Below, piece after piece: positions 1 to 64,000 of a DNA stretch of 64,000 bases. The stretch's first letter is position 1; every line of letters starts with the position of its first letter. Under the pieces are notes generated by a model. That model was not told the DNA's origin. It did not search any database and saw nothing but the letters and a program-made list of their open reading frames with translations. Source of the DNA: a virus; the IMG/VR virus record IMGVR_UViG_3300033562_000245, positions 1 to 64,000 of that record; one strand, 5' to 3'. The translations under genes were made by a program, and so were the position numbers.

Positions 1-3
1 ATT

Positions 4-201
4 ATGTTTTATACGTTCCTGGCGTGCTGCTTTATAGCGTCTCCGTATATCGTTTATCGATGTCTCAAATACGGACTGAACGACATTAATCTGGAGAAAG
101 AAACATTCTCTTCGGTTAAACAGTCGATAAGAGACGGGCTAAAAGATAGGAAAATAACCAAGGCCGAGAACGAGTTACGGCGAGCTATGGATAATAAATA
201 A
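4..201 (+). CDS. hypothetical protein with N-terminal hydrophobic segment (may be truncated by the window edge)
   Basis: 65-aa ORF, hydrophobic N-terminus then charged tail; in tandem with the next ORF. Confidence 0.5.
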   Translation: MFYTFLACCFIASPYIVYRCLKYGLNDINLEKETFSSVKQSIRDGLKDRKITKAENELRRAMDNK

Positions 202-206
202 TTTTT

Positions 207-419
207 ATGGGGGGTAGTATGGAAATACGAATTGATGGAAATATGGGGCACCTGAAAGAGGATGTTATTAAAGTTAAACGTAGGATAATGGATTTGAAAA
301 TGATCCTTTTAAGAATACGAGAGAATGAGGAATCTAAAAAAGAAGCCAATGAAATCGCTGAAATCGTAAAGGTTCTAGAGCACAGAGTAGAATCTCTTAA
401 ATTTGTTTATGATGTTTAA
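207..419 (+). CDS. hypothetical small coiled-coil protein
   Basis: 70-aa ORF ending just before a terminator hairpin; the ATG at 219 has a GGGGG SD-like element. Confidence 0.55.
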   Translation: MGGSMEIRIDGNMGHLKEDVIKVKRRIMDLKMILLRIRENEESKKEANEIAEIVKVLEHRVESLKFVYDV

Positions 420-421
420 TC

Positions 422-470
422 TATACAGGGCTCTTAGGAGCCCTGTATATTAATCTATTTATTTTTTTTG
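422..470. terminator. hairpin terminator between convergent genes
   Basis: 12-bp stem TATACAGGGCTC/GAGCCCTGTATA followed by TTTATTTTTTTT. Confidence 0.75.
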
Positions 471-521
471 TGCTAAGGCATGTAAGTCTCCGAATCTTTT
501 CAGATTCGTTCGACGTATATG

Positions 522-2210
522 CTAAGGCATATACGTCATGTTATACAAGGTAAGATCTGTTAGGTATGTATTACCACCAACAGTTAATTTCTTACCTGCA
601 TCTATATAGTAATTTAAACTATTTAGATATTTGACCATTTCATCATTAGCTTCTTTACTCATAACACCTGTACAGTTAACTTGATCCCCGTCATGGTCGG
701 CATCCAATGCTGCTAGTTTAGATGGGTGTAACTTAAGAGCCTGAGTATCGTTCTTACCTACAATCGGATAGTTTAAAACAGGAACGCCAGCAACATCTCC
801 AGAGAATATAGTTCTAAGCATAACTGTTCTTGCTGGGGTTGTAGAAGCTAGTTTGACTTTACTTGGGTACATACTATCAACCCAAGTTACAGGGTAACGA
901 GTAACTAAACAATGCTTGTCATACGAAGACAAATAGGTCGCTACGAACACAAGTTCTTTATAAGTTAAAGGACGTAGTAAAGTAGGATCTATATCCTTAC
1001 CGTGGCTTAATTTATAATACTTCTCTATGTCAGTTTTACTTCTTGTAAAATATATTTCTTTACCTGTATCGTACACTAAGTATAGATAATATTGTTTACC
1101 TTTTATGTCGTATATAGTTACATCGTTTCTTCTAAAAGTTTCATCCTCGAATAGATTTAATAAATCACCCATTCCGGTAGACGACATAAACTTTTGTTTT
1201 TCTTTCTCTGATATTTCTATATATTCTAAATTAAGAGTCTTCTTATTTATCGCAGTAATTTGACTAGACTCTATATTCATAATGGGCAAGAAGAACATGT
1301 GTAATAGTTTATTAATAACCAAGGGCTGAAAAGCTTTAGCGCATTGGTACAAAGGAACAAGAGATTCATCGCAGAATAGGTTAGACGATGATTCTATATG
1401 TCTACCTTCCATTCTTGTTGGTGATATTACATTACGAGTTCCCCACGCGATAGATCTTTTACCGTATTTCATTTCAACGAAGCCGTCGTCTTTTAACATA
1501 CTTCTGATAAACTGATCTATTTCTAGAACTTTATTTTGGATTTTATATCTCAATCCGTCATATAGGGCACTTTCTTGATTACTTCTATCTTTATCTATCC
1601 TAGCTAAATTAACAAGACCTATATACAAGTTATTAATTTCAGGAGATTCTCCTCTGCCATTAACAATCTTATACTCTCTTAAAGCAGCAGGGATTATTAA
1701 CCACCTATCTATTAATAACCTATCGGGGAACTTCTTAATTATTTGTATCTTGTCTTTTACTGTCAAAGATGTAATATTTTCGTTCCATTTGATTTTAGGG
1801 AAATACTTAACGAAGAAAGAAAAGCCAGTATTGGCACCCGCTGTATCGGGAGAGCATTGTACGAAATCACCCTCTATTTCATCGAACTTAGCATATACAC
1901 CGCTACCCATTATTTTGTCATATAAAGCTTTAGAACGAATCATATCTTTATAAACCATCGGATGGAAAATAGTAGTGTTTAACTTAACAACACCGAATTG
2001 AAAGAATCTTTGTTTGGATCCTATTTCTCCGAATATCCTTTCTGAGAATAAACCATCTTCATGGAATCTAGTGGAAGAGGTTGCCATTATAAAAGAAGTA
2101 GTTACTTCTCCTCCTATACTTCTATCCGGTTTCTTAGAATCATATAACTCAAGTTTAATCGGATCTCTTTTAGGTAAACTTTGTTGTATAGGTTGTATTA
2201 TTTGTGTCAT
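522..2210 (-). CDS. rpoC: virion RNA polymerase beta'-like subunit (phiKZ gp180-like)
   Basis: GLFSERIFG, LLIDRWLIIPAALR, VTRYP and catalytic LDADHDGDQVN motifs; 562 aa; near the tape-measure gene as in phiKZ-like phages. Confidence 0.92.
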   Translation of the reverse strand: MTQIIQPIQQSLPKRDPIKLELYDSKKPDRSIGGEVTTSFIMATSSTRFHEDGLFSERIFGEIGSKQRFFQFGVVKLNTTIFHPMVYKDMIRSKALYDKIMGSGVYAKFDEIEGDFVQCSPDTAGANTGFSFFVKYFPKIKWNENITSLTVKDKIQIIKKFPDRLLIDRWLIIPAALREYKIVNGRGESPEINNLYIGLVNLARIDKDRSNQESALYDGLRYKIQNKVLEIDQFIRSMLKDDGFVEMKYGKRSIAWGTRNVISPTRMEGRHIESSSNLFCDESLVPLYQCAKAFQPLVINKLLHMFFLPIMNIESSQITAINKKTLNLEYIEISEKEKQKFMSSTGMGDLLNLFEDETFRRNDVTIYDIKGKQYYLYLVYDTGKEIYFTRSKTDIEKYYKLSHGKDIDPTLLRPLTYKELVFVATYLSSYDKHCLVTRYPVTWVDSMYPSKVKLASTTPARTVMLRTIFSGDVAGVPVLNYPIVGKNDTQALKLHPSKLAALDADHDGDQVNCTGVMSKEANDEMVKYLNSLNYYIDAGKKLTVGGNTYLTDLTLYNMTYMP

Positions 2211-2299
2211 ATTAAATCCTTTATTATAAAAGTATATAAATACTATTGTGTCTCAAATATCCTATAGGATGGTGATAACTTAAAGGAGATCGTAATGTC

Positions 2300-2824
2300 A
2301 TGATGAAAACATTTCAAAATATTCAAACAGTACTAGGTGATGACGGTATAAGTATAGAAAAAAATAATATCACGTTCCAGCCTATAAATAAAGTATCACA
2401 AGAACTTATAGATATGATGATAGATATGGAAATCCTACAGGATAAAATACAAACGCAGAGAGTGCCTGGTTTAGAATTTTTAGAAGCACCTAGAAAAAGG
2501 ATTCTTAGCTATCATAAATTAAATTCTAACTGTTCCGGCGTATCTTATATTAAGAAAGATAACGAAATAATCGGATACTACCAGGCTAACAAGAGTGAAT
2601 TTTATAAAAAAGCTGTGGCGTTGGATGTGCTCTATATAAAAGAACAATATAGAAAACTAGGTGTAGGTAAGATTACTTTAGACCACATTAAAAACGAGTT
2701 TAAAAACAACGGTTGTAAGTTTATTCTTCTTGGGTATTCAAAAGGAAATGATAGCGCTCAACATCTTTACGGAACAAACGATATAAATATAGAGTATGCT
2801 GTAAACGTAATCGGCAGTTTATAA
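2300..2824 (+). CDS. GNAT-family acetyltransferase
   Basis: LYIKEQYRKLGVG acetyl-CoA-binding motif A and GNDSAQHLY motif B; RBS AAGGAG. Confidence 0.8.
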   Translation: MMKTFQNIQTVLGDDGISIEKNNITFQPINKVSQELIDMMIDMEILQDKIQTQRVPGLEFLEAPRKRILSYHKLNSNCSGVSYIKKDNEIIGYYQANKSEFYKKAVALDVLYIKEQYRKLGVGKITLDHIKNEFKNNGCKFILLGYSKGNDSAQHLYGTNDINIEYAVNVIGSL

Positions 2825-2857
2825 TAAAAAATAAACTCTTTAACCCAAGGAACAAGT

Positions 2858-3652
2858 ATGGCCAAGAAATTCACAGAAGAAGAGATAAAAGATTTAAAAG
2901 CTAAGTTTAAAACAATCTCCGAAGACAATCTCTTTGGGGAGATGGATCCTGTACAGAATATGTATGTGGATCTATCTATAATGATAGATTATGAATTAAG
3001 TGCTTTGCTATTGCTATATAACGATGAGAAAGACTATGAATATATAGTAAAACAAGTGAAAGACGTTTATAATAAGTCATTGGATCCTACTATTATTACT
3101 TCTTTTCCTAGATTAGCTATAACTTATCAAGATATAAAGGACGTGTTCAACAATCCTTATTATAATAAAGTTTTATCGTTACAATCTCCCGCTACGAACG
3201 TTAGAGAATTTATTATGACTTTCATACAACAGACGGCAGTGAACGGAGAGAAATTTCGTAAAGATAAAAATGATAAATTGAGTATTGTTTTCAATAACCC
3301 TTTCTTCGAACTTAATGCCGAATCTAAAGCAAGTATATTGTACGAATTAAAAAATATCAATGCCGATATTAAATTCATCCATGACCCAACATACGAAGAT
3401 GATTCTATATTACAAAGTGAATATCTTTTCTTTAATAATATGCTTACATTTAATAAGTCGCTTATGACCAAGAAAATGTTTGATGTTCAGGAATTTATAG
3501 AAAAAACTATCATTATTCCGTATAAATCCGAGACTGTAGGTTTTACTATGGACGACAAAGAAGTTATAACTAAGCTAGATGAACTAGCAGAAAAAATTAT
3601 AGGAAAATTTGTAGACTTTAGCTTTGTCCATAGATTTGTCCTTTGCGAATGA
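2858..3652 (+). CDS. hypothetical protein upstream of tape measure gene
   Basis: 264-aa ORF with RBS AAGGAA; MYVDLSIMID segment resembles a conserved jumbo-phage family (recalled, unverified). Confidence 0.7.
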   Translation: MAKKFTEEEIKDLKAKFKTISEDNLFGEMDPVQNMYVDLSIMIDYELSALLLLYNDEKDYEYIVKQVKDVYNKSLDPTIITSFPRLAITYQDIKDVFNNPYYNKVLSLQSPATNVREFIMTFIQQTAVNGEKFRKDKNDKLSIVFNNPFFELNAESKASILYELKNINADIKFIHDPTYEDDSILQSEYLFFNNMLTFNKSLMTKKMFDVQEFIEKTIIIPYKSETVGFTMDDKEVITKLDELAEKIIGKFVDFSFVHRFVLCE

Positions 3653-3677
3653 ATTATAATCAAGAAGGAGTATCTCC

Positions 3678-6600
3678 ATGACGATAGATGATAGTTGGGA
3701 CAATGACCTATTAGATAATTACAATTTAGAAGATAACATCCCGGGTGTAGATTCTAATATATCCGAAAAGAGAAGGCCTGCCGATGAGGCTGCTTATATT
3801 GCATCTAAAAGTTTAAAAGGTGTTGGTAAAGGTTTCCTACATCAAACCCAGTCTATTGTAAGTAGAAGTATGCCCAATACAACTTTGGCATATAGAGATA
3901 TGAAAGATCTGGGTTCAGGTGCTAAAAGTCTTTATGACGATTTCAAAAGAGATGCTAGTAAATCGGTAGATACGTTCAAGCTAGCAGGAAGAAAACTACT
4001 TCCTAGTGTTAAGAAATTGATACCCCAAGGTATCTATGATAAGTTAGATAAATCTTTAGTTCCTGAATCGACCGGGGCAAAGAATCGTAAGAATCAAGTT
4101 GAAGAAGATAGAGAAAATGTAATTTCTTCTGCTATAGAAGAAACTTTCAGACAGACTCAAAAGATTCAATCAGCAGAACGAAATGAAGAACGTATAGGTA
4201 AATCTATAGATAGGCAATTGTCTATTACTAAATTTACTAAGTCACAAAGAGCTCTAAATTTTATTACAACTTTCATGGGCACTTCTTTCACGGCTTATAT
4301 GAAGAAGTCTATCGAGTTGAAATATAAACATCTCTTTGTTACACAGGATATGTTAGCAACTTCTAGATTTACAGCTCAGCTATTAGAACAGAAACTAGAA
4401 GAAATTAAACACAACACCTCTCTTCCCGACATCGATAAAAGTACAAAGCTAGAAGAATTAAAAATGCGGATGTTTAGAAGAATGGCCGATAACATCGGTG
4501 GTCATTTATCCGGATACGGTGGAAAAATATTAACCAATATTAAAACCAACGTCATAGATAAAGCCATAGGTGGTATTACTACCGCTGCCGAAATGGCTGA
4601 CATGGGTGCCGACCTCGTCAACATGCGAAAAGACATGGGTGATATGGACGGTCCGCAAATCGATGAAAGAGTGCAGGCTGCGGGGGCGGTCGGAGGAATG
4701 GCTGGTGATATCGGCGGTAACTGGCTAGCTAAGAAATTTGCTGAACACCCTCACATAAAAAGAATAGTACAAGCTATTGCTCCTTTCGTTCGTGATTCGG
4801 AAAGTATATTTGCTAATCACCAAACTAAAACCGCTCTTAAAATGAACCAATGGAAGAATGAAAACGAATACGAGGGTGGGTTAAAAGGTTTTGCTGCAAG
4901 TGTTATTCCTGAAATAGAGACGGGTGTTAGAACATCTAATGCGTTAGAAACCGAAGGTGGTAAAAGGGCACTCTTCGATAATATCACTAGAACAAGTATC
5001 GTTGAAATTATACCTGGATGGTTAAGTAAAATATCCAAGGGTATAAACAGTATATTTGCAGGCAAAGAACAAGAAGAAGAAGAAGTTTATGATTTCACTA
5101 AAAGAGACTTTGTAGGTTTAAGGTCTTTTAAAAATAGCATGAGCGAGTATCTTCACGGCAGTAACGACTCTAGATCACGTAGAATGGGCGCTGCTGTCGG
5201 TACAGTAAATACCTTCTATAATAGCAACCCAGAAACAGTAGACTCTAAGATCACGGATAAAATAAACAAGGGTATCGAAAGAGTAATAGTAAATCACGCA
5301 ACCCACGTTGAAGGTTTAATACCTAAATATATTAAACAATGCGCCAATGGCGGATCTAGTTGGTTAGATGAGAATTTTGACTGGAAAAAAGAGATTGCTT
5401 ATGAGAATTACATTCAAGCTGTTTTTAAAGGCGTAGACGACAAAGAAGCTGTTGCTATGGCTTTAACTAAAGCCCTCTATAACGGCGATACTTTAAACGT
5501 CCAGGCCGCCGAAGCTATAACTAAAAGTATCATAGAAGAAATGAACGCCTCTAAATTTAGAGGTAAGTATGAATACTTATTTGACACTCAAGGTTTATCT
5601 CGATTCTTTAAAGAAGATACGGGCAACTACGGTAAAGTAGATTTAAATAAAGTAGTTGATAACAAACTTAAAGGTTTAGATGAAGATCATTATAGTAGGG
5701 GCTTTCATAATAGTCAAATTGATATATTAAAAGGTTCTATTACTAAGTCTAAGGAAAATAGAAATACATTATCAGAAATGGAATCAAGCGAACGTAAAAT
5801 TCCTTATGCTGATAAAATTAAAGACTATTTACAAAAAGGTGTAATAGACGAAGAATCAGCTAGTAAATTATTAGCTTCCGTACAAGAAGCGTATTATCAG
5901 TCTGTCGGTACTAAAAAAGAACCGAAGAAACAGAAAGAATTCCGAGGGGTTAAAAGTAATATCAACATACGACCTACGGAAGATCGTTCTAATCAAATTG
6001 ACTATACTTCTATTTTAAATGATATATCTACTACAACATCTAAATTCCACGAAGACTTTCTTGGTAGTCTAAGTAAAGAAACTTTAGATCGAATAGAAAC
6101 TCCGATTATAGATAGAGATAAAGATCTTTTAGATGCTGTAAATAATTTAAAAGATTCTATAATTCCTGTTATGACGGAGCGTAAAGATGTTGACTATACC
6201 ACCCTTGATTATATAATTCGTATACACGATAAAATACGATCAGGAGAAAAAGCAACTACCGACGATAGAAGGATGTTTACGCATTTAAGTAAATCTAACC
6301 TTGAAGATAAAGGTAATAACTTTATTAGTTGGGTTAAACGTAAATGGAAGAAGACTCCCGATGCTACCGGTGGAGTTCACGATAGAGATGCCACTAAAGA
6401 AGAAAAGTCCGAGGGTAAGAGCGGTAAAGCTGGCGGTATCGGTGAAGGAATAAGTAGCTTTATTGGGAGTCTAACTTCTGGCGGAGGCGGTGCTGGAAAA
6501 AAGATACTTACGACCGCTTTACCTTTTATGTTATTCGGTCCTATGGGCGGATTGTTTTTTCACGATGCTATCAGAGGATTCAAAGGCACCAAAGCTCTTG

Positions 6601-9311
6601 CTAATATAGGTCTCGGTGCTGCCGGTGCCGGTCTTGGTGCCGCAGGTAGTATACTTAAAGCTCCCGGTAAATTGTTCGATAAAGCTAAAGGAGTTTTCGC
6701 TAAAGTAGCGCCTAAATTCTTTGATATACATCGTAAAGATAAACTAGATGTTGGTAATCCTTTATTAAGTGCTAAGAAACAAGAAGATGGTGTTTTCTTT
6801 GCCGACGGCGTTCAGATATCAGAAAGTAAGGATATCGATAAACCGGTATTTAATAGCGATAAAGAAATCTTAATAACGGAAGACGATTTAAAAGCAGGTC
6901 TGGTTAATTCTGATGGTATGCCTATTAACATTATCAAATCTGCTAAGAAAGGTCTTTTTAGTTTCGGTAAAAAAGCTAAGTCTAAGGGTGAGGAATTAAC
7001 AGAAAAGCTTAAAAGCGGAGAATTAAAAGATAAAGCTAAAGCCGAGTATGAGAAACTTCTTGCTTCTGCTAAACAAAAGATGGAGGATACCAAAGGCACT
7101 CCTGAATATGCCCGAGCTAAGGCCAAGTACGATGAATTAAAATCCCAAGCCAAAGAAAAAATAGACAAGGGAAAGAAGTATGCAGGTGATAAATACGAAG
7201 AAGTAAAGAAAGCAGGGCCTGGTCTAGGTGATGTTAAGATTGGAGGTATCTCTCTTAAGACTCTCGGCATCGGTGCTGCTTTTATGGCCAATCCTTTATT
7301 AGGTTTGTTAGCTTTAGGTGCAGGTTCTCAAAAAGTTAGAGGCGGTGTTACCGGTGTCCTTGGTAAACTTAATCCCTTTAAAAAGAAAGACGAAGAAGGC
7401 GAGGATTCTGATTCTATTATTAAAGGCTCCCTAAAAAGAAAAGCCAAATCATATGCTCTTAAACAAGATCAGTTTAAAGGTATAATTAAAAGACTAGATC
7501 AAATAATTACAAATACTAAGGCAAAAGCTAATCGTTTTGATGACAGCGATGGCGACGGCGTTCGAGACGGTAGTTATGCCGACAGACTAAAGAAAAAGGT
7601 AAATCCTTTTAAGAATAAATCTGCTGGCGTAGTTAGCAATGCAAAGAATAGATTAGCCGGTAATGCTGGTATGAGAGATCCTGACGGCACCGAAAGTCAC
7701 AATAACCCGGACGAAGGTGGCGACGGTTTAATGGCAGGTATTGGCGGCGGTGCTATGATGTTAGCCGGAGGCAAAGGCGTCAAATATGCCGGTAAAGGTA
7801 TCAAGTATGGACTGACGGCGGGTCGAGCTATGATGGGTATGGGCGGTGCAACTGCTTTAGGCGGAGGTGCCACGGCGGCCGCTAATGCTGCTGCTTTAGA
7901 AGCTGTTGCTTTGGGAGGCAGTGCACTAACTGCCGGTGGGACTGCGGGCACAGTCGGTGCTGGTCTTTTAGCGGCAGAAACTGCAGGTGTTGCTGGAACC
8001 GGAGCTTTGGCCGCCGGGGCAACGACAGCAGGAGTAACTGCAGGAGGAGTTGCAACGGGTATAGGAACGGCTGTTGCTGGCGTATTGTTATCACCAGCTT
8101 TTCTTATAGGGTTAGGTATCGTTGGTACTGCCGCCATTGGATACGGTATATATAAGTATCTAAAACCTTCCAAAGGTGGCGATGAACTTCTTGCTGAAAG
8201 AATAAAACTATACGGTATCCCTGGAAACGTAGATCCTGATTATGTCAGAAGATTAGAAAGAAGGATTTATGATTTTACTATAGGAGAAGAAGGTGCTCTT
8301 ACCGACAAAGAAATAAATGCTTATATGGGTAGGTTCAATCTAAGAAGTCAAAGTGAAGCTTCCAAAGGACAATTTCTAGATTGGTTAGGTCATAGATTTA
8401 TCCCTATGTTTAGAGGATTTATCGAAGCTCTAAATGCAACAGGAAAGAAGTTCGATGAAATAGATAAAATAGACAACGAAGATCCGGACTATCCTAAAGT
8501 AAAAAGAACTATGATTTCGATGATGAAGGGAGTTACCCTCTCAGGTATCGATTTTAAAGAAATAGGTAAGAATGACTCTGCCCTAGAGAAAGACGATAAA
8601 GCTTTTTCTTCTGGCCCATCCCCTATTAGTGATGCGGGTGATAAAGTTAATAAAAATAGCGAGAACATAGAAAAGAAGACCGGACCTAACTTAGGGCCCA
8701 ATGAAAGTAAGAATGCTGTAAGTACCGCTAATTTAAACAATTATAACCTAGATCCTACAGGTAATCTACTTGACACTCTAGAAAAACATAGTGTTAATCA
8801 GATATTTGCCATCAATGAAGTTAGGGATGAGCTTATTAAGATGAGGAAGATTATGGAAGAAGGAGGCGGAATGGGAGGACCTAAAGACAATAAATCGGCT
8901 TTCGATAAGCTTAAAGAATTTTTGACAGGAAGTTCTACCACTGCCACAGCTGCCGCTCCGGCCCCAACTGGAACCAAATCCGATGTGACCCCTGCGGTGG
9001 TTAATTCTGGCAAAACTTTTACTGCGCCCAAAGCTCTTGAAACGCTTGCCCCAGGAAAACGTGATGTTGGGTATGAGGTCACATACGATGACGCTGGGCG
9101 GCCTGTAGGAAAGAAAAAAGTATCGGTGGATGAAATAATGAAACCGAAACCACCTTCCCAAAAGCCAAAAGTGACGCACGACTCGACAGAAAAAAACAAG
9201 ATCGTCGGTCTGGCGAATAGTCTTGGTAAATTAGTGGCTGACTCTAGAGGCAGTGCTCCACGGCATAATGTGCCGGTGAGTATGAGTAAGCCTGGCGCTC
9301 CTCGCGGATAA
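3678..9311 (+). CDS. tail tape-measure-like protein (phiKZ gp181-like)
   Basis: 1877 aa; helical N-terminus with SIELKYKHLF and TRTSIVEIIPGWLSKI, several Gly/Ala-rich hydrophobic segments, DSDGDGVRDGS motif; synteny with beta' and gp182-like genes. Confidence 0.8.
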   Translation: MTIDDSWDNDLLDNYNLEDNIPGVDSNISEKRRPADEAAYIASKSLKGVGKGFLHQTQSIVSRSMPNTTLAYRDMKDLGSGAKSLYDDFKRDASKSVDTFKLAGRKLLPSVKKLIPQGIYDKLDKSLVPESTGAKNRKNQVEEDRENVISSAIEETFRQTQKIQSAERNEERIGKSIDRQLSITKFTKSQRALNFITTFMGTSFTAYMKKSIELKYKHLFVTQDMLATSRFTAQLLEQKLEEIKHNTSLPDIDKSTKLEELKMRMFRRMADNIGGHLSGYGGKILTNIKTNVIDKAIGGITTAAEMADMGADLVNMRKDMGDMDGPQIDERVQAAGAVGGMAGDIGGNWLAKKFAEHPHIKRIVQAIAPFVRDSESIFANHQTKTALKMNQWKNENEYEGGLKGFAASVIPEIETGVRTSNALETEGGKRALFDNITRTSIVEIIPGWLSKISKGINSIFAGKEQEEEEVYDFTKRDFVGLRSFKNSMSEYLHGSNDSRSRRMGAAVGTVNTFYNSNPETVDSKITDKINKGIERVIVNHATHVEGLIPKYIKQCANGGSSWLDENFDWKKEIAYENYIQAVFKGVDDKEAVAMALTKALYNGDTLNVQAAEAITKSIIEEMNASKFRGKYEYLFDTQGLSRFFKEDTGNYGKVDLNKVVDNKLKGLDEDHYSRGFHNSQIDILKGSITKSKENRNTLSEMESSERKIPYADKIKDYLQKGVIDEESASKLLASVQEAYYQSVGTKKEPKKQKEFRGVKSNINIRPTEDRSNQIDYTSILNDISTTTSKFHEDFLGSLSKETLDRIETPIIDRDKDLLDAVNNLKDSIIPVMTERKDVDYTTLDYIIRIHDKIRSGEKATTDDRRMFTHLSKSNLEDKGNNFISWVKRKWKKTPDATGGVHDRDATKEEKSEGKSGKAGGIGEGISSFIGSLTSGGGGAGKKILTTALPFMLFGPMGGLFFHDAIRGFKGTKALANIGLGAAGAGLGAAGSILKAPGKLFDKAKGVFAKVAPKFFDIHRKDKLDVGNPLLSAKKQEDGVFFADGVQISESKDIDKPVFNSDKEILITEDDLKAGLVNSDGMPINIIKSAKKGLFSFGKKAKSKGEELTEKLKSGELKDKAKAEYEKLLASAKQKMEDTKGTPEYARAKAKYDELKSQAKEKIDKGKKYAGDKYEEVKKAGPGLGDVKIGGISLKTLGIGAAFMANPLLGLLALGAGSQKVRGGVTGVLGKLNPFKKKDEEGEDSDSIIKGSLKRKAKSYALKQDQFKGIIKRLDQIITNTKAKANRFDDSDGDGVRDGSYADRLKKKVNPFKNKSAGVVSNAKNRLAGNAGMRDPDGTESHNNPDEGGDGLMAGIGGGAMMLAGGKGVKYAGKGIKYGLTAGRAMMGMGGATALGGGATAAANAAALEAVALGGSALTAGGTAGTVGAGLLAAETAGVAGTGALAAGATTAGVTAGGVATGIGTAVAGVLLSPAFLIGLGIVGTAAIGYGIYKYLKPSKGGDELLAERIKLYGIPGNVDPDYVRRLERRIYDFTIGEEGALTDKEINAYMGRFNLRSQSEASKGQFLDWLGHRFIPMFRGFIEALNATGKKFDEIDKIDNEDPDYPKVKRTMISMMKGVTLSGIDFKEIGKNDSALEKDDKAFSSGPSPISDAGDKVNKNSENIEKKTGPNLGPNESKNAVSTANLNNYNLDPTGNLLDTLEKHSVNQIFAINEVRDELIKMRKIMEEGGGMGGPKDNKSAFDKLKEFLTGSSTTATAAAPAPTGTKSDVTPAVVNSGKTFTAPKALETLAPGKRDVGYEVTYDDAGRPVGKKKVSVDEIMKPKPPSQKPKVTHDSTEKNKIVGLANSLGKLVADSRGSAPRHNVPVSMSKPGAPRG

Positions 9312-9359
9312 CGCAATTGCTCGATTCCTTTTTGACTATTTACAAATTAATACCTTAAC

Positions 9360-9396
9360 CTATAGTAAGGGTAGGTAAACCCTACCCTTACTATAG
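9360..9396. promoter_or_regulatory. 16-bp perfect inverted repeat, no U-tract
   Basis: CTATAGTAAGGGTAGG-TAAAC-CCTACCCTTACTATAG. Confidence 0.6.
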
Positions 9397-9416
9397 AACT
9401 AATTAAAGGACCGTAC

Positions 9417-11468
9417 ATGATAACTAAAGACGAAACAGCATATAGCGGTAGAAGCGAAATATATATTAGACCTTTGTATTATAGGACTCTCAATCCTGGA
9501 TTTAAAACTTATAAAGATGCTGTAAAACATATATTGACATTTGATAAAGATGAGAAAGCGAAAGACGAACAAGACCCTAAAACATTCTTTGATCGTTTGG
9601 TTGCAACATTTGATGACGCCGATACATCCAAATCTATAGGAGATACTTCATTAACACAATCTAGTTATATGGATACTTCTATAGGTGGTAATGAAGTAAT
9701 GAACCCGTACCCCGCTTTTAATTTTGACGATGATATTATACACGAAATTAATGAAATACCTGCGTTGAACCGTCCGACTCCTATCGATGGATTTAGAGGC
9801 CTAGGGCGGGTATATAAAGAAGTGTATCAAGACCAACAGAAAATACTATGGTTGACATTTGGTGTCCCCCAATTCAACGACCCTATGAAGTATTATTCCA
9901 AAGCCGGAAATTACGAGTTAGCTACAGCTGTGGCCAGTGGCGGAGATGAAGATTTTAATTTATTAAAAACATTAGGCTCTATGGTAACAACAGCAGGGAA
10001 GATAATAATAACTATAGAGTTTTTTCCTATAGTAGCGGCGTTGTGGCTTGGTAAAAAAATAAACGACGCTGTTGATTTTGTAAATAATGATTTTATTACG
10101 AAATATTACGATTTTAAACCTGCTACGATTCAATATTACAAGATATGGAACGGCCTACTAGCCGAATTAGCTGTAAGTCAAGGTTTATATTCCGGAGAAA
10201 CATCGGCAGAATTGAATCCTTTATCACTACCAGAAGTACTCAAAGACGGACCTGATATATTTGCGATACTGAACAAAAGAAATAAATTAATGACGGGCAC
10301 CCCAATTCCGTTGGAAAAGAATAGCGGAAGTGTCGTTACATATCCTGACGCACTATCCTCCAATGCTAATTCTGCAGGAGCAGGGAATCTTGTATCTGGG
10401 ACAGTGGTAGTTGAACCCAAACCTGCATCAGCAGAATTGTTAGGTGACGGAGCTGTTGGCACAATGATCACAGAAACAGCCCAAGCGCTTCCGCCTTCCG
10501 CCGGTGCGGCGCCTGAACCTAGTTGTATAGATAATTTTATAAATAATTATTTAAAAGCAGGGGCGTGGAAAGATACCCTAAAACGCTCAGCTCAAGGGGC
10601 TGATCAATTTGTAGGATTTAGGATTGAAAAATCGACAGACTCTTCCGAATCATTGAATAATAATTCAGGACCGTCAGCACTAGCAAGTACATTGAATAAT
10701 GCCGGTAAAACTATGAAAGATTATAAATTTATAGCGCCAGAAACAACAAGTACTATTGGAGCAATACTAGGTGAGATAACTTCAAGTTTATCGAGCCTTG
10801 GGGGGTCTGTTACTGATTCCGCTACAACTATGATTTTCGGCAATGGTTTATTTGACATGCCTGATATTTGGCAAGATAGTTCTTTCACTAAGAACTATAG
10901 TTTTAGTGTAGAATTCAATTCTAGATTGGGCGACCCCATCTCTATATTCCAAAACTATATAGGTATGTTAGGTCTAATATCAGGTTCGATGCCAAGAGCT
11001 ATCGGTACAAATATGTACACGTCTCCTTTTATATGTCAAGCTTATTGTCAAGGTATGTTCGCTATTCCTCTTGGGATGATTGACAGTTTAACTATACGAA
11101 GAGGTAGCGCCGATTATGGCTGGAACGTAATGAGTTTACCTAATACTATAAACGTATCTTTTACTATTAAAGATCTCTCCCCTATGATGTTTCTGGCGAT
11201 AGCAGGGGAAGGAACTGCTATGGACGCATTGAAAGAAGTATTTACTAATAATTCTGTCATGCATGAGTATATGGCAACCTTATCAGGTATGGGTCTTTCT
11301 GACAGAAAAAGATTCGGTAAACGATTAAAAAGAAGATGGGACACATTTATGTCTATCTCCAGATCGACTACATTTAACCCTACGTATTGGGCGATGGGAG
11401 TTGGTAACTGGCGAGGAGTCAGAACTTTAGGTACGATACTAGGAGCCCCGATGTGGCCAAAGAATTAA
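9417..11468 (+). CDS. virion tail/baseplate protein (phiKZ gp182-like)
   Basis: 683 aa; DTSIGGNEVMNPYPAF, GLGRVYKEVY, FDMPDIWQDSSF and YTSPFICQAYCQG motifs; directly follows the tape measure gene. Confidence 0.8.
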   Translation: MITKDETAYSGRSEIYIRPLYYRTLNPGFKTYKDAVKHILTFDKDEKAKDEQDPKTFFDRLVATFDDADTSKSIGDTSLTQSSYMDTSIGGNEVMNPYPAFNFDDDIIHEINEIPALNRPTPIDGFRGLGRVYKEVYQDQQKILWLTFGVPQFNDPMKYYSKAGNYELATAVASGGDEDFNLLKTLGSMVTTAGKIIITIEFFPIVAALWLGKKINDAVDFVNNDFITKYYDFKPATIQYYKIWNGLLAELAVSQGLYSGETSAELNPLSLPEVLKDGPDIFAILNKRNKLMTGTPIPLEKNSGSVVTYPDALSSNANSAGAGNLVSGTVVVEPKPASAELLGDGAVGTMITETAQALPPSAGAAPEPSCIDNFINNYLKAGAWKDTLKRSAQGADQFVGFRIEKSTDSSESLNNNSGPSALASTLNNAGKTMKDYKFIAPETTSTIGAILGEITSSLSSLGGSVTDSATTMIFGNGLFDMPDIWQDSSFTKNYSFSVEFNSRLGDPISIFQNYIGMLGLISGSMPRAIGTNMYTSPFICQAYCQGMFAIPLGMIDSLTIRRGSADYGWNVMSLPNTINVSFTIKDLSPMMFLAIAGEGTAMDALKEVFTNNSVMHEYMATLSGMGLSDRKRFGKRLKRRWDTFMSISRSTTFNPTYWAMGVGNWRGVRTLGTILGAPMWPKN

Positions 11469-11577
11469 AAGTTTAATTATTAATAATATTATTTAGATTG
11501 TTGATAATTCTCTGATGAAGTCAGATGACTGTTATTTATCGACGATAAATAATAATAACTTAATTGGTGGGTCGAAG

Positions 11578-12222
11578 ATGCACACTATAAAAGATGTAGG
11601 TATAATTAAGGTAGACTGTTATAATAATATCTATAGATGGATTCCTTCCGATAGAAGATTAATATCTGATTTTCTACCTGAAGGTCCAGGCTGGGCTCCT
11701 GAACATTATATTACTTTTATTAGAGTAGTTGAAGATTATTGTTACATTAAACCTTCTGGGGTAATTCATCTTGACGGTTGGAACGATAACAATGATCCTT
11801 ATAACTTAGCAATAAGAGAAACGATAGACCCTAAAAAGATGTTTGTAAAAAATCCCGATAACGTATTCAAATACGAATTTGTTTATAATGGGTTTTTTCA
11901 AGAAAGCATATCAAGAGTAATATCGATACCAAGATGTCAGGTATGCGGTATACCTATAGCAGAATATTTAGGTTTCGATGTGACCTCAGAGTCTGATGTG
12001 TATAATGACGTGTGCCCTAACTGTAACAATGAAACATTAGGGATGATAGATTGTATACTACCTAAAGTAACAAACCACGTTAGAGAGGTTTCTGATAATT
12101 TAGCTATAGACTATAACAGAGGGTTATCAGTAGAACATCTATTTCAAAAATATAAACACATACCTGATCTAAAGAAAGTCATATCAAGTTCTATTAATAC
12201 CGTTAAAAGAAGTATTATATAG
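11578..12222 (+). CDS. hypothetical protein with CxxC...CPxC zinc-finger
   Basis: RCQVCG and VCPNCN; the ATG at 11578 follows GGTGGG (the ORF track starts at 11515). Confidence 0.6.
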   Translation: MHTIKDVGIIKVDCYNNIYRWIPSDRRLISDFLPEGPGWAPEHYITFIRVVEDYCYIKPSGVIHLDGWNDNNDPYNLAIRETIDPKKMFVKNPDNVFKYEFVYNGFFQESISRVISIPRCQVCGIPIAEYLGFDVTSESDVYNDVCPNCNNETLGMIDCILPKVTNHVREVSDNLAIDYNRGLSVEHLFQKYKHIPDLKKVISSSINTVKRSII

Positions 12223-12234
12223 AAAATATTTCAA

Positions 12235-12381
12235 GTCTACCGTGCGTAATAGGTAGATGCTTTGGTAACATGAGTTACCCTATCGGAACATCCTTCCTTG
12301 GTTCTAAATCAAAGCGCAAACAACTCATGTTACCCAGGGAGGAGGGTTAACCCTCCTCCCTACCTTAACATTTTTATTTTT
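12235..12381 (+). promoter_or_regulatory. structured intergenic element ending in GC hairpin plus T-tract
   Basis: TCTACC/GGTAGA stem; 13-bp GGTAACATGAGTT/AACTCATGTTACC pairing; 24-nt palindrome 12337-12360; T-rich tail. Confidence 0.55.
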
Positions 12382-12411
12382 AATTACCCAATTTTACATG
12401 GAGAATCGTTC

Positions 12412-15375
12412 ATGATACTAATGAAAAATTTCCTATTTAACTATAGTGTTAGACGGCAGCAGGATCTAGTCCATACTCTACAGTTAGATAATTTAACAGG
12501 AATGCCAAACAACGTAGTTGTTCATTGTTTGGATTCTATTAATTCTATAGTTCCGGCATACACTCCAAAGAATAACCCATTATTATTGTTAGGTAATAAT
12601 ATTAAATATATACAGCATATAAGTTCATACACAGAACAGAATACCGACGTAGTTCGGCTACCTGACAAAGGTGTTAGATTGCCGTCGGTGTCGATGGCTA
12701 GGTATATTTCAGAATTCAATCATGAATTTGGAAAACAAATAAAAAACCTGGCTCAAGGAGCCCGGACACCAAATTTATCTAACAGTGTTTTATATCTTTC
12801 TTATAACCCGATGTTCAGAGCTGTTTGTAATGGGCTACTAAAGAATGTTAGAAAATTTAATTATGTAATGAGTGGTGTTGTCAATCGTATTTCTTCTATG
12901 CCGACTAATCATCATCTTATATATTTTCCTATGCCTAGTGATATGGCTATTCACTTTAAGATGAACGATTTTGTTAATGCGTTTAAACAATTAAATAACA
13001 GTACGATTAGATATCCTAATTTTGAACACTATTTAATGTTTCTGAATCTATTAGCTTTTGTGAATCACGATAGTAATATTTCTATTTTAGATCATCTTCC
13101 TAAGTCTATGTTAGACAAAATAAACATCATGTTTGTTAATAATGATAACTTTGTTCTTTATAACTTAGAACAGCTTAAGAGGCTAAATGGTGATAGTTCT
13201 ATAGAAGAAGAAAAAGATGAACACGGTAACACCTCCGGTAATAGAATTCTGTATAAGTTGGTTACACAATTTAATATTATTAGCTCTGAGCGTAACATAG
13301 ATCAAGATAAAATTATTCATTCTAGCGTTATAGATATCCCTGATGAAAACGATCCTACAGTAATGAATATCCCTTCTGTTCTTGGAACTATAAGTAATAA
13401 GATTTCAGATAATTATAAAGAACAGCACGGAGAGCTTACTAGAGGTATCGTTAATAACATCGATAATAAAGCTAAAGAATTCATATCTAATAACGACGAT
13501 CTTACCGAACGTCAAAAAACTAAAGCTTTGTCTAACGCTCTTAAATATAAAGAACTTACGATTGGGAATAAATCATTTGATGATGTTTTAACTAAATCTA
13601 ATGATAATAGTTTACGTGGGGTATATTTAAAGCATCTTGATAATAAAGTATCAGATAAGTCTATGCTAGAATCGAGTATAATTCACTTTGATGATAGTTA
13701 TATGAAAAATACTTTCCATCAAGAGTTAGCAGGTATCTTATCTTCTTTTAATGGACTGGGTATGTTTCTTACAGACTTTAAAGAAGAAGATATTTCTGAC
13801 GAATTAAATCAATTAATGCATTATACTGCAAAGTATACCGATTCTACAGGTAAGGCTCATGCTCAAATAGTTTTTACTTTACCTAAAGTAAATGAAGAAG
13901 GTAATTGCTTTATTAATGGTGTTAATAGGTTTATGAAGAAACAAAGAGTTAACATGCCTATATGTAAAGTAAGTCCTAATAGGATAACATTGACCTCTTC
14001 TTATAACAAAAGTTTAATGGAACGTGTTGCTATTAGGAATGATTTTTATACTTATTTTACTTCGATGCTAGTTCACGGCAGTGCTAAAGTAATTCTAGGC
14101 AAAGCTGAGGTAGAAGGGTTAAAACTTCCATACGAATATAGTTTATTGTGTAAAAAGATTATATCTTTTAAATTAAACAATAACTTTTTGATCTTTGATT
14201 ACCCAAACAGATTCAAAGATTTAAAAGATGAAAGAGCAAAAAAGATCACTCAATTGGAGGCTAAGTACGGGGTCTATAGTGGTTATATTGACAACTCAAA
14301 TACAGTCTTTTTTATGACCTATAAGGGTGCGCTCATCGAGTACAATTTACTCAATTCTGAGGTAGAAGTTAAAACAACCTTAATTAGTAAAATCGCTCAT
14401 ATGACAAATACTAACAAAAGATTGAATGAATATGTCTATCTAAAACTAGTAGATAAAAATCTACCTGTAGGTTTTGTTTTAAGTTATAAATACGGTTTCA
14501 ATGAAATGCTTAAATATCTAAATGTCGATTATTCTGTGTACGCTAAAAGAGAAAAGTTTAGTGTCGAAGTAGACGATATAGAATTAGAATTTAAGGATTG
14601 TACCGTAGTTATTAAAAGAGTTCCTTTGGTTAATAGTTTTATAATGTCAGGATTAACTCTTTATGAAACAAGTAGATATAAACTAGAAGAAATGGACGAT
14701 CCAGGTGTCTATTACGATATGTTATCTTTTAAGAATATCTCTACTAATTATCTTAAAGGTATAGACAGTTTCTTTGATTTATTTGTTGGTTATATAGAAC
14801 GTAAACTTCTGATTCAAATGGGTATGCCTACGGATGTTAGAGACCTTATTATTAAAGGTGTCTCAATGTTAACAACAACGGATCACAAAGAAGCATCTAG
14901 TTCTCTAAACTTTAAAATAAGAAGTTACGAAAAATTCAACCACATAATTTATAACGAATTGGCCCGAGCTTATGCTACATGGAAGAATAAAGCTGTAGGT
15001 CACAGCTCTTCTTTTACTGTCCATCCTTTTGTTATAAATCAAAGAATAGTTGAAGACGCTTCGTTCGATAAGTTAGATGTTATTAATCCTATCCATGCTA
15101 TTAAAATGAAAACATCTTACTCTCACTTAGGTGAAGGTGGTAGAACAGCTAGTACGTTTATGATAGCCGATAGAAAATTTACTAAAGATAGCTTAGGTAT
15201 TATATCAGAAGCTACGGTAGATAACTCATCGGTTGCTATTAACGGCCTACTATCTATGAATCCTAGTATAGTTAATACTAGCGGTATAACTATGTCTAAA
15301 GAAGCTAAAGATGTAACAGCAACAGAACTACTTAGTATTACTTCATTGTTATTTCCTGCTGTGACACAAGATGAT
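12412..15375 (+). CDS. rpoB: virion RNA polymerase beta-like subunit, exon 1 (phiKZ gp178-like)
   Basis: FINGVNRFMKKQR, MPICKVSPNRITLTSSYNK, YSHLGEGGRT, GIISEATVD; ends at the RpoB-like TQDD; start moved to 12412 (SD GGAG). Confidence 0.9.
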
Positions 15376-15411
15376 GAAAATAGTTGATTTTGAATTAAGA
15401 TAAAATTCACC

Positions 15412-15441
15412 CTTCTATTATAGATAATTTTATAATAGGAG
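15412..15441 (+). promoter_or_regulatory. hairpin sequestering the RBS of the HNH gene
   Basis: CTTCTATTATA pairs with TATAATAGGAG, which contains the SD AGGAG. Confidence 0.65.
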
Positions 15442-15446
15442 ATTTT

Positions 15447-16442
15447 ATGTTTGAAAAAATTTGTATTGAAAACGATACTTGCGATTATTATGATATCCCT
15501 GATTTTAGTAGATACGCAATATCCGTAGACGGTGTTGTTATTGATAAAATAACTTCTATGGTTATACCTGTGTACACAAATCCAGACGGTTATTGTTTGT
15601 ATAGTTTAAAAAACGATAACGGAAAGGTGTGTTGGAGAAGTCAACACAGGTTAATATGTATTGTATTTAAAAATTCAGGTATTGATTATCCAAAATTACA
15701 AGTTAATCATATCAACGGTATTAAGAACGACAATCAACCAGAAAATTTAGAGTGGGTAACTCCAAAAGAAAATTGTGAACACGCAGGAATGATGGGTCTG
15801 ACAGAAAAATGTCTTCCGATTTCAATGCGAAATGCCGATACTGGGGAGGTAATAAAATTTCCTAGTATTGTAGAATGCGCCAGATATTTAGGTGTGTCGA
15901 AAGACGCTATAAATTATCGTGTTCATATAGGAGAGACTCGAGTATTTCCTGAAAGAAACCAATATAGATTTGGTCATTCTGACCATCCTTGGTTTATCCC
16001 TGATAACATCGACATTAGTTTGATGAGTAACGGCACTACTAAAAAAATTCTTATGAGATATGTATCAAACAATACAGTCTTAGAATTTAATAAATTGACT
16101 GATTTAGCAACCCATTTAAATGTTTCACCGTCTCTTATAACGAGATGGATAAATTTACCTAATCAGCCTTTATTGCCGGGATGGATTCAATTAAAAATGG
16201 CGAATGATCTATCTCCATGGAGATTAATCGGGGATGTCTATTTGGAATTAAGTGATTTTAATAGATTGTCAAGACCGGTACAAGTTATAAACAAACAAAC
16301 AGGTGAAAAGAAAATGTACTTATCCGCATTAGAATGCTCCAAAGATATGGGATTGAAACCTACAGCTTTAAATTATAGATTAAAATCTAAAGGTCAAACC
16401 GTATTTTCTGATGGATTTTCTTACGGATATTACCCGTATTAA
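15447..16442 (+). CDS. intron-encoded HNH homing endonuclease (NUMOD4-like + HNH + DNA-binding repeats)
   Basis: YYDIPDFSRYAISVDG; QHRL...VNHINGIKNDNQPENLEWVTPKEN; C-terminal repeated helix-turn-helix-like modules. Confidence 0.92.
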   Translation: MFEKICIENDTCDYYDIPDFSRYAISVDGVVIDKITSMVIPVYTNPDGYCLYSLKNDNGKVCWRSQHRLICIVFKNSGIDYPKLQVNHINGIKNDNQPENLEWVTPKENCEHAGMMGLTEKCLPISMRNADTGEVIKFPSIVECARYLGVSKDAINYRVHIGETRVFPERNQYRFGHSDHPWFIPDNIDISLMSNGTTKKILMRYVSNNTVLEFNKLTDLATHLNVSPSLITRWINLPNQPLLPGWIQLKMANDLSPWRLIGDVYLELSDFNRLSRPVQVINKQTGEKKMYLSALECSKDMGLKPTALNYRLKSKGQTVFSDGFSYGYYPY

Positions 16443-16451
16443 TTCGAAATA

Positions 16452-16827
16452 AATTATGCCGTCCTACCCACCGGTAACGGTCGGATAGAATTCCCTTGAA
16501 TTGCTAGAACCCCCTAAGAGCCTAACGACTACAATAGATCAGTAACGAATCTATGACAGTGATGAAAATCAGAAAAAACAGTTAGGATGATATATGCCGA
16601 GAGGCTACGTATTGTTTGCAATGGGCAACTGAGCAGCGAAGCTTCCTATTAGGAAGAACGTTCAACGATCAATCGTTTATCACGATGTACTCTCAAGTGA
16701 GAGGAAGCGGGGGAATCCTTTTTTATAAAGGATAAGACATGATCTGGCCTTCTAGTGAAAACTAGAGCAGTGTATTACAGTCGGTAATACGCGGGATTCG
16801 ATTAACGACCGAATTCGAACATTCGCA
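16452..16827 (+). ncRNA. group I ribozyme core
   Basis: P2 ACCG-GTAA-CGGT; TTGAATTGCTAGAA (P); GGCAACTGAGCAGCGAAG (Q); GTTCAACGATCA (R); AAGACATGATCTGG (S); P7 GATCA/TGATC; P7.1, P7.2, P8 and P9 hairpins. Confidence 0.88.
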
Positions 16828-17970
16828 GGAAAAAGAACCAACTTTACGTCAATACAGAGTTCACAGTTTGTTCCTGTAGAGGGTGCTGCCCCAATGAGGG
16901 TAAGAACAGGGTATGAATCTATTATTAGTCATTTATGCGGTAAACCGTTCGCTTCGGTTGCTAAAGAAAATGGTAAAGTAATAGAAATAAACGAAGAAGT
17001 TAAAATGGTTAAGATCGAATATAAAGACGGAAGTACAGAAGTAATGAGTTACGCTAAAGAATATAGTAATAACTCAGGTGCTGGTTTCTATGTCCCTCAG
17101 AATCTAAACTTAAATGACTTCAAAGTAGGTGACAAAGTATTTAAAGGCGATGTTGTTGTTTATAATAAGGACTACTTTCACGCTAATAAGTATGACAAAC
17201 AAGTTGATCTTAAATTAGGAGTTCCTTCGGTAGTTGCTTTTATAGAATCTGACGGTAACCACCAAGACTCCTCAGTTATAGGTCGAGAGTTAGCTAGAAA
17301 GTTACGTATGCCTGTGGCTCAACAGGTCACTGTTAACATATCAAGTAAAACAAATATATACAGTTGTGTTTCTATCGGAGATAAAGTCGAATCTACAGAT
17401 GTACTTTTAACCTTCGATGAAAATCCTTTGACAGACGAAGAAGAAGAAAAATACGATGATAGTTTAATAGATGTTCTAAATGCGGTCAATAGGGTAAAAC
17501 CTAAAGCTCATTATACAGGAACTATAGTTGATATATCAGCGTATTATAAATGCTCTTTATCGAACATGAATAAAACAGTTGCTTCTAAAATTAAAGAATG
17601 GTCTAAACTTAAAAATAAGAGATCGAAGTATGGTGAGAACTCCGTGTTATATCCGGAATCTAAATCTCTTGTTAATGATAAAGTTGGTGCTACTATAATG
17701 ACAGAAGAAACAGTTATAATTAGATTTACTATAGAACAAGTATACGATGCCGGCGACGGCGATAAACTATTTGTTGCTTCTCAAAGTAAATCTGTCGTTA
17801 GCGATGTTATGGATAAACCTATGAGAACGGTAGACGGACAAAATATAGATTTAATCCATTCTGCTAAGGGTATAGCCGACCGTATCGTTAACTCACCTTT
17901 CTGTACAGGTGTTGGAAATGTTGTAATGGAGAAACTCGAACAGGATATTATCGATATCTGGAATTCGTAG
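16828..17970 (+). CDS. rpoB: virion RNA polymerase beta-like subunit, exon 2
   Basis: Frame open upstream of ATG 16894: GKRTNFTSIQSSQFVP...MRVRTGYE; DGNHQDS, GDGDKL, SKSVVSDV; spliced product about 1368 aa. Confidence 0.9.
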   Translation, partial: GKRTNFTSIQSSQFVPVEGAAPMRVRTGYESIISHLCGKPFASVAKENGKVIEINEEVKMVKIEYKDGSTEVMSYAKEYSNNSGAGFYVPQNLNLNDFKVGDKVFKGDVVVYNKDYFHANKYDKQVDLKLGVPSVVAFIESDGNHQDSSVIGRELARKLRMPVAQQVTVNISSKTNIYSCVSIGDKVESTDVLLTFDENPLTDEEEEKYDDSLIDVLNAVNRVKPKAHYTGTIVDISAYYKCSLSNMNKTVASKIKEWSKLKNKRSKYGENSVLYPESKSLVNDKVGATIMTEETVIIRFTIEQVYDAGDGDKLFVASQSKSVVSDVMDKPMRTVDGQNIDLIHSAKGIADRIVNSPFCTGVGNVVMEKLEQDIIDIWNS

Positions 17971-18109
17971 TAAGTCGTATTGCTATATACCCTTCTCCGG
18001 TATATATTTCTCTAATTGGTATGATTTACCATGGAATATTGCTTTCTAATAGTCATAGTGTTGATTATGGTTTTTTTATCATTTAAGATTCTTAACTCTT
18101 AACTATACA

Positions 18110-18150
18110 ACAGAGACCGGGGCTACCCGGTCTCTGTGTATTTTTAAGTT
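18110..18150 (+). terminator. terminator after RNAP beta gene
   Basis: 12-bp stem ACAGAGACCGGG/CCCGGTCTCTGT followed by GTATTTTT. Confidence 0.75.
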
Positions 18151-18195
18151 TCTTATATATAAATTGTATATAAACTTTCATATCGCCAGTAAGTA

Positions 18196-18203
18196 TATAT
18201 TAC
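18196..18203 (+). promoter_or_regulatory. putative early promoter (TATATTAC)
   Basis: Exact match to the phiKZ early promoter consensus, at the start of an accessory cluster. Confidence 0.65.
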
Positions 18204-18258
18204 TAATATAAGAAGTATCACAATTAAATATATTTAATTATTTACTAGGAGGATTTAT

Positions 18259-18663
18259 ATGCCAAAGTACGGAGAGTCTCAAAAGATATTGTTTTTCAAA
18301 ATGCAACAACCTTTAGATATTACGGAAGCGCAGCGCAGATCGGGATTTCCTGTTGGATGCATATTGTCTGATGTATACAGCATAGATACGTATAGTGATT
18401 TCCACTACGAATTAAATCATTCGAGTATAAATTTCTTTTGGATGTCAAATGATTATGTTAGAAAGATAGTACCCGAATACTATTCATCAAAAGATTACGG
18501 TTTAGGCACAACAGAACGAGCCATTGCTCTGGATTATGGGGGACGATCTGAACTCTATAGAAAATTGGATGAACAATTATTTGAGGATAGAAGAGAGAAG
18601 TATTCTGCCGAAATAAAAAGAATAAAGGAACTGATCTCAAAAAGCGATTATATAATCATGTGA
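18259..18663 (+). CDS. hypothetical protein
   Basis: 134 aa, RBS AGGAGG, downstream of early promoter. Confidence 0.75.
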   Translation: MPKYGESQKILFFKMQQPLDITEAQRRSGFPVGCILSDVYSIDTYSDFHYELNHSSINFFWMSNDYVRKIVPEYYSSKDYGLGTTERAIALDYGGRSELYRKLDEQLFEDRREKYSAEIKRIKELISKSDYIIM

Positions 18664-18666
18664 AAG

Positions 18667-18714
18667 TACCGTGGTTAATTTCTCATTCTAAAGAATTAAC
18701 CACGGTAGCTTTTG
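18667..18714 (+). terminator. intergenic hairpin
   Basis: 14-bp stem TACCGTGGTTAATT/AATTAACCACGGTA followed by GCTTTT. Confidence 0.55.
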
Positions 18715-18732
18715 TAACATTAAGGAAACACT

Positions 18733-19281
18733 ATGACTAATATTAAAACACCCGACTTAATACAATTGGCCACTATTAGACAAAATTGGAAACAAACGGA
18801 CGGTGTCGATGCTTTGTTAGATTTCGAATACATGGGCGCTGCTCAATTTGAGTTTGGTGCTCTACCTAAAACCTTAGATCGTTTGATCTCTATCTTTACT
18901 GATTTAAAAGTAACGATGAACAAAGATATCGTAAGGCACGATGGAAAACGACTGTGTGTAATTTCTACAAAAGAGGTTTACGATGAGTATATATTTTATA
19001 TTCGCGGATTAGCTTCTCCGCCGAAAGATGATAAAAGATACTCAATGTCAGTCCCTGTGAAAGATCCAAAAGAAGGATGCAGAACAACAAGGCAACTACA
19101 TGAACCGTCTCATTTCTATCGATGTTATACGGAGCCAAAAACAAAAGAAAATCGATACCGGTATTATGATGTGTGGTGGGATGTTGAGAATGACGTTATA
19201 TGGACGTTCGGAAAGGAAAATGCTAATAATATTTTAAAAGCAATAGGCAATGTAAGGACTAAGAGAAGTTTAACTTCTTAA
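18733..19281 (+). CDS. hypothetical phage protein
   Basis: 182 aa, RBS AAGGA; FEYMGAAQFEFGALPK and DVWWDVENDVIWTF segments. Confidence 0.75.
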   Translation: MTNIKTPDLIQLATIRQNWKQTDGVDALLDFEYMGAAQFEFGALPKTLDRLISIFTDLKVTMNKDIVRHDGKRLCVISTKEVYDEYIFYIRGLASPPKDDKRYSMSVPVKDPKEGCRTTRQLHEPSHFYRCYTEPKTKENRYRYYDVWWDVENDVIWTFGKENANNILKAIGNVRTKRSLTS

Positions 19282-19320
19282 CTATCAACAATTTCGACCG
19301 AAGATTACCGTAGGTAATTT

Positions 19321-19340
19321 AGGTCTATATTACTATAATG
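19321..19340 (+). promoter_or_regulatory. putative early promoter
   Basis: AGGTCTATATTACTATAATG; near-identical copy at 41644. Confidence 0.7.
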
Positions 19341-19474
19341 AGAGAAACTAACCTTTCTCTGTCTGCGTATCTCCGCACAAAGGGTTGAATAGGACGAGCT
19401 GGTTTTTAATTAAACCGGTTCGTCCGACTCTTCTCTAATGACTATTTATTTTTAATGATAAAAAGGAGTATCCT

Positions 19475-19789
19475 ATGCTTAGTTGTACATTCTTTGAAAA
19501 ATTCCATTCTGACGGTCAGATAATGTACCGAGGGTGTGATGTTATTGATTTATCCACAGATTTATTCTCTGAATTAATCTCATTTGGTATTTTTAAACTC
19601 AATTACAATATCATTGAAGTGACAGTAAAAGATAATCATGAACAGTATTCTGAACGAGTGATAGATCTTGACGACAATACAAAAAATCAAATGGTAGATA
19701 TATTAAAACAAATCGAAGCGCATAAAGGTTGTTTTACGGAAGACTTGCGCGAGTTAATTCTAAAAAGAATTTGTTGTAAATTTAAATAA
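19475..19789 (+). CDS. hypothetical protein
   Basis: 104 aa, RBS AAGGAG. Confidence 0.7.
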   Translation: MLSCTFFEKFHSDGQIMYRGCDVIDLSTDLFSELISFGIFKLNYNIIEVTVKDNHEQYSERVIDLDDNTKNQMVDILKQIEAHKGCFTEDLRELILKRICCKFK

Positions 19790-19804
19790 TTTTAAGGACT
19801 AAAA

Positions 19805-20329
19805 ATGTTGCGACCGACTTGGAGAACAACGTTAAATAGAATTAAAGAGATTATAACAGGAAGACCGATTTCTTTATTTAAGCCGGCGATAAGAAACAAA
19901 GGATTTGAAACCATGACCTACCCAATAAAATTCCCTGTAGAAAAACTTTACGTTAATCAAGGACTATACGAATATCGTATCGTTATAGAAAACGGACATG
20001 ATAATTCAAATCCTATATACATACACGTTCGAGCTGATATCGTCAATGATGGGGCGGTATCGTTTCCTATACGTAACGCTTCGTTGATTGAAAATAAAGA
20101 TAAACACGGTCACTGGGGGTATTTCGTAATCCATTCCGACGATACGTATATTAAAGCAGTGAGATTAGCTTTTACCGATATCAATCACGGGGTGTTTATG
20201 GATAGTCAATACCAAAATAGTAGAACACAACAACGAATGTTGATATGTGAATATACAAAACCAAATGATCCTACCAAACAACCTTCGATAGTTCAACAGT
20301 CAGTTATCTTTCTTAATGTAAAAATATAG
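19805..20329 (+). CDS. hypothetical protein
   Basis: 174 aa, RBS AAGGA. Confidence 0.7.
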   Translation: MLRPTWRTTLNRIKEIITGRPISLFKPAIRNKGFETMTYPIKFPVEKLYVNQGLYEYRIVIENGHDNSNPIYIHVRADIVNDGAVSFPIRNASLIENKDKHGHWGYFVIHSDDTYIKAVRLAFTDINHGVFMDSQYQNSRTQQRMLICEYTKPNDPTKQPSIVQQSVIFLNVKI

Positions 20330-20348
20330 ACCAATAAAAGGGTATCGT

Positions 20349-20597
20349 ATGGCTGACATCTATTTTATGAACGAAAAAACAAAGTATATGTTCTATCTTA
20401 CCGAGTGCGATGAGGAACAAAGAACTGACGGTTTAGGTATTACAGAAGATCATTATACCGATCAATCATTGGCTTTCGATTGGTTTGTTGATGTCTGTAA
20501 TAAAATAGAATGGATCCACGGAAGTACCGATGAAAAATTATTAAAAGCTTACGAAAAAGCATGTCGTATATACAACGACATGATCGGAGATGCTTGA
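20349..20597 (+). CDS. hypothetical protein
   Basis: 82 aa, acidic, RBS AAGGG. Confidence 0.65.
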   Translation: MADIYFMNEKTKYMFYLTECDEEQRTDGLGITEDHYTDQSLAFDWFVDVCNKIEWIHGSTDEKLLKAYEKACRIYNDMIGDA

Positions 20598-20704
20598 TGT
20601 TTCCTACAAATGGAAGTTTATTAGATTTTATCCCCCCGAAACCAAACAAACAAAAAGATATAACAGATATCAAACAAAGCATAACGCACAAAGGAGATGC
20701 AAAA

Positions 20705-21745
20705 ATGGAAACGATGACTGTTCCTACACCAGAACAAATTAAAGAGAAAATTAAGACGCCTGTAAAGATTTCAGACAAACCGTCCAAACTGGCTGATGAG
20801 TCTACTACGCCTTCGGTTGCTATAATTGGCTGCGGTGGGTGCGGAACGAATGTTATTAAATTGCTCAATATTCCAAATGCTACTGTAGGTATAGTGGACA
20901 CATCTAAGAGTAATTTATTGAACCTCCCAAACAATGTTTCTATCGACATCATTGAAGCTGGACCTGATGACGCTAAAGGTTCAGGTATGCTTCGAGGTGC
21001 CAATAGTAATCTCATTCAGCAAAATATCACCGGAATCAAGCAATTGAATACCGTTGCTGATATCACAATTATTATTCATTCATTCTCCGGCGGCAGTGGT
21101 TCAGTAATTGGACCCTTGCTTGCAAATTATCTTACTGGGAATGAGAATCCGGTAGTAGTTGTTGGTGTACTCGACACATTATCCGGACAATCAATTACGA
21201 ATACAACCAATACTATTCGTACGTATCAACATCTCTCCGAAGAGAATGATCTATACTTCCCCGCTCAACTGTTCGATAATAAAGTAGGAAGAAAAAATGT
21301 CGACACTTCCATGGTTGATTACATTACTCATCTTGTTCGGTTGTTGACATCACGAGAAATCCACGAGTTGGATATTTCTGACAAGAAAAACTTCCTCCGC
21401 CCAAGAATGACCGGAGATTACGATGCAGGCATCTATATGCTAGACATCTACAAAAATGGCGAAATTAGCAAAGATCTTGCCCCTGTCCACGGTACGATGA
21501 TTGTAAATGAAAACGGGGATACTACCGGTATTAATATTCCGGAATCAGGTATCGTATATTCAGGCACGTCAGATACAGATTGGTACATTGCAACTATCGG
21601 GCGACACATCGACCCTGAATACATTTCCAATTTGGAAGATAGAGCAAACAAGTTTGCAGCTATCAACCACAACTCATCAGGGTCTCTGAAAGATCTCGGT
21701 AAGAAAGTCAAAGGCGCCAAAGATAAGTCGGGTCTGATACTGTAA
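20705..21745 (+). CDS. phuZ: PhuZ tubulin/FtsZ-like protein
   Basis: IIGCGGCGTNV, GSGMLRG, tubulin signature SFSGGSGSVIGP, C-terminal SGLIL; start re-called at 20705 (SD AAGGAG). Confidence 0.92.
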   Translation: METMTVPTPEQIKEKIKTPVKISDKPSKLADESTTPSVAIIGCGGCGTNVIKLLNIPNATVGIVDTSKSNLLNLPNNVSIDIIEAGPDDAKGSGMLRGANSNLIQQNITGIKQLNTVADITIIIHSFSGGSGSVIGPLLANYLTGNENPVVVVGVLDTLSGQSITNTTNTIRTYQHLSEENDLYFPAQLFDNKVGRKNVDTSMVDYITHLVRLLTSREIHELDISDKKNFLRPRMTGDYDAGIYMLDIYKNGEISKDLAPVHGTMIVNENGDTTGINIPESGIVYSGTSDTDWYIATIGRHIDPEYISNLEDRANKFAAINHNSSGSLKDLGKKVKGAKDKSGLIL

Positions 21746-21747
21746 AC

Positions 21748-21790
21748 TATAACGGGGGCTTTTGGCCCCCGTTATAAATATTATTTTTTT
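21748..21790 (+). terminator. terminator after phuZ
   Basis: 12-bp stem TATAACGGGGGC/GCCCCCGTTATA followed by TATTATTTTTTT. Confidence 0.8.
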
Positions 21791-21850
21791 GTCGTATCGA
21801 AAGATAGTATATAATAATATAACCTAAAAATCGTCTAAAAAGGAAAACAA

Positions 21851-22246
21851 ATGGCAATTATAAAATGTGTTCTAAGAATATTGTGGGAATTTCCTCAACT
21901 CATGCTGTCAGTATTGTGTCTATTTTGTTGTTGGTTAATAGATGATATATTTCGAATACAATACGATAAAAAGAATAAAGTGTTTAAAGTTCTTCTCTGT
22001 GAACAGAAGCGGCCGTTTTCTTTAGGTATATTTATATTTCTACCTGATTCTTATACACCTATGAGCGTATATGAGCATGAGTTAGGACATAGTAAACAAT
22101 CAACTGTGCTCGGTCCTTTTTATTTTTTAGTTGTTTGCATACCTAGTGTTATATGGTCATATATACGCAATAAGTACGATAAAGATTATTATACATTCTA
22201 CACTGAAAAATGGGCCGATAAATATAACAACATACGAAGATCTTAG
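21851..22246 (+). CDS. membrane protein with HExxH motif
   Basis: Hydrophobic N-terminus; YEHELGHSKQS...LGPFYFLVVCIPS. Confidence 0.7.
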   Translation: MAIIKCVLRILWEFPQLMLSVLCLFCCWLIDDIFRIQYDKKNKVFKVLLCEQKRPFSLGIFIFLPDSYTPMSVYEHELGHSKQSTVLGPFYFLVVCIPSVIWSYIRNKYDKDYYTFYTEKWADKYNNIRRS

Positions 22247-22262
22247 TATAGGGGGGTATTAG

Positions 22263-22529
22263 ATGTACACTGATTATTTCTCCCCGGCCAAACTAAAGAA
22301 AAAAATTGAAGAGTTTATAGAAGAGGGTGAGTTTAATGAACAACTCTTTAACAAACTAAAAAATGATATTGTAGCATGTAAAAAGTCTTTAGTGTTGGTT
22401 TCGATAGAAGAAAGTCTAAGGGGCACTAGATTTAAAGTTGTTAAAAAACCAGCTTCTACAAAATTAACTTATTATACAATTATCCAATACATATTAACTC
22501 TTAACAAAATAGTTATACCCAAACTATAA
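22263..22529 (+). CDS. hypothetical protein
   Basis: 88 aa, GGGGGG SD-like element. Confidence 0.6.
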   Translation: MYTDYFSPAKLKKKIEEFIEEGEFNEQLFNKLKNDIVACKKSLVLVSIEESLRGTRFKVVKKPASTKLTYYTIIQYILTLNKIVIPKL

Positions 22530-22535
22530 AAGGAA

Positions 22536-23012
22536 ATGACAGTGCTTAATGTAGAACAAACTTCCGTAGAATCGATGGATGAACTATTATCGCCTTTAGG
22601 TCTGACAACAGAAAAAATAAAAGAAATGAAAGAAAACCAAAAAAATGAAATGATGAGCTGGTTTCCTAAAGAATTACATAAGACAGAATTTATAGACGAC
22701 ATATACAAACTAGCATCTAATTACTTTGATAAAAATCTAAGTAAACTAACCGAAGATGTTAGCGACAATGAAGAAGTCAACGACATTAAAAGTCAAATAA
22801 ACGATATAGAATTAAGTATCTTTGTATGTGAAGAACTAGCTATTATTCTTAAAAAGAATTTTAACTTAAAGAAACTTAAAGTTGTACGAGACGAAGTCAA
22901 TGCGATTAATAAAAATCTAATACGTCTTAAAGTCACATTCAACGAATTAAAAGATCACTACAATAAAATTAATTTAGCCAGACAAAATACCCAAACTGAT
23001 ATAGAAGCATGA
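22536..23012 (+). CDS. hypothetical coiled-coil protein
   Basis: 158 aa, heptad-rich, followed by a hairpin. Confidence 0.7.
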   Translation: MTVLNVEQTSVESMDELLSPLGLTTEKIKEMKENQKNEMMSWFPKELHKTEFIDDIYKLASNYFDKNLSKLTEDVSDNEEVNDIKSQINDIELSIFVCEELAIILKKNFNLKKLKVVRDEVNAINKNLIRLKVTFNELKDHYNKINLARQNTQTDIEA

Positions 23013-23017
23013 TAAAT

Positions 23018-23047
23018 TATACAGGAGCCCAGAAGGGCTCCTGTATA
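23018..23047 (+). terminator. hairpin
   Basis: 13-bp stem TATACAGGAGCCC/GGGCTCCTGTATA; no adjacent U-tract. Confidence 0.55.
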
Positions 23048-23076
23048 GATGTCAATTCTCATTCGATTGATGGGTA

Positions 23077-23091
23077 TATATCACCTTAGTG
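23077..23091 (+). promoter_or_regulatory. putative early promoter variant (TATATCAC)
   Basis: 7/8 match to TATATTAC, with G at +7 as in the other copies. Confidence 0.5.
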
Positions 23092-23164
23092 AGCTTTATA
23101 ATTAAGCTGGACTTTTAACCCTAAAAGCAAACGTCGACTGTTTGCACAAACAAAGGAGATAAAC

Positions 23165-23377
23165 GTGGATAATTTTATTCGATTGGGAATTCTTGTTCAA
23201 AAGAATCCGACGAACAAAGAAGTAAGGGAGATATACAAAAAGTGTTCGGGAGAAGCATTGACGTATATCAAACTGTCGTCCGATGAATTGGTTTCTCTGG
23301 ACGGAACAATCGTAGATCCGGGATTAAATGCGATCTATGGTGCAGCGTGTGACGAAGCAGCAAAATATCTCTATTAA
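23165..23377 (+). CDS. hypothetical protein
   Basis: GTG start with AAGGAG, 70 aa. Confidence 0.65.
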   Translation: MDNFIRLGILVQKNPTNKEVREIYKKCSGEALTYIKLSSDELVSLDGTIVDPGLNAIYGAACDEAAKYLY

Positions 23378-23389
23378 TAAAAACTAATT

Positions 23390-23436
23390 ATGTAGGGCCT
23401 ACGGGCCCTACATTGTGTTTTTTGTGTTTAATTTTA
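23390..23436 (+). terminator. terminator
   Basis: 10-bp stem ATGTAGGGCC/GGCCCTACAT followed by a T-rich tract. Confidence 0.7.
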
Positions 23437-23461
23437 ACAATAAAAAACTAAAAAGTGATCT

Positions 23462-23770
23462 ATGAAAAAACCAAATAAAACTATATTAGCCCTATATAAC
23501 CTATCGGTTATTAAGGGTATAGATGTGAACTATGTTCAAAACGGAGTTGATACGTCTGAGACTAGGGTCACATTGATCGGCTCGAATGGGACATTAAAAG
23601 GTCGATGGGAAACTTACAAGCCATATTTGGAAGTCTCTGTTGATTTCCGGTCCATAGCAAGACTAAAGGATCGATATGTTAAAGAGGTTGACGATTGGAA
23701 AAAATTCGAAAGGATTAATTCTACCGAATACGACGAATATTTAAGATTAAGGAATAAATTCGAAAAGTGA
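23462..23770 (+). CDS. hypothetical protein
   Basis: 102-aa ORF between intergenic cassettes. Confidence 0.65.
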   Translation: MKKPNKTILALYNLSVIKGIDVNYVQNGVDTSETRVTLIGSNGTLKGRWETYKPYLEVSVDFRSIARLKDRYVKEVDDWKKFERINSTEYDEYLRLRNKFEK

Positions 23771-23848
23771 GGTGTATGCGGGCCCTATGCTATATCTTTG
23801 TGTTTAATTTTATGTCGATTTTAAAGACTTTTAATAGGGAGTATAAAT

Positions 23849-24190
23849 ATGAAATTTGTAAACTTAACAGACCATGCTATTAATCTAAATTCAGGGGAAG
23901 TGTTTGAAAAATCCGGAATTGTTTGTAGAATACCGTCTTCATTGCGAGTGTCAGATGTCATTGACGGTATCAGAATATTTACATCCAGAACATATGAAAT
24001 TGAGAACCTTCCGGATCCTGAGGAAAACACAATATATATCGTTTCTAACATCATATTGGATAAGCTGCATAAGAAATTTAGTATGGGGTACAAGCCTAGA
24101 TTCGATGTGTGTGCGCCAGCTACAACACATAGAGAGTGCGTTAGAGATGAAAACGGTCGAGTGATATCCGTTCCTGGTTTTATAAGATAA
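23849..24190 (+). CDS. conserved small phage protein of unknown function
   Basis: MKFVNLTDHAINL...LPDPEENTIYIVS...VRDENGRVI pattern seen in many phage proteins; RBS GGGAG. Confidence 0.75.
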   Translation: MKFVNLTDHAINLNSGEVFEKSGIVCRIPSSLRVSDVIDGIRIFTSRTYEIENLPDPEENTIYIVSNIILDKLHKKFSMGYKPRFDVCAPATTHRECVRDENGRVISVPGFIR

Positions 24191-24287
24191 TCCTCTTTCT
24201 TTAGGAAGAGGTATGTCAATAACTAACAAGTTGAGTATTGAAAAAATAAGTTTTAACTATTTAATATAACAAGGAGGGATATCTTTC

Positions 24288-24704
24288 ATGCTAAATTCAC
24301 TATTACCGAGAACAGAGAAAATCAAACTATCAGAAATGAAAGAGGGAACTGCGAGGCATAAGAATCATAAGGTTCATATGTTTGCTTGTGACTATGGAAT
24401 TCATTATAATAAAAACTATGGTGACATTAGTATTCTTTATAAAAATAAAGATCATTTAAAAACAATATTCCCGTTTAAATGTTTGCTTCGGTCACTGAAA
24501 GGGCACGTTGAATTACTCAATTTTATAAGATACGAACTACTAACCGAAACTCTTATGTTCAGAATAAAAAGGAAATTAGGATATACAATTCTTATCGTAG
24601 AACATGAAACTGACCCGACTAAAATCCAAATTCATCTTAAAAACGGTTCGGTAACTTTGATTCAACATCTAGGAGAAAGCATTCCTGTCGTACAACCCAA
24701 ATAA
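24288..24704 (+). CDS. hypothetical protein
   Basis: 138 aa, RBS AAGGAGG. Confidence 0.7.
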   Translation: MLNSLLPRTEKIKLSEMKEGTARHKNHKVHMFACDYGIHYNKNYGDISILYKNKDHLKTIFPFKCLLRSLKGHVELLNFIRYELLTETLMFRIKRKLGYTILIVEHETDPTKIQIHLKNGSVTLIQHLGESIPVVQPK

Positions 24705-24716
24705 GGAACATACACA

Positions 24717-25949
24717 ATGATAAAAAATCTTCTTCAACCAGGGACCAACGTATACTTGTTATATACCGCGAGTATGGACAGCAAAGGTGCGGCCTATTTA
24801 TTGAAATATTTTCTAGAACAAGCAAAAATAAATGTTTCAGTCGAATTCGCCAAATACAATGGAGCAGTTCCCCGCAATCTCCCCAATCCAGAATATGCAA
24901 CTAATACACATGTGGTGTGCTGCGGGGTTACTTTATCTGCCGATGCTGATAAGTATATACGTAAACATTACGAAACAACAGTGTACGAAAACGACGGTAA
25001 ACGGTCAATCTGCAAGGAGATCTTCGATCAAATAAAGAAACATCCAAACTTCATTCATGTAAACGTAGACCAGCCCAATATAAGTAAATGGGTGTCTTTT
25101 ATCGCCGATTTTCATGTTAGGAACGAATTGTGGGATGAAGGTAACGATAGGATTAAACATCTTATTTACTTTAATTTGACAGCGAGTTGCTACAATACAT
25201 GGATCAATAGTAACGGGAGGAATTACTTTTGGGATCGATTGATGGAGATCCCGGGAGAATTTCTACAAGTGTTACTGTCAGAGGGTACGGAAATCTATAA
25301 CTATAAAAAGAAAAGAGACAATAGTTTATATCGCCACATAAAAACAATAGAGCCGGAAGTTCTCGGTAATAGATGTAGAATAGCAAATAAGAGAGATGCC
25401 GACTCTGGATTTTTTCAATGTAAAGATCTAGATGTTGATTTCCTTATCGCCTATGAAGCATCTTCTGATCTCGATCAAAGAAGAGCTTTCGAAAAACTCA
25501 GATTCCATCTCTCCGAGTATCCAACCTCCAAAGAGATACTTGCTGCGATATCTTCTTTTATCTCATTGACTTTTACTGTTTACAGAAATAGAGAAGATGC
25601 TGACGTTCTCGATTTCATTAAACCATTTAAAGGTTCTGGTCACAGCAAAGTTGGGTCGTTTACTGTTTCGGATAAAAATTTAATAGAAGAATTTGTAACA
25701 ATCGAAGCGCTATTGAAAATTAAACCCACTCTATGCGAAACCGATACTTCTGATGTCGTTCAAAAGTACAGAAACAGCATTCAGACTATGTACAAAAAGA
25801 GGGGGCTTTTTCTCAATGGCGCGCTACACGTAATAAACAACGTATGTGATTTCGATTCGTATTCTGATAGTGTCGGTGATGATTTAATTTTATATCGATT
25901 TAATAACGATTCTATTATTGGTCTCTTAAAACATTTACAATCGTGCTAA
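24717..25949 (+). CDS. degenerate DHH/DHHA1 phosphoesterase-like protein
   Basis: Layout matches phage DHH proteins; DHHA1 motif GSGHSKVGSF retained, DHH metal motifs replaced. Confidence 0.65.
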   Translation: MIKNLLQPGTNVYLLYTASMDSKGAAYLLKYFLEQAKINVSVEFAKYNGAVPRNLPNPEYATNTHVVCCGVTLSADADKYIRKHYETTVYENDGKRSICKEIFDQIKKHPNFIHVNVDQPNISKWVSFIADFHVRNELWDEGNDRIKHLIYFNLTASCYNTWINSNGRNYFWDRLMEIPGEFLQVLLSEGTEIYNYKKKRDNSLYRHIKTIEPEVLGNRCRIANKRDADSGFFQCKDLDVDFLIAYEASSDLDQRRAFEKLRFHLSEYPTSKEILAAISSFISLTFTVYRNREDADVLDFIKPFKGSGHSKVGSFTVSDKNLIEEFVTIEALLKIKPTLCETDTSDVVQKYRNSIQTMYKKRGLFLNGALHVINNVCDFDSYSDSVGDDLILYRFNNDSIIGLLKHLQSC

Positions 25950-25955
25950 TAAGGA

Positions 25956-28064
25956 GTGAAGATGCCAACATCTGATCATTTAATAGTAGCCATAGATAAA
26001 AATTTGAAATCAAATTTACTGTGTCACATTCTCAACGCATGTAAATCCGAAGAGCTCGATGTTCAAGATTTCTACACTTCTACGTTCGAGCGTAATATGT
26101 ATTTGATATTAGATACCATACATCATAACGCGCAAAGAGGCGGAATAACTCCAAATATAAATTTTCTTACTGTAGGTGAACATCCCCAGTATGGTAACTT
26201 GGACGAATTACGAAAACGCGGTTATAACTTCTCTCGTATTTCAGATGAAGGGGTATCTTTATTCCTGACGGGTTTATACAGAAAAGCATTAGGAGATAAA
26301 ATCGATGTAACATGTGCGCTGCCTACGATGGGTACAGTTGATATTGAAAAGCATTTCGATTTTAATAAGGTACATAGGGGCTTCCTATTGAACGTGTTAC
26401 CAGCATTCCTGGATGAAGGCCAATTTATTCTCGATGGTCATGTTGGTATAAACTTTATGAAAGGTTTAAAATGTAATTGTCATCAAAACAATCGAGTAAT
26501 AGGTCTTCTTTTAAAAGAAACCGAGTACATGTCTTTTGTGAACGATTGTATTTGTATGGGGAATTTAATTAGTCAATATGAAAAACGCGTTATTCTTGAT
26601 TCTATTTCTTTAGCAGAAACTATTACTGTAGGCGATCATACTATTTTTCTATGTAATAACCCTGCCGTATTACCTAAAGATGTAGACGCCACTGTTGCCG
26701 ATTACCTTATGGTCTATGAAATTACCCCCAAGAAAGATTGTCGTGAGTTGTTTATAAACCACGTAGATCCTGTCACTATGAAAAGTAACAAAGGAGAAGA
26801 TGTTAAAGAATTAGTATTAAAGAATTCTATATTTAACTTCACGGTATATCCCTTGAATGATAAATATAACTCAATTTTACTAACAGCAGACTGGGGTGGG
26901 AAGGGTACCGATAAAGTATCTATATTCTCTTTTGATATTTATGAGATTGCAGATGCTTTAGATTTTCTTTTACCGTTTGATATTTCAGATTTTATGGACT
27001 TTCATTTGCATCGAGCACCGTACGGTAGTGTTTTTCCGGTACCTGCTAACATAGAACACAGAGGAATTAGAAATACTATCTTTGAAAACCCTGTAGACAA
27101 AATCCTATATTTCAACTCAGTAGTAATTCAAGAATACTTGAATAATGTGAGGTATACGCTAGTAGATAAAAAAGGATTCGAGCTTGATTATCAATTCATA
27201 GTTAACGATCTTGTTAATTTTATAGGTCACACTATGGAAACGGACGTAATAACGTTTACAATATCTTCTAAAATAATAGAAAAGGTATTAACGGAAATAC
27301 CACTAGTATGGCTCCCAGATTACAAACGAATAAAGCTGAGTAAGTATGGCTGTGCATTAGTTGAAGGACCGTATCATGAAAATATAGATCACCCATTCCA
27401 TCTTGAAAAACTAATACATGCTGAGGAATTAGATTTTCTTATCTACTATCGTTCAGAATCGTTTGTAAATAAACATATCAAATTAAACGACTCCTATAAA
27501 GACGATCCTCGTATAAATATTATTCTTCAGAATTGGATGGATATGCACGAGGATTCGATATCTTTTTCTATTGTCGTAGTTAATCCGTCTAATAATATTG
27601 TGATTCAAGAATTTCTCCCTGGTCAAACGTTTACTTCTAAAATAAAATGTAAGAAGAGTGACAAAGATAAGAGTTCAGTCATATGTGACAGCATTAAAGA
27701 TGGTGTTGTTCATTTAACTATTCTGTTAAGTTTAGACGACATCGGATCTGTGTTAGAAACCCACTTTACACCTAGCGCGAGAAAAGACAAGAAAGTTAGC
27801 TCTGTAGAATTTAAATGGAGTATAGATTTTATCGACAAGATGTTAGGTGTCATTAGAACTGTTTATACGAACGACATGGTGTTGATTGATAAATTCGATA
27901 GTGTGTTGGGTGAGATGCTGGCTGATACCGGGAATAACCGGGTTACAATAAAATATACAAAGAATATAACCGATAAAAAAGAAAGGAGGAAAATAAAAGA
28001 AAGTTTGCTTAATGGCTTAGGATCTTTATTAAACGATCCAAACACAACAATAGGAACATTTTAA
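25956..28064 (+). CDS. larger degenerate DHH/DHHA1-like paralog
   Basis: DYLMVYE...FTVYP...WGGKGTDKVSIF aligns with the preceding gene; a further DFLIYY...SFSIV repeat. Confidence 0.55.
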   Translation: MKMPTSDHLIVAIDKNLKSNLLCHILNACKSEELDVQDFYTSTFERNMYLILDTIHHNAQRGGITPNINFLTVGEHPQYGNLDELRKRGYNFSRISDEGVSLFLTGLYRKALGDKIDVTCALPTMGTVDIEKHFDFNKVHRGFLLNVLPAFLDEGQFILDGHVGINFMKGLKCNCHQNNRVIGLLLKETEYMSFVNDCICMGNLISQYEKRVILDSISLAETITVGDHTIFLCNNPAVLPKDVDATVADYLMVYEITPKKDCRELFINHVDPVTMKSNKGEDVKELVLKNSIFNFTVYPLNDKYNSILLTADWGGKGTDKVSIFSFDIYEIADALDFLLPFDISDFMDFHLHRAPYGSVFPVPANIEHRGIRNTIFENPVDKILYFNSVVIQEYLNNVRYTLVDKKGFELDYQFIVNDLVNFIGHTMETDVITFTISSKIIEKVLTEIPLVWLPDYKRIKLSKYGCALVEGPYHENIDHPFHLEKLIHAEELDFLIYYRSESFVNKHIKLNDSYKDDPRINIILQNWMDMHEDSISFSIVVVNPSNNIVIQEFLPGQTFTSKIKCKKSDKDKSSVICDSIKDGVVHLTILLSLDDIGSVLETHFTPSARKDKKVSSVEFKWSIDFIDKMLGVIRTVYTNDMVLIDKFDSVLGEMLADTGNNRVTIKYTKNITDKKERRKIKESLLNGLGSLLNDPNTTIGTF

Positions 28065-28083
28065 TTAATAAGGAGATGTAAAC

Positions 28084-28647
28084 ATGAAAGAAGTAATTCT
28101 GGAAGAAATCAAAAGAGGGCTGAAGAGAGAAGGAAACACAACAATAATAGTTCCTGGGTTTAGTATACACACCGAACAAGAATCGGGAAAAGATGCTGTT
28201 GTAAGAATAAATAAAAAAGACGACGACAGTGTCTTTTCACACAGCGTTAACGCCGGAATGAAGGCGCTCGATGCGGGCATGAAAGTGCTGAGTAATTCAA
28301 TGAAAGTGTTAAATAGTTCAATGAAAGTGCTTAGCAGGGGAACTGACAGTGCCTTCGAGGACACAGATAGATTGATAGCTATGGGTGGACATAGTATCAA
28401 AGGTTCGTGGTCCGGTAATAAATGTACAGAATTCAAAGTCAACGGGGTCGATGTTGATCCTGTAAAATTTTACGAGAGCTTGACACAGAAGAAAGAAGAG
28501 ACTCTCCCTACCCCGAACCAGAAGATCGAAGTAAGCTTCGAAACCGGCAAAGGAATGACCAGTGCTAAAATTGACGGGGAAGAAGTCTCCATCTCCGAGT
28601 TTGCGAAGGTTTATCCAACGTTAACGGATGTTGTTAAAGCGATTTAA
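28084..28647 (+). CDS. hypothetical protein with 7-aa tandem repeat
   Basis: 187 aa, RBS AAGGAG. Confidence 0.75.
   Translation: MKEVILEEIKRGLKREGNTTIIVPGFSIHTEQESGKDAVVRINKKDDDSVFSHSVNAGMKALDAGMKVLSNSMKVLNSSMKVLSRGTDSAFEDTDRLIAMGGHSIKGSWSGNKCTEFKVNGVDVDPVKFYESLTQKKEETLPTPNQKIEVSFETGKGMTSAKIDGEEVSISEFAKVYPTLTDVVKAI
28258..28338 (+). repeat. 21-bp tandem repeat, about 4 copies
   Basis: ATGAA at 28258, 28279, 28300 and 28321 (MKALDAG/MKVLSNS/MKVLNSS/MKVLSRG). Confidence 0.8.
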
Positions 28648-28739
28648 TCCGAAACGGTACCAACAAGACGTAGGGTCTTGTAAGTATAGTGATACGACGA
28701 TTTAGTCGTAACGAAACACTACAAAAGAAGGAAATCAAA

Positions 28740-28955
28740 ATGAGAGTAGATTGTTCGGAAGCAGCTAGAACTGACAACGCGTGCGAAATTCGCTTAGGCG
28801 CGGCATCCTGGGACGACGGTACAGATACTCATCTGTCTGTTAAGTATGCGTGGTTTGATAAAAACGGAAAAGCGTGTAGAGGTGGAGAAGTTCCCGTGGA
28901 AGCCCTCCCTCAAATGCTTGAAATGGCCATACGTCACGGATATTTGAAATTGTAA
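28740..28955 (+). CDS. hypothetical small protein
   Basis: ATG 28740 with AAGG SD (the track starts at 28689); visibly more GC-rich than its neighbours. Confidence 0.7.
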   Translation: MRVDCSEAARTDNACEIRLGAASWDDGTDTHLSVKYAWFDKNGKACRGGEVPVEALPQMLEMAIRHGYLKL

Positions 28956-28959
28956 AAAC

Positions 28960-29010
28960 TTAGGAGACCGCCTTACGGCGGTCTCCTAATTAACACATTT
29001 ATTTTTTTTT
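28960..29010. terminator. terminator between convergent blocks
   Basis: 13-bp stem TTAGGAGACCGCC/GGCGGTCTCCTAA followed by TTTATTTTTTTT. Confidence 0.8.
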
Positions 29011-29075
29011 ACTTAAGAAGCGTGGACACGAAGTTTTATTCAATCAAAAAACTAATTAAATAAAGTTCTCTGTGT

Positions 29076-30617
29076 CTACTTCAAAAGAGTAGACACAAAG
29101 TGATCTGCAAGTATATCTGCTATGAGAGCTACTTCTGCTGTCGTTTTGTCGTTCGTAGTTGCCGTACCTGCGTTACTCAAAACACTCATATAAGCTGTGT
29201 TTGATTTATTGTACAAAGTTTCAATAAACGTATTTTTGTAATATCCGTTAATGATAAACTTATACAAAGTACTAATAACATCGCCGTCCATAGAAACACA
29301 ATCATCAACTATTGACTTTGCATATATATCGAGATTTTCAATAGTACGAATATTATTATCATTCTCGATTTTATTATTCATAGTACGAAGCATGGCATTT
29401 CTTTTAATAGAACCTAGTTCTACAGAAGCCAGTCTACCCAAAGAAGCTCTCTGATTCTGTAGCTCACTCTTTACATTTTCTACAGCAGCAGTAACTGCTT
29501 GGGTATAGATACCTGTCTCAGGTACGTTGTCAATTTTTCTACCATGGATATACATAGAGATGTCCTGATACGTATAACCTTTGTTTGAAATATCAGTATA
29601 CGCATCTGGATTTATAAGAGTAGGACTAAGAATCAATTTATCTCTAAATACATTTTCTCTCATAACATTAACGTAGAAATAATTCATATACATCAATGTT
29701 GATATAAGATTTGTATTCACATTTAGATCGATAGCTTGGTCATGGGAAAGATTCAATGTCTCTTGGATATCGGAAGTATTATTGAATAGATTAATAATAT
29801 CAGTAAAAATCCGGCAGTCTTTAATTGTACCGAGCACAGCTTCAATATCTTTTCTATCGGTTCTCATAAGAGAGATATCTTTAGCTTTGCTTAGTCCGTC
29901 TTTCGTAAATAGAGCAAATACATAATAATTCAATGTTTGGATAGGAAGGTTAAGCTTCTCTGCTAAAAATGATACTATATGATTTATTCTTGTGTCGTTA
30001 GGTTCTACGTTATTAATAATATCTCTTGAATTATAAATATTAGATCTCATATATTCGAGAGTATTATTATAAACAACATTGAATGTACTTAGGTTAAAAG
30101 AAACATCTTTCATTGTAGAAAGATAAGTACAATACTTTTTAAGTTGCTCTAATACGTAACCTTTAGTACCGACACGTTCCACATCTTCCCATCCGACCAT
30201 CTGAAAATCATTTTTATAATCGGACGCTGAAGCCATGTTGTATTCCATAAGAACAGACGAATTAGCAGAAGAAGATGCTACCGCTGCTTCGATATTACTG
30301 TTCATTGAAGAAACGGTTTCTTTGATATGGTCAAGCATATTCAGCGCATTACAGATCTGAGTAGAGTAAGCATCTGCAATTTCTTTAAGGACCATAGCAT
30401 CTCTTCTATAAAGAGGATCTCTAAGTTTATAATAGAAATTATCTATAGCCATTACTGTGGCTTTATTGTTATCGAGATCTGCCGGGATTGTTATAGAAGT
30501 AAGTTTGCCGATAGCCATAGCGAGAGAAGAAGTTGGATTAAGTGTTAGCTTAGGGATCTTCTTATCAGAGGTTATCATATTGGCTAGGATTTTGTGTAGA
30601 ACATCAAATTCATTCAT
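29076..30617 (-). CDS. putative virion structural protein (phiKZ gp86-region)
   Basis: 513 aa helical protein in the structural block; assignment by synteny only. Confidence 0.55.
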   Translation of the reverse strand: MNEFDVLHKILANMITSDKKIPKLTLNPTSSLAMAIGKLTSITIPADLDNNKATVMAIDNFYYKLRDPLYRRDAMVLKEIADAYSTQICNALNMLDHIKETVSSMNSNIEAAVASSSANSSVLMEYNMASASDYKNDFQMVGWEDVERVGTKGYVLEQLKKYCTYLSTMKDVSFNLSTFNVVYNNTLEYMRSNIYNSRDIINNVEPNDTRINHIVSFLAEKLNLPIQTLNYYVFALFTKDGLSKAKDISLMRTDRKDIEAVLGTIKDCRIFTDIINLFNNTSDIQETLNLSHDQAIDLNVNTNLISTLMYMNYFYVNVMRENVFRDKLILSPTLINPDAYTDISNKGYTYQDISMYIHGRKIDNVPETGIYTQAVTAAVENVKSELQNQRASLGRLASVELGSIKRNAMLRTMNNKIENDNNIRTIENLDIYAKSIVDDCVSMDGDVISTLYKFIINGYYKNTFIETLYNKSNTAYMSVLSNAGTATTNDKTTAEVALIADILADHFVSTLLK

Positions 30618-30620
30618 GAT

Positions 30621-30806
30621 TTATTCCTTTCTCAATTCTTGTGCTTTTAGAATAAGTTTATTCACAATAATTGTGTCAAGAACTTCTTTGTCCAGGCTCA
30701 TGCCTCTTTCATTTAATACCGTAGTTACTGCACTTGTTAGTATCGTAAATACAGGTATGTAATTATTCACTGTATTAACAACTTCTGTTTGAGATTGATC
30801 TGCCAT
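30621..30806 (-). CDS. small hypothetical protein
   Basis: 61 aa, RBS AGAAGGA, tightly packed in the operon. Confidence 0.65.
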   Translation of the reverse strand: MADQSQTEVVNTVNNYIPVFTILTSAVTTVLNERGMSLDKEVLDTIIVNKLILKAQELRKE

Positions 30807-30830
30807 TTTTTGTCCTTCTCTTTTATGCTA

Positions 30831-33800
30831 CTAAATAGTAGCGTATTCCAAAGTTAACCCTCTTGCCACACTAATTGTTCCATCTTCATCCAATACTAAA
30901 TATTGCCTTAAATGGGGTTTAGTATCGGTCGACGTAGTTTTTAATGTCTGTAAGGAGGCGTCATCAAAAAACCCTAAAGAATCTATGTTAATAATATAAT
31001 TATTAAGACTCTCTTTTATCTTACTTACTATTACGTCCATGCCGACGATTTTGTCAGAAGAAGTGCTTGTATACTTATCTATAATATTTAGAATGTTGTT
31101 ATATATATTGTTCTGTATAGAAACATCCTTTAATACGTAATCATAAACATACAGTTTAAACTTCATTGTTAGTTCTAGGTTATGGGTATAAAGAATATTA
31201 TTACCTATGTATGATTTAGTTGTCCCTATCGTTCTAATGGGTCTAAAAAATAATTTAGTATTTTCTATTACCTGTTTACCTGCTTCTACTACTACCTTCA
31301 TATAAGAAAGAAGAACCTGACGGCTATAAGTCATTATATTAGTATAGTTAATATTAGTGACCAAATCTAATTTAGCATCTATGTGCAACATATGAATATG
31401 ATAATCTAAATCTCTAGCGTTGGTTACTATAGGCTCTCCGTTAACAAGAACAATATTATCGGCGTAATACCTTACAATATAATCAACAATATCGTAAGTA
31501 GACGTTTCGTCAGGAATTATATTCCATGGTCTATTTATACCAATTTCATTTGTTGTATTACTAAAGATAGGACGCCACTGACCTTGCCCAGTTCCTCCTG
31601 TAATGTGAATTTGATAATTCACATACTGACCGCTAGTAAAAGTTTTAGATAAGTCTTTTAAAGACAATCCGGTGGCAGAGGTGGCAATACCGGATGTTAC
31701 GACATTATCTACTTCTGATGCTTCTGGATCGTTCTTAATATATTCTCCAACAGAATATAACTTAACATATTCTATTAAATTAGTGAGAGGATTATAAATA
31801 GGATCAGGCCCGTATATGTTCCTATCAGCTCTCAAATAAACATCCTCTTCATATTTTGCATATTCGGCGGACTTATAAGAAACATCTACATTGTTATATA
31901 AACAGTTCATATATACACCGAGAGTTAAAGTTGCACTCTGTTCCGATAGTGCGGTATAAGTTGTCTTTAAAGAAATGGGAACTTGGTACCCAATATTAGG
32001 ATTCAGAGCATTCGAACCTAATACTGTTGAGTCAATTAATGTGACAAATGTTCCTGTGAACGACAACGGAATTTCACATCCTTGTTGGTTCCCGTCGGTC
32101 ACCAGATTCGTTAAATAAATTGTATTATCTTTGAACAGAGAATAATTAGTGTCTACATGTACATTGTAAATATGTTTACCGTCATAATCGGCATCAAAAG
32201 TTGCTACTGCGCCGACCTTAATTCCTTTTACATCTTGAGTATAGAAATATACGGTAACATCATCGGGAGTAAAAGTACCTATAAAGTTAACCATCAATCT
32301 AATATCGTAACCGTTTAAACCGTCATGGGTAATAGCTACAGCGTCTATGGTAACTTGAACATCAGCGTCTAAGTTTTCACCTAAAGACATTAAACTTGTA
32401 GCTGTCGGTTGATTTAAATCATACGTATACGAGATAGGGTATCTGTTACTTCTTTCTAATCGAACATGGTAAGGTTGTTTAGTATAAATGTTACTGTTAT
32501 AATCATTTATTTTATTAAAACTATTCTTAGCATTTAAGGCGATATATTCAACGTCGGTTAACGGAGTACATACGTCATTAATCGAATCGTACTTAAATAT
32601 AGCATTAGGCATTATAGTAATACTACCATCTATATTTTCTTTTATCGTTAATGCACTAGCAGTTACAATATCATTATTAATAAAAGTAGATACGAAACCT
32701 GCTGCTATTACATTACCAAATGAATTAGTAAGCTGTTTATGACATAAGAATATAAGATCGGTTATATTACATTCCAACCTTGACGACGTAAAACCAAAAT
32801 CATTAAAGTAAGCTTCTATTTCCGATGGAGAAGTAAGAACTTGTTTATAGAAAGAGTTATTAATAACCTTAGTTCTTAACTCTGTAGAATCGAGACCGTT
32901 AGTCCCTCCTATAATTACTTTATCCGTAGGTGCTAGAATCAAAGACTCCATCCTATCCAAAATCGACGAATAAGGATCGGCGGTGGTGATTTTAAAATCA
33001 ACCGTTAACTCACTCGCATTGATTGCTGATACTTCTACGTTTAGTTCGCCCTTGGTCGTATATATTTCAATCTTCATCTTTGTCTTTAAAAGACCGTTGG
33101 TAAAATATATAGGAGGTATACTAATTTGTAACTGAGAAGTATTAGGGTCTACAACGAATTGCACTGTCGGTGTATCTATGTCATAAATTGTTTCTGACAA
33201 AGTTACATTTAGAGAATCCCATTTAGCAGTGGTACTATTGTAATTGAATACTCTAAGAGCATAAAACTCATCGATATAGTTATAAACTTTAACAAACCCT
33301 GCATCCGGGGTAACTGCTTCTGTTGTTATAGCTTTTACAAATTGATACACGGGTATATCTATCTGTAAAAAGGTTAGACCTGAGATTTTGACTTCTCTCA
33401 TATTAAAAGAGTTTTCATCTATGGTCTGAAGGGGGTTAGGAGACGAGGTATCATAATAAGCAATAATAGCACTAGTACTTTTGTTTATCTTTATTATGAT
33501 AGGGTAATAAATACCAAACTGATAACTACCTAAAGTAAAAGATGTATTTTCAGGTATAATTATTTGTTGATAATTATCATCGAGACTCTTTGCGTTATGT
33601 ACTAGATATTGTTTCTCCATCAGCATTGTTATCGTAAAAGCTGCCGGTGTTGAATACACTCCAATAAAATCATAACTTGACATATGTTTGTATAAATCTT
33701 CAGGCGTCGTAGCTCTTAGTTTATATAAAACATCTATGTTTTGTTTACAGGCTAACATACTGTCGGCTATAGTAGCAGCAAACTTTTCCATTAGAAACAT

Positions 33801-33923
33801 AGGAACATTATTTGCATCTACTATAGGGACGCCTCCAGTGATCCTTGCTGCCAGATCATCAAGAGCATTCGCTTTTATTGTACATGGATCTAAGAACATA
33901 TCCATCATGTTTGAAGTGGACAT
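30831..33923 (-). CDS. virion baseplate-like structural protein (phiKZ gp87-like)
   Basis: 1030 aa; N-terminal IVDANNVPMFLME, ATTPEDLYKHMSSYD, IGIYYPIII-like segments; C-terminal INIDSLGF. Confidence 0.75.
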   Translation of the reverse strand: MSTSNMMDMFLDPCTIKANALDDLAARITGGVPIVDANNVPMFLMEKFAATIADSMLACKQNIDVLYKLRATTPEDLYKHMSSYDFIGVYSTPAAFTITMLMEKQYLVHNAKSLDDNYQQIIIPENTSFTLGSYQFGIYYPIIIKINKSTSAIIAYYDTSSPNPLQTIDENSFNMREVKISGLTFLQIDIPVYQFVKAITTEAVTPDAGFVKVYNYIDEFYALRVFNYNSTTAKWDSLNVTLSETIYDIDTPTVQFVVDPNTSQLQISIPPIYFTNGLLKTKMKIEIYTTKGELNVEVSAINASELTVDFKITTADPYSSILDRMESLILAPTDKVIIGGTNGLDSTELRTKVINNSFYKQVLTSPSEIEAYFNDFGFTSSRLECNITDLIFLCHKQLTNSFGNVIAAGFVSTFINNDIVTASALTIKENIDGSITIMPNAIFKYDSINDVCTPLTDVEYIALNAKNSFNKINDYNSNIYTKQPYHVRLERSNRYPISYTYDLNQPTATSLMSLGENLDADVQVTIDAVAITHDGLNGYDIRLMVNFIGTFTPDDVTVYFYTQDVKGIKVGAVATFDADYDGKHIYNVHVDTNYSLFKDNTIYLTNLVTDGNQQGCEIPLSFTGTFVTLIDSTVLGSNALNPNIGYQVPISLKTTYTALSEQSATLTLGVYMNCLYNNVDVSYKSAEYAKYEEDVYLRADRNIYGPDPIYNPLTNLIEYVKLYSVGEYIKNDPEASEVDNVVTSGIATSATGLSLKDLSKTFTSGQYVNYQIHITGGTGQGQWRPIFSNTTNEIGINRPWNIIPDETSTYDIVDYIVRYYADNIVLVNGEPIVTNARDLDYHIHMLHIDAKLDLVTNINYTNIMTYSRQVLLSYMKVVVEAGKQVIENTKLFFRPIRTIGTTKSYIGNNILYTHNLELTMKFKLYVYDYVLKDVSIQNNIYNNILNIIDKYTSTSSDKIVGMDVIVSKIKESLNNYIINIDSLGFFDDASLQTLKTTSTDTKPHLRQYLVLDEDGTISVARGLTLEYATI

Positions 33924-33974
33924 TAAATCCTCCAGTGTTATCTATCTCGGGAACTAAATCCCTATGAGTGTTAT

Positions 33975-36347
33975 TTATTTCTTAAGAACAGCGGGAGCGG
34001 CAGCCGGTTTCGCCGACGCGGCCTTGGTCGCTTTGATCGCGGCAACCCGATCGTCCCAGATGTCGACCCCAGGTATCTTTTTATGCACGTACATTAAACC
34101 ATTGGGAGAGTCTACGATATACGGTAATCCCGACATGTTATGCCTTGTTAAATTGGGTATATTTTCACACCCGCCTATACCGGGACAATACCGATGGGCT
34201 AATTTATTAAAATCGTATATGATAGAAGGTCTATTGTACTCTACTACATTACCTACAAATGGTATAGAATACCTTCCCGATGAAGATATAAATCTTTCAT
34301 TTTCAGATGTATTCATAATAGCACCAATAGGAACTGATTTTGGGAAACAACCTGTAACTTTACAGAAGTTTGTAATAAATGTTTTAGAAGGATCTAAGTT
34401 AAACCTATATATACTTACAGTATAAGGAAGCATTTGAGCATCTACAAATTCTTTATACGCCATAATTTGACCGCTTCTCAACATTTGTATACAAGTAACC
34501 CATAATTGAAACAACAACATCAACGGCCCGCCTTGCGGGTCTTTAAATGTCAAGTTTAAATCGACCGATCTAAACAAGCCTAGACCGCCTTTGGCATACG
34601 TCTGATCTTCTTGATGAAAACCACCTTCTGTTGTTTCTGTTTCTAGATAAGGATCGGGAAACCCGCTTATACTAGTTATACCGTTACAGACAGGAATTAA
34701 CCATGGGGAATATCGATTAAATGATGGGCATGCCGCAATAGCGTCGGTGGCTTTCTGGGTCGCAGCGTATTTACTAAAAAATGTGTCCATGTAACATCGA
34801 ATAATAAATGCAATAGAGTTACAGTCGTATGTATCGAACAAGCTTAAAAAGTCATCCTGACGAAGAGAGGAATCTTGCATAGGCAAACAAGGTCTGGTCA
34901 TAAGAGTGATGTCGGCGCATTCATGATTAGGTAGCATCGTATTCAACTGATTTCTATCTAGATTGTATAGAAAACTATTGAGCGGGTTTACTCTACTTCC
35001 TCTTCCGCTTGATGCATGTATACTGTCAGTCCATGTTTTTAATTTCCCTCTGATATCAGTCTTTAAATTTTTGAGATTGCTGTTCTTTCCGTCGCGTTCT
35101 GTTAAATCATTAACGCGTTTGTCTTTCGCCGTACTTGCGGGTATGATGTCACCAAAACCCATAGACATTTCGGCCGACATTGACGCAGCTGCGTCTATCC
35201 CTGCACTAAGAGGCACCAAACTAGAACTTGTTTTAGCAGCTAGTGTTTCTACTTCCCAATGTTTAAATTGCGTAGCAACTACTTCTTTTATTTCTTTTAA
35301 TTGGTACGTAGGTATTTGTATATTAGAGGGGGGTGTTAAGTTATCAGAATCACTGACACGTAAAGAAGACGAAAAAGCTTTAGTAAAAGCAGCATCGCTT
35401 GCCGTCTGTGCATTGGCCTCTGCTTCTATTGTGTCGGAGTCAAATTCTGAGTATGGTTTAGGTTTGGAAAGCCCAAGGGATTCTTCAGCGGCAGTGATAC
35501 CGAGCGCATCGTCTTGAGCTCTTTCGGCTTCAGCTTTTAATTCTCTTTCTCTGCGTTCTAAATTGTCGACCGTGGCCCAGGCAGCTTCGTCGTAGTTGTT
35601 GTCAGGAGAAGAATTTGCAATATCGATGGCATCTTGTTTACGCTGGGCTATTTCCATCTGAGCATCGGCAATAAGAGTGACATGTTCTTGCTGTCTATCT
35701 AATTTATCTATTTGGTTGAATTGTTCATTAGATAACTCGTCACCGGATGATAAATCTCGAAGTAAACTCTCTTTCTGATCTTGTAATGCGGATACGGTAC
35801 TGTACTCAACATCGGCTATGTTGCGTTGCTCTTCTACTACTCTAGCTATGCCGGCTTCTTCTTGTTCGAGATCGTTTATTGCTGTTGCATTGTGTGTAAA
35901 ATCACTACGTGCGGTAGTATTCGAATAAATCTCATTTTTTTGATTATCGATGTCGGTTAATTTATTTGCATTTTCATTTATAATTTCAGATTGGCGATCT
36001 AAACTATCAAGAACAGCAGAAGCCCCCTCGTCTCCTCTATTATAAACAGGTTCCCTGAATTCTTCTCTTCTTTCTGCTATCGCATCCATCCCATCTTCTA
36101 TACGTTCTAAATCGTCGACAGAAGTTGAAGCAGAGGTACTATCTTCATATTCAGACTCTTTAAACATTTCTCTAACGCTTTTGGCGTGCATCAATTCCAT
36201 TGTCGCAGCGCGGTCAGTTTTAGCGTCGGGCCAATCATCCTCGTTATCAGAATTCTTTCTTTTCGCCAATTCCGCGCATCTTTGTTCTGCGGCTTTTATA
36301 TCGGCTTCTAATTTAGCCAGTCTATCTTGTGTCTGTTGATTCGCCAT
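33975..36347 (-). CDS. virion structural protein (phiKZ gp88-like) with long acidic N-terminal extension
   Basis: C-terminal ITLMTRPCL, ISGFPDP, PYTVSIYRFNLD, GCFPKSVPIG motifs. Confidence 0.75.
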   Translation of the reverse strand: MANQQTQDRLAKLEADIKAAEQRCAELAKRKNSDNEDDWPDAKTDRAATMELMHAKSVREMFKESEYEDSTSASTSVDDLERIEDGMDAIAERREEFREPVYNRGDEGASAVLDSLDRQSEIINENANKLTDIDNQKNEIYSNTTARSDFTHNATAINDLEQEEAGIARVVEEQRNIADVEYSTVSALQDQKESLLRDLSSGDELSNEQFNQIDKLDRQQEHVTLIADAQMEIAQRKQDAIDIANSSPDNNYDEAAWATVDNLERRERELKAEAERAQDDALGITAAEESLGLSKPKPYSEFDSDTIEAEANAQTASDAAFTKAFSSSLRVSDSDNLTPPSNIQIPTYQLKEIKEVVATQFKHWEVETLAAKTSSSLVPLSAGIDAAASMSAEMSMGFGDIIPASTAKDKRVNDLTERDGKNSNLKNLKTDIRGKLKTWTDSIHASSGRGSRVNPLNSFLYNLDRNQLNTMLPNHECADITLMTRPCLPMQDSSLRQDDFLSLFDTYDCNSIAFIIRCYMDTFFSKYAATQKATDAIAACPSFNRYSPWLIPVCNGITSISGFPDPYLETETTEGGFHQEDQTYAKGGLGLFRSVDLNLTFKDPQGGPLMLLFQLWVTCIQMLRSGQIMAYKEFVDAQMLPYTVSIYRFNLDPSKTFITNFCKVTGCFPKSVPIGAIMNTSENERFISSSGRYSIPFVGNVVEYNRPSIIYDFNKLAHRYCPGIGGCENIPNLTRHNMSGLPYIVDSPNGLMYVHKKIPGVDIWDDRVAAIKATKAASAKPAAAPAVLKK

Positions 36348-36589
36348 GTTGTTACCTTTTTTAACACACTTGTATGTCGTATACGAATACTATCATATAG
36401 TTCAGAATGGTTATATACTAGAGGAATCTTATCCCTCTTTGTAATTTATTATGTAAGTTAACAAAATTTAATGACCTTATATTAGATCCTAAGGATCTAG
36501 CTAAGGTTTGATCATACTATCTTGATGAATAAAAAACAATTTGGTTATTTATTTATCGCTACCCAATGCATGTTCAGAAGGAGTTTTCC

Positions 36590-37678
36590 ATGAGTATAGT
36601 CGGTGAAATTTATACAGGTGTTTCCAACGTCGTAAAGACTCTTATTGACGCTATTCCAATCGGAACAGTAGAACATAGCGTTACTCAAATGGCTCAGCCG
36701 GCTATGTTGAATCATAGAGTAATTATAGAAGAGAGTCTAGCTAACTCTTCTATCATGCCAGCCGTTATGTCATTCCTTAATCAGCAAGTTGTAGGTTATG
36801 TTCTTACGGCCGTTCAACTTGGAAACTATGTATCTGACGGTAGAACAGTTAAAGATGTTATTTCTAGAATTTCAACCGAGTCCTTTGTAAATTCGGTAGA
36901 CTTGATTTCATTCGACGGTATTCCTAAAGAAAAACTACATCCAGAAACATTAAAAGCTATCGAAGATAAAACAATAATGGGTTTGGAGGCAAGCCAGACT
37001 GTTATTGATCTAGAAACCAAAAGTACAAGATTACTATCCTCTAGAGTTATTGAAGTAGATCTATCTATAGACAAAGAAGGTAAATCGATTAAAGTAAAAC
37101 TAGGCGTGTACCTTCTACCTTATTTTGTTAATACACAAATTATGGGTATACTTCTAGATACCCACAATCAATCCGGATTCTTTATTAGATGGAAGAAAGT
37201 AACGGCAGGTGAAATCAGTTTCTTCAAAGATTTTATTTTCTGTTTCGATCTAATTGAAAAATACAATAAAACTTTGAAAGCTGACCCTAAGAATAAGATT
37301 GGTGATGTTCTTAGAGAAAATCATATGAAAGAATTTCAGTCATATGTTCAGAGATTGAAGAAAGTAGAAAATAAGAATATGAATATAGCTTCTACTATAA
37401 TCATTGCAGACCATAAAACTATTCAAAGAAATGCGTCCGATTCGGGGTCTAATTTGGACGATTATAATACCAGACAAGAATTCTTTAATAAATCTCTAGT
37501 TATGATTCTGGTTGTTGTTGATGATATGTTCAATACCGTTAAGGTATATTACAATGGTATGAAAATGTATGCTACATGTACATTCGATACTCTAAATCGC
37601 ATCGGACAAAAATCAGATTCTTACGATCTTAAGGATATTATTACTGCTTTCGGTGGCAATCAAAATATTAGATACTAA
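36590..37678 (+). CDS. internal head protein (phiKZ gp89-like)
   Basis: STE and GLE cleavage-like motifs, RWKKVTAGEISFFKDFIF; start re-called at 36590 (SD AAGGAG). Confidence 0.75.
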   Translation: MSIVGEIYTGVSNVVKTLIDAIPIGTVEHSVTQMAQPAMLNHRVIIEESLANSSIMPAVMSFLNQQVVGYVLTAVQLGNYVSDGRTVKDVISRISTESFVNSVDLISFDGIPKEKLHPETLKAIEDKTIMGLEASQTVIDLETKSTRLLSSRVIEVDLSIDKEGKSIKVKLGVYLLPYFVNTQIMGILLDTHNQSGFFIRWKKVTAGEISFFKDFIFCFDLIEKYNKTLKADPKNKIGDVLRENHMKEFQSYVQRLKKVENKNMNIASTIIIADHKTIQRNASDSGSNLDDYNTRQEFFNKSLVMILVVVDDMFNTVKVYYNGMKMYATCTFDTLNRIGQKSDSYDLKDIITAFGGNQNIRY

Positions 37679-37695
37679 AACAGAGGGAACTAGCA

Positions 37696-38673
37696 ATGGG
37701 CGATACAATTCAGGACCTGTACGGAACAATTAAAAATATGTTCGAGAAACAAAAAGACGCCTCTGTTAAGAAACAGGATCTTCTAAAAGAGATGCGTGAT
37801 ATTCTTACACGAGCTAGGACTATTAGTTCTATTTTATCTTCCGACGATGTTCAGACTTTCAAACTTGAAAAATATTACAATGAAGTAATGAAAGATAGAA
37901 GTAAAGGATATGCACAGGCTTATCTAAACTTCTATGCTAAACTATCAACTAAAGCAAAAAGAACAGAAGATGTGTTAATGATGTCGTCTCTTACTTTTGC
38001 TGTTACTCAGAGTATTAGTATTCTATCCGATCTAGTAGATAACCTTGATAAATATATCGGTGTTACTGAAATTAATGAACATAACATGAAGATATCTCAT
38101 GCCGGCGTATTGAACTTCGTGTATGCGGTAAGGCATATCTGTAATTTCACTGTATTTATGTTCTGCGGTATAATGTCTGACATCAGTCCGAGTAAAATCA
38201 TTACTCCCAAATATAGGATACTTTATCTAGAACACCTAAACGACAATATGGCAGTTCTAGTTAATAATATTGTTAACTACAATATTTTTAAAGATACGGT
38301 ATCTTCTATCGACGAATTACAGAAGATGGGTAAAGATCTATTTATTATTAATACCGATACAAAATCGGACAATGGGGATCTAGCCAAACTTCTTCAGAGT
38401 AATCTAACGATTACATTCCCTTTCCATCTAACGATTCCTAATATTTTTCTTATGCTAGGTAGGACTTACCATGATATTGTTCATTGGTGGAATACTCGAA
38501 ATTTGAAAGAGAAAGAGTGGATGGAAACTAGGGTTGCTCTTCTGAGACTTCAGTTGGATAACGTAGATCCTAGTAGTCCGGAGTATGCTAAACTGTCCGA
38601 TGTTGTTCTTAAGTATGACAACATTATTACAGAATACGACGCTAAGCTTAAGAAATACTTTACAGAACTTTAA
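37696..38673 (+). CDS. internal head protein (phiKZ gp90-like)
   Basis: 325 aa; C-terminal KEWMETRVALLRLQL coiled coil; follows the gp89-like gene. Confidence 0.7.
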   Translation: MGDTIQDLYGTIKNMFEKQKDASVKKQDLLKEMRDILTRARTISSILSSDDVQTFKLEKYYNEVMKDRSKGYAQAYLNFYAKLSTKAKRTEDVLMMSSLTFAVTQSISILSDLVDNLDKYIGVTEINEHNMKISHAGVLNFVYAVRHICNFTVFMFCGIMSDISPSKIITPKYRILYLEHLNDNMAVLVNNIVNYNIFKDTVSSIDELQKMGKDLFIINTDTKSDNGDLAKLLQSNLTITFPFHLTIPNIFLMLGRTYHDIVHWWNTRNLKEKEWMETRVALLRLQLDNVDPSSPEYAKLSDVVLKYDNIITEYDAKLKKYFTEL

Positions 38674-38689
38674 ACGAAAGGAGGTTAGC

Positions 38690-39748
38690 GTGCAATTACC
38701 AGGACCGAACGTTTCTAGTTCTAATAGGCCTTCTTTCGAAATTATTAAAGATGCCATAGAGAAAAAAGAATTTGTAAGTTTCTACGATAGTACCGGCATA
38801 GTTGCTATCCATATTTTAGAGAATATGAAAGCATTGTCGTACGAGAAGATCTCTATTTCTAATAGTTTAGCTGAAATATTTTTTATCAATACCTGCGTAG
38901 TTAAAAACGGTTATGCTGATAACTACAACGATCAAAACGATATAGAAGCTATGATTAGAGTTTATGAACGAGAGATTATAGATTACTATCAAAATAGTTA
39001 TAACAATCTCTTGGACTCAATAGTTACTAAATTCTTTATGAAAATATGTAGAGGATCAAGGCAGTTAAGTATTCATAAAAGTATATTTAATGTTTATAAA
39101 GAGATTATTTCTCTATGTAAAAGTAAGAGGAATATAACTCCCCATATATCTGATTTTGAACAGATTCAGAACAAGATAACTGCTATGTACAGCATATCCA
39201 AAAATGAATTATTCTACTCAGAAAAAGAATTAGCAAATATCAACGTTGATACAAATTACGATAATTCATTTATTAAAATTCATAAAGATGAGATAGAAGA
39301 ATGTCAGTTTGTATTCGATGAATTAGATCGATACAAGAGACTTAAGTTGATAAGTTATGATACCCATAAAAAATGTATCATTAATTTATACTTGTTCATG
39401 CTTTATAGTTATATGAATGTTAGCGATAATTTATATTTCTATCAGTACGATTTCTTTGGTCGTAAACCTTCGGGAAAGTCTATCGATACTGAATCTATTT
39501 CTGAATATGTCAAATTTAATTCGATTTACTATTCTAAAGATATTAATATCAATAACTTACCGAATATATCCAAAGAAACAGCTATTATGTACGACACTAA
39601 GATAAACTATAATCTTAATAAGATTAATAACATCGACAGTGAAGGAAAAGACTTATTACTTGCAATTAGATTTTTTCAAAGAACAGGGATGGAAGATTCA
39701 TACGGTGAATGCTACCCTTCTGTTCCTGATAGCGATTACAATTGTTAG
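38690..39748 (+). CDS. hypothetical protein in virion block
   Basis: GTG start with AAGGAGG (the track starts at 38585, overlapping the previous gene). Confidence 0.65.
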   Translation: MQLPGPNVSSSNRPSFEIIKDAIEKKEFVSFYDSTGIVAIHILENMKALSYEKISISNSLAEIFFINTCVVKNGYADNYNDQNDIEAMIRVYEREIIDYYQNSYNNLLDSIVTKFFMKICRGSRQLSIHKSIFNVYKEIISLCKSKRNITPHISDFEQIQNKITAMYSISKNELFYSEKELANINVDTNYDNSFIKIHKDEIEECQFVFDELDRYKRLKLISYDTHKKCIINLYLFMLYSYMNVSDNLYFYQYDFFGRKPSGKSIDTESISEYVKFNSIYYSKDININNLPNISKETAIMYDTKINYNLNKINNIDSEGKDLLLAIRFFQRTGMEDSYGECYPSVPDSDYNC

Positions 39749-39848
39749 TATAGATAATATAGGAAAAATAGTTGTTTGGTAGCAACTATATGTATTAGCG
39801 TGAAATCAAAACGATCTTAAATTGTATCATTCCATGGAGGAAATATAA

Positions 39849-40916
39849 ATGAGTATTTTTGCAACACTTAATAGCGAACTGGCTACAAAGAAACAAGGCA
39901 CTGGCCTGATGAGCGTAAAGATGACAAATACTTTTGTTGAGCTGATTGAGAAAAAAGAAAACTTTGATAACGCCACTGACAATCTTCTTGACATGACAGA
40001 TCGTCTCGGTTCTCTGATCGATAGTACTATCAGCATGGGCAATTACATGGCTGTTATTAAAAAGAACGGCCTTCAGCCTTCTGTATGTTCTATCCTCGCA
40101 TACGAAGTTGGTTTCGAATCTATCGCGGGTATTTCTCTTAAAGATGTTACCACAGCAACTAGAGAACAGCTTTCCACTGAAGCTTTGGGAAACATGAAAG
40201 AAACGCTAGGAAAAGCTTTTGAAGCGGTAAAGAAGTTCTTTCAGAACCTTATTATTGCTGTAAAGAAATTCTTTGCTGCTCTATTCGACAGAACAAAATC
40301 AAACATGGCTGCTCTTCAGAAACTTAACGTTGGTGTTCTATCTAAAGTAGATAAAGCCGATCTTGAGTCTTTTAATAAGGCGGAAGTTAATGTTCTTTCT
40401 AAAGCTAATTATGACAAAGCATGTACTGCCGCATCATCACTCAAAGCTTGGATCAAAACAGCCGGATCTCTTGTAGATGGCGAAGTAAAACCTTTTTCTG
40501 TTCCTGGTCTTCCTTATGGTTTTGATGGTGAAAGCTGGAAAAAACTAAGCGGCAATGTTATTGAGAAGAAAAAAGAAGAACTAAGTAAACTCGGATGGTC
40601 TCCCGCTGAGTGCAAAGCTATGGCTGAAAAAGTAAATGCGAAACTAGCAGAAGTTCTGACCCTTAAAGCTGAAGTTGCCGCTATTGAAAAACTTTCAAAC
40701 AATGCAATTAAAACTTGCGATTTTCTTATTGAAGGTAAAGAAGGCGACAACGCAGCTAAAAAAGAGCAGCTTAAACAACAGCAGGCCAACATGAAACATG
40801 TTGTTAAAGGCCTTTCTATTTACGGCGGATTCGTAAATAGTATCTGCGGTGATTTTATCACTGTATGTTCAAAGATCAAGATTAAAGGCGAGAAAAAAGA
40901 AGAAGAGAAAAAATAG
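39849..40916 (+). CDS. phiKZ-like internal head protein paralog (gp93-97 family)
   Basis: Propeptide ending LSTE|AL, then an amphipathic helix; RBS GGAGG; strong terminator after. Confidence 0.8.
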   Translation: MSIFATLNSELATKKQGTGLMSVKMTNTFVELIEKKENFDNATDNLLDMTDRLGSLIDSTISMGNYMAVIKKNGLQPSVCSILAYEVGFESIAGISLKDVTTATREQLSTEALGNMKETLGKAFEAVKKFFQNLIIAVKKFFAALFDRTKSNMAALQKLNVGVLSKVDKADLESFNKAEVNVLSKANYDKACTAASSLKAWIKTAGSLVDGEVKPFSVPGLPYGFDGESWKKLSGNVIEKKKEELSKLGWSPAECKAMAEKVNAKLAEVLTLKAEVAAIEKLSNNAIKTCDFLIEGKEGDNAAKKEQLKQQQANMKHVVKGLSIYGGFVNSICGDFITVCSKIKIKGEKKEEEKK

Positions 40917-40950
40917 TTACTTAGAATACCAGGTAATACAAGTTATATAA

Positions 40951-41003
40951 AAACTACACCAGCCCTCTCGGGCTGGTGTAGTTTGTTTGTATTTTAATAT
41001 TTT
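40951..41003 (+). terminator. terminator
   Basis: 15-bp stem AAACTACACCAGCCC/GGGCTGGTGTAGTTT plus T-rich tail. Confidence 0.8.
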
Positions 41004-41092
41004 ATGCTCTCATCGTTTTTTAGGTATGCATTACTCCTGTAGACTAATATTAATATATTTCTTTTATTATAACCCACCAAAGGAGACTACAC

Positions 41093-41641
41093 ATGACTAC
41101 AAAACAATTTTTCAAATCGTTACTCAGCAAAATAGTAAACGCTCTGTTTGTATTTCATTCAATCAAACGTAACATCCGAAATATAAAACGTTTACAAGTG
41201 CTGAATAAGTTGAATGTTTATTTTCCTGATAACGAGTTCGTGGCGTTGTCGAGATCTGACTTCGAGAACCTTTGGGCCGGTATTAATAACCTGCAGCATT
41301 GGATTGAGAACAGTTGGGATGTTCGATTCCCATACTCTTTCTTGGCCAAAGGAATCAAATGTCAATTCGATGGGACTCGGTGGAGTATTGTCAAAGACGG
41401 TACGTTTAAAAGAAATATCGGTAGTGCTATCGAACTTGGCTGGAGATCGAGTCAGATGGTCGATCTAAAGGGTCGCATTCTAACATTATTAGAAGAATGT
41501 TTAATGCTGGAACAATTGATGTATTCTGGTAAGTTTCCTGGTAACGTCAATAGAGCTTTTGTTATATATGAGAACACAGTTAACTCCCTGGCCAACGAAT
41601 ACATTTCTATATGTTCTAGGCTACGATCTGATCGTAAATAA
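41093..41641 (+). CDS. truncated internal-head paralog lacking propeptide
   Basis: Aligns by eye to the mature part of 39849-40916 (FDG.xW, LGW, C-terminal ICS); RBS AAGGAG. Confidence 0.7.
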   Translation: MTTKQFFKSLLSKIVNALFVFHSIKRNIRNIKRLQVLNKLNVYFPDNEFVALSRSDFENLWAGINNLQHWIENSWDVRFPYSFLAKGIKCQFDGTRWSIVKDGTFKRNIGSAIELGWRSSQMVDLKGRILTLLEECLMLEQLMYSGKFPGNVNRAFVIYENTVNSLANEYISICSRLRSDRK

Positions 41642-41643
41642 GT

Positions 41644-41663
41644 AGGTCTATATTACTTTAATG
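41644..41663 (+). promoter_or_regulatory. putative early promoter
   Basis: AGGTCTATATTACTTTAATG, one mismatch to the 19321 copy. Confidence 0.7.
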
Positions 41664-41782
41664 ACTGGATAATAGAATTTCTCTATTCTTGACAAATTTG
41701 CCGATCCCAAAGTTATTGAAGAGGCCGGAGAAAACTTGAAGGCTTCGATTAAGATTACTTATGTAACCAAATAGTCCACCGT

Positions 41783-41832
41783 GTACAGAGCGGGTGTTCG
41801 CACCCGCTCTGTACTGTTGTATTTAATTTTTT
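41783..41832 (+). terminator. terminator with UUCG loop
   Basis: 14-bp stem GTACAGAGCGGGTG/CACCCGCTCTGTAC plus T-rich tail. Confidence 0.75.
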
Positions 41833-42001
41833 AAAAGAAAGGAGACTACCATGCATATATTCGTACTTGTTATAATCCTTATGTAGATCGATCTAGCCCT
41901 CATCAAAAAAATAAACGATGAGAGGGCTAGAGCAAGAAAAGAATCGGCTGCTTTTCGAAATACAAAAGCAGTTCGATACTCTCAAAGAAAGTTAACCCAG
42001 T

Positions 42002-42049
42002 AAGGCCCCCTTTTAGGGGGCCTTTACACCTAACGAGTTTTATTTTTTC
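42002..42049 (+). terminator. terminator
   Basis: AAGGCCCCCT/AGGGGGCCTT followed by TTTTATTTTTT. Confidence 0.7.
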
Positions 42050-42106
42050 TGTTTCTATCTTATAGGATCTCATTAATACCGAACCACTATAAAAAAGGAA
42101 TGGCCG

Positions 42107-43624
42107 ATGACATTTAAAGGACTAGAAACCTTATTAAATACAACCGATACTAAACTTGGCTTTGCAATGGAAAAAGCTATACAGCCCTTATGCGACGTCA
42201 GGGATGCTGAACCGGACGGCAACAAACGTTCTGATCTCATGAGAGATATTCTTCCTGGTGTTATAAAGAATTTAACATCGGTTATGGCCGATTATTATAA
42301 GGTTCCATTTGCTATAAAAGATTATCCTAACTCACAGGATGCTTACTTCTTGCCTAGATTCAAGTACGGAAGTAGATTAGAAAAAACATTAACCGATAGA
42401 TGGTATCAAAAAACATCTATAAAAACAAATACAGCAGATGGGCTTTCTAAGTTAAATGATTCTCTGCTTCATGATATATATTTAGATAACCCTGATTTAG
42501 ATGATAAAGATGTTTTAGCAGGATTCTCATTCGATGTAGTAATAGACTTCGTTGGATTTTTGAACTCATCCGAAGAGATTACTGTAGGTATAGAGGATTT
42601 TACAGCAGCAGAAGTGGTTGCTTTTATACTACACGAATTTGGTCATTTTATCAGTATGTGTAAAAGATTTTCTCAGACCAAACTGTCATTACGAGTCGCT
42701 AAGGAGCATTATAGTTATTTCCTAAAATACGCAGAGCCTGAAGAGAAAAAGAAATTTATAGATCATCAAATTAAAATGTTCGGTGAGGATAAGTATATTC
42801 CAAAAGAACACTTAGAATTAGCACAAAAAATTGCTATAGTAGAAAAAGAAGTTAAAAGTTCTATTCTTGATATACCTGGTGACGTTCTAAGAAATATTCT
42901 TTACACAATAGGTGTATTGGTTATAGTAGGAAATAATATCTTAGACTCTATTCTCGAGATGGTCATTACAAAAGGGTTTACAAATAGTCTGTTGGAAATA
43001 GCCAGTATTAGGTACCAAAAAGACGACGATTACTTATCTAACAATCGACAAATGAGTTTAAAAGAAACGGAAGCCGATTCGTATGCTGCACACCACGGGT
43101 ACGGCGGGGCTTTATCTTCAGGTTTGTCTAAACTACAACAAGCAGGTCGGCTGACAATGTTCTTTACGAAAGGTGCTAGACAATCGAAATATCTATATTA
43201 CCTTAGTACTTTTGTAGACGCTACGGTTACGACTATCACGAACGAAGAAGATATGACCGGTCTATATACATACGAACCGTTGGTTGCTCGTTTAACTACC
43301 ATTAGATCAGAAACAGTTAAATGTCTTAAGGATGCCAAATTACCAAGAGAAATATCAAATAAATATTTATCTCAGCTTGACGAGATAGAAAGAAATATTA
43401 AAGCCGCGAAAACTAAGCATATGCTTCCTGGTATTATTAATAGTTTGATTTCTGTAATTGCATATATTAACCCTATATATTTTGTCACAGCAGCAGGGTT
43501 TCTACTGTTTACAAATAAGACTCCTGGTATGGGCAAGCTTTTAAAACAAATAGAACTACTAAAAAATAATGATATATATGTAGCATCAGCTAAATTTAGT
43601 TCGATGTTAGAAAGGAAACAATAA
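42107..43624 (+). CDS. virion-block protein with M48-like zinc metalloprotease motifs (phiKZ gp98-like position)
   Basis: ILHEFGH (42632) and ETEAD...GYGGALSSGLSKL (43064); GLE/AME/GIE cleavage-like sites. Confidence 0.7.
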   Translation: MTFKGLETLLNTTDTKLGFAMEKAIQPLCDVRDAEPDGNKRSDLMRDILPGVIKNLTSVMADYYKVPFAIKDYPNSQDAYFLPRFKYGSRLEKTLTDRWYQKTSIKTNTADGLSKLNDSLLHDIYLDNPDLDDKDVLAGFSFDVVIDFVGFLNSSEEITVGIEDFTAAEVVAFILHEFGHFISMCKRFSQTKLSLRVAKEHYSYFLKYAEPEEKKKFIDHQIKMFGEDKYIPKEHLELAQKIAIVEKEVKSSILDIPGDVLRNILYTIGVLVIVGNNILDSILEMVITKGFTNSLLEIASIRYQKDDDYLSNNRQMSLKETEADSYAAHHGYGGALSSGLSKLQQAGRLTMFFTKGARQSKYLYYLSTFVDATVTTITNEEDMTGLYTYEPLVARLTTIRSETVKCLKDAKLPREISNKYLSQLDEIERNIKAAKTKHMLPGIINSLISVIAYINPIYFVTAAGFLLFTNKTPGMGKLLKQIELLKNNDIYVASAKFSSMLERKQ

Positions 43625-44715
43625 TGTCTTCTCATAATACCTTTAAAGTAATCGATTCTATTCTAGTAAAAAATAAAATAGAGCAAAGTAGTACCTTATA
43701 TGAAAACATAGTTGCGTCATATGAAAATTTAATGACCTGCGATATATACCCGGACGCAATGGAGATTAACCGAATAAATAGTAGCATAGAAAACCTAAAC
43801 TCTTTATTTTTTGAGTTAGAGAGATTTAAATCAACCGACATCGATATTCGAGTATTGAACGACTTAAATCTCTTAGACAATTTAACTGTGAATGATTTTA
43901 AAGGTCTATCTCAATCCGGATGTCAAGAACTTGCAATTGAAAGTTTTGGGTCCGCCATTAGAGACGGACTTATTCGTCTGTTTCAGTACATAATTAAAAA
44001 ATTTAGCGAGTTAATTGATTTTATTAAGAAGTGGTTTATTTCGGCATGGAAAGGTGAGCACCTAAAAAAATCAGCAAACGATCTAAACGATAAAATAAGA
44101 ACAGCCCCAAAAGAAAAACTACTTCTTGTTAGAGTAGAAAATGTAATGAATTTGACAGAAGGTTCTTTAAGATGTAATTTGTACGGTGAACTAATTACAG
44201 CTATATTTCATACATTGGAATCGAATAAGTATTTAATAGATGTTGATAACTATACCTTAGATCTTGATACTCTAAGAATACCTATGGCAGCGGCTATAGC
44301 TGTGGCCGACCCTAATGGTCGACTTGGTGTTACTTTAGATGTATTCGATAAAAAGGTTGTATTTAGTGCCCCTCCTATGAAAGAGGATAGTGTGATAACC
44401 TGCGCGGCTTCTGATGATAATAACCATCAGGCATTACTATTGTTAATTTCTAATTTAGAAAAAACAATGGCAATATTTATTAAGTCTTTAGAACCTATCA
44501 AACAGTCCCATGCTGAGGTAGAGGATAAAATACGAAAGATTAGAAAAGCAGATCCTAACGGGGTCAGCCAAGCGATGGTAGATCGTGCCCAAATTTATTT
44601 TAATTTTCTACTTGTAGCTGAGAAAATATGTAAACTTTGTGCTATGGATTATAATAAAATACGCGCTACTTTCGGAAAACTTCAATCTGAGATAGATAAA
44701 CAACTAAAAGAATAG
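43624..44715 (+). CDS. internal head protein paralog
   Basis: Propeptide ending AIE|SFG, amphipathic helix, C-terminal coiled coil. Confidence 0.75.
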   Translation: MSSHNTFKVIDSILVKNKIEQSSTLYENIVASYENLMTCDIYPDAMEINRINSSIENLNSLFFELERFKSTDIDIRVLNDLNLLDNLTVNDFKGLSQSGCQELAIESFGSAIRDGLIRLFQYIIKKFSELIDFIKKWFISAWKGEHLKKSANDLNDKIRTAPKEKLLLVRVENVMNLTEGSLRCNLYGELITAIFHTLESNKYLIDVDNYTLDLDTLRIPMAAAIAVADPNGRLGVTLDVFDKKVVFSAPPMKEDSVITCAASDDNNHQALLLLISNLEKTMAIFIKSLEPIKQSHAEVEDKIRKIRKADPNGVSQAMVDRAQIYFNFLLVAEKICKLCAMDYNKIRATFGKLQSEIDKQLKE

Positions 44716-44960
44716 AAGATGAAAAACTATTGTTGTTTTAAAGACGAGTATTACAGAAAACGCTAAAGAATTGGTTAGCAATATAGATATAGTTCTACCT
44801 GTAATAATGAACGATTACAAAGGTACAATTTCCTCTATAGCGAATATAAATAGTGAGTTTTTGCACTTCTCTATAAAAGATTAAATAATGGCTATTGGAC
44901 TTAATACGAAAATTAAAAGATTAATAGTTAAAAATAAATACAGTAACATAAGAGGCCAAT

Positions 44961-45953
44961 ATGGAATCGTTAGACAGACGAAGCGAATTAGAAGATATAA
45001 AAGACGGGTTACTACTTGTAAATAACCTATGCACTATCCATGACATATGTAAGTCAGAAGGTACCAACCAAAGAACTTTAGATACGATCGAACTAATGTA
45101 TCCCGGATACGTTAAGCTTCTTCGTGGATGTAAATCTACAGAAAGTATCCTTGTTGGCACTGCTAATGTAATTCGAAAAATCTTCGAACTTATATTCGAA
45201 ACAATTAAAAGAATCACTCGACTTATTCTTTCTTTGATTTCAGATAGACATAGTAAATTAATGAAAGTAAAGAATGACGTAGATAGAATCAAAAATATCA
45301 AAGGCGATATTGAGATTAAATCTGACAACCCTCTCGCCAGAGGCCAGCTAGAATCTATGTTTAAAACGGTAATTCCCTATGAACTATTTATGTCAAGATT
45401 CAAAGCGGCCCAAGCACTAGAAAAGAAAGTTCGGGATATAAACCTAGAAGACTTTTATTCTGCTGCTAATTCAGTAAAAGAAACGGCTAAAGATCACGCT
45501 TTGCATTTGGTGTTTCCTGAGAAGGATCTTTATGCTAGTATCGGTATTAAGTATGATAGCGATTTTAGTAAAATGACCTTTGAGCCCATCATGGAAACCG
45601 AATCATACAAGAAAGAAAATATCTATACATTAGATAAAGTTAAAGAAATTATTATCGACTACTCTAAATTTACAGACTTGTGTGATAATATTTATAATTT
45701 GAATAAAGATATCATCTCTACCATGGAGAAGTGTAAAAACTTCGGACAAAAAGTAGAAGATGAAATTCAACATATAGATAAAGCAGATACTAATAAAATA
45801 AACAAAATTAAAGGCGCTGCAAATTCGATCCAGGAAATAATCTTTATATGCGATTATATCTCTAGTTTTACTTTAAAAGATCTCGCTAAAATTGAAATGT
45901 TATGCGGCACCGTTGCCACATTTGTAGAAACTAACAGAAGAAAAATTAAATAA
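44961..45953 (+). CDS. internal head protein paralog
   Basis: MESLD leader, KSTE|SIL cleavage-like site. Confidence 0.75.
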   Translation: MESLDRRSELEDIKDGLLLVNNLCTIHDICKSEGTNQRTLDTIELMYPGYVKLLRGCKSTESILVGTANVIRKIFELIFETIKRITRLILSLISDRHSKLMKVKNDVDRIKNIKGDIEIKSDNPLARGQLESMFKTVIPYELFMSRFKAAQALEKKVRDINLEDFYSAANSVKETAKDHALHLVFPEKDLYASIGIKYDSDFSKMTFEPIMETESYKKENIYTLDKVKEIIIDYSKFTDLCDNIYNLNKDIISTMEKCKNFGQKVEDEIQHIDKADTNKINKIKGAANSIQEIIFICDYISSFTLKDLAKIEMLCGTVATFVETNRRKIK

Positions 45954-45971
45954 ATTACGAAAGGGTAACCA

Positions 45972-47021
45972 ATGAATTCTTTAGATTATAATCTCAAAAT
46001 GGAAAAATTTAATAAAACTGTTATTTGTTGTGAAACGTTATTAAACATGCACGACATGAAACAGAACAAAGTATCTGACAAAGCTATACTCACTTATGCC
46101 AAAATTAACGACATAGGTATTGCCGAATACTTTGCTCATGAAATTTCGACCGAAGGTATCATAAGTAAGGTATGGGAATTCCTTGTGAATCTATTCAAAA
46201 CTATCATGGAATTTTTAAGTGTAATTAAAACCGTTGTGGTTGCACAGAGAAAGAAACAAAAGATTAAAGAATTGTCGGAAATAATCACCAAAAAAGCTAA
46301 TCAATTAATTAAGGTGCCTTACATAAACCATACAGTTCAAACGACAGCAGATAAAGAAAAAGAGGAATCTTGGCAAAAACTTGTTAACTTCCAATTCGTT
46401 AAAGACAGAGCCAATGGCTGTGTAAAGTTTCTCACTGAGTTCGAAAGCCGAACACAAATACTTGCTCTAAGTGCATCCCCTATAGATTATTTGATAGCCA
46501 ATCCGGATAAAACAGAAGAGAGTAAATTTGAATTCGAAATCCAGATGAAACATATAGGTTTTTCATACGAAAATAAAACATTAAAATTAGATGCGTTCCA
46601 CGAATGCCCGACGGCTGAAGGTTATGTTCCGAATGGTAGACTAGAGCATATAAATGATTTTCCGAAACTAATGACAGCGTCGAACGCACTGGCCGAAGAG
46701 ATCGTAAAATGGGATGTCAATTTAAAAGCTCAAGCATTCATAATCGAACGCGGAAAAACAATGTCTGATTTGAAAAAACGAATTGCTTCGGGCCAAAAAG
46801 AATCCGCCGATGTTTGTATAAAAATATTAAAAGCGTTTAAACATGTTATTGTTATAATAAACAGCCTCCAACAAGATCTTGTTAAAATGTCTGACAACAT
46901 ATATAGTTTTCTAGTACTTACAGACAGCCTGCTTAATAAAATTAAAAAAGCTGTTGCTATCGAAACTAAAACTTATTCTAAAACCAAATACAAGGGCGAG
47001 TACGCCGTAGCTACCGCTTAA
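45972..47021 (+). CDS. internal head protein paralog
   Basis: MNSLD...CCETL leader, ISTE|GII. Confidence 0.78.
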   Translation: MNSLDYNLKMEKFNKTVICCETLLNMHDMKQNKVSDKAILTYAKINDIGIAEYFAHEISTEGIISKVWEFLVNLFKTIMEFLSVIKTVVVAQRKKQKIKELSEIITKKANQLIKVPYINHTVQTTADKEKEESWQKLVNFQFVKDRANGCVKFLTEFESRTQILALSASPIDYLIANPDKTEESKFEFEIQMKHIGFSYENKTLKLDAFHECPTAEGYVPNGRLEHINDFPKLMTASNALAEEIVKWDVNLKAQAFIIERGKTMSDLKKRIASGQKESADVCIKILKAFKHVIVIINSLQQDLVKMSDNIYSFLVLTDSLLNKIKKAVAIETKTYSKTKYKGEYAVATA

Positions 47022-47049
47022 CTTCAAACGATGAAAAGGATTTAACTAA

Positions 47050-48153
47050 ATGGAATCATTAGATTATAAACTTTACGATGAAAGAACAGAAAAACTTATA
47101 AACATGGCTGATAGTTTAATTATCTGCTGCGAAACCCTTTCTCCTAAAAATAAAATATCTCTGCAGTTACTCGAACTCAATGACAGTCAAGCCTTTGATT
47201 ATATTAAAGATTGCACTTCTGTAGAAGGTATTGTAGATAAAACAACAGACCTCCTTAAAACGATTTATACACGAATCAAAAAAGTAATCGATAAAGTTAC
47301 TTCTTTTGTTGCGGATACAACTACTGCCTTTACCAAATTCAGAGGACGCCTTTCTGCGAGTAAAAATGTAATATCCGCCGTCAGAAACACCCAATATTTT
47401 AAAGACACTAAAGTAAAATTTGACAACGAGGTCGAAAAACATTATAATAAATCATACTCCGAAGTTGCCCCGTTGAATTATCTTAAAGACAGATTCAGTA
47501 GTATCAGCGAACTAAGAAATGTTCTGATGAGATACGATATCACTAAATTTAAGAAAATGAGAGAGTCTGATCTTATTAAATTGAACAATATTACCGACCT
47601 AAAAAATGATATCCTTTCTTCTTTTATTAGGAGTAATTCTTCATCTAAAAAGAAAAACGGAATCGAACTTACTAGTGGCGGAAATATTCAATTTACATCG
47701 TACGATAAAGTAGTTGAAAATTATAAGCCGACGATGGATGAATTTAAAAAGATGTATGATGATATCTCAGTTATCGAGATGTTTACTGGGAAATTAACAG
47801 AATCTCTTAATATCATCAAAGAAGATCTTAATCATTTGCAAAAACTCGGAAAAACAATTACTAATAATGTTGAAAATAAATTAGTATCTAGTGTAATGCT
47901 GAAAGCTTTGAAAATTATAATCGCAGTGCAAAAAGAATTAGTATACCAAATTAGCGCTCTGGGTGACAATTTAAAGAAATCTGTCATTTCGGTTATGAAA
48001 TTATACGATTATATCAGTAGAATGAATTATACAGGGCAAGGCGCAGGGCAAACTGTATCAGAAAAAGAAGCAGCTGCCAATAGAGCTTTAATCGGAGCAC
48101 TTATATTGCAAATAGTATCGGTTGTTATGCGCATCTCAGTCATTTCTCATTAA
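47050..48153 (+). CDS. internal head protein paralog with hydrophobic C-terminus
   Basis: MESLD...CCETL leader, TSVE|GIV; C-terminal ALIGALILQIVSVVM. Confidence 0.75.
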   Translation: MESLDYKLYDERTEKLINMADSLIICCETLSPKNKISLQLLELNDSQAFDYIKDCTSVEGIVDKTTDLLKTIYTRIKKVIDKVTSFVADTTTAFTKFRGRLSASKNVISAVRNTQYFKDTKVKFDNEVEKHYNKSYSEVAPLNYLKDRFSSISELRNVLMRYDITKFKKMRESDLIKLNNITDLKNDILSSFIRSNSSSKKKNGIELTSGGNIQFTSYDKVVENYKPTMDEFKKMYDDISVIEMFTGKLTESLNIIKEDLNHLQKLGKTITNNVENKLVSSVMLKALKIIIAVQKELVYQISALGDNLKKSVISVMKLYDYISRMNYTGQGAGQTVSEKEAAANRALIGALILQIVSVVMRISVISH

Positions 48154-48172
48154 TATTCAAATATCAACGTAA

Positions 48173-48201
48173 GTTGCAGGCTCGGTCACCGAGCCTGCAA
48201 C
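48173..48201. promoter_or_regulatory. 13-bp intergenic hairpin without U-tract
   Basis: GTTGCAGGCTCGG-TCA-CCGAGCCTGCAAC. Confidence 0.55.
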
Positions 48202-48228
48202 GCCGTATCGGAGAATTAAAGGATTCAT

Positions 48229-49185
48229 ATGGACAATTTAGATTTAACATTCGAAATGAAATATCTAAAGGATTCTCTAGTGTGTTGCGAAACCCTTTGT
48301 AATGTCTATGAGATGAGAAAAAATAAAGTTTCTGACAAAACAATCCACGTGTACGCGTATTGTAATGACGTAGGAATTGCCGAATACCTAGAAGGATCGC
48401 CTTCTACTGAAAGTCTCTGGGAAACAGTTAAAAATACATGTATTAAAGTTTATGAATTCTTTAGAGATCTTCTTAAAAAAGTTTTAACTTTTTTTGGTGT
48501 AGGTGCTTCTAAAGATAAGGCGGAAGCCAATAAGAAAAAAGAAAAAGAATTGCATGAATTTGAAGAAGAAATCAAAAAAGATCCGGACATCGATGATGAT
48601 TTAGATGAGGACGAGATACGAAGGAGACATAAACACGCATGGGCCGCGGCAAATGCAAAAAAAGAATTACAAACGATCCAAGAATTATTAGCTAAGATTC
48701 GACCAGATGAGAGCTTAGCCGCCAAAATGACAGAAGAAACAAAAGCTTACGGTTATCGGGTCAGTGATGGAAAATTGTCGTTTATAAAAGACGACCCTGA
48801 CGACGACGATGACGACCCTAGATGGAATGAAATGACGCACATGAAAACTATTATAGAGAACTGCGCTGAAGTCTATAAAAAAATAGAAGCTACAAAGAAA
48901 GAAGCAAATAAAATTATATCCGATTTTAAAGCTGCCGACAATAAATTCAAACAAGAAGTCGGTAAAATAAACTCAGAAAAAGAGGGCGATACTTCGGCAG
49001 TAAAAGAAGTTATAGGTGAAATTAGATTCGGAATCGATGCTCTAGGTAATATGCACGTAATCAACAAAGAAATTGATAAGATTAATAACCAAAACGATCA
49101 AGTTTTCAACGGCGTTAAAATTGTTTATGCAAAAGCGTCTAGGCCGGAAAGACGCAGATTGAAAAAACAAGTTACTAAGAAATAA
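48229..49185 (+). CDS. internal head protein paralog with acidic tracts
   Basis: MDNLD...CCETL leader, PSTE|SLW; poly-Asp inserts. Confidence 0.78.
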   Translation: MDNLDLTFEMKYLKDSLVCCETLCNVYEMRKNKVSDKTIHVYAYCNDVGIAEYLEGSPSTESLWETVKNTCIKVYEFFRDLLKKVLTFFGVGASKDKAEANKKKEKELHEFEEEIKKDPDIDDDLDEDEIRRRHKHAWAAANAKKELQTIQELLAKIRPDESLAAKMTEETKAYGYRVSDGKLSFIKDDPDDDDDDPRWNEMTHMKTIIENCAEVYKKIEATKKEANKIISDFKAADNKFKQEVGKINSEKEGDTSAVKEVIGEIRFGIDALGNMHVINKEIDKINNQNDQVFNGVKIVYAKASRPERRRLKKQVTKK

Positions 49186-49195
49186 AATATAAACC

Positions 49196-49242
49196 TATAC
49201 CACCCGGCATGTGCCGGATGGTATAAATAACTATTACATTTT
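49196..49242. terminator. terminator between convergent genes
   Basis: TATACCACCCGGCA/TGCCGGATGGTATA with one mismatch. Confidence 0.65.
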
Positions 49243-49638
49243 TTAAATCAAAGTATTTCTGTAACCAGCATCTGTTAGTACTTGTCTCATCTGAGCGATA
49301 GCAACACTATTTACTTCAATGTCATGGATTCTAATATCCACAGTAGTAGCTGCCGACACAAGTTGAATAGTTGCAACATCAACCCAATCGACTGCTATGT
49401 ACACACGACCTTCTGTCTCTGTTTCTAAAGCAATGAAGAGCATGTCGCCAACCAACCCTAGAGTCGGAACAGTCTTGGCTACGTTAGCATGGTACGATGC
49501 AACGTCAGCTTCATTGGCCGCATTCTTATACTTACAGATAGCAGAAACTTCGCCGGAATAAACATTCTGATCATATATGTTTTGGGTTCTTAGTTTAATA
49601 ACACTACCTACATCGAATACTACGTTACCTATTTGCAT
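49243..49638 (-). CDS. hypothetical protein, likely conserved jumbo-phage gene
   Basis: 131 aa beta-rich, RBS GAGAGG. Confidence 0.65.
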   Translation of the reverse strand: MQIGNVVFDVGSVIKLRTQNIYDQNVYSGEVSAICKYKNAANEADVASYHANVAKTVPTLGLVGDMLFIALETETEGRVYIAVDWVDVATIQLVSAATTVDIRIHDIEVNSVAIAQMRQVLTDAGYRNTLI

Positions 49639-49650
49639 GTCTACCTCTCA

Positions 49651-50016
49651 CTATTCTATTCCGTCATCCTTGAAGAAATGAACAGTACAACGAAATAGAT
49701 AGTCTTTAAATTTTTGATTCTCACTTAGTTCTTTGTATGGAACTAAACTAGGATGAGTCTTCTTATCTTCATCTTTCTTCTCCCCATAAACCCAACCGTT
49801 AGCTATCTTATCATTCGTCCATTTCTCATGCATTTCTCTACACGTAAGTCCTGGATTCTCTAGATAGTTCTTAACACCGTCGGCTGTAATTCTTTTCATA
49901 TGACCAGGAAGGTCAGCCCAATTATCTTGCTTGGGCTCACCCACGGTGACAGAGAAACAAGAGTTCAGATTATGGCAAAGTTTAGCAATCTTTCTTATCT
50001 CCGGATACGTCAGCAT
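49651..50016 (-). CDS. RyR-domain protein
   Basis: [35 protein letters not shown] matches the RyR repeat pattern. Confidence 0.85.
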
Positions 50017-51928
50017 CTTTTTCCTCTTTGGGCATCGCTCCGCCCACCGATATAATCTTAGAAGAAGTTAGAAGATATAAATGTAGATCTCCGAACCTCT
50101 TTACCAAAGACTCGTTAATAGTTCTTGGTTGCATAACCATTGGGATCTTTAATTCAAATTCATTTTCAATATTCCAGTCCCAACTTTCAGTACCTAGAAT
50201 ATCTTTTATATTTGCAGCCCTCTTATCCAAAATTATACTAGAAACTATTTGCCAGGGGTGCTGCAATACAAAATCAAAGCTACGTTCATTATCAGAAATG
50301 GATTGTCTTAAAATCTTTATTCCGTCGATATAAGCATTGGAAAAATTAGACATACTAACAGCATTGCTAACTCCATGTTTATCTGTATTATCGGAACAAA
50401 ATCTTAGCAGAGTTTCAGCAGCACCAAATTCAAAACCATCTTTAAGAGCGCTTCTTGATGCATAGATAGAATCCTTTACTACAGCTACAGCGGTAGTAGA
50501 ATTATGTACCATACCACCAACCGTAATAACCAATCTCTTAGTATATTTAAGTTTGTGATAAAGTTCGGCCAGATTCATAACATCATCTCTACGAGTATAA
50601 GTCGGGCTACTTAAATGATGTTTCTCGATAGAATCGTTTATAACGTCAGCGAAGTCCTTCATTAGAGGGAATTCTGTGTTGTTAAAGAAAGGGTGTACGA
50701 TATCGTTTTCAGGATTTTCGTACAAACCGTTAATCGTGATCGTAGACTGATCAAAATCAATGTCAACGCCCTTGCCGTCGATACCGGTAATAACAGGAAA
50801 CATTTCCAAAGGATGCGTTGGTTCTTTACCTGATACTAGATTTAGAACGTGCATGTCATTTAGTCTACTATCCAAAGGTGTGTGTCGAATAATAGCGACG
50901 GTATTGTTCTGATAATTATCATCTTTAAGGAACTCGAAACAAGAATTAATACCTTTGGTTGTTTCATCGTCCATAGCATCACAATGGATAATAACAAGAG
51001 GTTTGTTCTCAATAACATGTTCTTTAATCATATCAATCAAAGCATCATAGAAAACCCTATGTCCAAGCATAATAGGATGAGTTAAAGCAACAAGAGTCGC
51101 TCCTTTATAAGAGAGTTCATTACCTCCCTTAATATTAAGCATACTTCGGTTCATAATTCTACCGTGAGTAGTGAACTGATCTTCCGTATATGAAATAACA
51201 AACCTATTACTCTCTTTCTCATAAACATTCTTTCTGAAGAAGAGATAGTCCCAGGATTCTTCTGGTGATTCTGCATACAACTTAGCAACGGCTTTAGATA
51301 ATTCAACATCGCCATGGGAAGAAGTAAATGCTTGACTATACGCAATATAGTAAACTATGTTTCTTCTTACTTTAGCGACAACTTCAGGAGTAACATCAAC
51401 TCCTCCGTTAGTAAGGAACTCAATGGCCGATGCAAGTTCTTTTTCCACTGACATACAGTGATAGTTACTATACTCAATATATTCGGCAAGAAACATGTCA
51501 TAGGTTCTTTTAAGAGTGTGGTAATTTATTCTATTGCCATCTGCTTTAATTTTAGCTATAACTTTATTTAAACTCTGCATTGTTCCGATGCTGATAATAA
51601 TAGCCGAAGTTGTGCCATCACCTGCTACATTATCAGAACTAGTTGCCACATAAGCAATAAGTCTTCTAAGAACATCGTAGATAGGATTGGTAAGTCTGAG
51701 GCTATTGATAATATCAGAACCATCTTTAGAAAAGGTAGGTCTATCCGGACACGAAATCCTATCGTCAATAATAACGAACGACGATTCGGGACCTGAATGA
51801 TCTTTCATTGTATCGAGGATAATAGCACAAACATCATCAAAGTATTGTCTGAATGTTTTTTCATCGACGATATTGGTCATACCTTTAAAAGCTGAAAGAT
51901 TAGATAGAGCTAAAGAACTTGATTCCAT
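49982..51928 (-). CDS. groEL: divergent GroEL-like chaperonin
   Basis: [34 protein letters not shown] motifs in chaperonin order; 648 aa. Confidence 0.82.
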
Positions 51929-51956
51929 TTATAATTTTTCCTTGGGTTAGTTTTTA

Positions 51957-52268
51957 TTATTTATTAGATGATAAATTTTTCATTATCTCTGATTTTTCTA
52001 TATCGATTTTAATTATCTTCTCTTTTATTCTTTGGAAAGAAGCGTAATCTAAATCTAATATATCGAATAGAGACAATTTAAGTTGGTCACACATATTAGT
52101 TGCAGTAACAACTTCAAATACTTTATCAAAATAGTAACTGGGATTGTTATTTGCATCGTCATAAAAAGATATGTATTTATGACTATTCGTTACTTTTACT
52201 AATTGATCTCTATTGAAACATTCGTCATTCATAATCTGGAAGGCATAGTCTTTATTATGCCCGTCCAA
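51957..52268 (-). CDS. hypothetical protein
   Basis: 103 aa, AAGGAGGGGAG SD upstream. Confidence 0.6.
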   Translation of the reverse strand: MDGHNKDYAFQIMNDECFNRDQLVKVTNSHKYISFYDDANNNPSYYFDKVFEVVTATNMCDQLKLSLFDILDLDYASFQRIKEKIIKIDIEKSEIMKNLSSNK

Positions 52269-52318
52269 AGTATCTAAGAAGGCTCTCCCCTCCTTATCGT
52301 AATTCTGTATATACCCTA

Positions 52319-53827
52319 TTAATTTCTCCCTACCGACGAGAGTATTCGGTAGGACAGGAAGAAAAAAAGTTGTTGCATGTCCGCCGGATAGATATCTGAT
52401 TTGATATCGTTAGGTGTTCCGCCGCACTTAGGACATTTGACTCCCGGGTATGCCATAAAGGATACTTTCGTTTTCTTGATAAACTCATCCTCAATTCGAG
52501 TCATAATATCTTTTTCTTGAATAACGAAAATATCTAAAGCATGAAGAATAATATCTCTATCTGCAGATATTGACCAATTAGGTCCTTGGACATCAGTTTC
52601 TATTTCAAAGACCCAAGGAAGATAAGAGTAAGAAGCAAGAGACAATAGTTTCTGTACAAAATTCTTAGCTTCCACAGATTCACCATGAAGACCTGAGAAT
52701 AATTTAGCGGCAAGCGTATGTCCAATCTGAAGATATTTCCACATAGAAGGGGTTTCACAGTGAATGGTTACCCCATCAGAAACAATCTTTCTTTCGAAGA
52801 CCAGCTTTTCTTTATAAGCTTTAATCATTTCTAAATTAATAGAATCGCTTTCTGCTTGAAGAACAGTTTTGATATTATCATCGGTCAGAAGTTTATAATC
52901 ATTATATCTGATCTTATTAAGATCTATCTTAACAGTTTCTACGTGGCCACAATCTTTGTGAATACAAGGAATGTTATATTCCAGACCGTCTTTAAATAGG
53001 AGTTGGCACACTGCTCCTATGAGTATATCGTAATCCTGAATATCTAGAGCCTTCTCAAACTCTTTCGACGTTTCCCAATTCTTTAAAGATGAGTCGATAA
53101 TACTACCAACAATAAGATCCATGAACTGCTGTTTGATTCTAAAATCTTGGAATAGGTAGTAATGGCCGCCGTACAACCGACCATAGATTTTATCTTCGAT
53201 ATCAACAGATTCAAAGAATGAATTTAATTCTGCGATTGAGAATGGTTTAATAACCACCCAAATACCTGAATTGAATAAAGGTGTTTTAGCATACCCGTGA
53301 ATATTTCTAATCAAAGATACTTTGCCTTGTTTACCTGATAGTCTTTTGGGTCCTGCTGGTATAGATCCTTGGAGAGGTTCCGGCATGCTTATTTGCGAAC
53401 CAAACATACCCTCAGCAGCAGCAACTCCTCCATGTTTTTTAGCATCTGTCAGCATTTCTGCTATGAGGTTTACATTAGTTTCCATACGGTTCATATGGTT
53501 ATAAACTTCTCTAATTTTAGACTCATAAGAATCGTCATCTTTAAGATTCTTAGTAAGAAGATCTTTTTCTTCTTTGGTTCCTTTATCGAGAATATTAATA
53601 AAAGCTTCAACAATTTCATTGACTTCAGGTCTTGATTTATTGAATAGTACAAGTTCATCGATAAGAGCCGAAGCAGTCCCTATTTTCTTAGGCTCAAGGA
53701 TCTCTTTATCAGAGGAAATAGACGGGGTCTGTGTAGGTATAGTAGGCACTTCAATTACTCGCACAGGTTCCTGCGAAACAGGCGTCGAACTTTCTTCGTT
53801 CGATTTGACATTGTCATCGATTGTCAT
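52319..53827 (-). CDS. putative baseplate hub-like protein (T4 gp26-like C-terminal half)
   Basis: LDIQDYDILI...LFKDG..PC..KDCGH and KCPKCG zinc motifs; PLFNSGIWV..KP. Confidence 0.6.
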   Translation of the reverse strand: MTIDDNVKSNEESSTPVSQEPVRVIEVPTIPTQTPSISSDKEILEPKKIGTASALIDELVLFNKSRPEVNEIVEAFINILDKGTKEEKDLLTKNLKDDDSYESKIREVYNHMNRMETNVNLIAEMLTDAKKHGGVAAAEGMFGSQISMPEPLQGSIPAGPKRLSGKQGKVSLIRNIHGYAKTPLFNSGIWVVIKPFSIAELNSFFESVDIEDKIYGRLYGGHYYLFQDFRIKQQFMDLIVGSIIDSSLKNWETSKEFEKALDIQDYDILIGAVCQLLFKDGLEYNIPCIHKDCGHVETVKIDLNKIRYNDYKLLTDDNIKTVLQAESDSINLEMIKAYKEKLVFERKIVSDGVTIHCETPSMWKYLQIGHTLAAKLFSGLHGESVEAKNFVQKLLSLASYSYLPWVFEIETDVQGPNWSISADRDIILHALDIFVIQEKDIMTRIEDEFIKKTKVSFMAYPGVKCPKCGGTPNDIKSDIYPADMQQLFFFLSYRILSSVGRN

Positions 53828-53858
53828 TTATATTGTTCCTTTTATTGTTGACGTTAAT

Positions 53859-54398
53859 CTACATTAACATTAATTTATTGTAACACGCTTTAATAACAAC
53901 AGCGTCCCACAAAGCATTGTGTTTACAGGGCTCGACTTTTAAAATATCTTTCACAAAGTCTTCTCTGCTTGTGTCGGGATCTACTCCTTTTATTTTAAAC
54001 AGCGTCGATAGATCTAGTGGGATGTAAGATATGTTCTTAGGTATATCAAAAGCAGTCCCAAAAAGATTATTAAATAGAACCCAGTCGTACGCATAACAAT
54101 CAGACCACATTTCTATTTTATCATACGCTGATAACCACTCTAAAAGATATTCTCTTATTTTGTCTTTACCGTGACGGATATAAGTATCTCCAGACTTAGC
54201 TACACGAATTGAATTAGGTTTTAATATTAGTTTGTTTATAATATTAGTTTGTAACCATAGATCAATCTGAGTCTTATCATAATCAGTAAATTCAGCATAA
54301 AACATTTTACTATCGTCGGCTACGATACCTAAGGATATTAAAGTAGTTCCCTGATGAAGACCTGTGAATTCGGTATCAAAAAATAAATTGGTAGCCAT
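53859..54398 (-). CDS. 3'-5' exoribonuclease (DEDDh, Rv2179c-like)
   Basis: FFDTEFTG...LISLGIV, YDWVLF, HNALWDA. Confidence 0.85.
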   Translation of the reverse strand: MATNLFFDTEFTGLHQGTTLISLGIVADDSKMFYAEFTDYDKTQIDLWLQTNIINKLILKPNSIRVAKSGDTYIRHGKDKIREYLLEWLSAYDKIEMWSDCYAYDWVLFNNLFGTAFDIPKNISYIPLDLSTLFKIKGVDPDTSREDFVKDILKVEPCKHNALWDAVVIKACYNKLMLM

Positions 54399-54404
54399 GT
54401 GAAC

Positions 54405-54878
54405 TTACCTTTCCGGCAATAAAAAGAAATCGGACAAGTGGTCTCCGAATGACATTACTATTTTAATACAACCTTCTTGGTTTTCGCATTCTTTAATCCA
54501 AAGGTCCCAGTTCTCATCTAGTAGCTTAATGAAGCCTTCATTATTACCTCTTTCTTTATACCTTTGGATATACTCATTTTTTAAAGTTATATGCGGATAT
54601 AAAAGAATAAATGGAAGATTCTCTTTAACCAAAGCTTCTCTAACGAGCTTATGACTTGAGACGCAAATATAGTCAACCTTTCCGATTTTTTCTTTAATAT
54701 GGGAAATATAATTCCCAGGAAAAAATTTCTTATCAAATTTACTAGAATCGGAATCTAAAACCGTATCAGGTATCCCATCAGCACTATCAAAAAAGTGACT
54801 CTTTCCTGTACCAGGAAAAGCTGATATTATTATTGTATCTTTAATTATAGATTCAAGCGGCTCTATTTTTATACCCAT
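54405..54878 (-). CDS. small P-loop NTPase/kinase-like protein
   Basis: IISAFPGTGKS Walker A; DSDSS; EYIQRYKERGN. Confidence 0.8.
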   Translation of the reverse strand: MGIKIEPLESIIKDTIIISAFPGTGKSHFFDSADGIPDTVLDSDSSKFDKKFFPGNYISHIKEKIGKVDYICVSSHKLVREALVKENLPFILLYPHITLKNEYIQRYKERGNNEGFIKLLDENWDLWIKECENQEGCIKIVMSFGDHLSDFFLLPER

Positions 54879-54944
54879 TATACCCCCTACCTAGACTGAA
54901 AAATTGAATGTGCAGAATTATTAACATATGATTGGTTAGAACAT

Positions 54945-54990
54945 TAAAAAAATAATTTATCTATGTAGTTGGGGGCAATGCCCCCAACTA
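54945..54990 (-). terminator. terminator
   Basis: 11-bp stem TAGTTGGGGGC/GCCCCCAACTA; displaced TTATTTTTTT on the minus strand. Confidence 0.75.
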
Positions 54991-54994
54991 TCAG

Positions 54995-55819
54995 TCAAAT
55001 CAATAGGAAATATAAAGGCTGAACACTTCTAACTATAACGGCAGCATCTTCATAAAAGAATTCATAATAAAGAATTGACCCTGATAATACGATTACAGCT
55101 ACACACACAGCGTCTTTTTGTGTCTTTTCATAAGCTATAGCTACTGTATTTAAACCCTCTATAAATGGTAAATGAGTTTCTGAATAGGTAAACCCCGGAC
55201 AGCTTTCCGAATTGATATGAAGAAAATTAACCTCGCTTTTAATAGCGCAATTCAATTTTAATTGTATCTTTTCTTTTTTAACTGTACTATCTTTTTCTAC
55301 CAATAAAGAATCTATTATAGAGTCCAGAGAATGTGTATATATAACCATGCTCTTTTCTATTTCATAGTTCCATTCGATCTCTGCTTCTGTTTTTTTATTT
55401 TTAAATAATTTCTCAACTGTATTAATATAATGATTAAAGTCAGGTATTATTATTAAATGATCCTTTTTAATCAGTTCAGGAAAACATTCAAACATTAAAT
55501 TAGTAAAAGTTTCTTCTTTAAACGTAACAGAATGCAGGATTGTTTTATTTATGTTTAATACTAATAACCCATCGTTAATGTTATTATCTTTCTTATTTGA
55601 ATTTACCAGAAAATTCCACTTATTATCTTTGTAATATAGAAATTTAGATCGTTTACTAAACATAGAACTTGTATATGTCTTTATAAGTTTAATCGCATCT
55701 TTCCTTAGAACTTTAACATTCTTTTTAGGCGATACTATTTTCACCTTATTGCTTTCTAATTTATCTAAATCTATAAATCCATCTAAAGATAATAAATCTA
55801 CACTTTCTTCGTCCGACAT
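54995..55819 (-). CDS. hypothetical protein
   Basis: 274 aa, RBS AAGGA. Confidence 0.7.
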   Translation of the reverse strand: MSDEESVDLLSLDGFIDLDKLESNKVKIVSPKKNVKVLRKDAIKLIKTYTSSMFSKRSKFLYYKDNKWNFLVNSNKKDNNINDGLLVLNINKTILHSVTFKEETFTNLMFECFPELIKKDHLIIIPDFNHYINTVEKLFKNKKTEAEIEWNYEIEKSMVIYTHSLDSIIDSLLVEKDSTVKKEKIQLKLNCAIKSEVNFLHINSESCPGFTYSETHLPFIEGLNTVAIAYEKTQKDAVCVAVIVLSGSILYYEFFYEDAAVIVRSVQPLYFLLI

Positions 55820-55846
55820 ACCATAAATCCTTTTAGAATTGTCTAT

Positions 55847-56044
55847 TTATCTTTTTCCGATAGCCCATATTCTATTAAAGAAACTTATCTTTTTAATCGG
55901 CTTTCTTGTTGTTATAGGTTTTCGCATGCAATCGTACAGCATAACATCTAATTTTCTACTTTTCTTCTCTAGCTGAGTCAAGGCTAAATGTAATTCTGGC
56001 GTTAGATAGTTTGTTACTGAGTGACATGGCACACATTCTTTCAT
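55847..56044 (-). CDS. small hypothetical protein
   Basis: 65 aa, fills the gap in a minus-strand operon; AGGA upstream. Confidence 0.5.
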   Translation of the reverse strand: MKECVPCHSVTNYLTPELHLALTQLEKKSRKLDVMLYDCMRKPITTRKPIKKISFFNRIWAIGKR

Positions 56045-56087
56045 TTTTATTCAACGTCCTGTTTGTTTGAAATACCTCGATTAAAGT

Positions 56088-56663
56088 TTAGATACTTCTT
56101 TCCACGTATCGAATAAAATTCACAGGGAATAATTTGTTATACTTGCCTATTACTTCTGTTGAAGTCTGCTTGATCTGAGTTTTGTGTCCGGCTAGACTAA
56201 TATTCGCACGATCTATTAACTTTGCAGCAGTCTCTACTAAAAGCATAGCGCTCAAGAATTCGTTGTCCAAAGCAATATTAAGATTACTAATATCTTCAGT
56301 GCTCAATTCTGCAACGGTAGAAACAGAATTTCCACCAAAAGTATTAAAGGAGTTAATAGTCTCTACAAGATCTAAAGTGTAATTCTTTTCTCTCTTAAAT
56401 TTAATATCTTTCGTACGCAAATACGTCGCCGAAGTAAGTTTCTTGTTTACTATTTCCCATGAAGAAATAGATACATCTCCGTTATTAAGCATAGCATCGA
56501 AAGTCATTTTAACTGCTTTTTCTATCGCAGACTTATCGGCATTCTCTCTTGTTTCCGGGCTAAGTTGAAACTGGATATATTCTACCAATAAATTAATACA
56601 AACACCTTCTTTTATTAGATGTTTCGTCTTGTCCATTACAATCTCATTCGCGTCTATTCCCAC
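56088..56663 (-). CDS. hypothetical protein
   Basis: GTG start with AAGGGG, 191 aa. Confidence 0.65.
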   Translation of the reverse strand: MGIDANEIVMDKTKHLIKEGVCINLLVEYIQFQLSPETRENADKSAIEKAVKMTFDAMLNNGDVSISSWEIVNKKLTSATYLRTKDIKFKREKNYTLDLVETINSFNTFGGNSVSTVAELSTEDISNLNIALDNEFLSAMLLVETAAKLIDRANISLAGHKTQIKQTSTEVIGKYNKLFPVNFIRYVERSI

Positions 56664-56768
56664 AATTAGATCCCCTTATGTTTTTATTTATATTACAGTC
56701 GAAAGTATATTTTTAAGAACTTTTACTATAGAATAGCTAAAATTATCGATAACTAATGGAGCTCTATC

Positions 56769-58895
56769 ATGAATAAAAATATAGATTTAACTTCACAAAA
56801 TTCTAATAAAAAGAATTCAAGGGAAGATGTTTTAAGAGAGTATTTTACAAACGTTTCTACTTTTGTTTCAACAATGACCGAGGACGATATAAAAGATGTC
56901 GAATCTTTTATGCGGGGTCATTTAAAAGAAAAGATACAGTACCCAACAATAAGAAACGTACAACGAAAAGGTGGGCAGTTAAAGACGGTAGATGAAAATC
57001 TATATAGTTTTACTAAACGTACTAATGATGCGTTCCATATAGTTTCACCTAGCGGCAGTAGTTATAAAAGAATAAGTAAAATGTATGGGCTTATAGCTAA
57101 ATTTATAAGAAGCTTAGTTGATAAAAGAGACCAGGCTAAAAACAGAATGAAGGTATACGAAAAAGAAGGAAAGAAAGTACTTGCTGAAAACGAGAATTAT
57201 AACCAAGCTAACGCTAAGATAAATAACAATGCGTTATCTGGCGCTACTCTATCAGAATTTAATCTGTTTTATGATGCGGGTAATTATAATAGTATTACAT
57301 CTTCTGCTCGAACTGTTGTCACCGCATCTTTTACGAATATAGAACAGCTTCTCGGTGGTAACTTTGCTTTCTTTGATATCGATCAAGTAATCAACCACGT
57401 AGTTCTATGTCAAAGAATAAAGCCCTCTGATGAAGTTATCCAACAAACTATAAATAAATATAGATTGTACACACCTACCGTGGTTGACGTTATAAATTTC
57501 TTATTCGAATGTATTGAAATGTACATACTTCCTACGGATTTTATTCCCGTTAAAGAAACTATAACTGAGTTGTGCAATAAATTAAATCAACATACTTTAA
57601 TTTTTATTTATTATTATAATAATTTAAGTCATATTTTCTTTAAGAACTCGGCTATATTTAAACCTTGGGTTAAAAGATTTATGGATATTAACTCAGCAGA
57701 CAAGATCACAACCAATCCGTCTGATCTATTAGAAATAGATGAGGATATATTAGCTATAGCTACTGTCTGCAACGCATCTTTATTTGAAGGAAAGAAAACA
57801 AAAGATCTAATTGATAACTTCCCAGAAACTGCATGTAAAATAGCAGATATAAATAAACATAGGCAAAAACAAATAGATGCTATTGGTTTGCTGTTAGACA
57901 CCTTTATTTACTCTAGTCATGTTTCTCCTAATTTACATGTACAAAAGAAAATGATGAGAAAGACAGTTGTTATAGCAGATACCGATTCTAATTTTTTCAG
58001 TACCATCAATTGGGTTAGATGGTACAGTAACAATGAATTTGAAGACATACCTGAGAATGATGAAATAACTATGCTTGTTATTTATTTGGTCACTAAAATA
58101 ACAGCAGCAATGCTGTATAAATTAGCTATGTCTTTAGGTGCGGAAAAGGATAAGGCTAAACTTCTTATAATGAAGAATGAATTCTTTTATAAAGTTCTTC
58201 TTACTATTTTGGATATGAAGAAGCATTATGTTGGTCTCCAATCTATTAAAGAGGGATTTATACTACCTAAACCTAAATTAGATTTAAAAGGTGTAGGATT
58301 AAGAGGTAGTTCGATATGTAAAGAATCTACCGATACGTTTAAAGATATTCTAATTAACGATATCCTACATAAAGGTATAACAGGGAAAATAAGCGGTCAA
58401 GATATAATCAACAAAGTTGTTAATTTTGAATATGCCGTATACGATTCTCTGTATAGAGGAGAAACAACCTATTTAAAAAATACAAGTATTAGATTACCGG
58501 AGGATTATAAAAATCCTGGCGCAGCTGCCTATAAATATGCCGAAGCATGGAATGTTATTTTCGATGGTATATATGATAAAATTATGTTACCTACAAAATC
58601 AACTATAGTCCCTCTTAACAAACCTTCTAAGCAGTTTATGGACAACTTGGAGGCTACCAGCCCTATCGTATTTAAGAACTTTAGCGCTTCAATCAGAGAT
58701 AATGGATATCCTTCTTTTATAGCAATCCATCCTCTATCAGAAACAGTGCCTAAAGAATTACTACCTTTAGTTGACGCAAGACCTATCGTTTATCACAATT
58801 TATCCGGCGTATACAACGTACTTAGAAATATAGGTATATGCATAGGGTACTCAGATAAAGAACTTTTATTTTCAGATATTTATGGGAGCAGATAA
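56769..58895 (+). CDS. family B DNA polymerase, polymerase-domain subunit (phiKZ gp82-like)
   Basis: KINNNALSG, SITSSAR, VVIADTDS, MKNEF, KKHY, KGVGLRGS motifs. Confidence 0.9.
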   Translation: MNKNIDLTSQNSNKKNSREDVLREYFTNVSTFVSTMTEDDIKDVESFMRGHLKEKIQYPTIRNVQRKGGQLKTVDENLYSFTKRTNDAFHIVSPSGSSYKRISKMYGLIAKFIRSLVDKRDQAKNRMKVYEKEGKKVLAENENYNQANAKINNNALSGATLSEFNLFYDAGNYNSITSSARTVVTASFTNIEQLLGGNFAFFDIDQVINHVVLCQRIKPSDEVIQQTINKYRLYTPTVVDVINFLFECIEMYILPTDFIPVKETITELCNKLNQHTLIFIYYYNNLSHIFFKNSAIFKPWVKRFMDINSADKITTNPSDLLEIDEDILAIATVCNASLFEGKKTKDLIDNFPETACKIADINKHRQKQIDAIGLLLDTFIYSSHVSPNLHVQKKMMRKTVVIADTDSNFFSTINWVRWYSNNEFEDIPENDEITMLVIYLVTKITAAMLYKLAMSLGAEKDKAKLLIMKNEFFYKVLLTILDMKKHYVGLQSIKEGFILPKPKLDLKGVGLRGSSICKESTDTFKDILINDILHKGITGKISGQDIINKVVNFEYAVYDSLYRGETTYLKNTSIRLPEDYKNPGAAAYKYAEAWNVIFDGIYDKIMLPTKSTIVPLNKPSKQFMDNLEATSPIVFKNFSASIRDNGYPSFIAIHPLSETVPKELLPLVDARPIVYHNLSGVYNVLRNIGICIGYSDKELLFSDIYGSR

Positions 58896-58897
58896 CA

Positions 58898-59488
58898 ATG
58901 ACACCGACTAAACCAAATAGTTTGATAGACGAAGAAAATTTAGAATCATTATTGAGCTTTGAGCTTGAGTCTAAAAAAGAATACGAATTTTATAAAAACA
59001 CAGACAGACCGCCAAGTAAATATGAAATCGAGATATACGACACACTACAAGAATATACAAAAAGTAGAGACTCTATCGTTCTAGTCGATGTACTAAATAT
59101 CCTAGAAATAAAACCTCCACTAGATATCGAGGTATGGTATCATGTCACTATAGAAGAAATATATAAGAGGGTAGAAAAATATAAACTCGGCGATAATAAA
59201 ATGGAAGAAATGGTAGCTCTAAAAAGAAAACAAAGACAAGAGCAATGCAATGAAGTCTCCGATTTAGTATACGAACAGGCGGTCGCTAAAGTTCCTTTTA
59301 AACAAATAGTACTTAATTTAAAAGAAAAAGGATACTTAAGAACAGATCTAACTACCGATTGGTGTAATGCCGACGTAGTCAGTATTTTGGCTGTCAGAAA
59401 AAGAAAAGGTCTACCCTCTACTACATTCTCAAGAATCCATGCTGGTAGCAACTACGGTATTAATTTTCAAAAAGGCTGGGCTCAATGA
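58898..59488 (+). CDS. hypothetical protein
   Basis: 196 aa, translationally coupled to the polymerase gene. Confidence 0.65.
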   Translation: MTPTKPNSLIDEENLESLLSFELESKKEYEFYKNTDRPPSKYEIEIYDTLQEYTKSRDSIVLVDVLNILEIKPPLDIEVWYHVTIEEIYKRVEKYKLGDNKMEEMVALKRKQRQEQCNEVSDLVYEQAVAKVPFKQIVLNLKEKGYLRTDLTTDWCNADVVSILAVRKRKGLPSTTFSRIHAGSNYGINFQKGWAQ

Positions 59489-59940
59489 TGGTATTGGTGT
59501 TGTTATTTTGTTTTGCTTTATCTGTTTACCTTCTACCTGTAGCAAAAAGATTGCGGACAGAACGAGAAAAAAGAATTAAAGAAGACATAGGAAATGCAGT
59601 CCCGATCTTTTTTAATGTGATCGGCGCACATCCGATAGACGCAGATGGAATCTTAATAGTTATAAAAACTACTAAGACAATTCTAACGTATTATATCGGA
59701 ACAACAAGTATTAATAAAATTCAACTTATCTGTACATCAGATAACGCACCCGAGCGATACGTTTTAGTTCTCAATAAAGATGTAAAATATCTAACTCTTT
59801 ATTTTCAGAACAATAAGCAATTAGAATTTTATTTCGATCTTGAAAGTAAAAATTGGATACATATTGAAGATGATTATTCTGACGAATCTAATAAATCTCG
59901 CGATTTAATGGTAGATTCGGCAATATGTTCTATCCATTGA
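59485..59940 (+). CDS. membrane-anchored protein, local paralog family
   Basis: N-terminal TM, beta-rich body ending YFDLESKNW. Confidence 0.7.
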   Translation: MMVLVLLFCFALSVYLLPVAKRLRTEREKRIKEDIGNAVPIFFNVIGAHPIDADGILIVIKTTKTILTYYIGTTSINKIQLICTSDNAPERYVLVLNKDVKYLTLYFQNNKQLEFYFDLESKNWIHIEDDYSDESNKSRDLMVDSAICSIH

Positions 59941-59964
59941 AAATGAATAATAAAAGGAGTTAAA

Positions 59965-60372
59965 ATGAACATCTATGCTGCTATTACTTATTTCTCTATA
60001 GTAGGCGTCTTATTTTTGATATGTATTTCCTATTACCGAAAAATGTTCGTAGAAGTAACTATATACCCTATTAAGTATATAATCGGCGAATGTGAACAAA
60101 TAGACAATATGACAATTATTAGGACAATAGGTGTTACACATGTTTATATAACAAATAACACAGGAGAACTAATAACAACTAAGGTTCCCATACATAAACA
60201 AATTATGAGATACATCGGAGTTTATTATAACGGTTATAAATATTTAGTTATATATTTGATGGATAACACTACTGTATATTTTAAATGGGACTCTTCTATC
60301 AAAAGTTGGGTAGAAGTGTCAACCGTATTTTTAGAAATTACAACGTATAAAAACAAAAAGGAGTTCACTTAA
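59965..60372 (+). CDS. membrane-anchored protein, local paralog family
   Basis: N-terminal TM, ends YFKWDSSIKSW; RBS AAGGAG. Confidence 0.72.
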   Translation: MNIYAAITYFSIVGVLFLICISYYRKMFVEVTIYPIKYIIGECEQIDNMTIIRTIGVTHVYITNNTGELITTKVPIHKQIMRYIGVYYNGYKYLVIYLMDNTTVYFKWDSSIKSWVEVSTVFLEITTYKNKKEFT

Positions 60373-60374
60373 AA

Positions 60375-60794
60375 ATGTTAAAAGAATATCGTTATTATAT
60401 TTTCTCAACCTTAGCAGTACTCACCCAAAGTTATTTATTGTTATCAAATACAATGCCCCAGAAACTGCATATGATGCTCACAATAAATGCGTTGTTTATT
60501 TGTTTTTATATTTTAGTATTAAAGAATATTTTTATTAAAGTTAGTATCATCGACGACGGTGACGTTGGTATTAATTTAATAAAGATAAAAATATTAGACT
60601 CTTACTACGTATTCTTTAATACACAATCAAACACTCCTAAATTCGTCTGTAAGACGAATCGAGAGATCAAAGAATTCCATTATAATAAGATCAGATGTGG
60701 CCGGCCTCACCTCGCTCTTTATTATAGTAATGGTGTACGGATATCCTATAAGTACGAAAATGACAAATGGAAGAAACAGCTTACAAACAACTAA
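60375..60794 (+). CDS. membrane protein, local paralog family
   Basis: Two N-terminal hydrophobic segments, ends YKYENDKW. Confidence 0.7.
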   Translation: MLKEYRYYIFSTLAVLTQSYLLLSNTMPQKLHMMLTINALFICFYILVLKNIFIKVSIIDDGDVGINLIKIKILDSYYVFFNTQSNTPKFVCKTNREIKEFHYNKIRCGRPHLALYYSNGVRISYKYENDKWKKQLTNN

Positions 60795-60815
60795 CAATAT
60801 ACACTGAGGCCAATT

Positions 60816-61319
60816 ATGTTTTCCGTCGACGTCCCCACCGCGAAATATAAAAAACTAAGAATAAAAATGAGCTACTCTAAGCCGGGCCATTCTAAACCAT
60901 ACATTAGTACATCTTTTATAACCTATCCTAGCGAATACCAAATAGGGGATGAAGGAGATATAGCGGTCTGCGAGTATAAAGTAGGTATAAGTTTCATAGC
61001 TTTTATACCTGCGATATATCTTCCAGATAATAAAAAGGTCATAATGGTATTAGTAAAAAATAGAAAAGCTCATAAATTTTTACCGTACGCTGAAGGTATA
61101 GACGACATCGACGATTCGTTCATCAATGAAAATGCCACTACTATTATTCTATCTAGAAATTATAAAGACTCGTTGAGACGATTGATATTTTCTAAGGATC
61201 TAAATAATAATTGGAACTTTAACCATTGTCAAGTTATTAGACTAAATCCAGATCTAATATTAGCAGGGGCTTATATAGAGCAAATAGAAGAAAAAGTAAC
61301 TTTTAGATTTCCTAACTAG
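60816..61319 (+). CDS. hypothetical protein
   Basis: 167 aa, beta-rich, FSKDLNNNW. Confidence 0.65.
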   Translation: MFSVDVPTAKYKKLRIKMSYSKPGHSKPYISTSFITYPSEYQIGDEGDIAVCEYKVGISFIAFIPAIYLPDNKKVIMVLVKNRKAHKFLPYAEGIDDIDDSFINENATTIILSRNYKDSLRRLIFSKDLNNNWNFNHCQVIRLNPDLILAGAYIEQIEEKVTFRFPN

Positions 61320-61360
61320 AACAATTAAACATTTTAACCGAGATAAAAAGGAACTGTAAG

Positions 61361-61786
61361 ATGAAAACAATCATAGGGATTGGTGGTGGACTAATATATG
61401 ACCCGAACGAGTGTATCTTTATACATACGAATAAACATCAAGAAACCACAGCATTTAATAAGAAGCTAGTAGGAAAACTAGTTACCTCTATTAAATACCA
61501 CAAATCAAAACCTAAAGAAAAAGTTAAAAAGGTTAAGAATTATTTAATCGTACTTTTGGATAGTGATCATAAAACATTACTTCAAGTAAGTTTCACAAAG
61601 AAGAATGAATGGTTATCGGCCACAGAGACACTTATGTCTAGTGATTTACGATTATTCGCTAGTGAAGGATACATACCAAGACCTTGGACCGAACCTCCAT
61701 TCGGATTCCCGACGGTACCCCAGGACACGCTAAACTCTAAAACAAATTTCGACCATCAGATCCGTCCGGAACTAGTAAAATACTAA
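61361..61786 (+). CDS. hypothetical protein
   Basis: 141 aa, RBS AAGGA. Confidence 0.7.
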   Translation: MKTIIGIGGGLIYDPNECIFIHTNKHQETTAFNKKLVGKLVTSIKYHKSKPKEKVKKVKNYLIVLLDSDHKTLLQVSFTKKNEWLSATETLMSSDLRLFASEGYIPRPWTEPPFGFPTVPQDTLNSKTNFDHQIRPELVKY

Positions 61787-61812
61787 TAACACTTCTCACC
61801 AAAGGAACTAAA

Positions 61813-62286
61813 ATGCAAGAAATGCCTATTATAGAAAATGCTATCGTTACTGTAGAAGATAGCGTAGGAATAGAAATTCCTACCCAAGAAGTAGAGGAAA
61901 CTCTCGACGTAGAAACAATGGGAAAGAAACTAAATAATATTAAAAAATTAGCTAAGATCCTTCGTTCTGCCACCGGCAAAACATCGCAAACAAAGAAACC
62001 GAAATTTCTAGTTCTTGAACTGGATGAACCAACTTCAGGGTCATTCTATGACGTGTTCCGTGTTGGAAAGGATATGACTTTCCCTCAAGACCCCGGATCA
62101 GCTTTCAACATAAATAAAATTTCTCTTCGTGGCCTAGTTCTTTATAAATCCAGAGGTAACACCCCTCTAAAAAGAAATGATACTGTTTTGATTGAAACTG
62201 TGTGCGGGGGAAATAGTGTCGATATTTTTGCTTTCAAAGTTATAGAATCTATAGGCCGGAAAGTTCGTCTTGTGATTATGTCATAA
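61813..62286 (+). CDS. hypothetical protein
   Basis: 157 aa, acidic N-terminus, RBS AAGGA. Confidence 0.7.
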   Translation: MQEMPIIENAIVTVEDSVGIEIPTQEVEETLDVETMGKKLNNIKKLAKILRSATGKTSQTKKPKFLVLELDEPTSGSFYDVFRVGKDMTFPQDPGSAFNINKISLRGLVLYKSRGNTPLKRNDTVLIETVCGGNSVDIFAFKVIESIGRKVRLVIMS

Positions 62287-62293
62287 ACTTACC

Positions 62294-62336
62294 TATAGAC
62301 GAGGTCCGAATGGACCTCGTCTATAATTTCATTTTA
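62294..62336 (+). terminator. terminator-like hairpin
   Basis: 14-bp stem TATAGACGAGGTCC/GGACCTCGTCTATA. Confidence 0.7.
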
Positions 62337-62353
62337 TCATAAAGGAGATTATT

Positions 62354-62731
62354 ATGGGGAGAGAAATAAATAAATGGATCGTTGGTGTTGTTTGTCTTAT
62401 ATGTCTTATTTTATTCGTGTGTGAAGTATCTAAAATTGAACATAAAGAAGATGTGGACGCATCAAAAATAGAATTCCATACGTTCAATGAAATCGGCACT
62501 CCTATCACTATAGGATTCGATGGTGACGAGATTGTCTCTATTAGACTGAATGTAGAAACAGAACCAGTTGGCAATAAAGTATCCACTGAAGAAACTAGTG
62601 TACATTTTATGCAAATAAAATCCGTTATTAAAGGGATCATAGTAACTAAAAACAACATTACTCATTATATCCTTGTAGGTAGTACTATGAAAAAAGAAGA
62701 GATAAGTAAAACATTAAATTTAGATTACTAA
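62354..62731 (+). CDS. membrane-anchored protein
   Basis: N-terminal TM WIVGVVCLICLILFVC; RBS AAGGAG. Confidence 0.72.
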   Translation: MGREINKWIVGVVCLICLILFVCEVSKIEHKEDVDASKIEFHTFNEIGTPITIGFDGDEIVSIRLNVETEPVGNKVSTEETSVHFMQIKSVIKGIIVTKNNITHYILVGSTMKKEEISKTLNLDY

Positions 62732-62815
62732 TATATCGTTACATTTTTAGATATATATTATTATATTGATTATTAGAGGAAATTAAAACATTATAATTTT
62801 TAAAAGGAGTCTATT

Positions 62816-63229
62816 ATGTATACCGGTGTCACTAAACGAGCTAAAAGGGATTTATTAATTGCGTTTCTTAGTTCATTTACGCTTATAATTTATGTTGCTT
62901 ATATGATGAGAAGTCAAAATACACAAGCTGATAGATACGACATTTATGTATATAGTTATAAAACAAAATTAACTGTTATAACTACTTTTGACAGCTATAT
63001 ATCCACAATGGATGTATACGAAACTGACGGAACGATAACAGAATATCCTATTACCGGAAAAGTATTTGTCTTTATTCCTAATGAATCTGGAGTAGGTTCT
63101 ATCTCCATACAGAATAAAGATAAAACTGGGGATGTAATCAGGATAGGTGATAGGATCAATAAAGAACGGCTTTCAAAACTAATGTATCCGTATATACTTA
63201 TAAACAATCAACCAATTAAAGGAAATTAA
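62816..63229 (+). CDS. membrane-anchored protein
   Basis: N-terminal TM, RBS AAGGAG, TATATTAT promoter-like motif at 62754. Confidence 0.72.
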   Translation: MYTGVTKRAKRDLLIAFLSSFTLIIYVAYMMRSQNTQADRYDIYVYSYKTKLTVITTFDSYISTMDVYETDGTITEYPITGKVFVFIPNESGVGSISIQNKDKTGDVIRIGDRINKERLSKLMYPYILINNQPIKGN

Positions 63230-63234
63230 AAAAA

Positions 63235-63729
63235 ATGAAATCTTTATTCGTAAGTTACACATTAATATGTCTATTTTGTTTTAGTTCTATTGCCTCAGCC
63301 TTGGATTTCCCGCCTCCAAGTTCGCACGGAAAATTCAACAACGGGATTAAGAAACAAGTCGTTCGTGTCTCAAAAAGTCCTAATATAAAAGTTTTGAAAT
63401 ACAGCACTAAAAAAGGGACGGTGTATTTCACGCTGTACAAAGAAAATACTGTTGTAAATATGAACCTAGTACTAAAAAATAAGAAAGTTCCTTTGGATGA
63501 GCATATGACTTTTAATAAAAGCAACCCCAAATCAATTTCTGTAGAGTATTGCATCTGCTGGAACTGCGGCGGATGGCCCCATCCGGACGGTACGTGGGAG
63601 GTAACCGTAGGGGACGATAACAACGAAAATGATTTAGATTGGATGATGCAGTCTTTGTATTTAAACAAGTATAATTCACAACAGCAATATTTAAACAAAT
63701 CATCAAAACAATACATAGATAATAAATAA
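63235..63729 (+). CDS. putative secreted protein with CxCxxC motif
   Basis: Signal peptide ending ASA|LD; YCICWNCGGWPHPDG. Confidence 0.7.
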   Translation: MKSLFVSYTLICLFCFSSIASALDFPPPSSHGKFNNGIKKQVVRVSKSPNIKVLKYSTKKGTVYFTLYKENTVVNMNLVLKNKKVPLDEHMTFNKSNPKSISVEYCICWNCGGWPHPDGTWEVTVGDDNNENDLDWMMQSLYLNKYNSQQQYLNKSSKQYIDNK

Positions 63730-63741
63730 GGAATTAAATCA

Positions 63742-64000
63742 ATGAATAAAATAATCGCATGTTTGGTCCTCGTACTACTGACAGTCTCGTGCGCGAGTTT
63801 GCAGAAAAAAGAAGCAAGCAATATACCTACGGTCAGCTATGTATTTGCTTATCAAGACAACTACACAGTAATCACAACTACCGACGATATAGTTATCCAT
63901 ATAACTAACACACAAGGAAAACATCTTATACCTCCGGTCTTTGAACCGACAGGTAATAAATTTTTATATGAAGATACGACTTCTGATAAAAAAAGTAGCC
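63742..64000 (+). CDS. putative lipoprotein (runs off window end; absent from the ORF track)
   Basis: MNKIIACLVLVLLTVS|CASLQ lipobox-like; RBS AAGGA; no stop before 64000. Confidence 0.7.
   Translation, partial: MNKIIACLVLVLLTVSCASLQKKEASNIPTVSYVFAYQDNYTVITTTDDIVIHITNTQGKHLIPPVFEPTGNKFLYEDTTSDKKSS

Follow-up and report, generated by a model that had tools for sequence, protein, structure and literature searches.

An apparent terminal A, in place of omega-G, in a group I intron of a phage virion RNA polymerase gene

Group I introns as a rule have a U.G wobble within their P1 helix, involving the last base of exon 1, i.e., U(-1), and near universally they end with a G, the so-called 'omega-G'. 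The question raised by the locus considered here is how an essential phage gene might be rejoined if use of that U and use of a terminal G appear not to be compatible with the protein that must result. The locus is found within a window, meaning by that the whole 64,000-nt stretch of DNA which was analyzed (positions 1 to 64,000 of IMG/VR record IMGVR_UViG_3300033562_000245). All features described are on the + strand.

The intron and the gene that it interrupts

Comparison with relatives confirms the assignment of positions 15376-16827 as a 1452-nt, mobile group I intron of IA2 type, whose P1 loop holds an HNH gene. The host gene is that of the beta subunit of the virion RNA polymerase (vRNAP) of an uncultured phiKZ-like, i.e., chimallivirus-type, giant phage. 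Exon 1 (12298-15375, with its frame open from 12298) ends ...PAVTQDD, the final codons being CAA GAT GAT, with GAA AAT AGT TGA as the in-frame continuation. By tblastn its identity is 25-28%, with E values to 6e-52, to the vRNAP beta of chimalliviruses, among them Noxifer, Moabite-like, and RAY. Exon 2 (16828-17970) is an open frame of 380 amino acids, GKRTNFTSIQ... to a stop codon, that begins GGA AAA AGA ACC AAC TTT (GKRTNF) and is preceded by ...CATTCGCA. It is 54-61% identical to P0004-P0007, and its tblastn matches are to the C-terminal parts of vRNAP beta in 280 phage records. The intron is inserted immediately 3' of both catalytic Asp codons, that is, as DD/xKR, with slashes here and below indicating splice junctions.

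Close relatives were not found with megablast against phages nor with exon-1 peptides against IMG/VR, and the A3 alignment, also against IMG/VR, led to one distant locus. The gene is called as two separate ORFs here as well as in hundreds of metagenomic relatives. Translation of exon 2 alone, from the ATG at 16894, was rejected as the conserved GKRTNF...P segment would be missing.

A sequence-only reading of this DNA had proposed that a group I intron interrupts vRNAP beta, and this is borne out by the tblastn homologues together with a match to Rfam RF00028 (16403-16767, over the full model, positions 1-253, with 57.9 bits and E of 1e-13), as obtained using a 1.6-kb slice alone. RF00028 was not matched in gathering mode with the whole window nor in E-value mode with all 64 kb, and as only the slice gave the match, these blank larger scans are uninformative as to any further introns. 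When P7 consensus words were used to scan the 118-kb genome, no second convincing intron core emerged.

Ribozyme core and periphery span 16467-16816 and, as modeled with RNAalifold using 7 homologues, consist of P2 (16467-16484), P3 (16492-16497 with 16709-16714), P4-P6 (16503-16662), P7 (16665-16671 with 16740-16745), P7.1 (16673-16685), P7.2 (16690-16703), P8 (16715-16733), P9 (16752-16765), P9.1 (16770-16792), and P9.2 (16794-16816). Compensatory changes are seen in 55 of the 73 pairs, and the window's copy keeps 68 of those 73 consensus pairs. This ribozyme family is shown, by such changes, to be under structural selection, and the copy in the window is intact. The P7.1 and P7.2 hairpins, located between P7 and P3', are an IA2 hallmark, and both possess compensatory changes among relatives. 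The guanosine-binding pair of P7, G16667-C16744, is standard, just as had been claimed, and C16666 is bulged.

The HNH gene (15447-16442, 331 amino acids) is looped out of P1. Pfam matches are to HNH_3 (2.5e-8, 33.8 bits, cut-off 24.8) and NUMOD1 (30.1 bits, cut-off 22.8), with further I-HmuI NUMOD-like and I-TevI DNA-binding domains, and the ORF is 35-52% identical, full length, to intron ORFs of L005, L008, L009, and L019. The encoded protein thus is a predicted HNH homing endonuclease. Also in the P1 loop, ahead of the HNH start codon, is a 13-bp hairpin containing AGGAG (15412-15441), and the segment that includes it (15362-15446) folds at -15.5 kcal/mol with z = -2.8.

Might the sequence itself be in error? 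An indel or substitution near either junction had been raised as a possibility, and none is seen in the contigs of an independent assembly (Logan), which is identical over 15250-16950 with a k-mer depth of about 13, this coming from the one run with this DNA and the same sample as the record, for which a population-level or library artefact is possible. No RNA run is listed as containing the locus, and two further runs from this study lack it.

Splice sites and the required junction

Cleavage is placed 3' of U15375, within the P1 5' strand GAU/G (15373-15376). The internal guide sequence, CCGUC (16459-16463), adjoins P2 on its 5' side, with G16461-C16463 pairing with the exon 1 GAU, so supplying the required wobble as U15375.G16461, and with C16460 pairing with G15376. 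L001, L007, and L017, which are relatives without an ORF, likewise have the guide directly 5' of P2, the pairing of exon GAU with guide GUC is found in all 9 relatives with an examined 5' site, and the adjacent pair, intron +1 with guide -1, covaries among relatives as G-C, C-G, A-U, U-A, and U.G. On these comparative grounds the predicted 5' splice site is shown to be U15375, wobble pairing with G16461 of a guide that is more than 1 kb downstream. Both the fixing of U15375 and the long-range guide following the HNH ORF were part of the sequence-only reading. Indeed, its overall observation is confirmed and its statements about the sequence hold, excepting one, a local P1 at 15367-15392. At -2.5 kcal/mol and z = -0.46 the latter folds no better than shuffled sequence, and relatives have no counterpart to it. 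Rejected as well was a 5' site at U15372, which pairs equally owing to the GAUG repeat, as it never restores frame unless one Asp is lost.

What must be joined to this U is specified by the protein. Intron-less alleles (L010, L011, L012, L013, L015, L016) encode DD-(G/P)-KR, with a single codon between, as had been claimed for this junction, and in all homologues exactly one residue separates DD from KR. The mRNA consequently must be GAUGAU-GGA-AAAAGA. Homology, that is, shows the predicted protein to demand exactly GAUGAU followed by GGAAAAAGA.

Can that mRNA be produced while keeping both U(-1) and omega-G? A script listed 93 frame-keeping combinations of a U-ended exon with a G-ended intron, and 0 of these 93 restores DD-x-KR, so the proposition that the two rules cannot both hold here stands. 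The nearest canonical combinations are U15385 with G16825, giving DDENSSGKR, i.e., 4 extra residues, and U15375 with G16800, giving 9 extra, with G16800 falling in the P9.2 loop. The first of these was rejected since a single residue separates DD from KR in all homologues and since pairing of the guide is not possible there. G16825 and G16828, taken as 3' sites, both result in out-of-frame joins (GAUGAU/CAGGAAA or GAUGAU/GAAAAAG), with products ending 15-17 codons later; for G16825 this frameshift had been foreseen. With no canonical join available, two options are left: that the intron's last base is A16827, or that both sites are displaced by one base (G15376/ and G16828/), which results in the same mRNA.

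The terminal base and its alternatives

The intron's 3' tail is GAACAUUCGCA (16817-16827). The base before the frame-required start of exon 2 (16828) is A16827, and omega-G, near universal elsewhere, could be kept here only by abandoning U(-1). A terminal G is nevertheless not definitional of group I introns, given published self-splicing members that lack it. We consider it somewhat probable, as judged from the sequence, that exons are ligated following A16827, i.e., with an 'omega-A' in place of omega-G. The ligated mRNA would then be GAUGAU/GGAAAAAG.

With ligation following A16827, the 3' site probably would be set by two P9.0 G-C pairs just before it (16825 and 16826 with 16748 and 16747) and probably also by two P10 G-C pairs just after (16828 and 16829 with 16460 and 16459). 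The P9.0 pairs, G16825-C16748 and C16826-G16747, are predicted in the minimum-energy fold. That the GG of exon 2 can form P10 with C16459-C16460 had been proposed and is supported, the first pair, G16828-C16460, being shared by 6 of an initial 7 introns and by 9 of 12 in a larger table. P9.0 was rejected as a discriminator as G16825, A16827, and G16828 each permit a two-base pairing; among these, only the A16827 version has two G-C pairs. P7 retains its usual G-C guanosine-binding pair, and splicing for that reason probably would be less efficient than in omega-G relatives. In Tetrahymena work, reportedly that of Michel in 1989 and of Been and Perrotta in 1991, such an unchanged pair should disfavor an A during the second step. 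A more ambitious version is that the IA2 family can ligate with a terminal A despite its unchanged G-binding pair, with the 3' site set mainly by strong flanking G-C pairs of P9.0 and P10, and that a slow or leaky second step, with the out-of-frame G16825 and G16828 competing, restricts the amount of vRNAP beta subunit produced late in infection. We view that combination as quite doubtful.

Within approximately 23 related introns found at the same site, 10 of them from a pattern search which left the omega base unconstrained, the homologous terminal column is G. G thus clearly is selected in this intron family, and the window's A is a singleton without a conserved clade. A16827 most simply would be a G-to-A transition within a 12-nt tail that otherwise is like those of relatives (CGAACAUAACUG/ in L043 versus CGAACAUUCGCA/ in the window). 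The retention of G by these sister introns makes the A look like a rare and probably somewhat costly variant, and not a designed control; protein-assisted splicing or a regulatory choice of 3' site would be pure speculation. An intron of the distant L014 (31% identity in exon 2, with a different P9 region) seems, by its frame, also to end in A: The arrangement there is GAUGAU/C...GCUGA/CCAAAGCGA, which keeps frame only with A as the final intron base, and for which no one-base-shift alternative exists. L023, 98% identical to L014, ends in G.

The strictness of G in sister introns shows the position to be under selection, and this, along with the A being a singleton, speaks for a splicing-defective or badly impaired allele, whether through a recent G-to-A change of the omega base or through an error in the reads that escaped notice, with mRNA mostly unspliced or mis-spliced and frameshifted, and with the assembled genotype low in fitness or non-viable. 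P7 carries no compensating change (L001, with an identical P7, has a terminal G), and the neighboring G16825 and G16828 both yield out-of-frame products. Lethal variants of an essential virion enzyme, however, should not dominate a natural population, and here A is the consensus at a depth of about 13 in two assemblies, exon 2, HNH ORF, and ribozyme are all intact, and no second gene copy was found within the 118-kb fragment. Error furthermore does not readily account for the A at the corresponding intron position of L014, a second and independent case, and published omega-A introns do splice. An impaired allele we therefore take to be unlikely.

Displacement of both sites by one base, with cleavage after G15376 (which pairs G-C with C16460) and with G16828 as the terminal base, would keep omega-G and break instead the U(-1) rule. 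Because positions 15376 and 16828 are both G, the product is identical and mRNA alone cannot separate such a shift from a terminal A. Cleavage sites in group I introns are specified by the wobble pair, however, and U15375.G16461 is conserved in every relative, with G15376-C16460 occupying instead the covarying position, intron +1 with guide -1. To our knowledge, no natural intron has G at -1. G16828 nonetheless could occupy the unchanged G-binding site, with C16826 and A16827 able to pair with G16746 and U16745 as P9.0, and natural group I introns with C at -1 have been reported in tRNA genes (bioRxiv 10.1101/2020.01.27.920355). Still, the shift is impossible in L014, such that omega-A accounts for the two cases and the shift for that of the window alone. 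Overall, a displacement seems decidedly improbable, and the comparative data favor U15375/...A16827/, which had been the first choice of the sequence-only reading, over it.

Splicing could, lastly, be canonical, joining U15375 to what follows G16828 or G16825, with frame then restored by recoding on GAAAAAG, i.e., by -1 ribosomal slippage or by polymerase slippage adding one A, to yield DDEKRTNF. U15375 with G16828 gives GAUGAU/GAAAAAGAACC, for which one added A or a -1 tRNA-Lys shift (A-AAA) produces DD-E-KR, thus with correct spacing. A canonical X XXY YYZ heptamer is absent, however, five consecutive A's are far too few for transcriptional slippage to be efficient, and in L014 the frame would have to be corrected the other way (+1), leaving no mechanism common to both cases. 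Recoding is entirely speculative, and we give it almost no credence.

Significance and known systems

If A16827 truly is used, then an essential phage enzyme relies on a ribozyme step which textbook work with Tetrahymena ties to G, and a phage case joins two published exceptions. The intron, at 1.45 kb or about 0.45 kb without its ORF, would also be an easy in vitro system for addressing what replaces omega-G recognition, with many G-ending sisters serving as controls. If A16827 is unused, then the locus is no more than a damaged copy of a mobile intron already known. Intron mappers that require U...G would mis-annotate the vRNAP beta gene.

As with the T4 td, T4 nrdB, and SPO1-type introns, this is an IA2 intron with P7.1 and P7.2, found in an essential phage gene, and with its endonuclease ORF in a peripheral loop. 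Those introns possess U(-1) and omega-G, and have their ORFs in P6, P8, or P9 loops, not P1.

The homing site was known before, from phiPA3 gp211/gp210/gp209, in which an HNH-carrying group I intron interrupts vRNAP beta (Birkholz et al. 2024, Science; PMC11620839), and an intron with HNH gene at this exact site therefore is not new. The two are alike in that a group I intron carrying an HNH endonuclease comes right after the two catalytic Asp of chimallivirus vRNAP beta. Phage 201phi2-1 (gp273/274; L017) has an ORF-less intron at the same site, with the joined CDS found by mass spectrometry, and has in common with the window a GUCC guide, the P9.2 loop AUUAACGAC, and a UGAA tail. The 201phi2-1 intron ends ...AUAUCACG/, with a canonical G, whereas that of the window ends ...CAUUCGCA/. 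Cultured phages match the exons of the window at just 25-32% identity.

A terminal A is a rare exception that already is documented in print for other introns. The sequence-only reading had omega-A known from hexacoral ND5 and not from phages, with which the literature searched agrees, but it omitted a bacterial intron without omegaG: Cbu.L1917 of Coxiella burnetii 23S rRNA is reportedly self-splicing and 'lacks the canonical omegaG' (Raghavan et al. 2007, J Bacteriol 189:6572, as cited in PMC5423948). Unlike the intron of the window, Cbu.L1917 is in an rRNA, not a protein gene, and involves no phage. In hexacoral mitochondrial ND5-717 the last base is A and not the 'universally conserved' G, with exons perfectly ligated in vivo (PMC6545197, PMC8146996). 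The window's intron is like it in interrupting an essential host gene and, as predicted here, in its terminal A. ND5-717 differs in being mitochondrial, of another subgroup, and strictly vertically inherited, with host genes in P8 and removal partly by back-splicing. Its omega-A, furthermore, is conserved across a clade, whereas the A of the window is a singleton among G-ending sisters.

The gene and the exon junction it requires

The source, a 118-kb IMG/VR contig whose first 64 kb make up the window, is a giant-phage fragment (estimated completeness 46%), and its virion RNA polymerase (vRNAP) beta gene is interrupted by a group I intron, placed at 15376-16827 (+ strand). Exon 1 belongs to a reading frame open from 12298, with ...PAVTQDD ending at 15375 and ENS-stop following in frame; its last 458 residues match virion RNA polymerase beta in 310 phiKZ-like phage records, at 25-28% identity. 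Exon 2, from 16828 (+; GKRTNFTSIQ...), is intact; its 380 residues are matched by the C-terminal region of that subunit in 280 phage records. The gene occurs only once in the 118-kb fragment. Beyond the window, a stretch at genome C1:90293-90514 (- strand) weakly resembles the sequence that immediately precedes the DD motif (30% over 84 aa, E 0.2) and may represent the non-virion RNAP beta paralogue.

Among contigs with related loci (L handles), six alleles lacking the intron (L010, L011, L012, L013, L015, L016) read DD-G-KR or DD-P-KR, a single codon separating the Asp pair from Lys-Arg, and all intron-bearing relatives show the same spacing once the intron is removed. The window's mRNA thus must be GAUGAU + GGA + AAAAGA. 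The sequence-only reading had held that a U at the 5' site and a G at the intron end cannot both hold, and this is borne out: upon scripted enumeration of each U in 15340-15399 against each G in 16700-16859, none of the 93 combinations keeping an open frame gives DD-x-KR, and the two canonical rules therefore are incompatible here. The nearest canonical pair, U15385/G16825, adds four residues, and U15375/G16800, the latter base lying in the P9.2 loop, adds nine; the former was rejected. Recoding on the GAAAAAG run, possible on paper only, may be given next to no credence.

The ribozyme and its 5' splice site

Searched alone, a 1.6-kb slice gives a full-length match to the Rfam group I intron model (16403-16767, 57.9 bits; gathering score 50), with hairpins P7.1 and P7.2 present, as is usual for IA2 introns of phages. 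Scans of the whole 64-kb window, in gathering and in E-value mode, missed this match, the speed filters probably failing on account of the 1-kb ORF and the long insertions, and further introns in this genome may be hidden from Rfam scans likewise. RNAalifold, applied to seven homologues, yields 73 consensus pairs, 55 with compensatory changes. The window keeps 68 of the 73, inside the range of five closer G-ending relatives (66-73), with L005 and L007, both of which carry large insertions, keeping 56 and 62, respectively.

The guide GUCC, which pairs with the end of exon 1, is found immediately 5' of P2 in ORF-less relatives (L001, L007 and L017, i.e., phage 201phi2-1). This guide recurs in the window at 16461-16464, over 1 kb away from the splice site, so that the HNH/NUMOD endonuclease ORF (15447-16442, +; identified by domain matches, full-length, 35-52% identical to the ORFs of four relatives) sits within the P1 loop. 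Exon GAU pairs with guide GUC in all nine relatives for which there is 5' junction sequence, and the first intron base pairs with the base preceding the guide G, a pair which covaries across loci: G-C in the window, C-G in L001 and L014, A-U in L005 and L007, U-A in L008 and L017, and U.G in L009 and L021. Together these establish that the wobble pair is U15375.G16461 and that the intron's first pair is G15376-C16460. An alternative, local P1 helix at 15367-15392, as had been proposed from the sequence, does not survive, since it folds no better than shuffled sequence. Splicing shifted by one base, i.e., after G15376 and after G16828, would produce an identical mRNA, distinguishable by mapping of the intron ends, but conflicts with the conserved wobble pair and is improbable.

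Within the P1 loop a 13-bp hairpin (15412-15441) encloses the AGGAG that shortly precedes the HNH start codon. The segment containing it, 15362-15446, has a predicted fold of -15.5 kcal/mol (z = -2.8), and the hairpin, as modelled, could limit endonuclease translation.

The terminal intron base

If cleavage at the 5' site follows U15375, exon 2 begins at G16828 and A16827 would be the last base of the intron. G16828/G16829 may form P10 with C16460/C16459, the first such pair being present in six of the seven introns first compared, and G16825/C16826 may form P9.0 with C16748/G16747, a pairing predicted in the minimum-energy structure of the 3' region; A16827 would then be flanked by two G-C pairs on either side. 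The window has a 12-nt tail (CGAACAUUCGCA) beyond P9.2, and relatives have one of 10-13 nt (e.g., L043, CGAACAUAACUG; L019, UGAAGAUUUUCG); given this resemblance, a G-to-A transition at the final position is the simplest history. Logan's independent assembly of the only public run containing this DNA matches the window base for base over 15250-16950, free of variants, at a k-mer depth of about 13; as it derives from the same sample, this rules out an assembler artefact and not a library-level one.

About 23 related alleles end in G: L001, L002, L005, L007, L008, L009, 201phi2-1, vB_ParM-25, L020, L021, L022, L023/L024, L025, and ten more from IMG/VR, found using a pattern which fixed the P9.2 loop, the tail GAA and K-R-x-N-F while leaving the terminal base free. 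A distant allele, L014 (exon 2 31% identical; RF00028 match 63 bits; P9 region different), looks like a second terminal-A case, as read from its junctions, ...AAAGAUGAU|CAAC... and ...GGGUCAUGCUGA|CCAAAGCGAACAAAUUUU. An in-frame UGA stop lies just upstream, so that DD-P-KRTNF is obtained only by a junction after the terminal A; a one-base shift is impossible, and that alternative thus fails there. L014 has the guide GGGUCC, with which P1 is as in the others and P10 is CC/GG. The only canonical alternative in L014 (AAG|CGA) would remove two residues of the invariant motif.

L023, which is 98% identical to L014 in exon 2 protein, differs from it in the 3' part of the intron and in exon-2 codons one to five, and its intron ends in G, making both A cases singletons. 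Side by side (L014:2860-3015 versus L023:260-400), the introns are wholly different starting immediately past P7 and continuing up to the 3' splice site, with PKRTNF versus PKRSLF beyond, which looks like recombination or a co-conversion tract from another intron allele. G clearly is selected at the terminal position, with A turning up occasionally.

It may be, instead, that the window's allele is damaged and poorly spliced. The strict conservation of G in sister introns would fit with this, as would an unchanged G-binding site (P7 pair G16667-C16744, with bulged C16666); the closest relative, L001, has an identical P7 sequence yet ends in G. The gene, ORF and ribozyme parts are nevertheless intact, coverage is at consensus level, and the same oddity recurs in L014, leaving damage a rather unlikely explanation. 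Splicing using U15375 and A16827, probably with reduced efficiency, is the reading that the sequence comparisons moderately favour.

Occupancy of the site and known exceptions

The window's intron occupies a known homing site, right behind the two catalytic Asp codons, which has been described for the phiPA3 intron carrying HNH gp210 (Birkholz et al., PMC11620839). Phage 201phi2-1 gp273/274, annotated as a joined CDS and seen by mass spectrometry, bears an ORF-less relative of the window's intron. When metagenomes are searched with exon 2, many of the matching proteins, about 350-390 aa long, start near KRxNF, and on their contigs exon 1 is followed by an intron, which may or may not hold an HNH gene, and then by exon 2; the site thus is very often occupied in metagenomes. 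Separately, the exon-2 part alone is matched at E < 1e-40 by 225 different metagenomic proteins (protein list P0023-P0142; about 300-400 aa), which suggests that introns occupy the DD|xKR site of vRNAP beta in a very large fraction of uncultured chimallivirus-like phages.

In L003 (4654-6010), and also L004, the intron is displaced downstream by 9 nt (DDGKR|ANF) and has canonical ends, U and G; the NUMOD/HNH stop is only about 41 nt away from exon 2, two weak RF00028 matches flank the ORF or overlap with it, and the ribozyme core there probably overlaps endonuclease coding sequence. In two same-site introns the HNH gene is antisense to host gene and ribozyme (L014:1375-2553 and L025:856-2076, both -); these genes are 52% identical to each other, with the window's ORF 35% identical to the former and 29% to the latter.

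Terminal bases other than G have precedent. Hexacoral ND5-717 ends in A, with exons correctly ligated (PMC6545197, PMC8146996), and a self-splicing Coxiella 23S intron is described, in the title of Raghavan (2007), as one that 'lacks the canonical omegaG'. The window's locus would thus be a further example of a rare but documented exception, in an intron type and at an insertion site that are both known.
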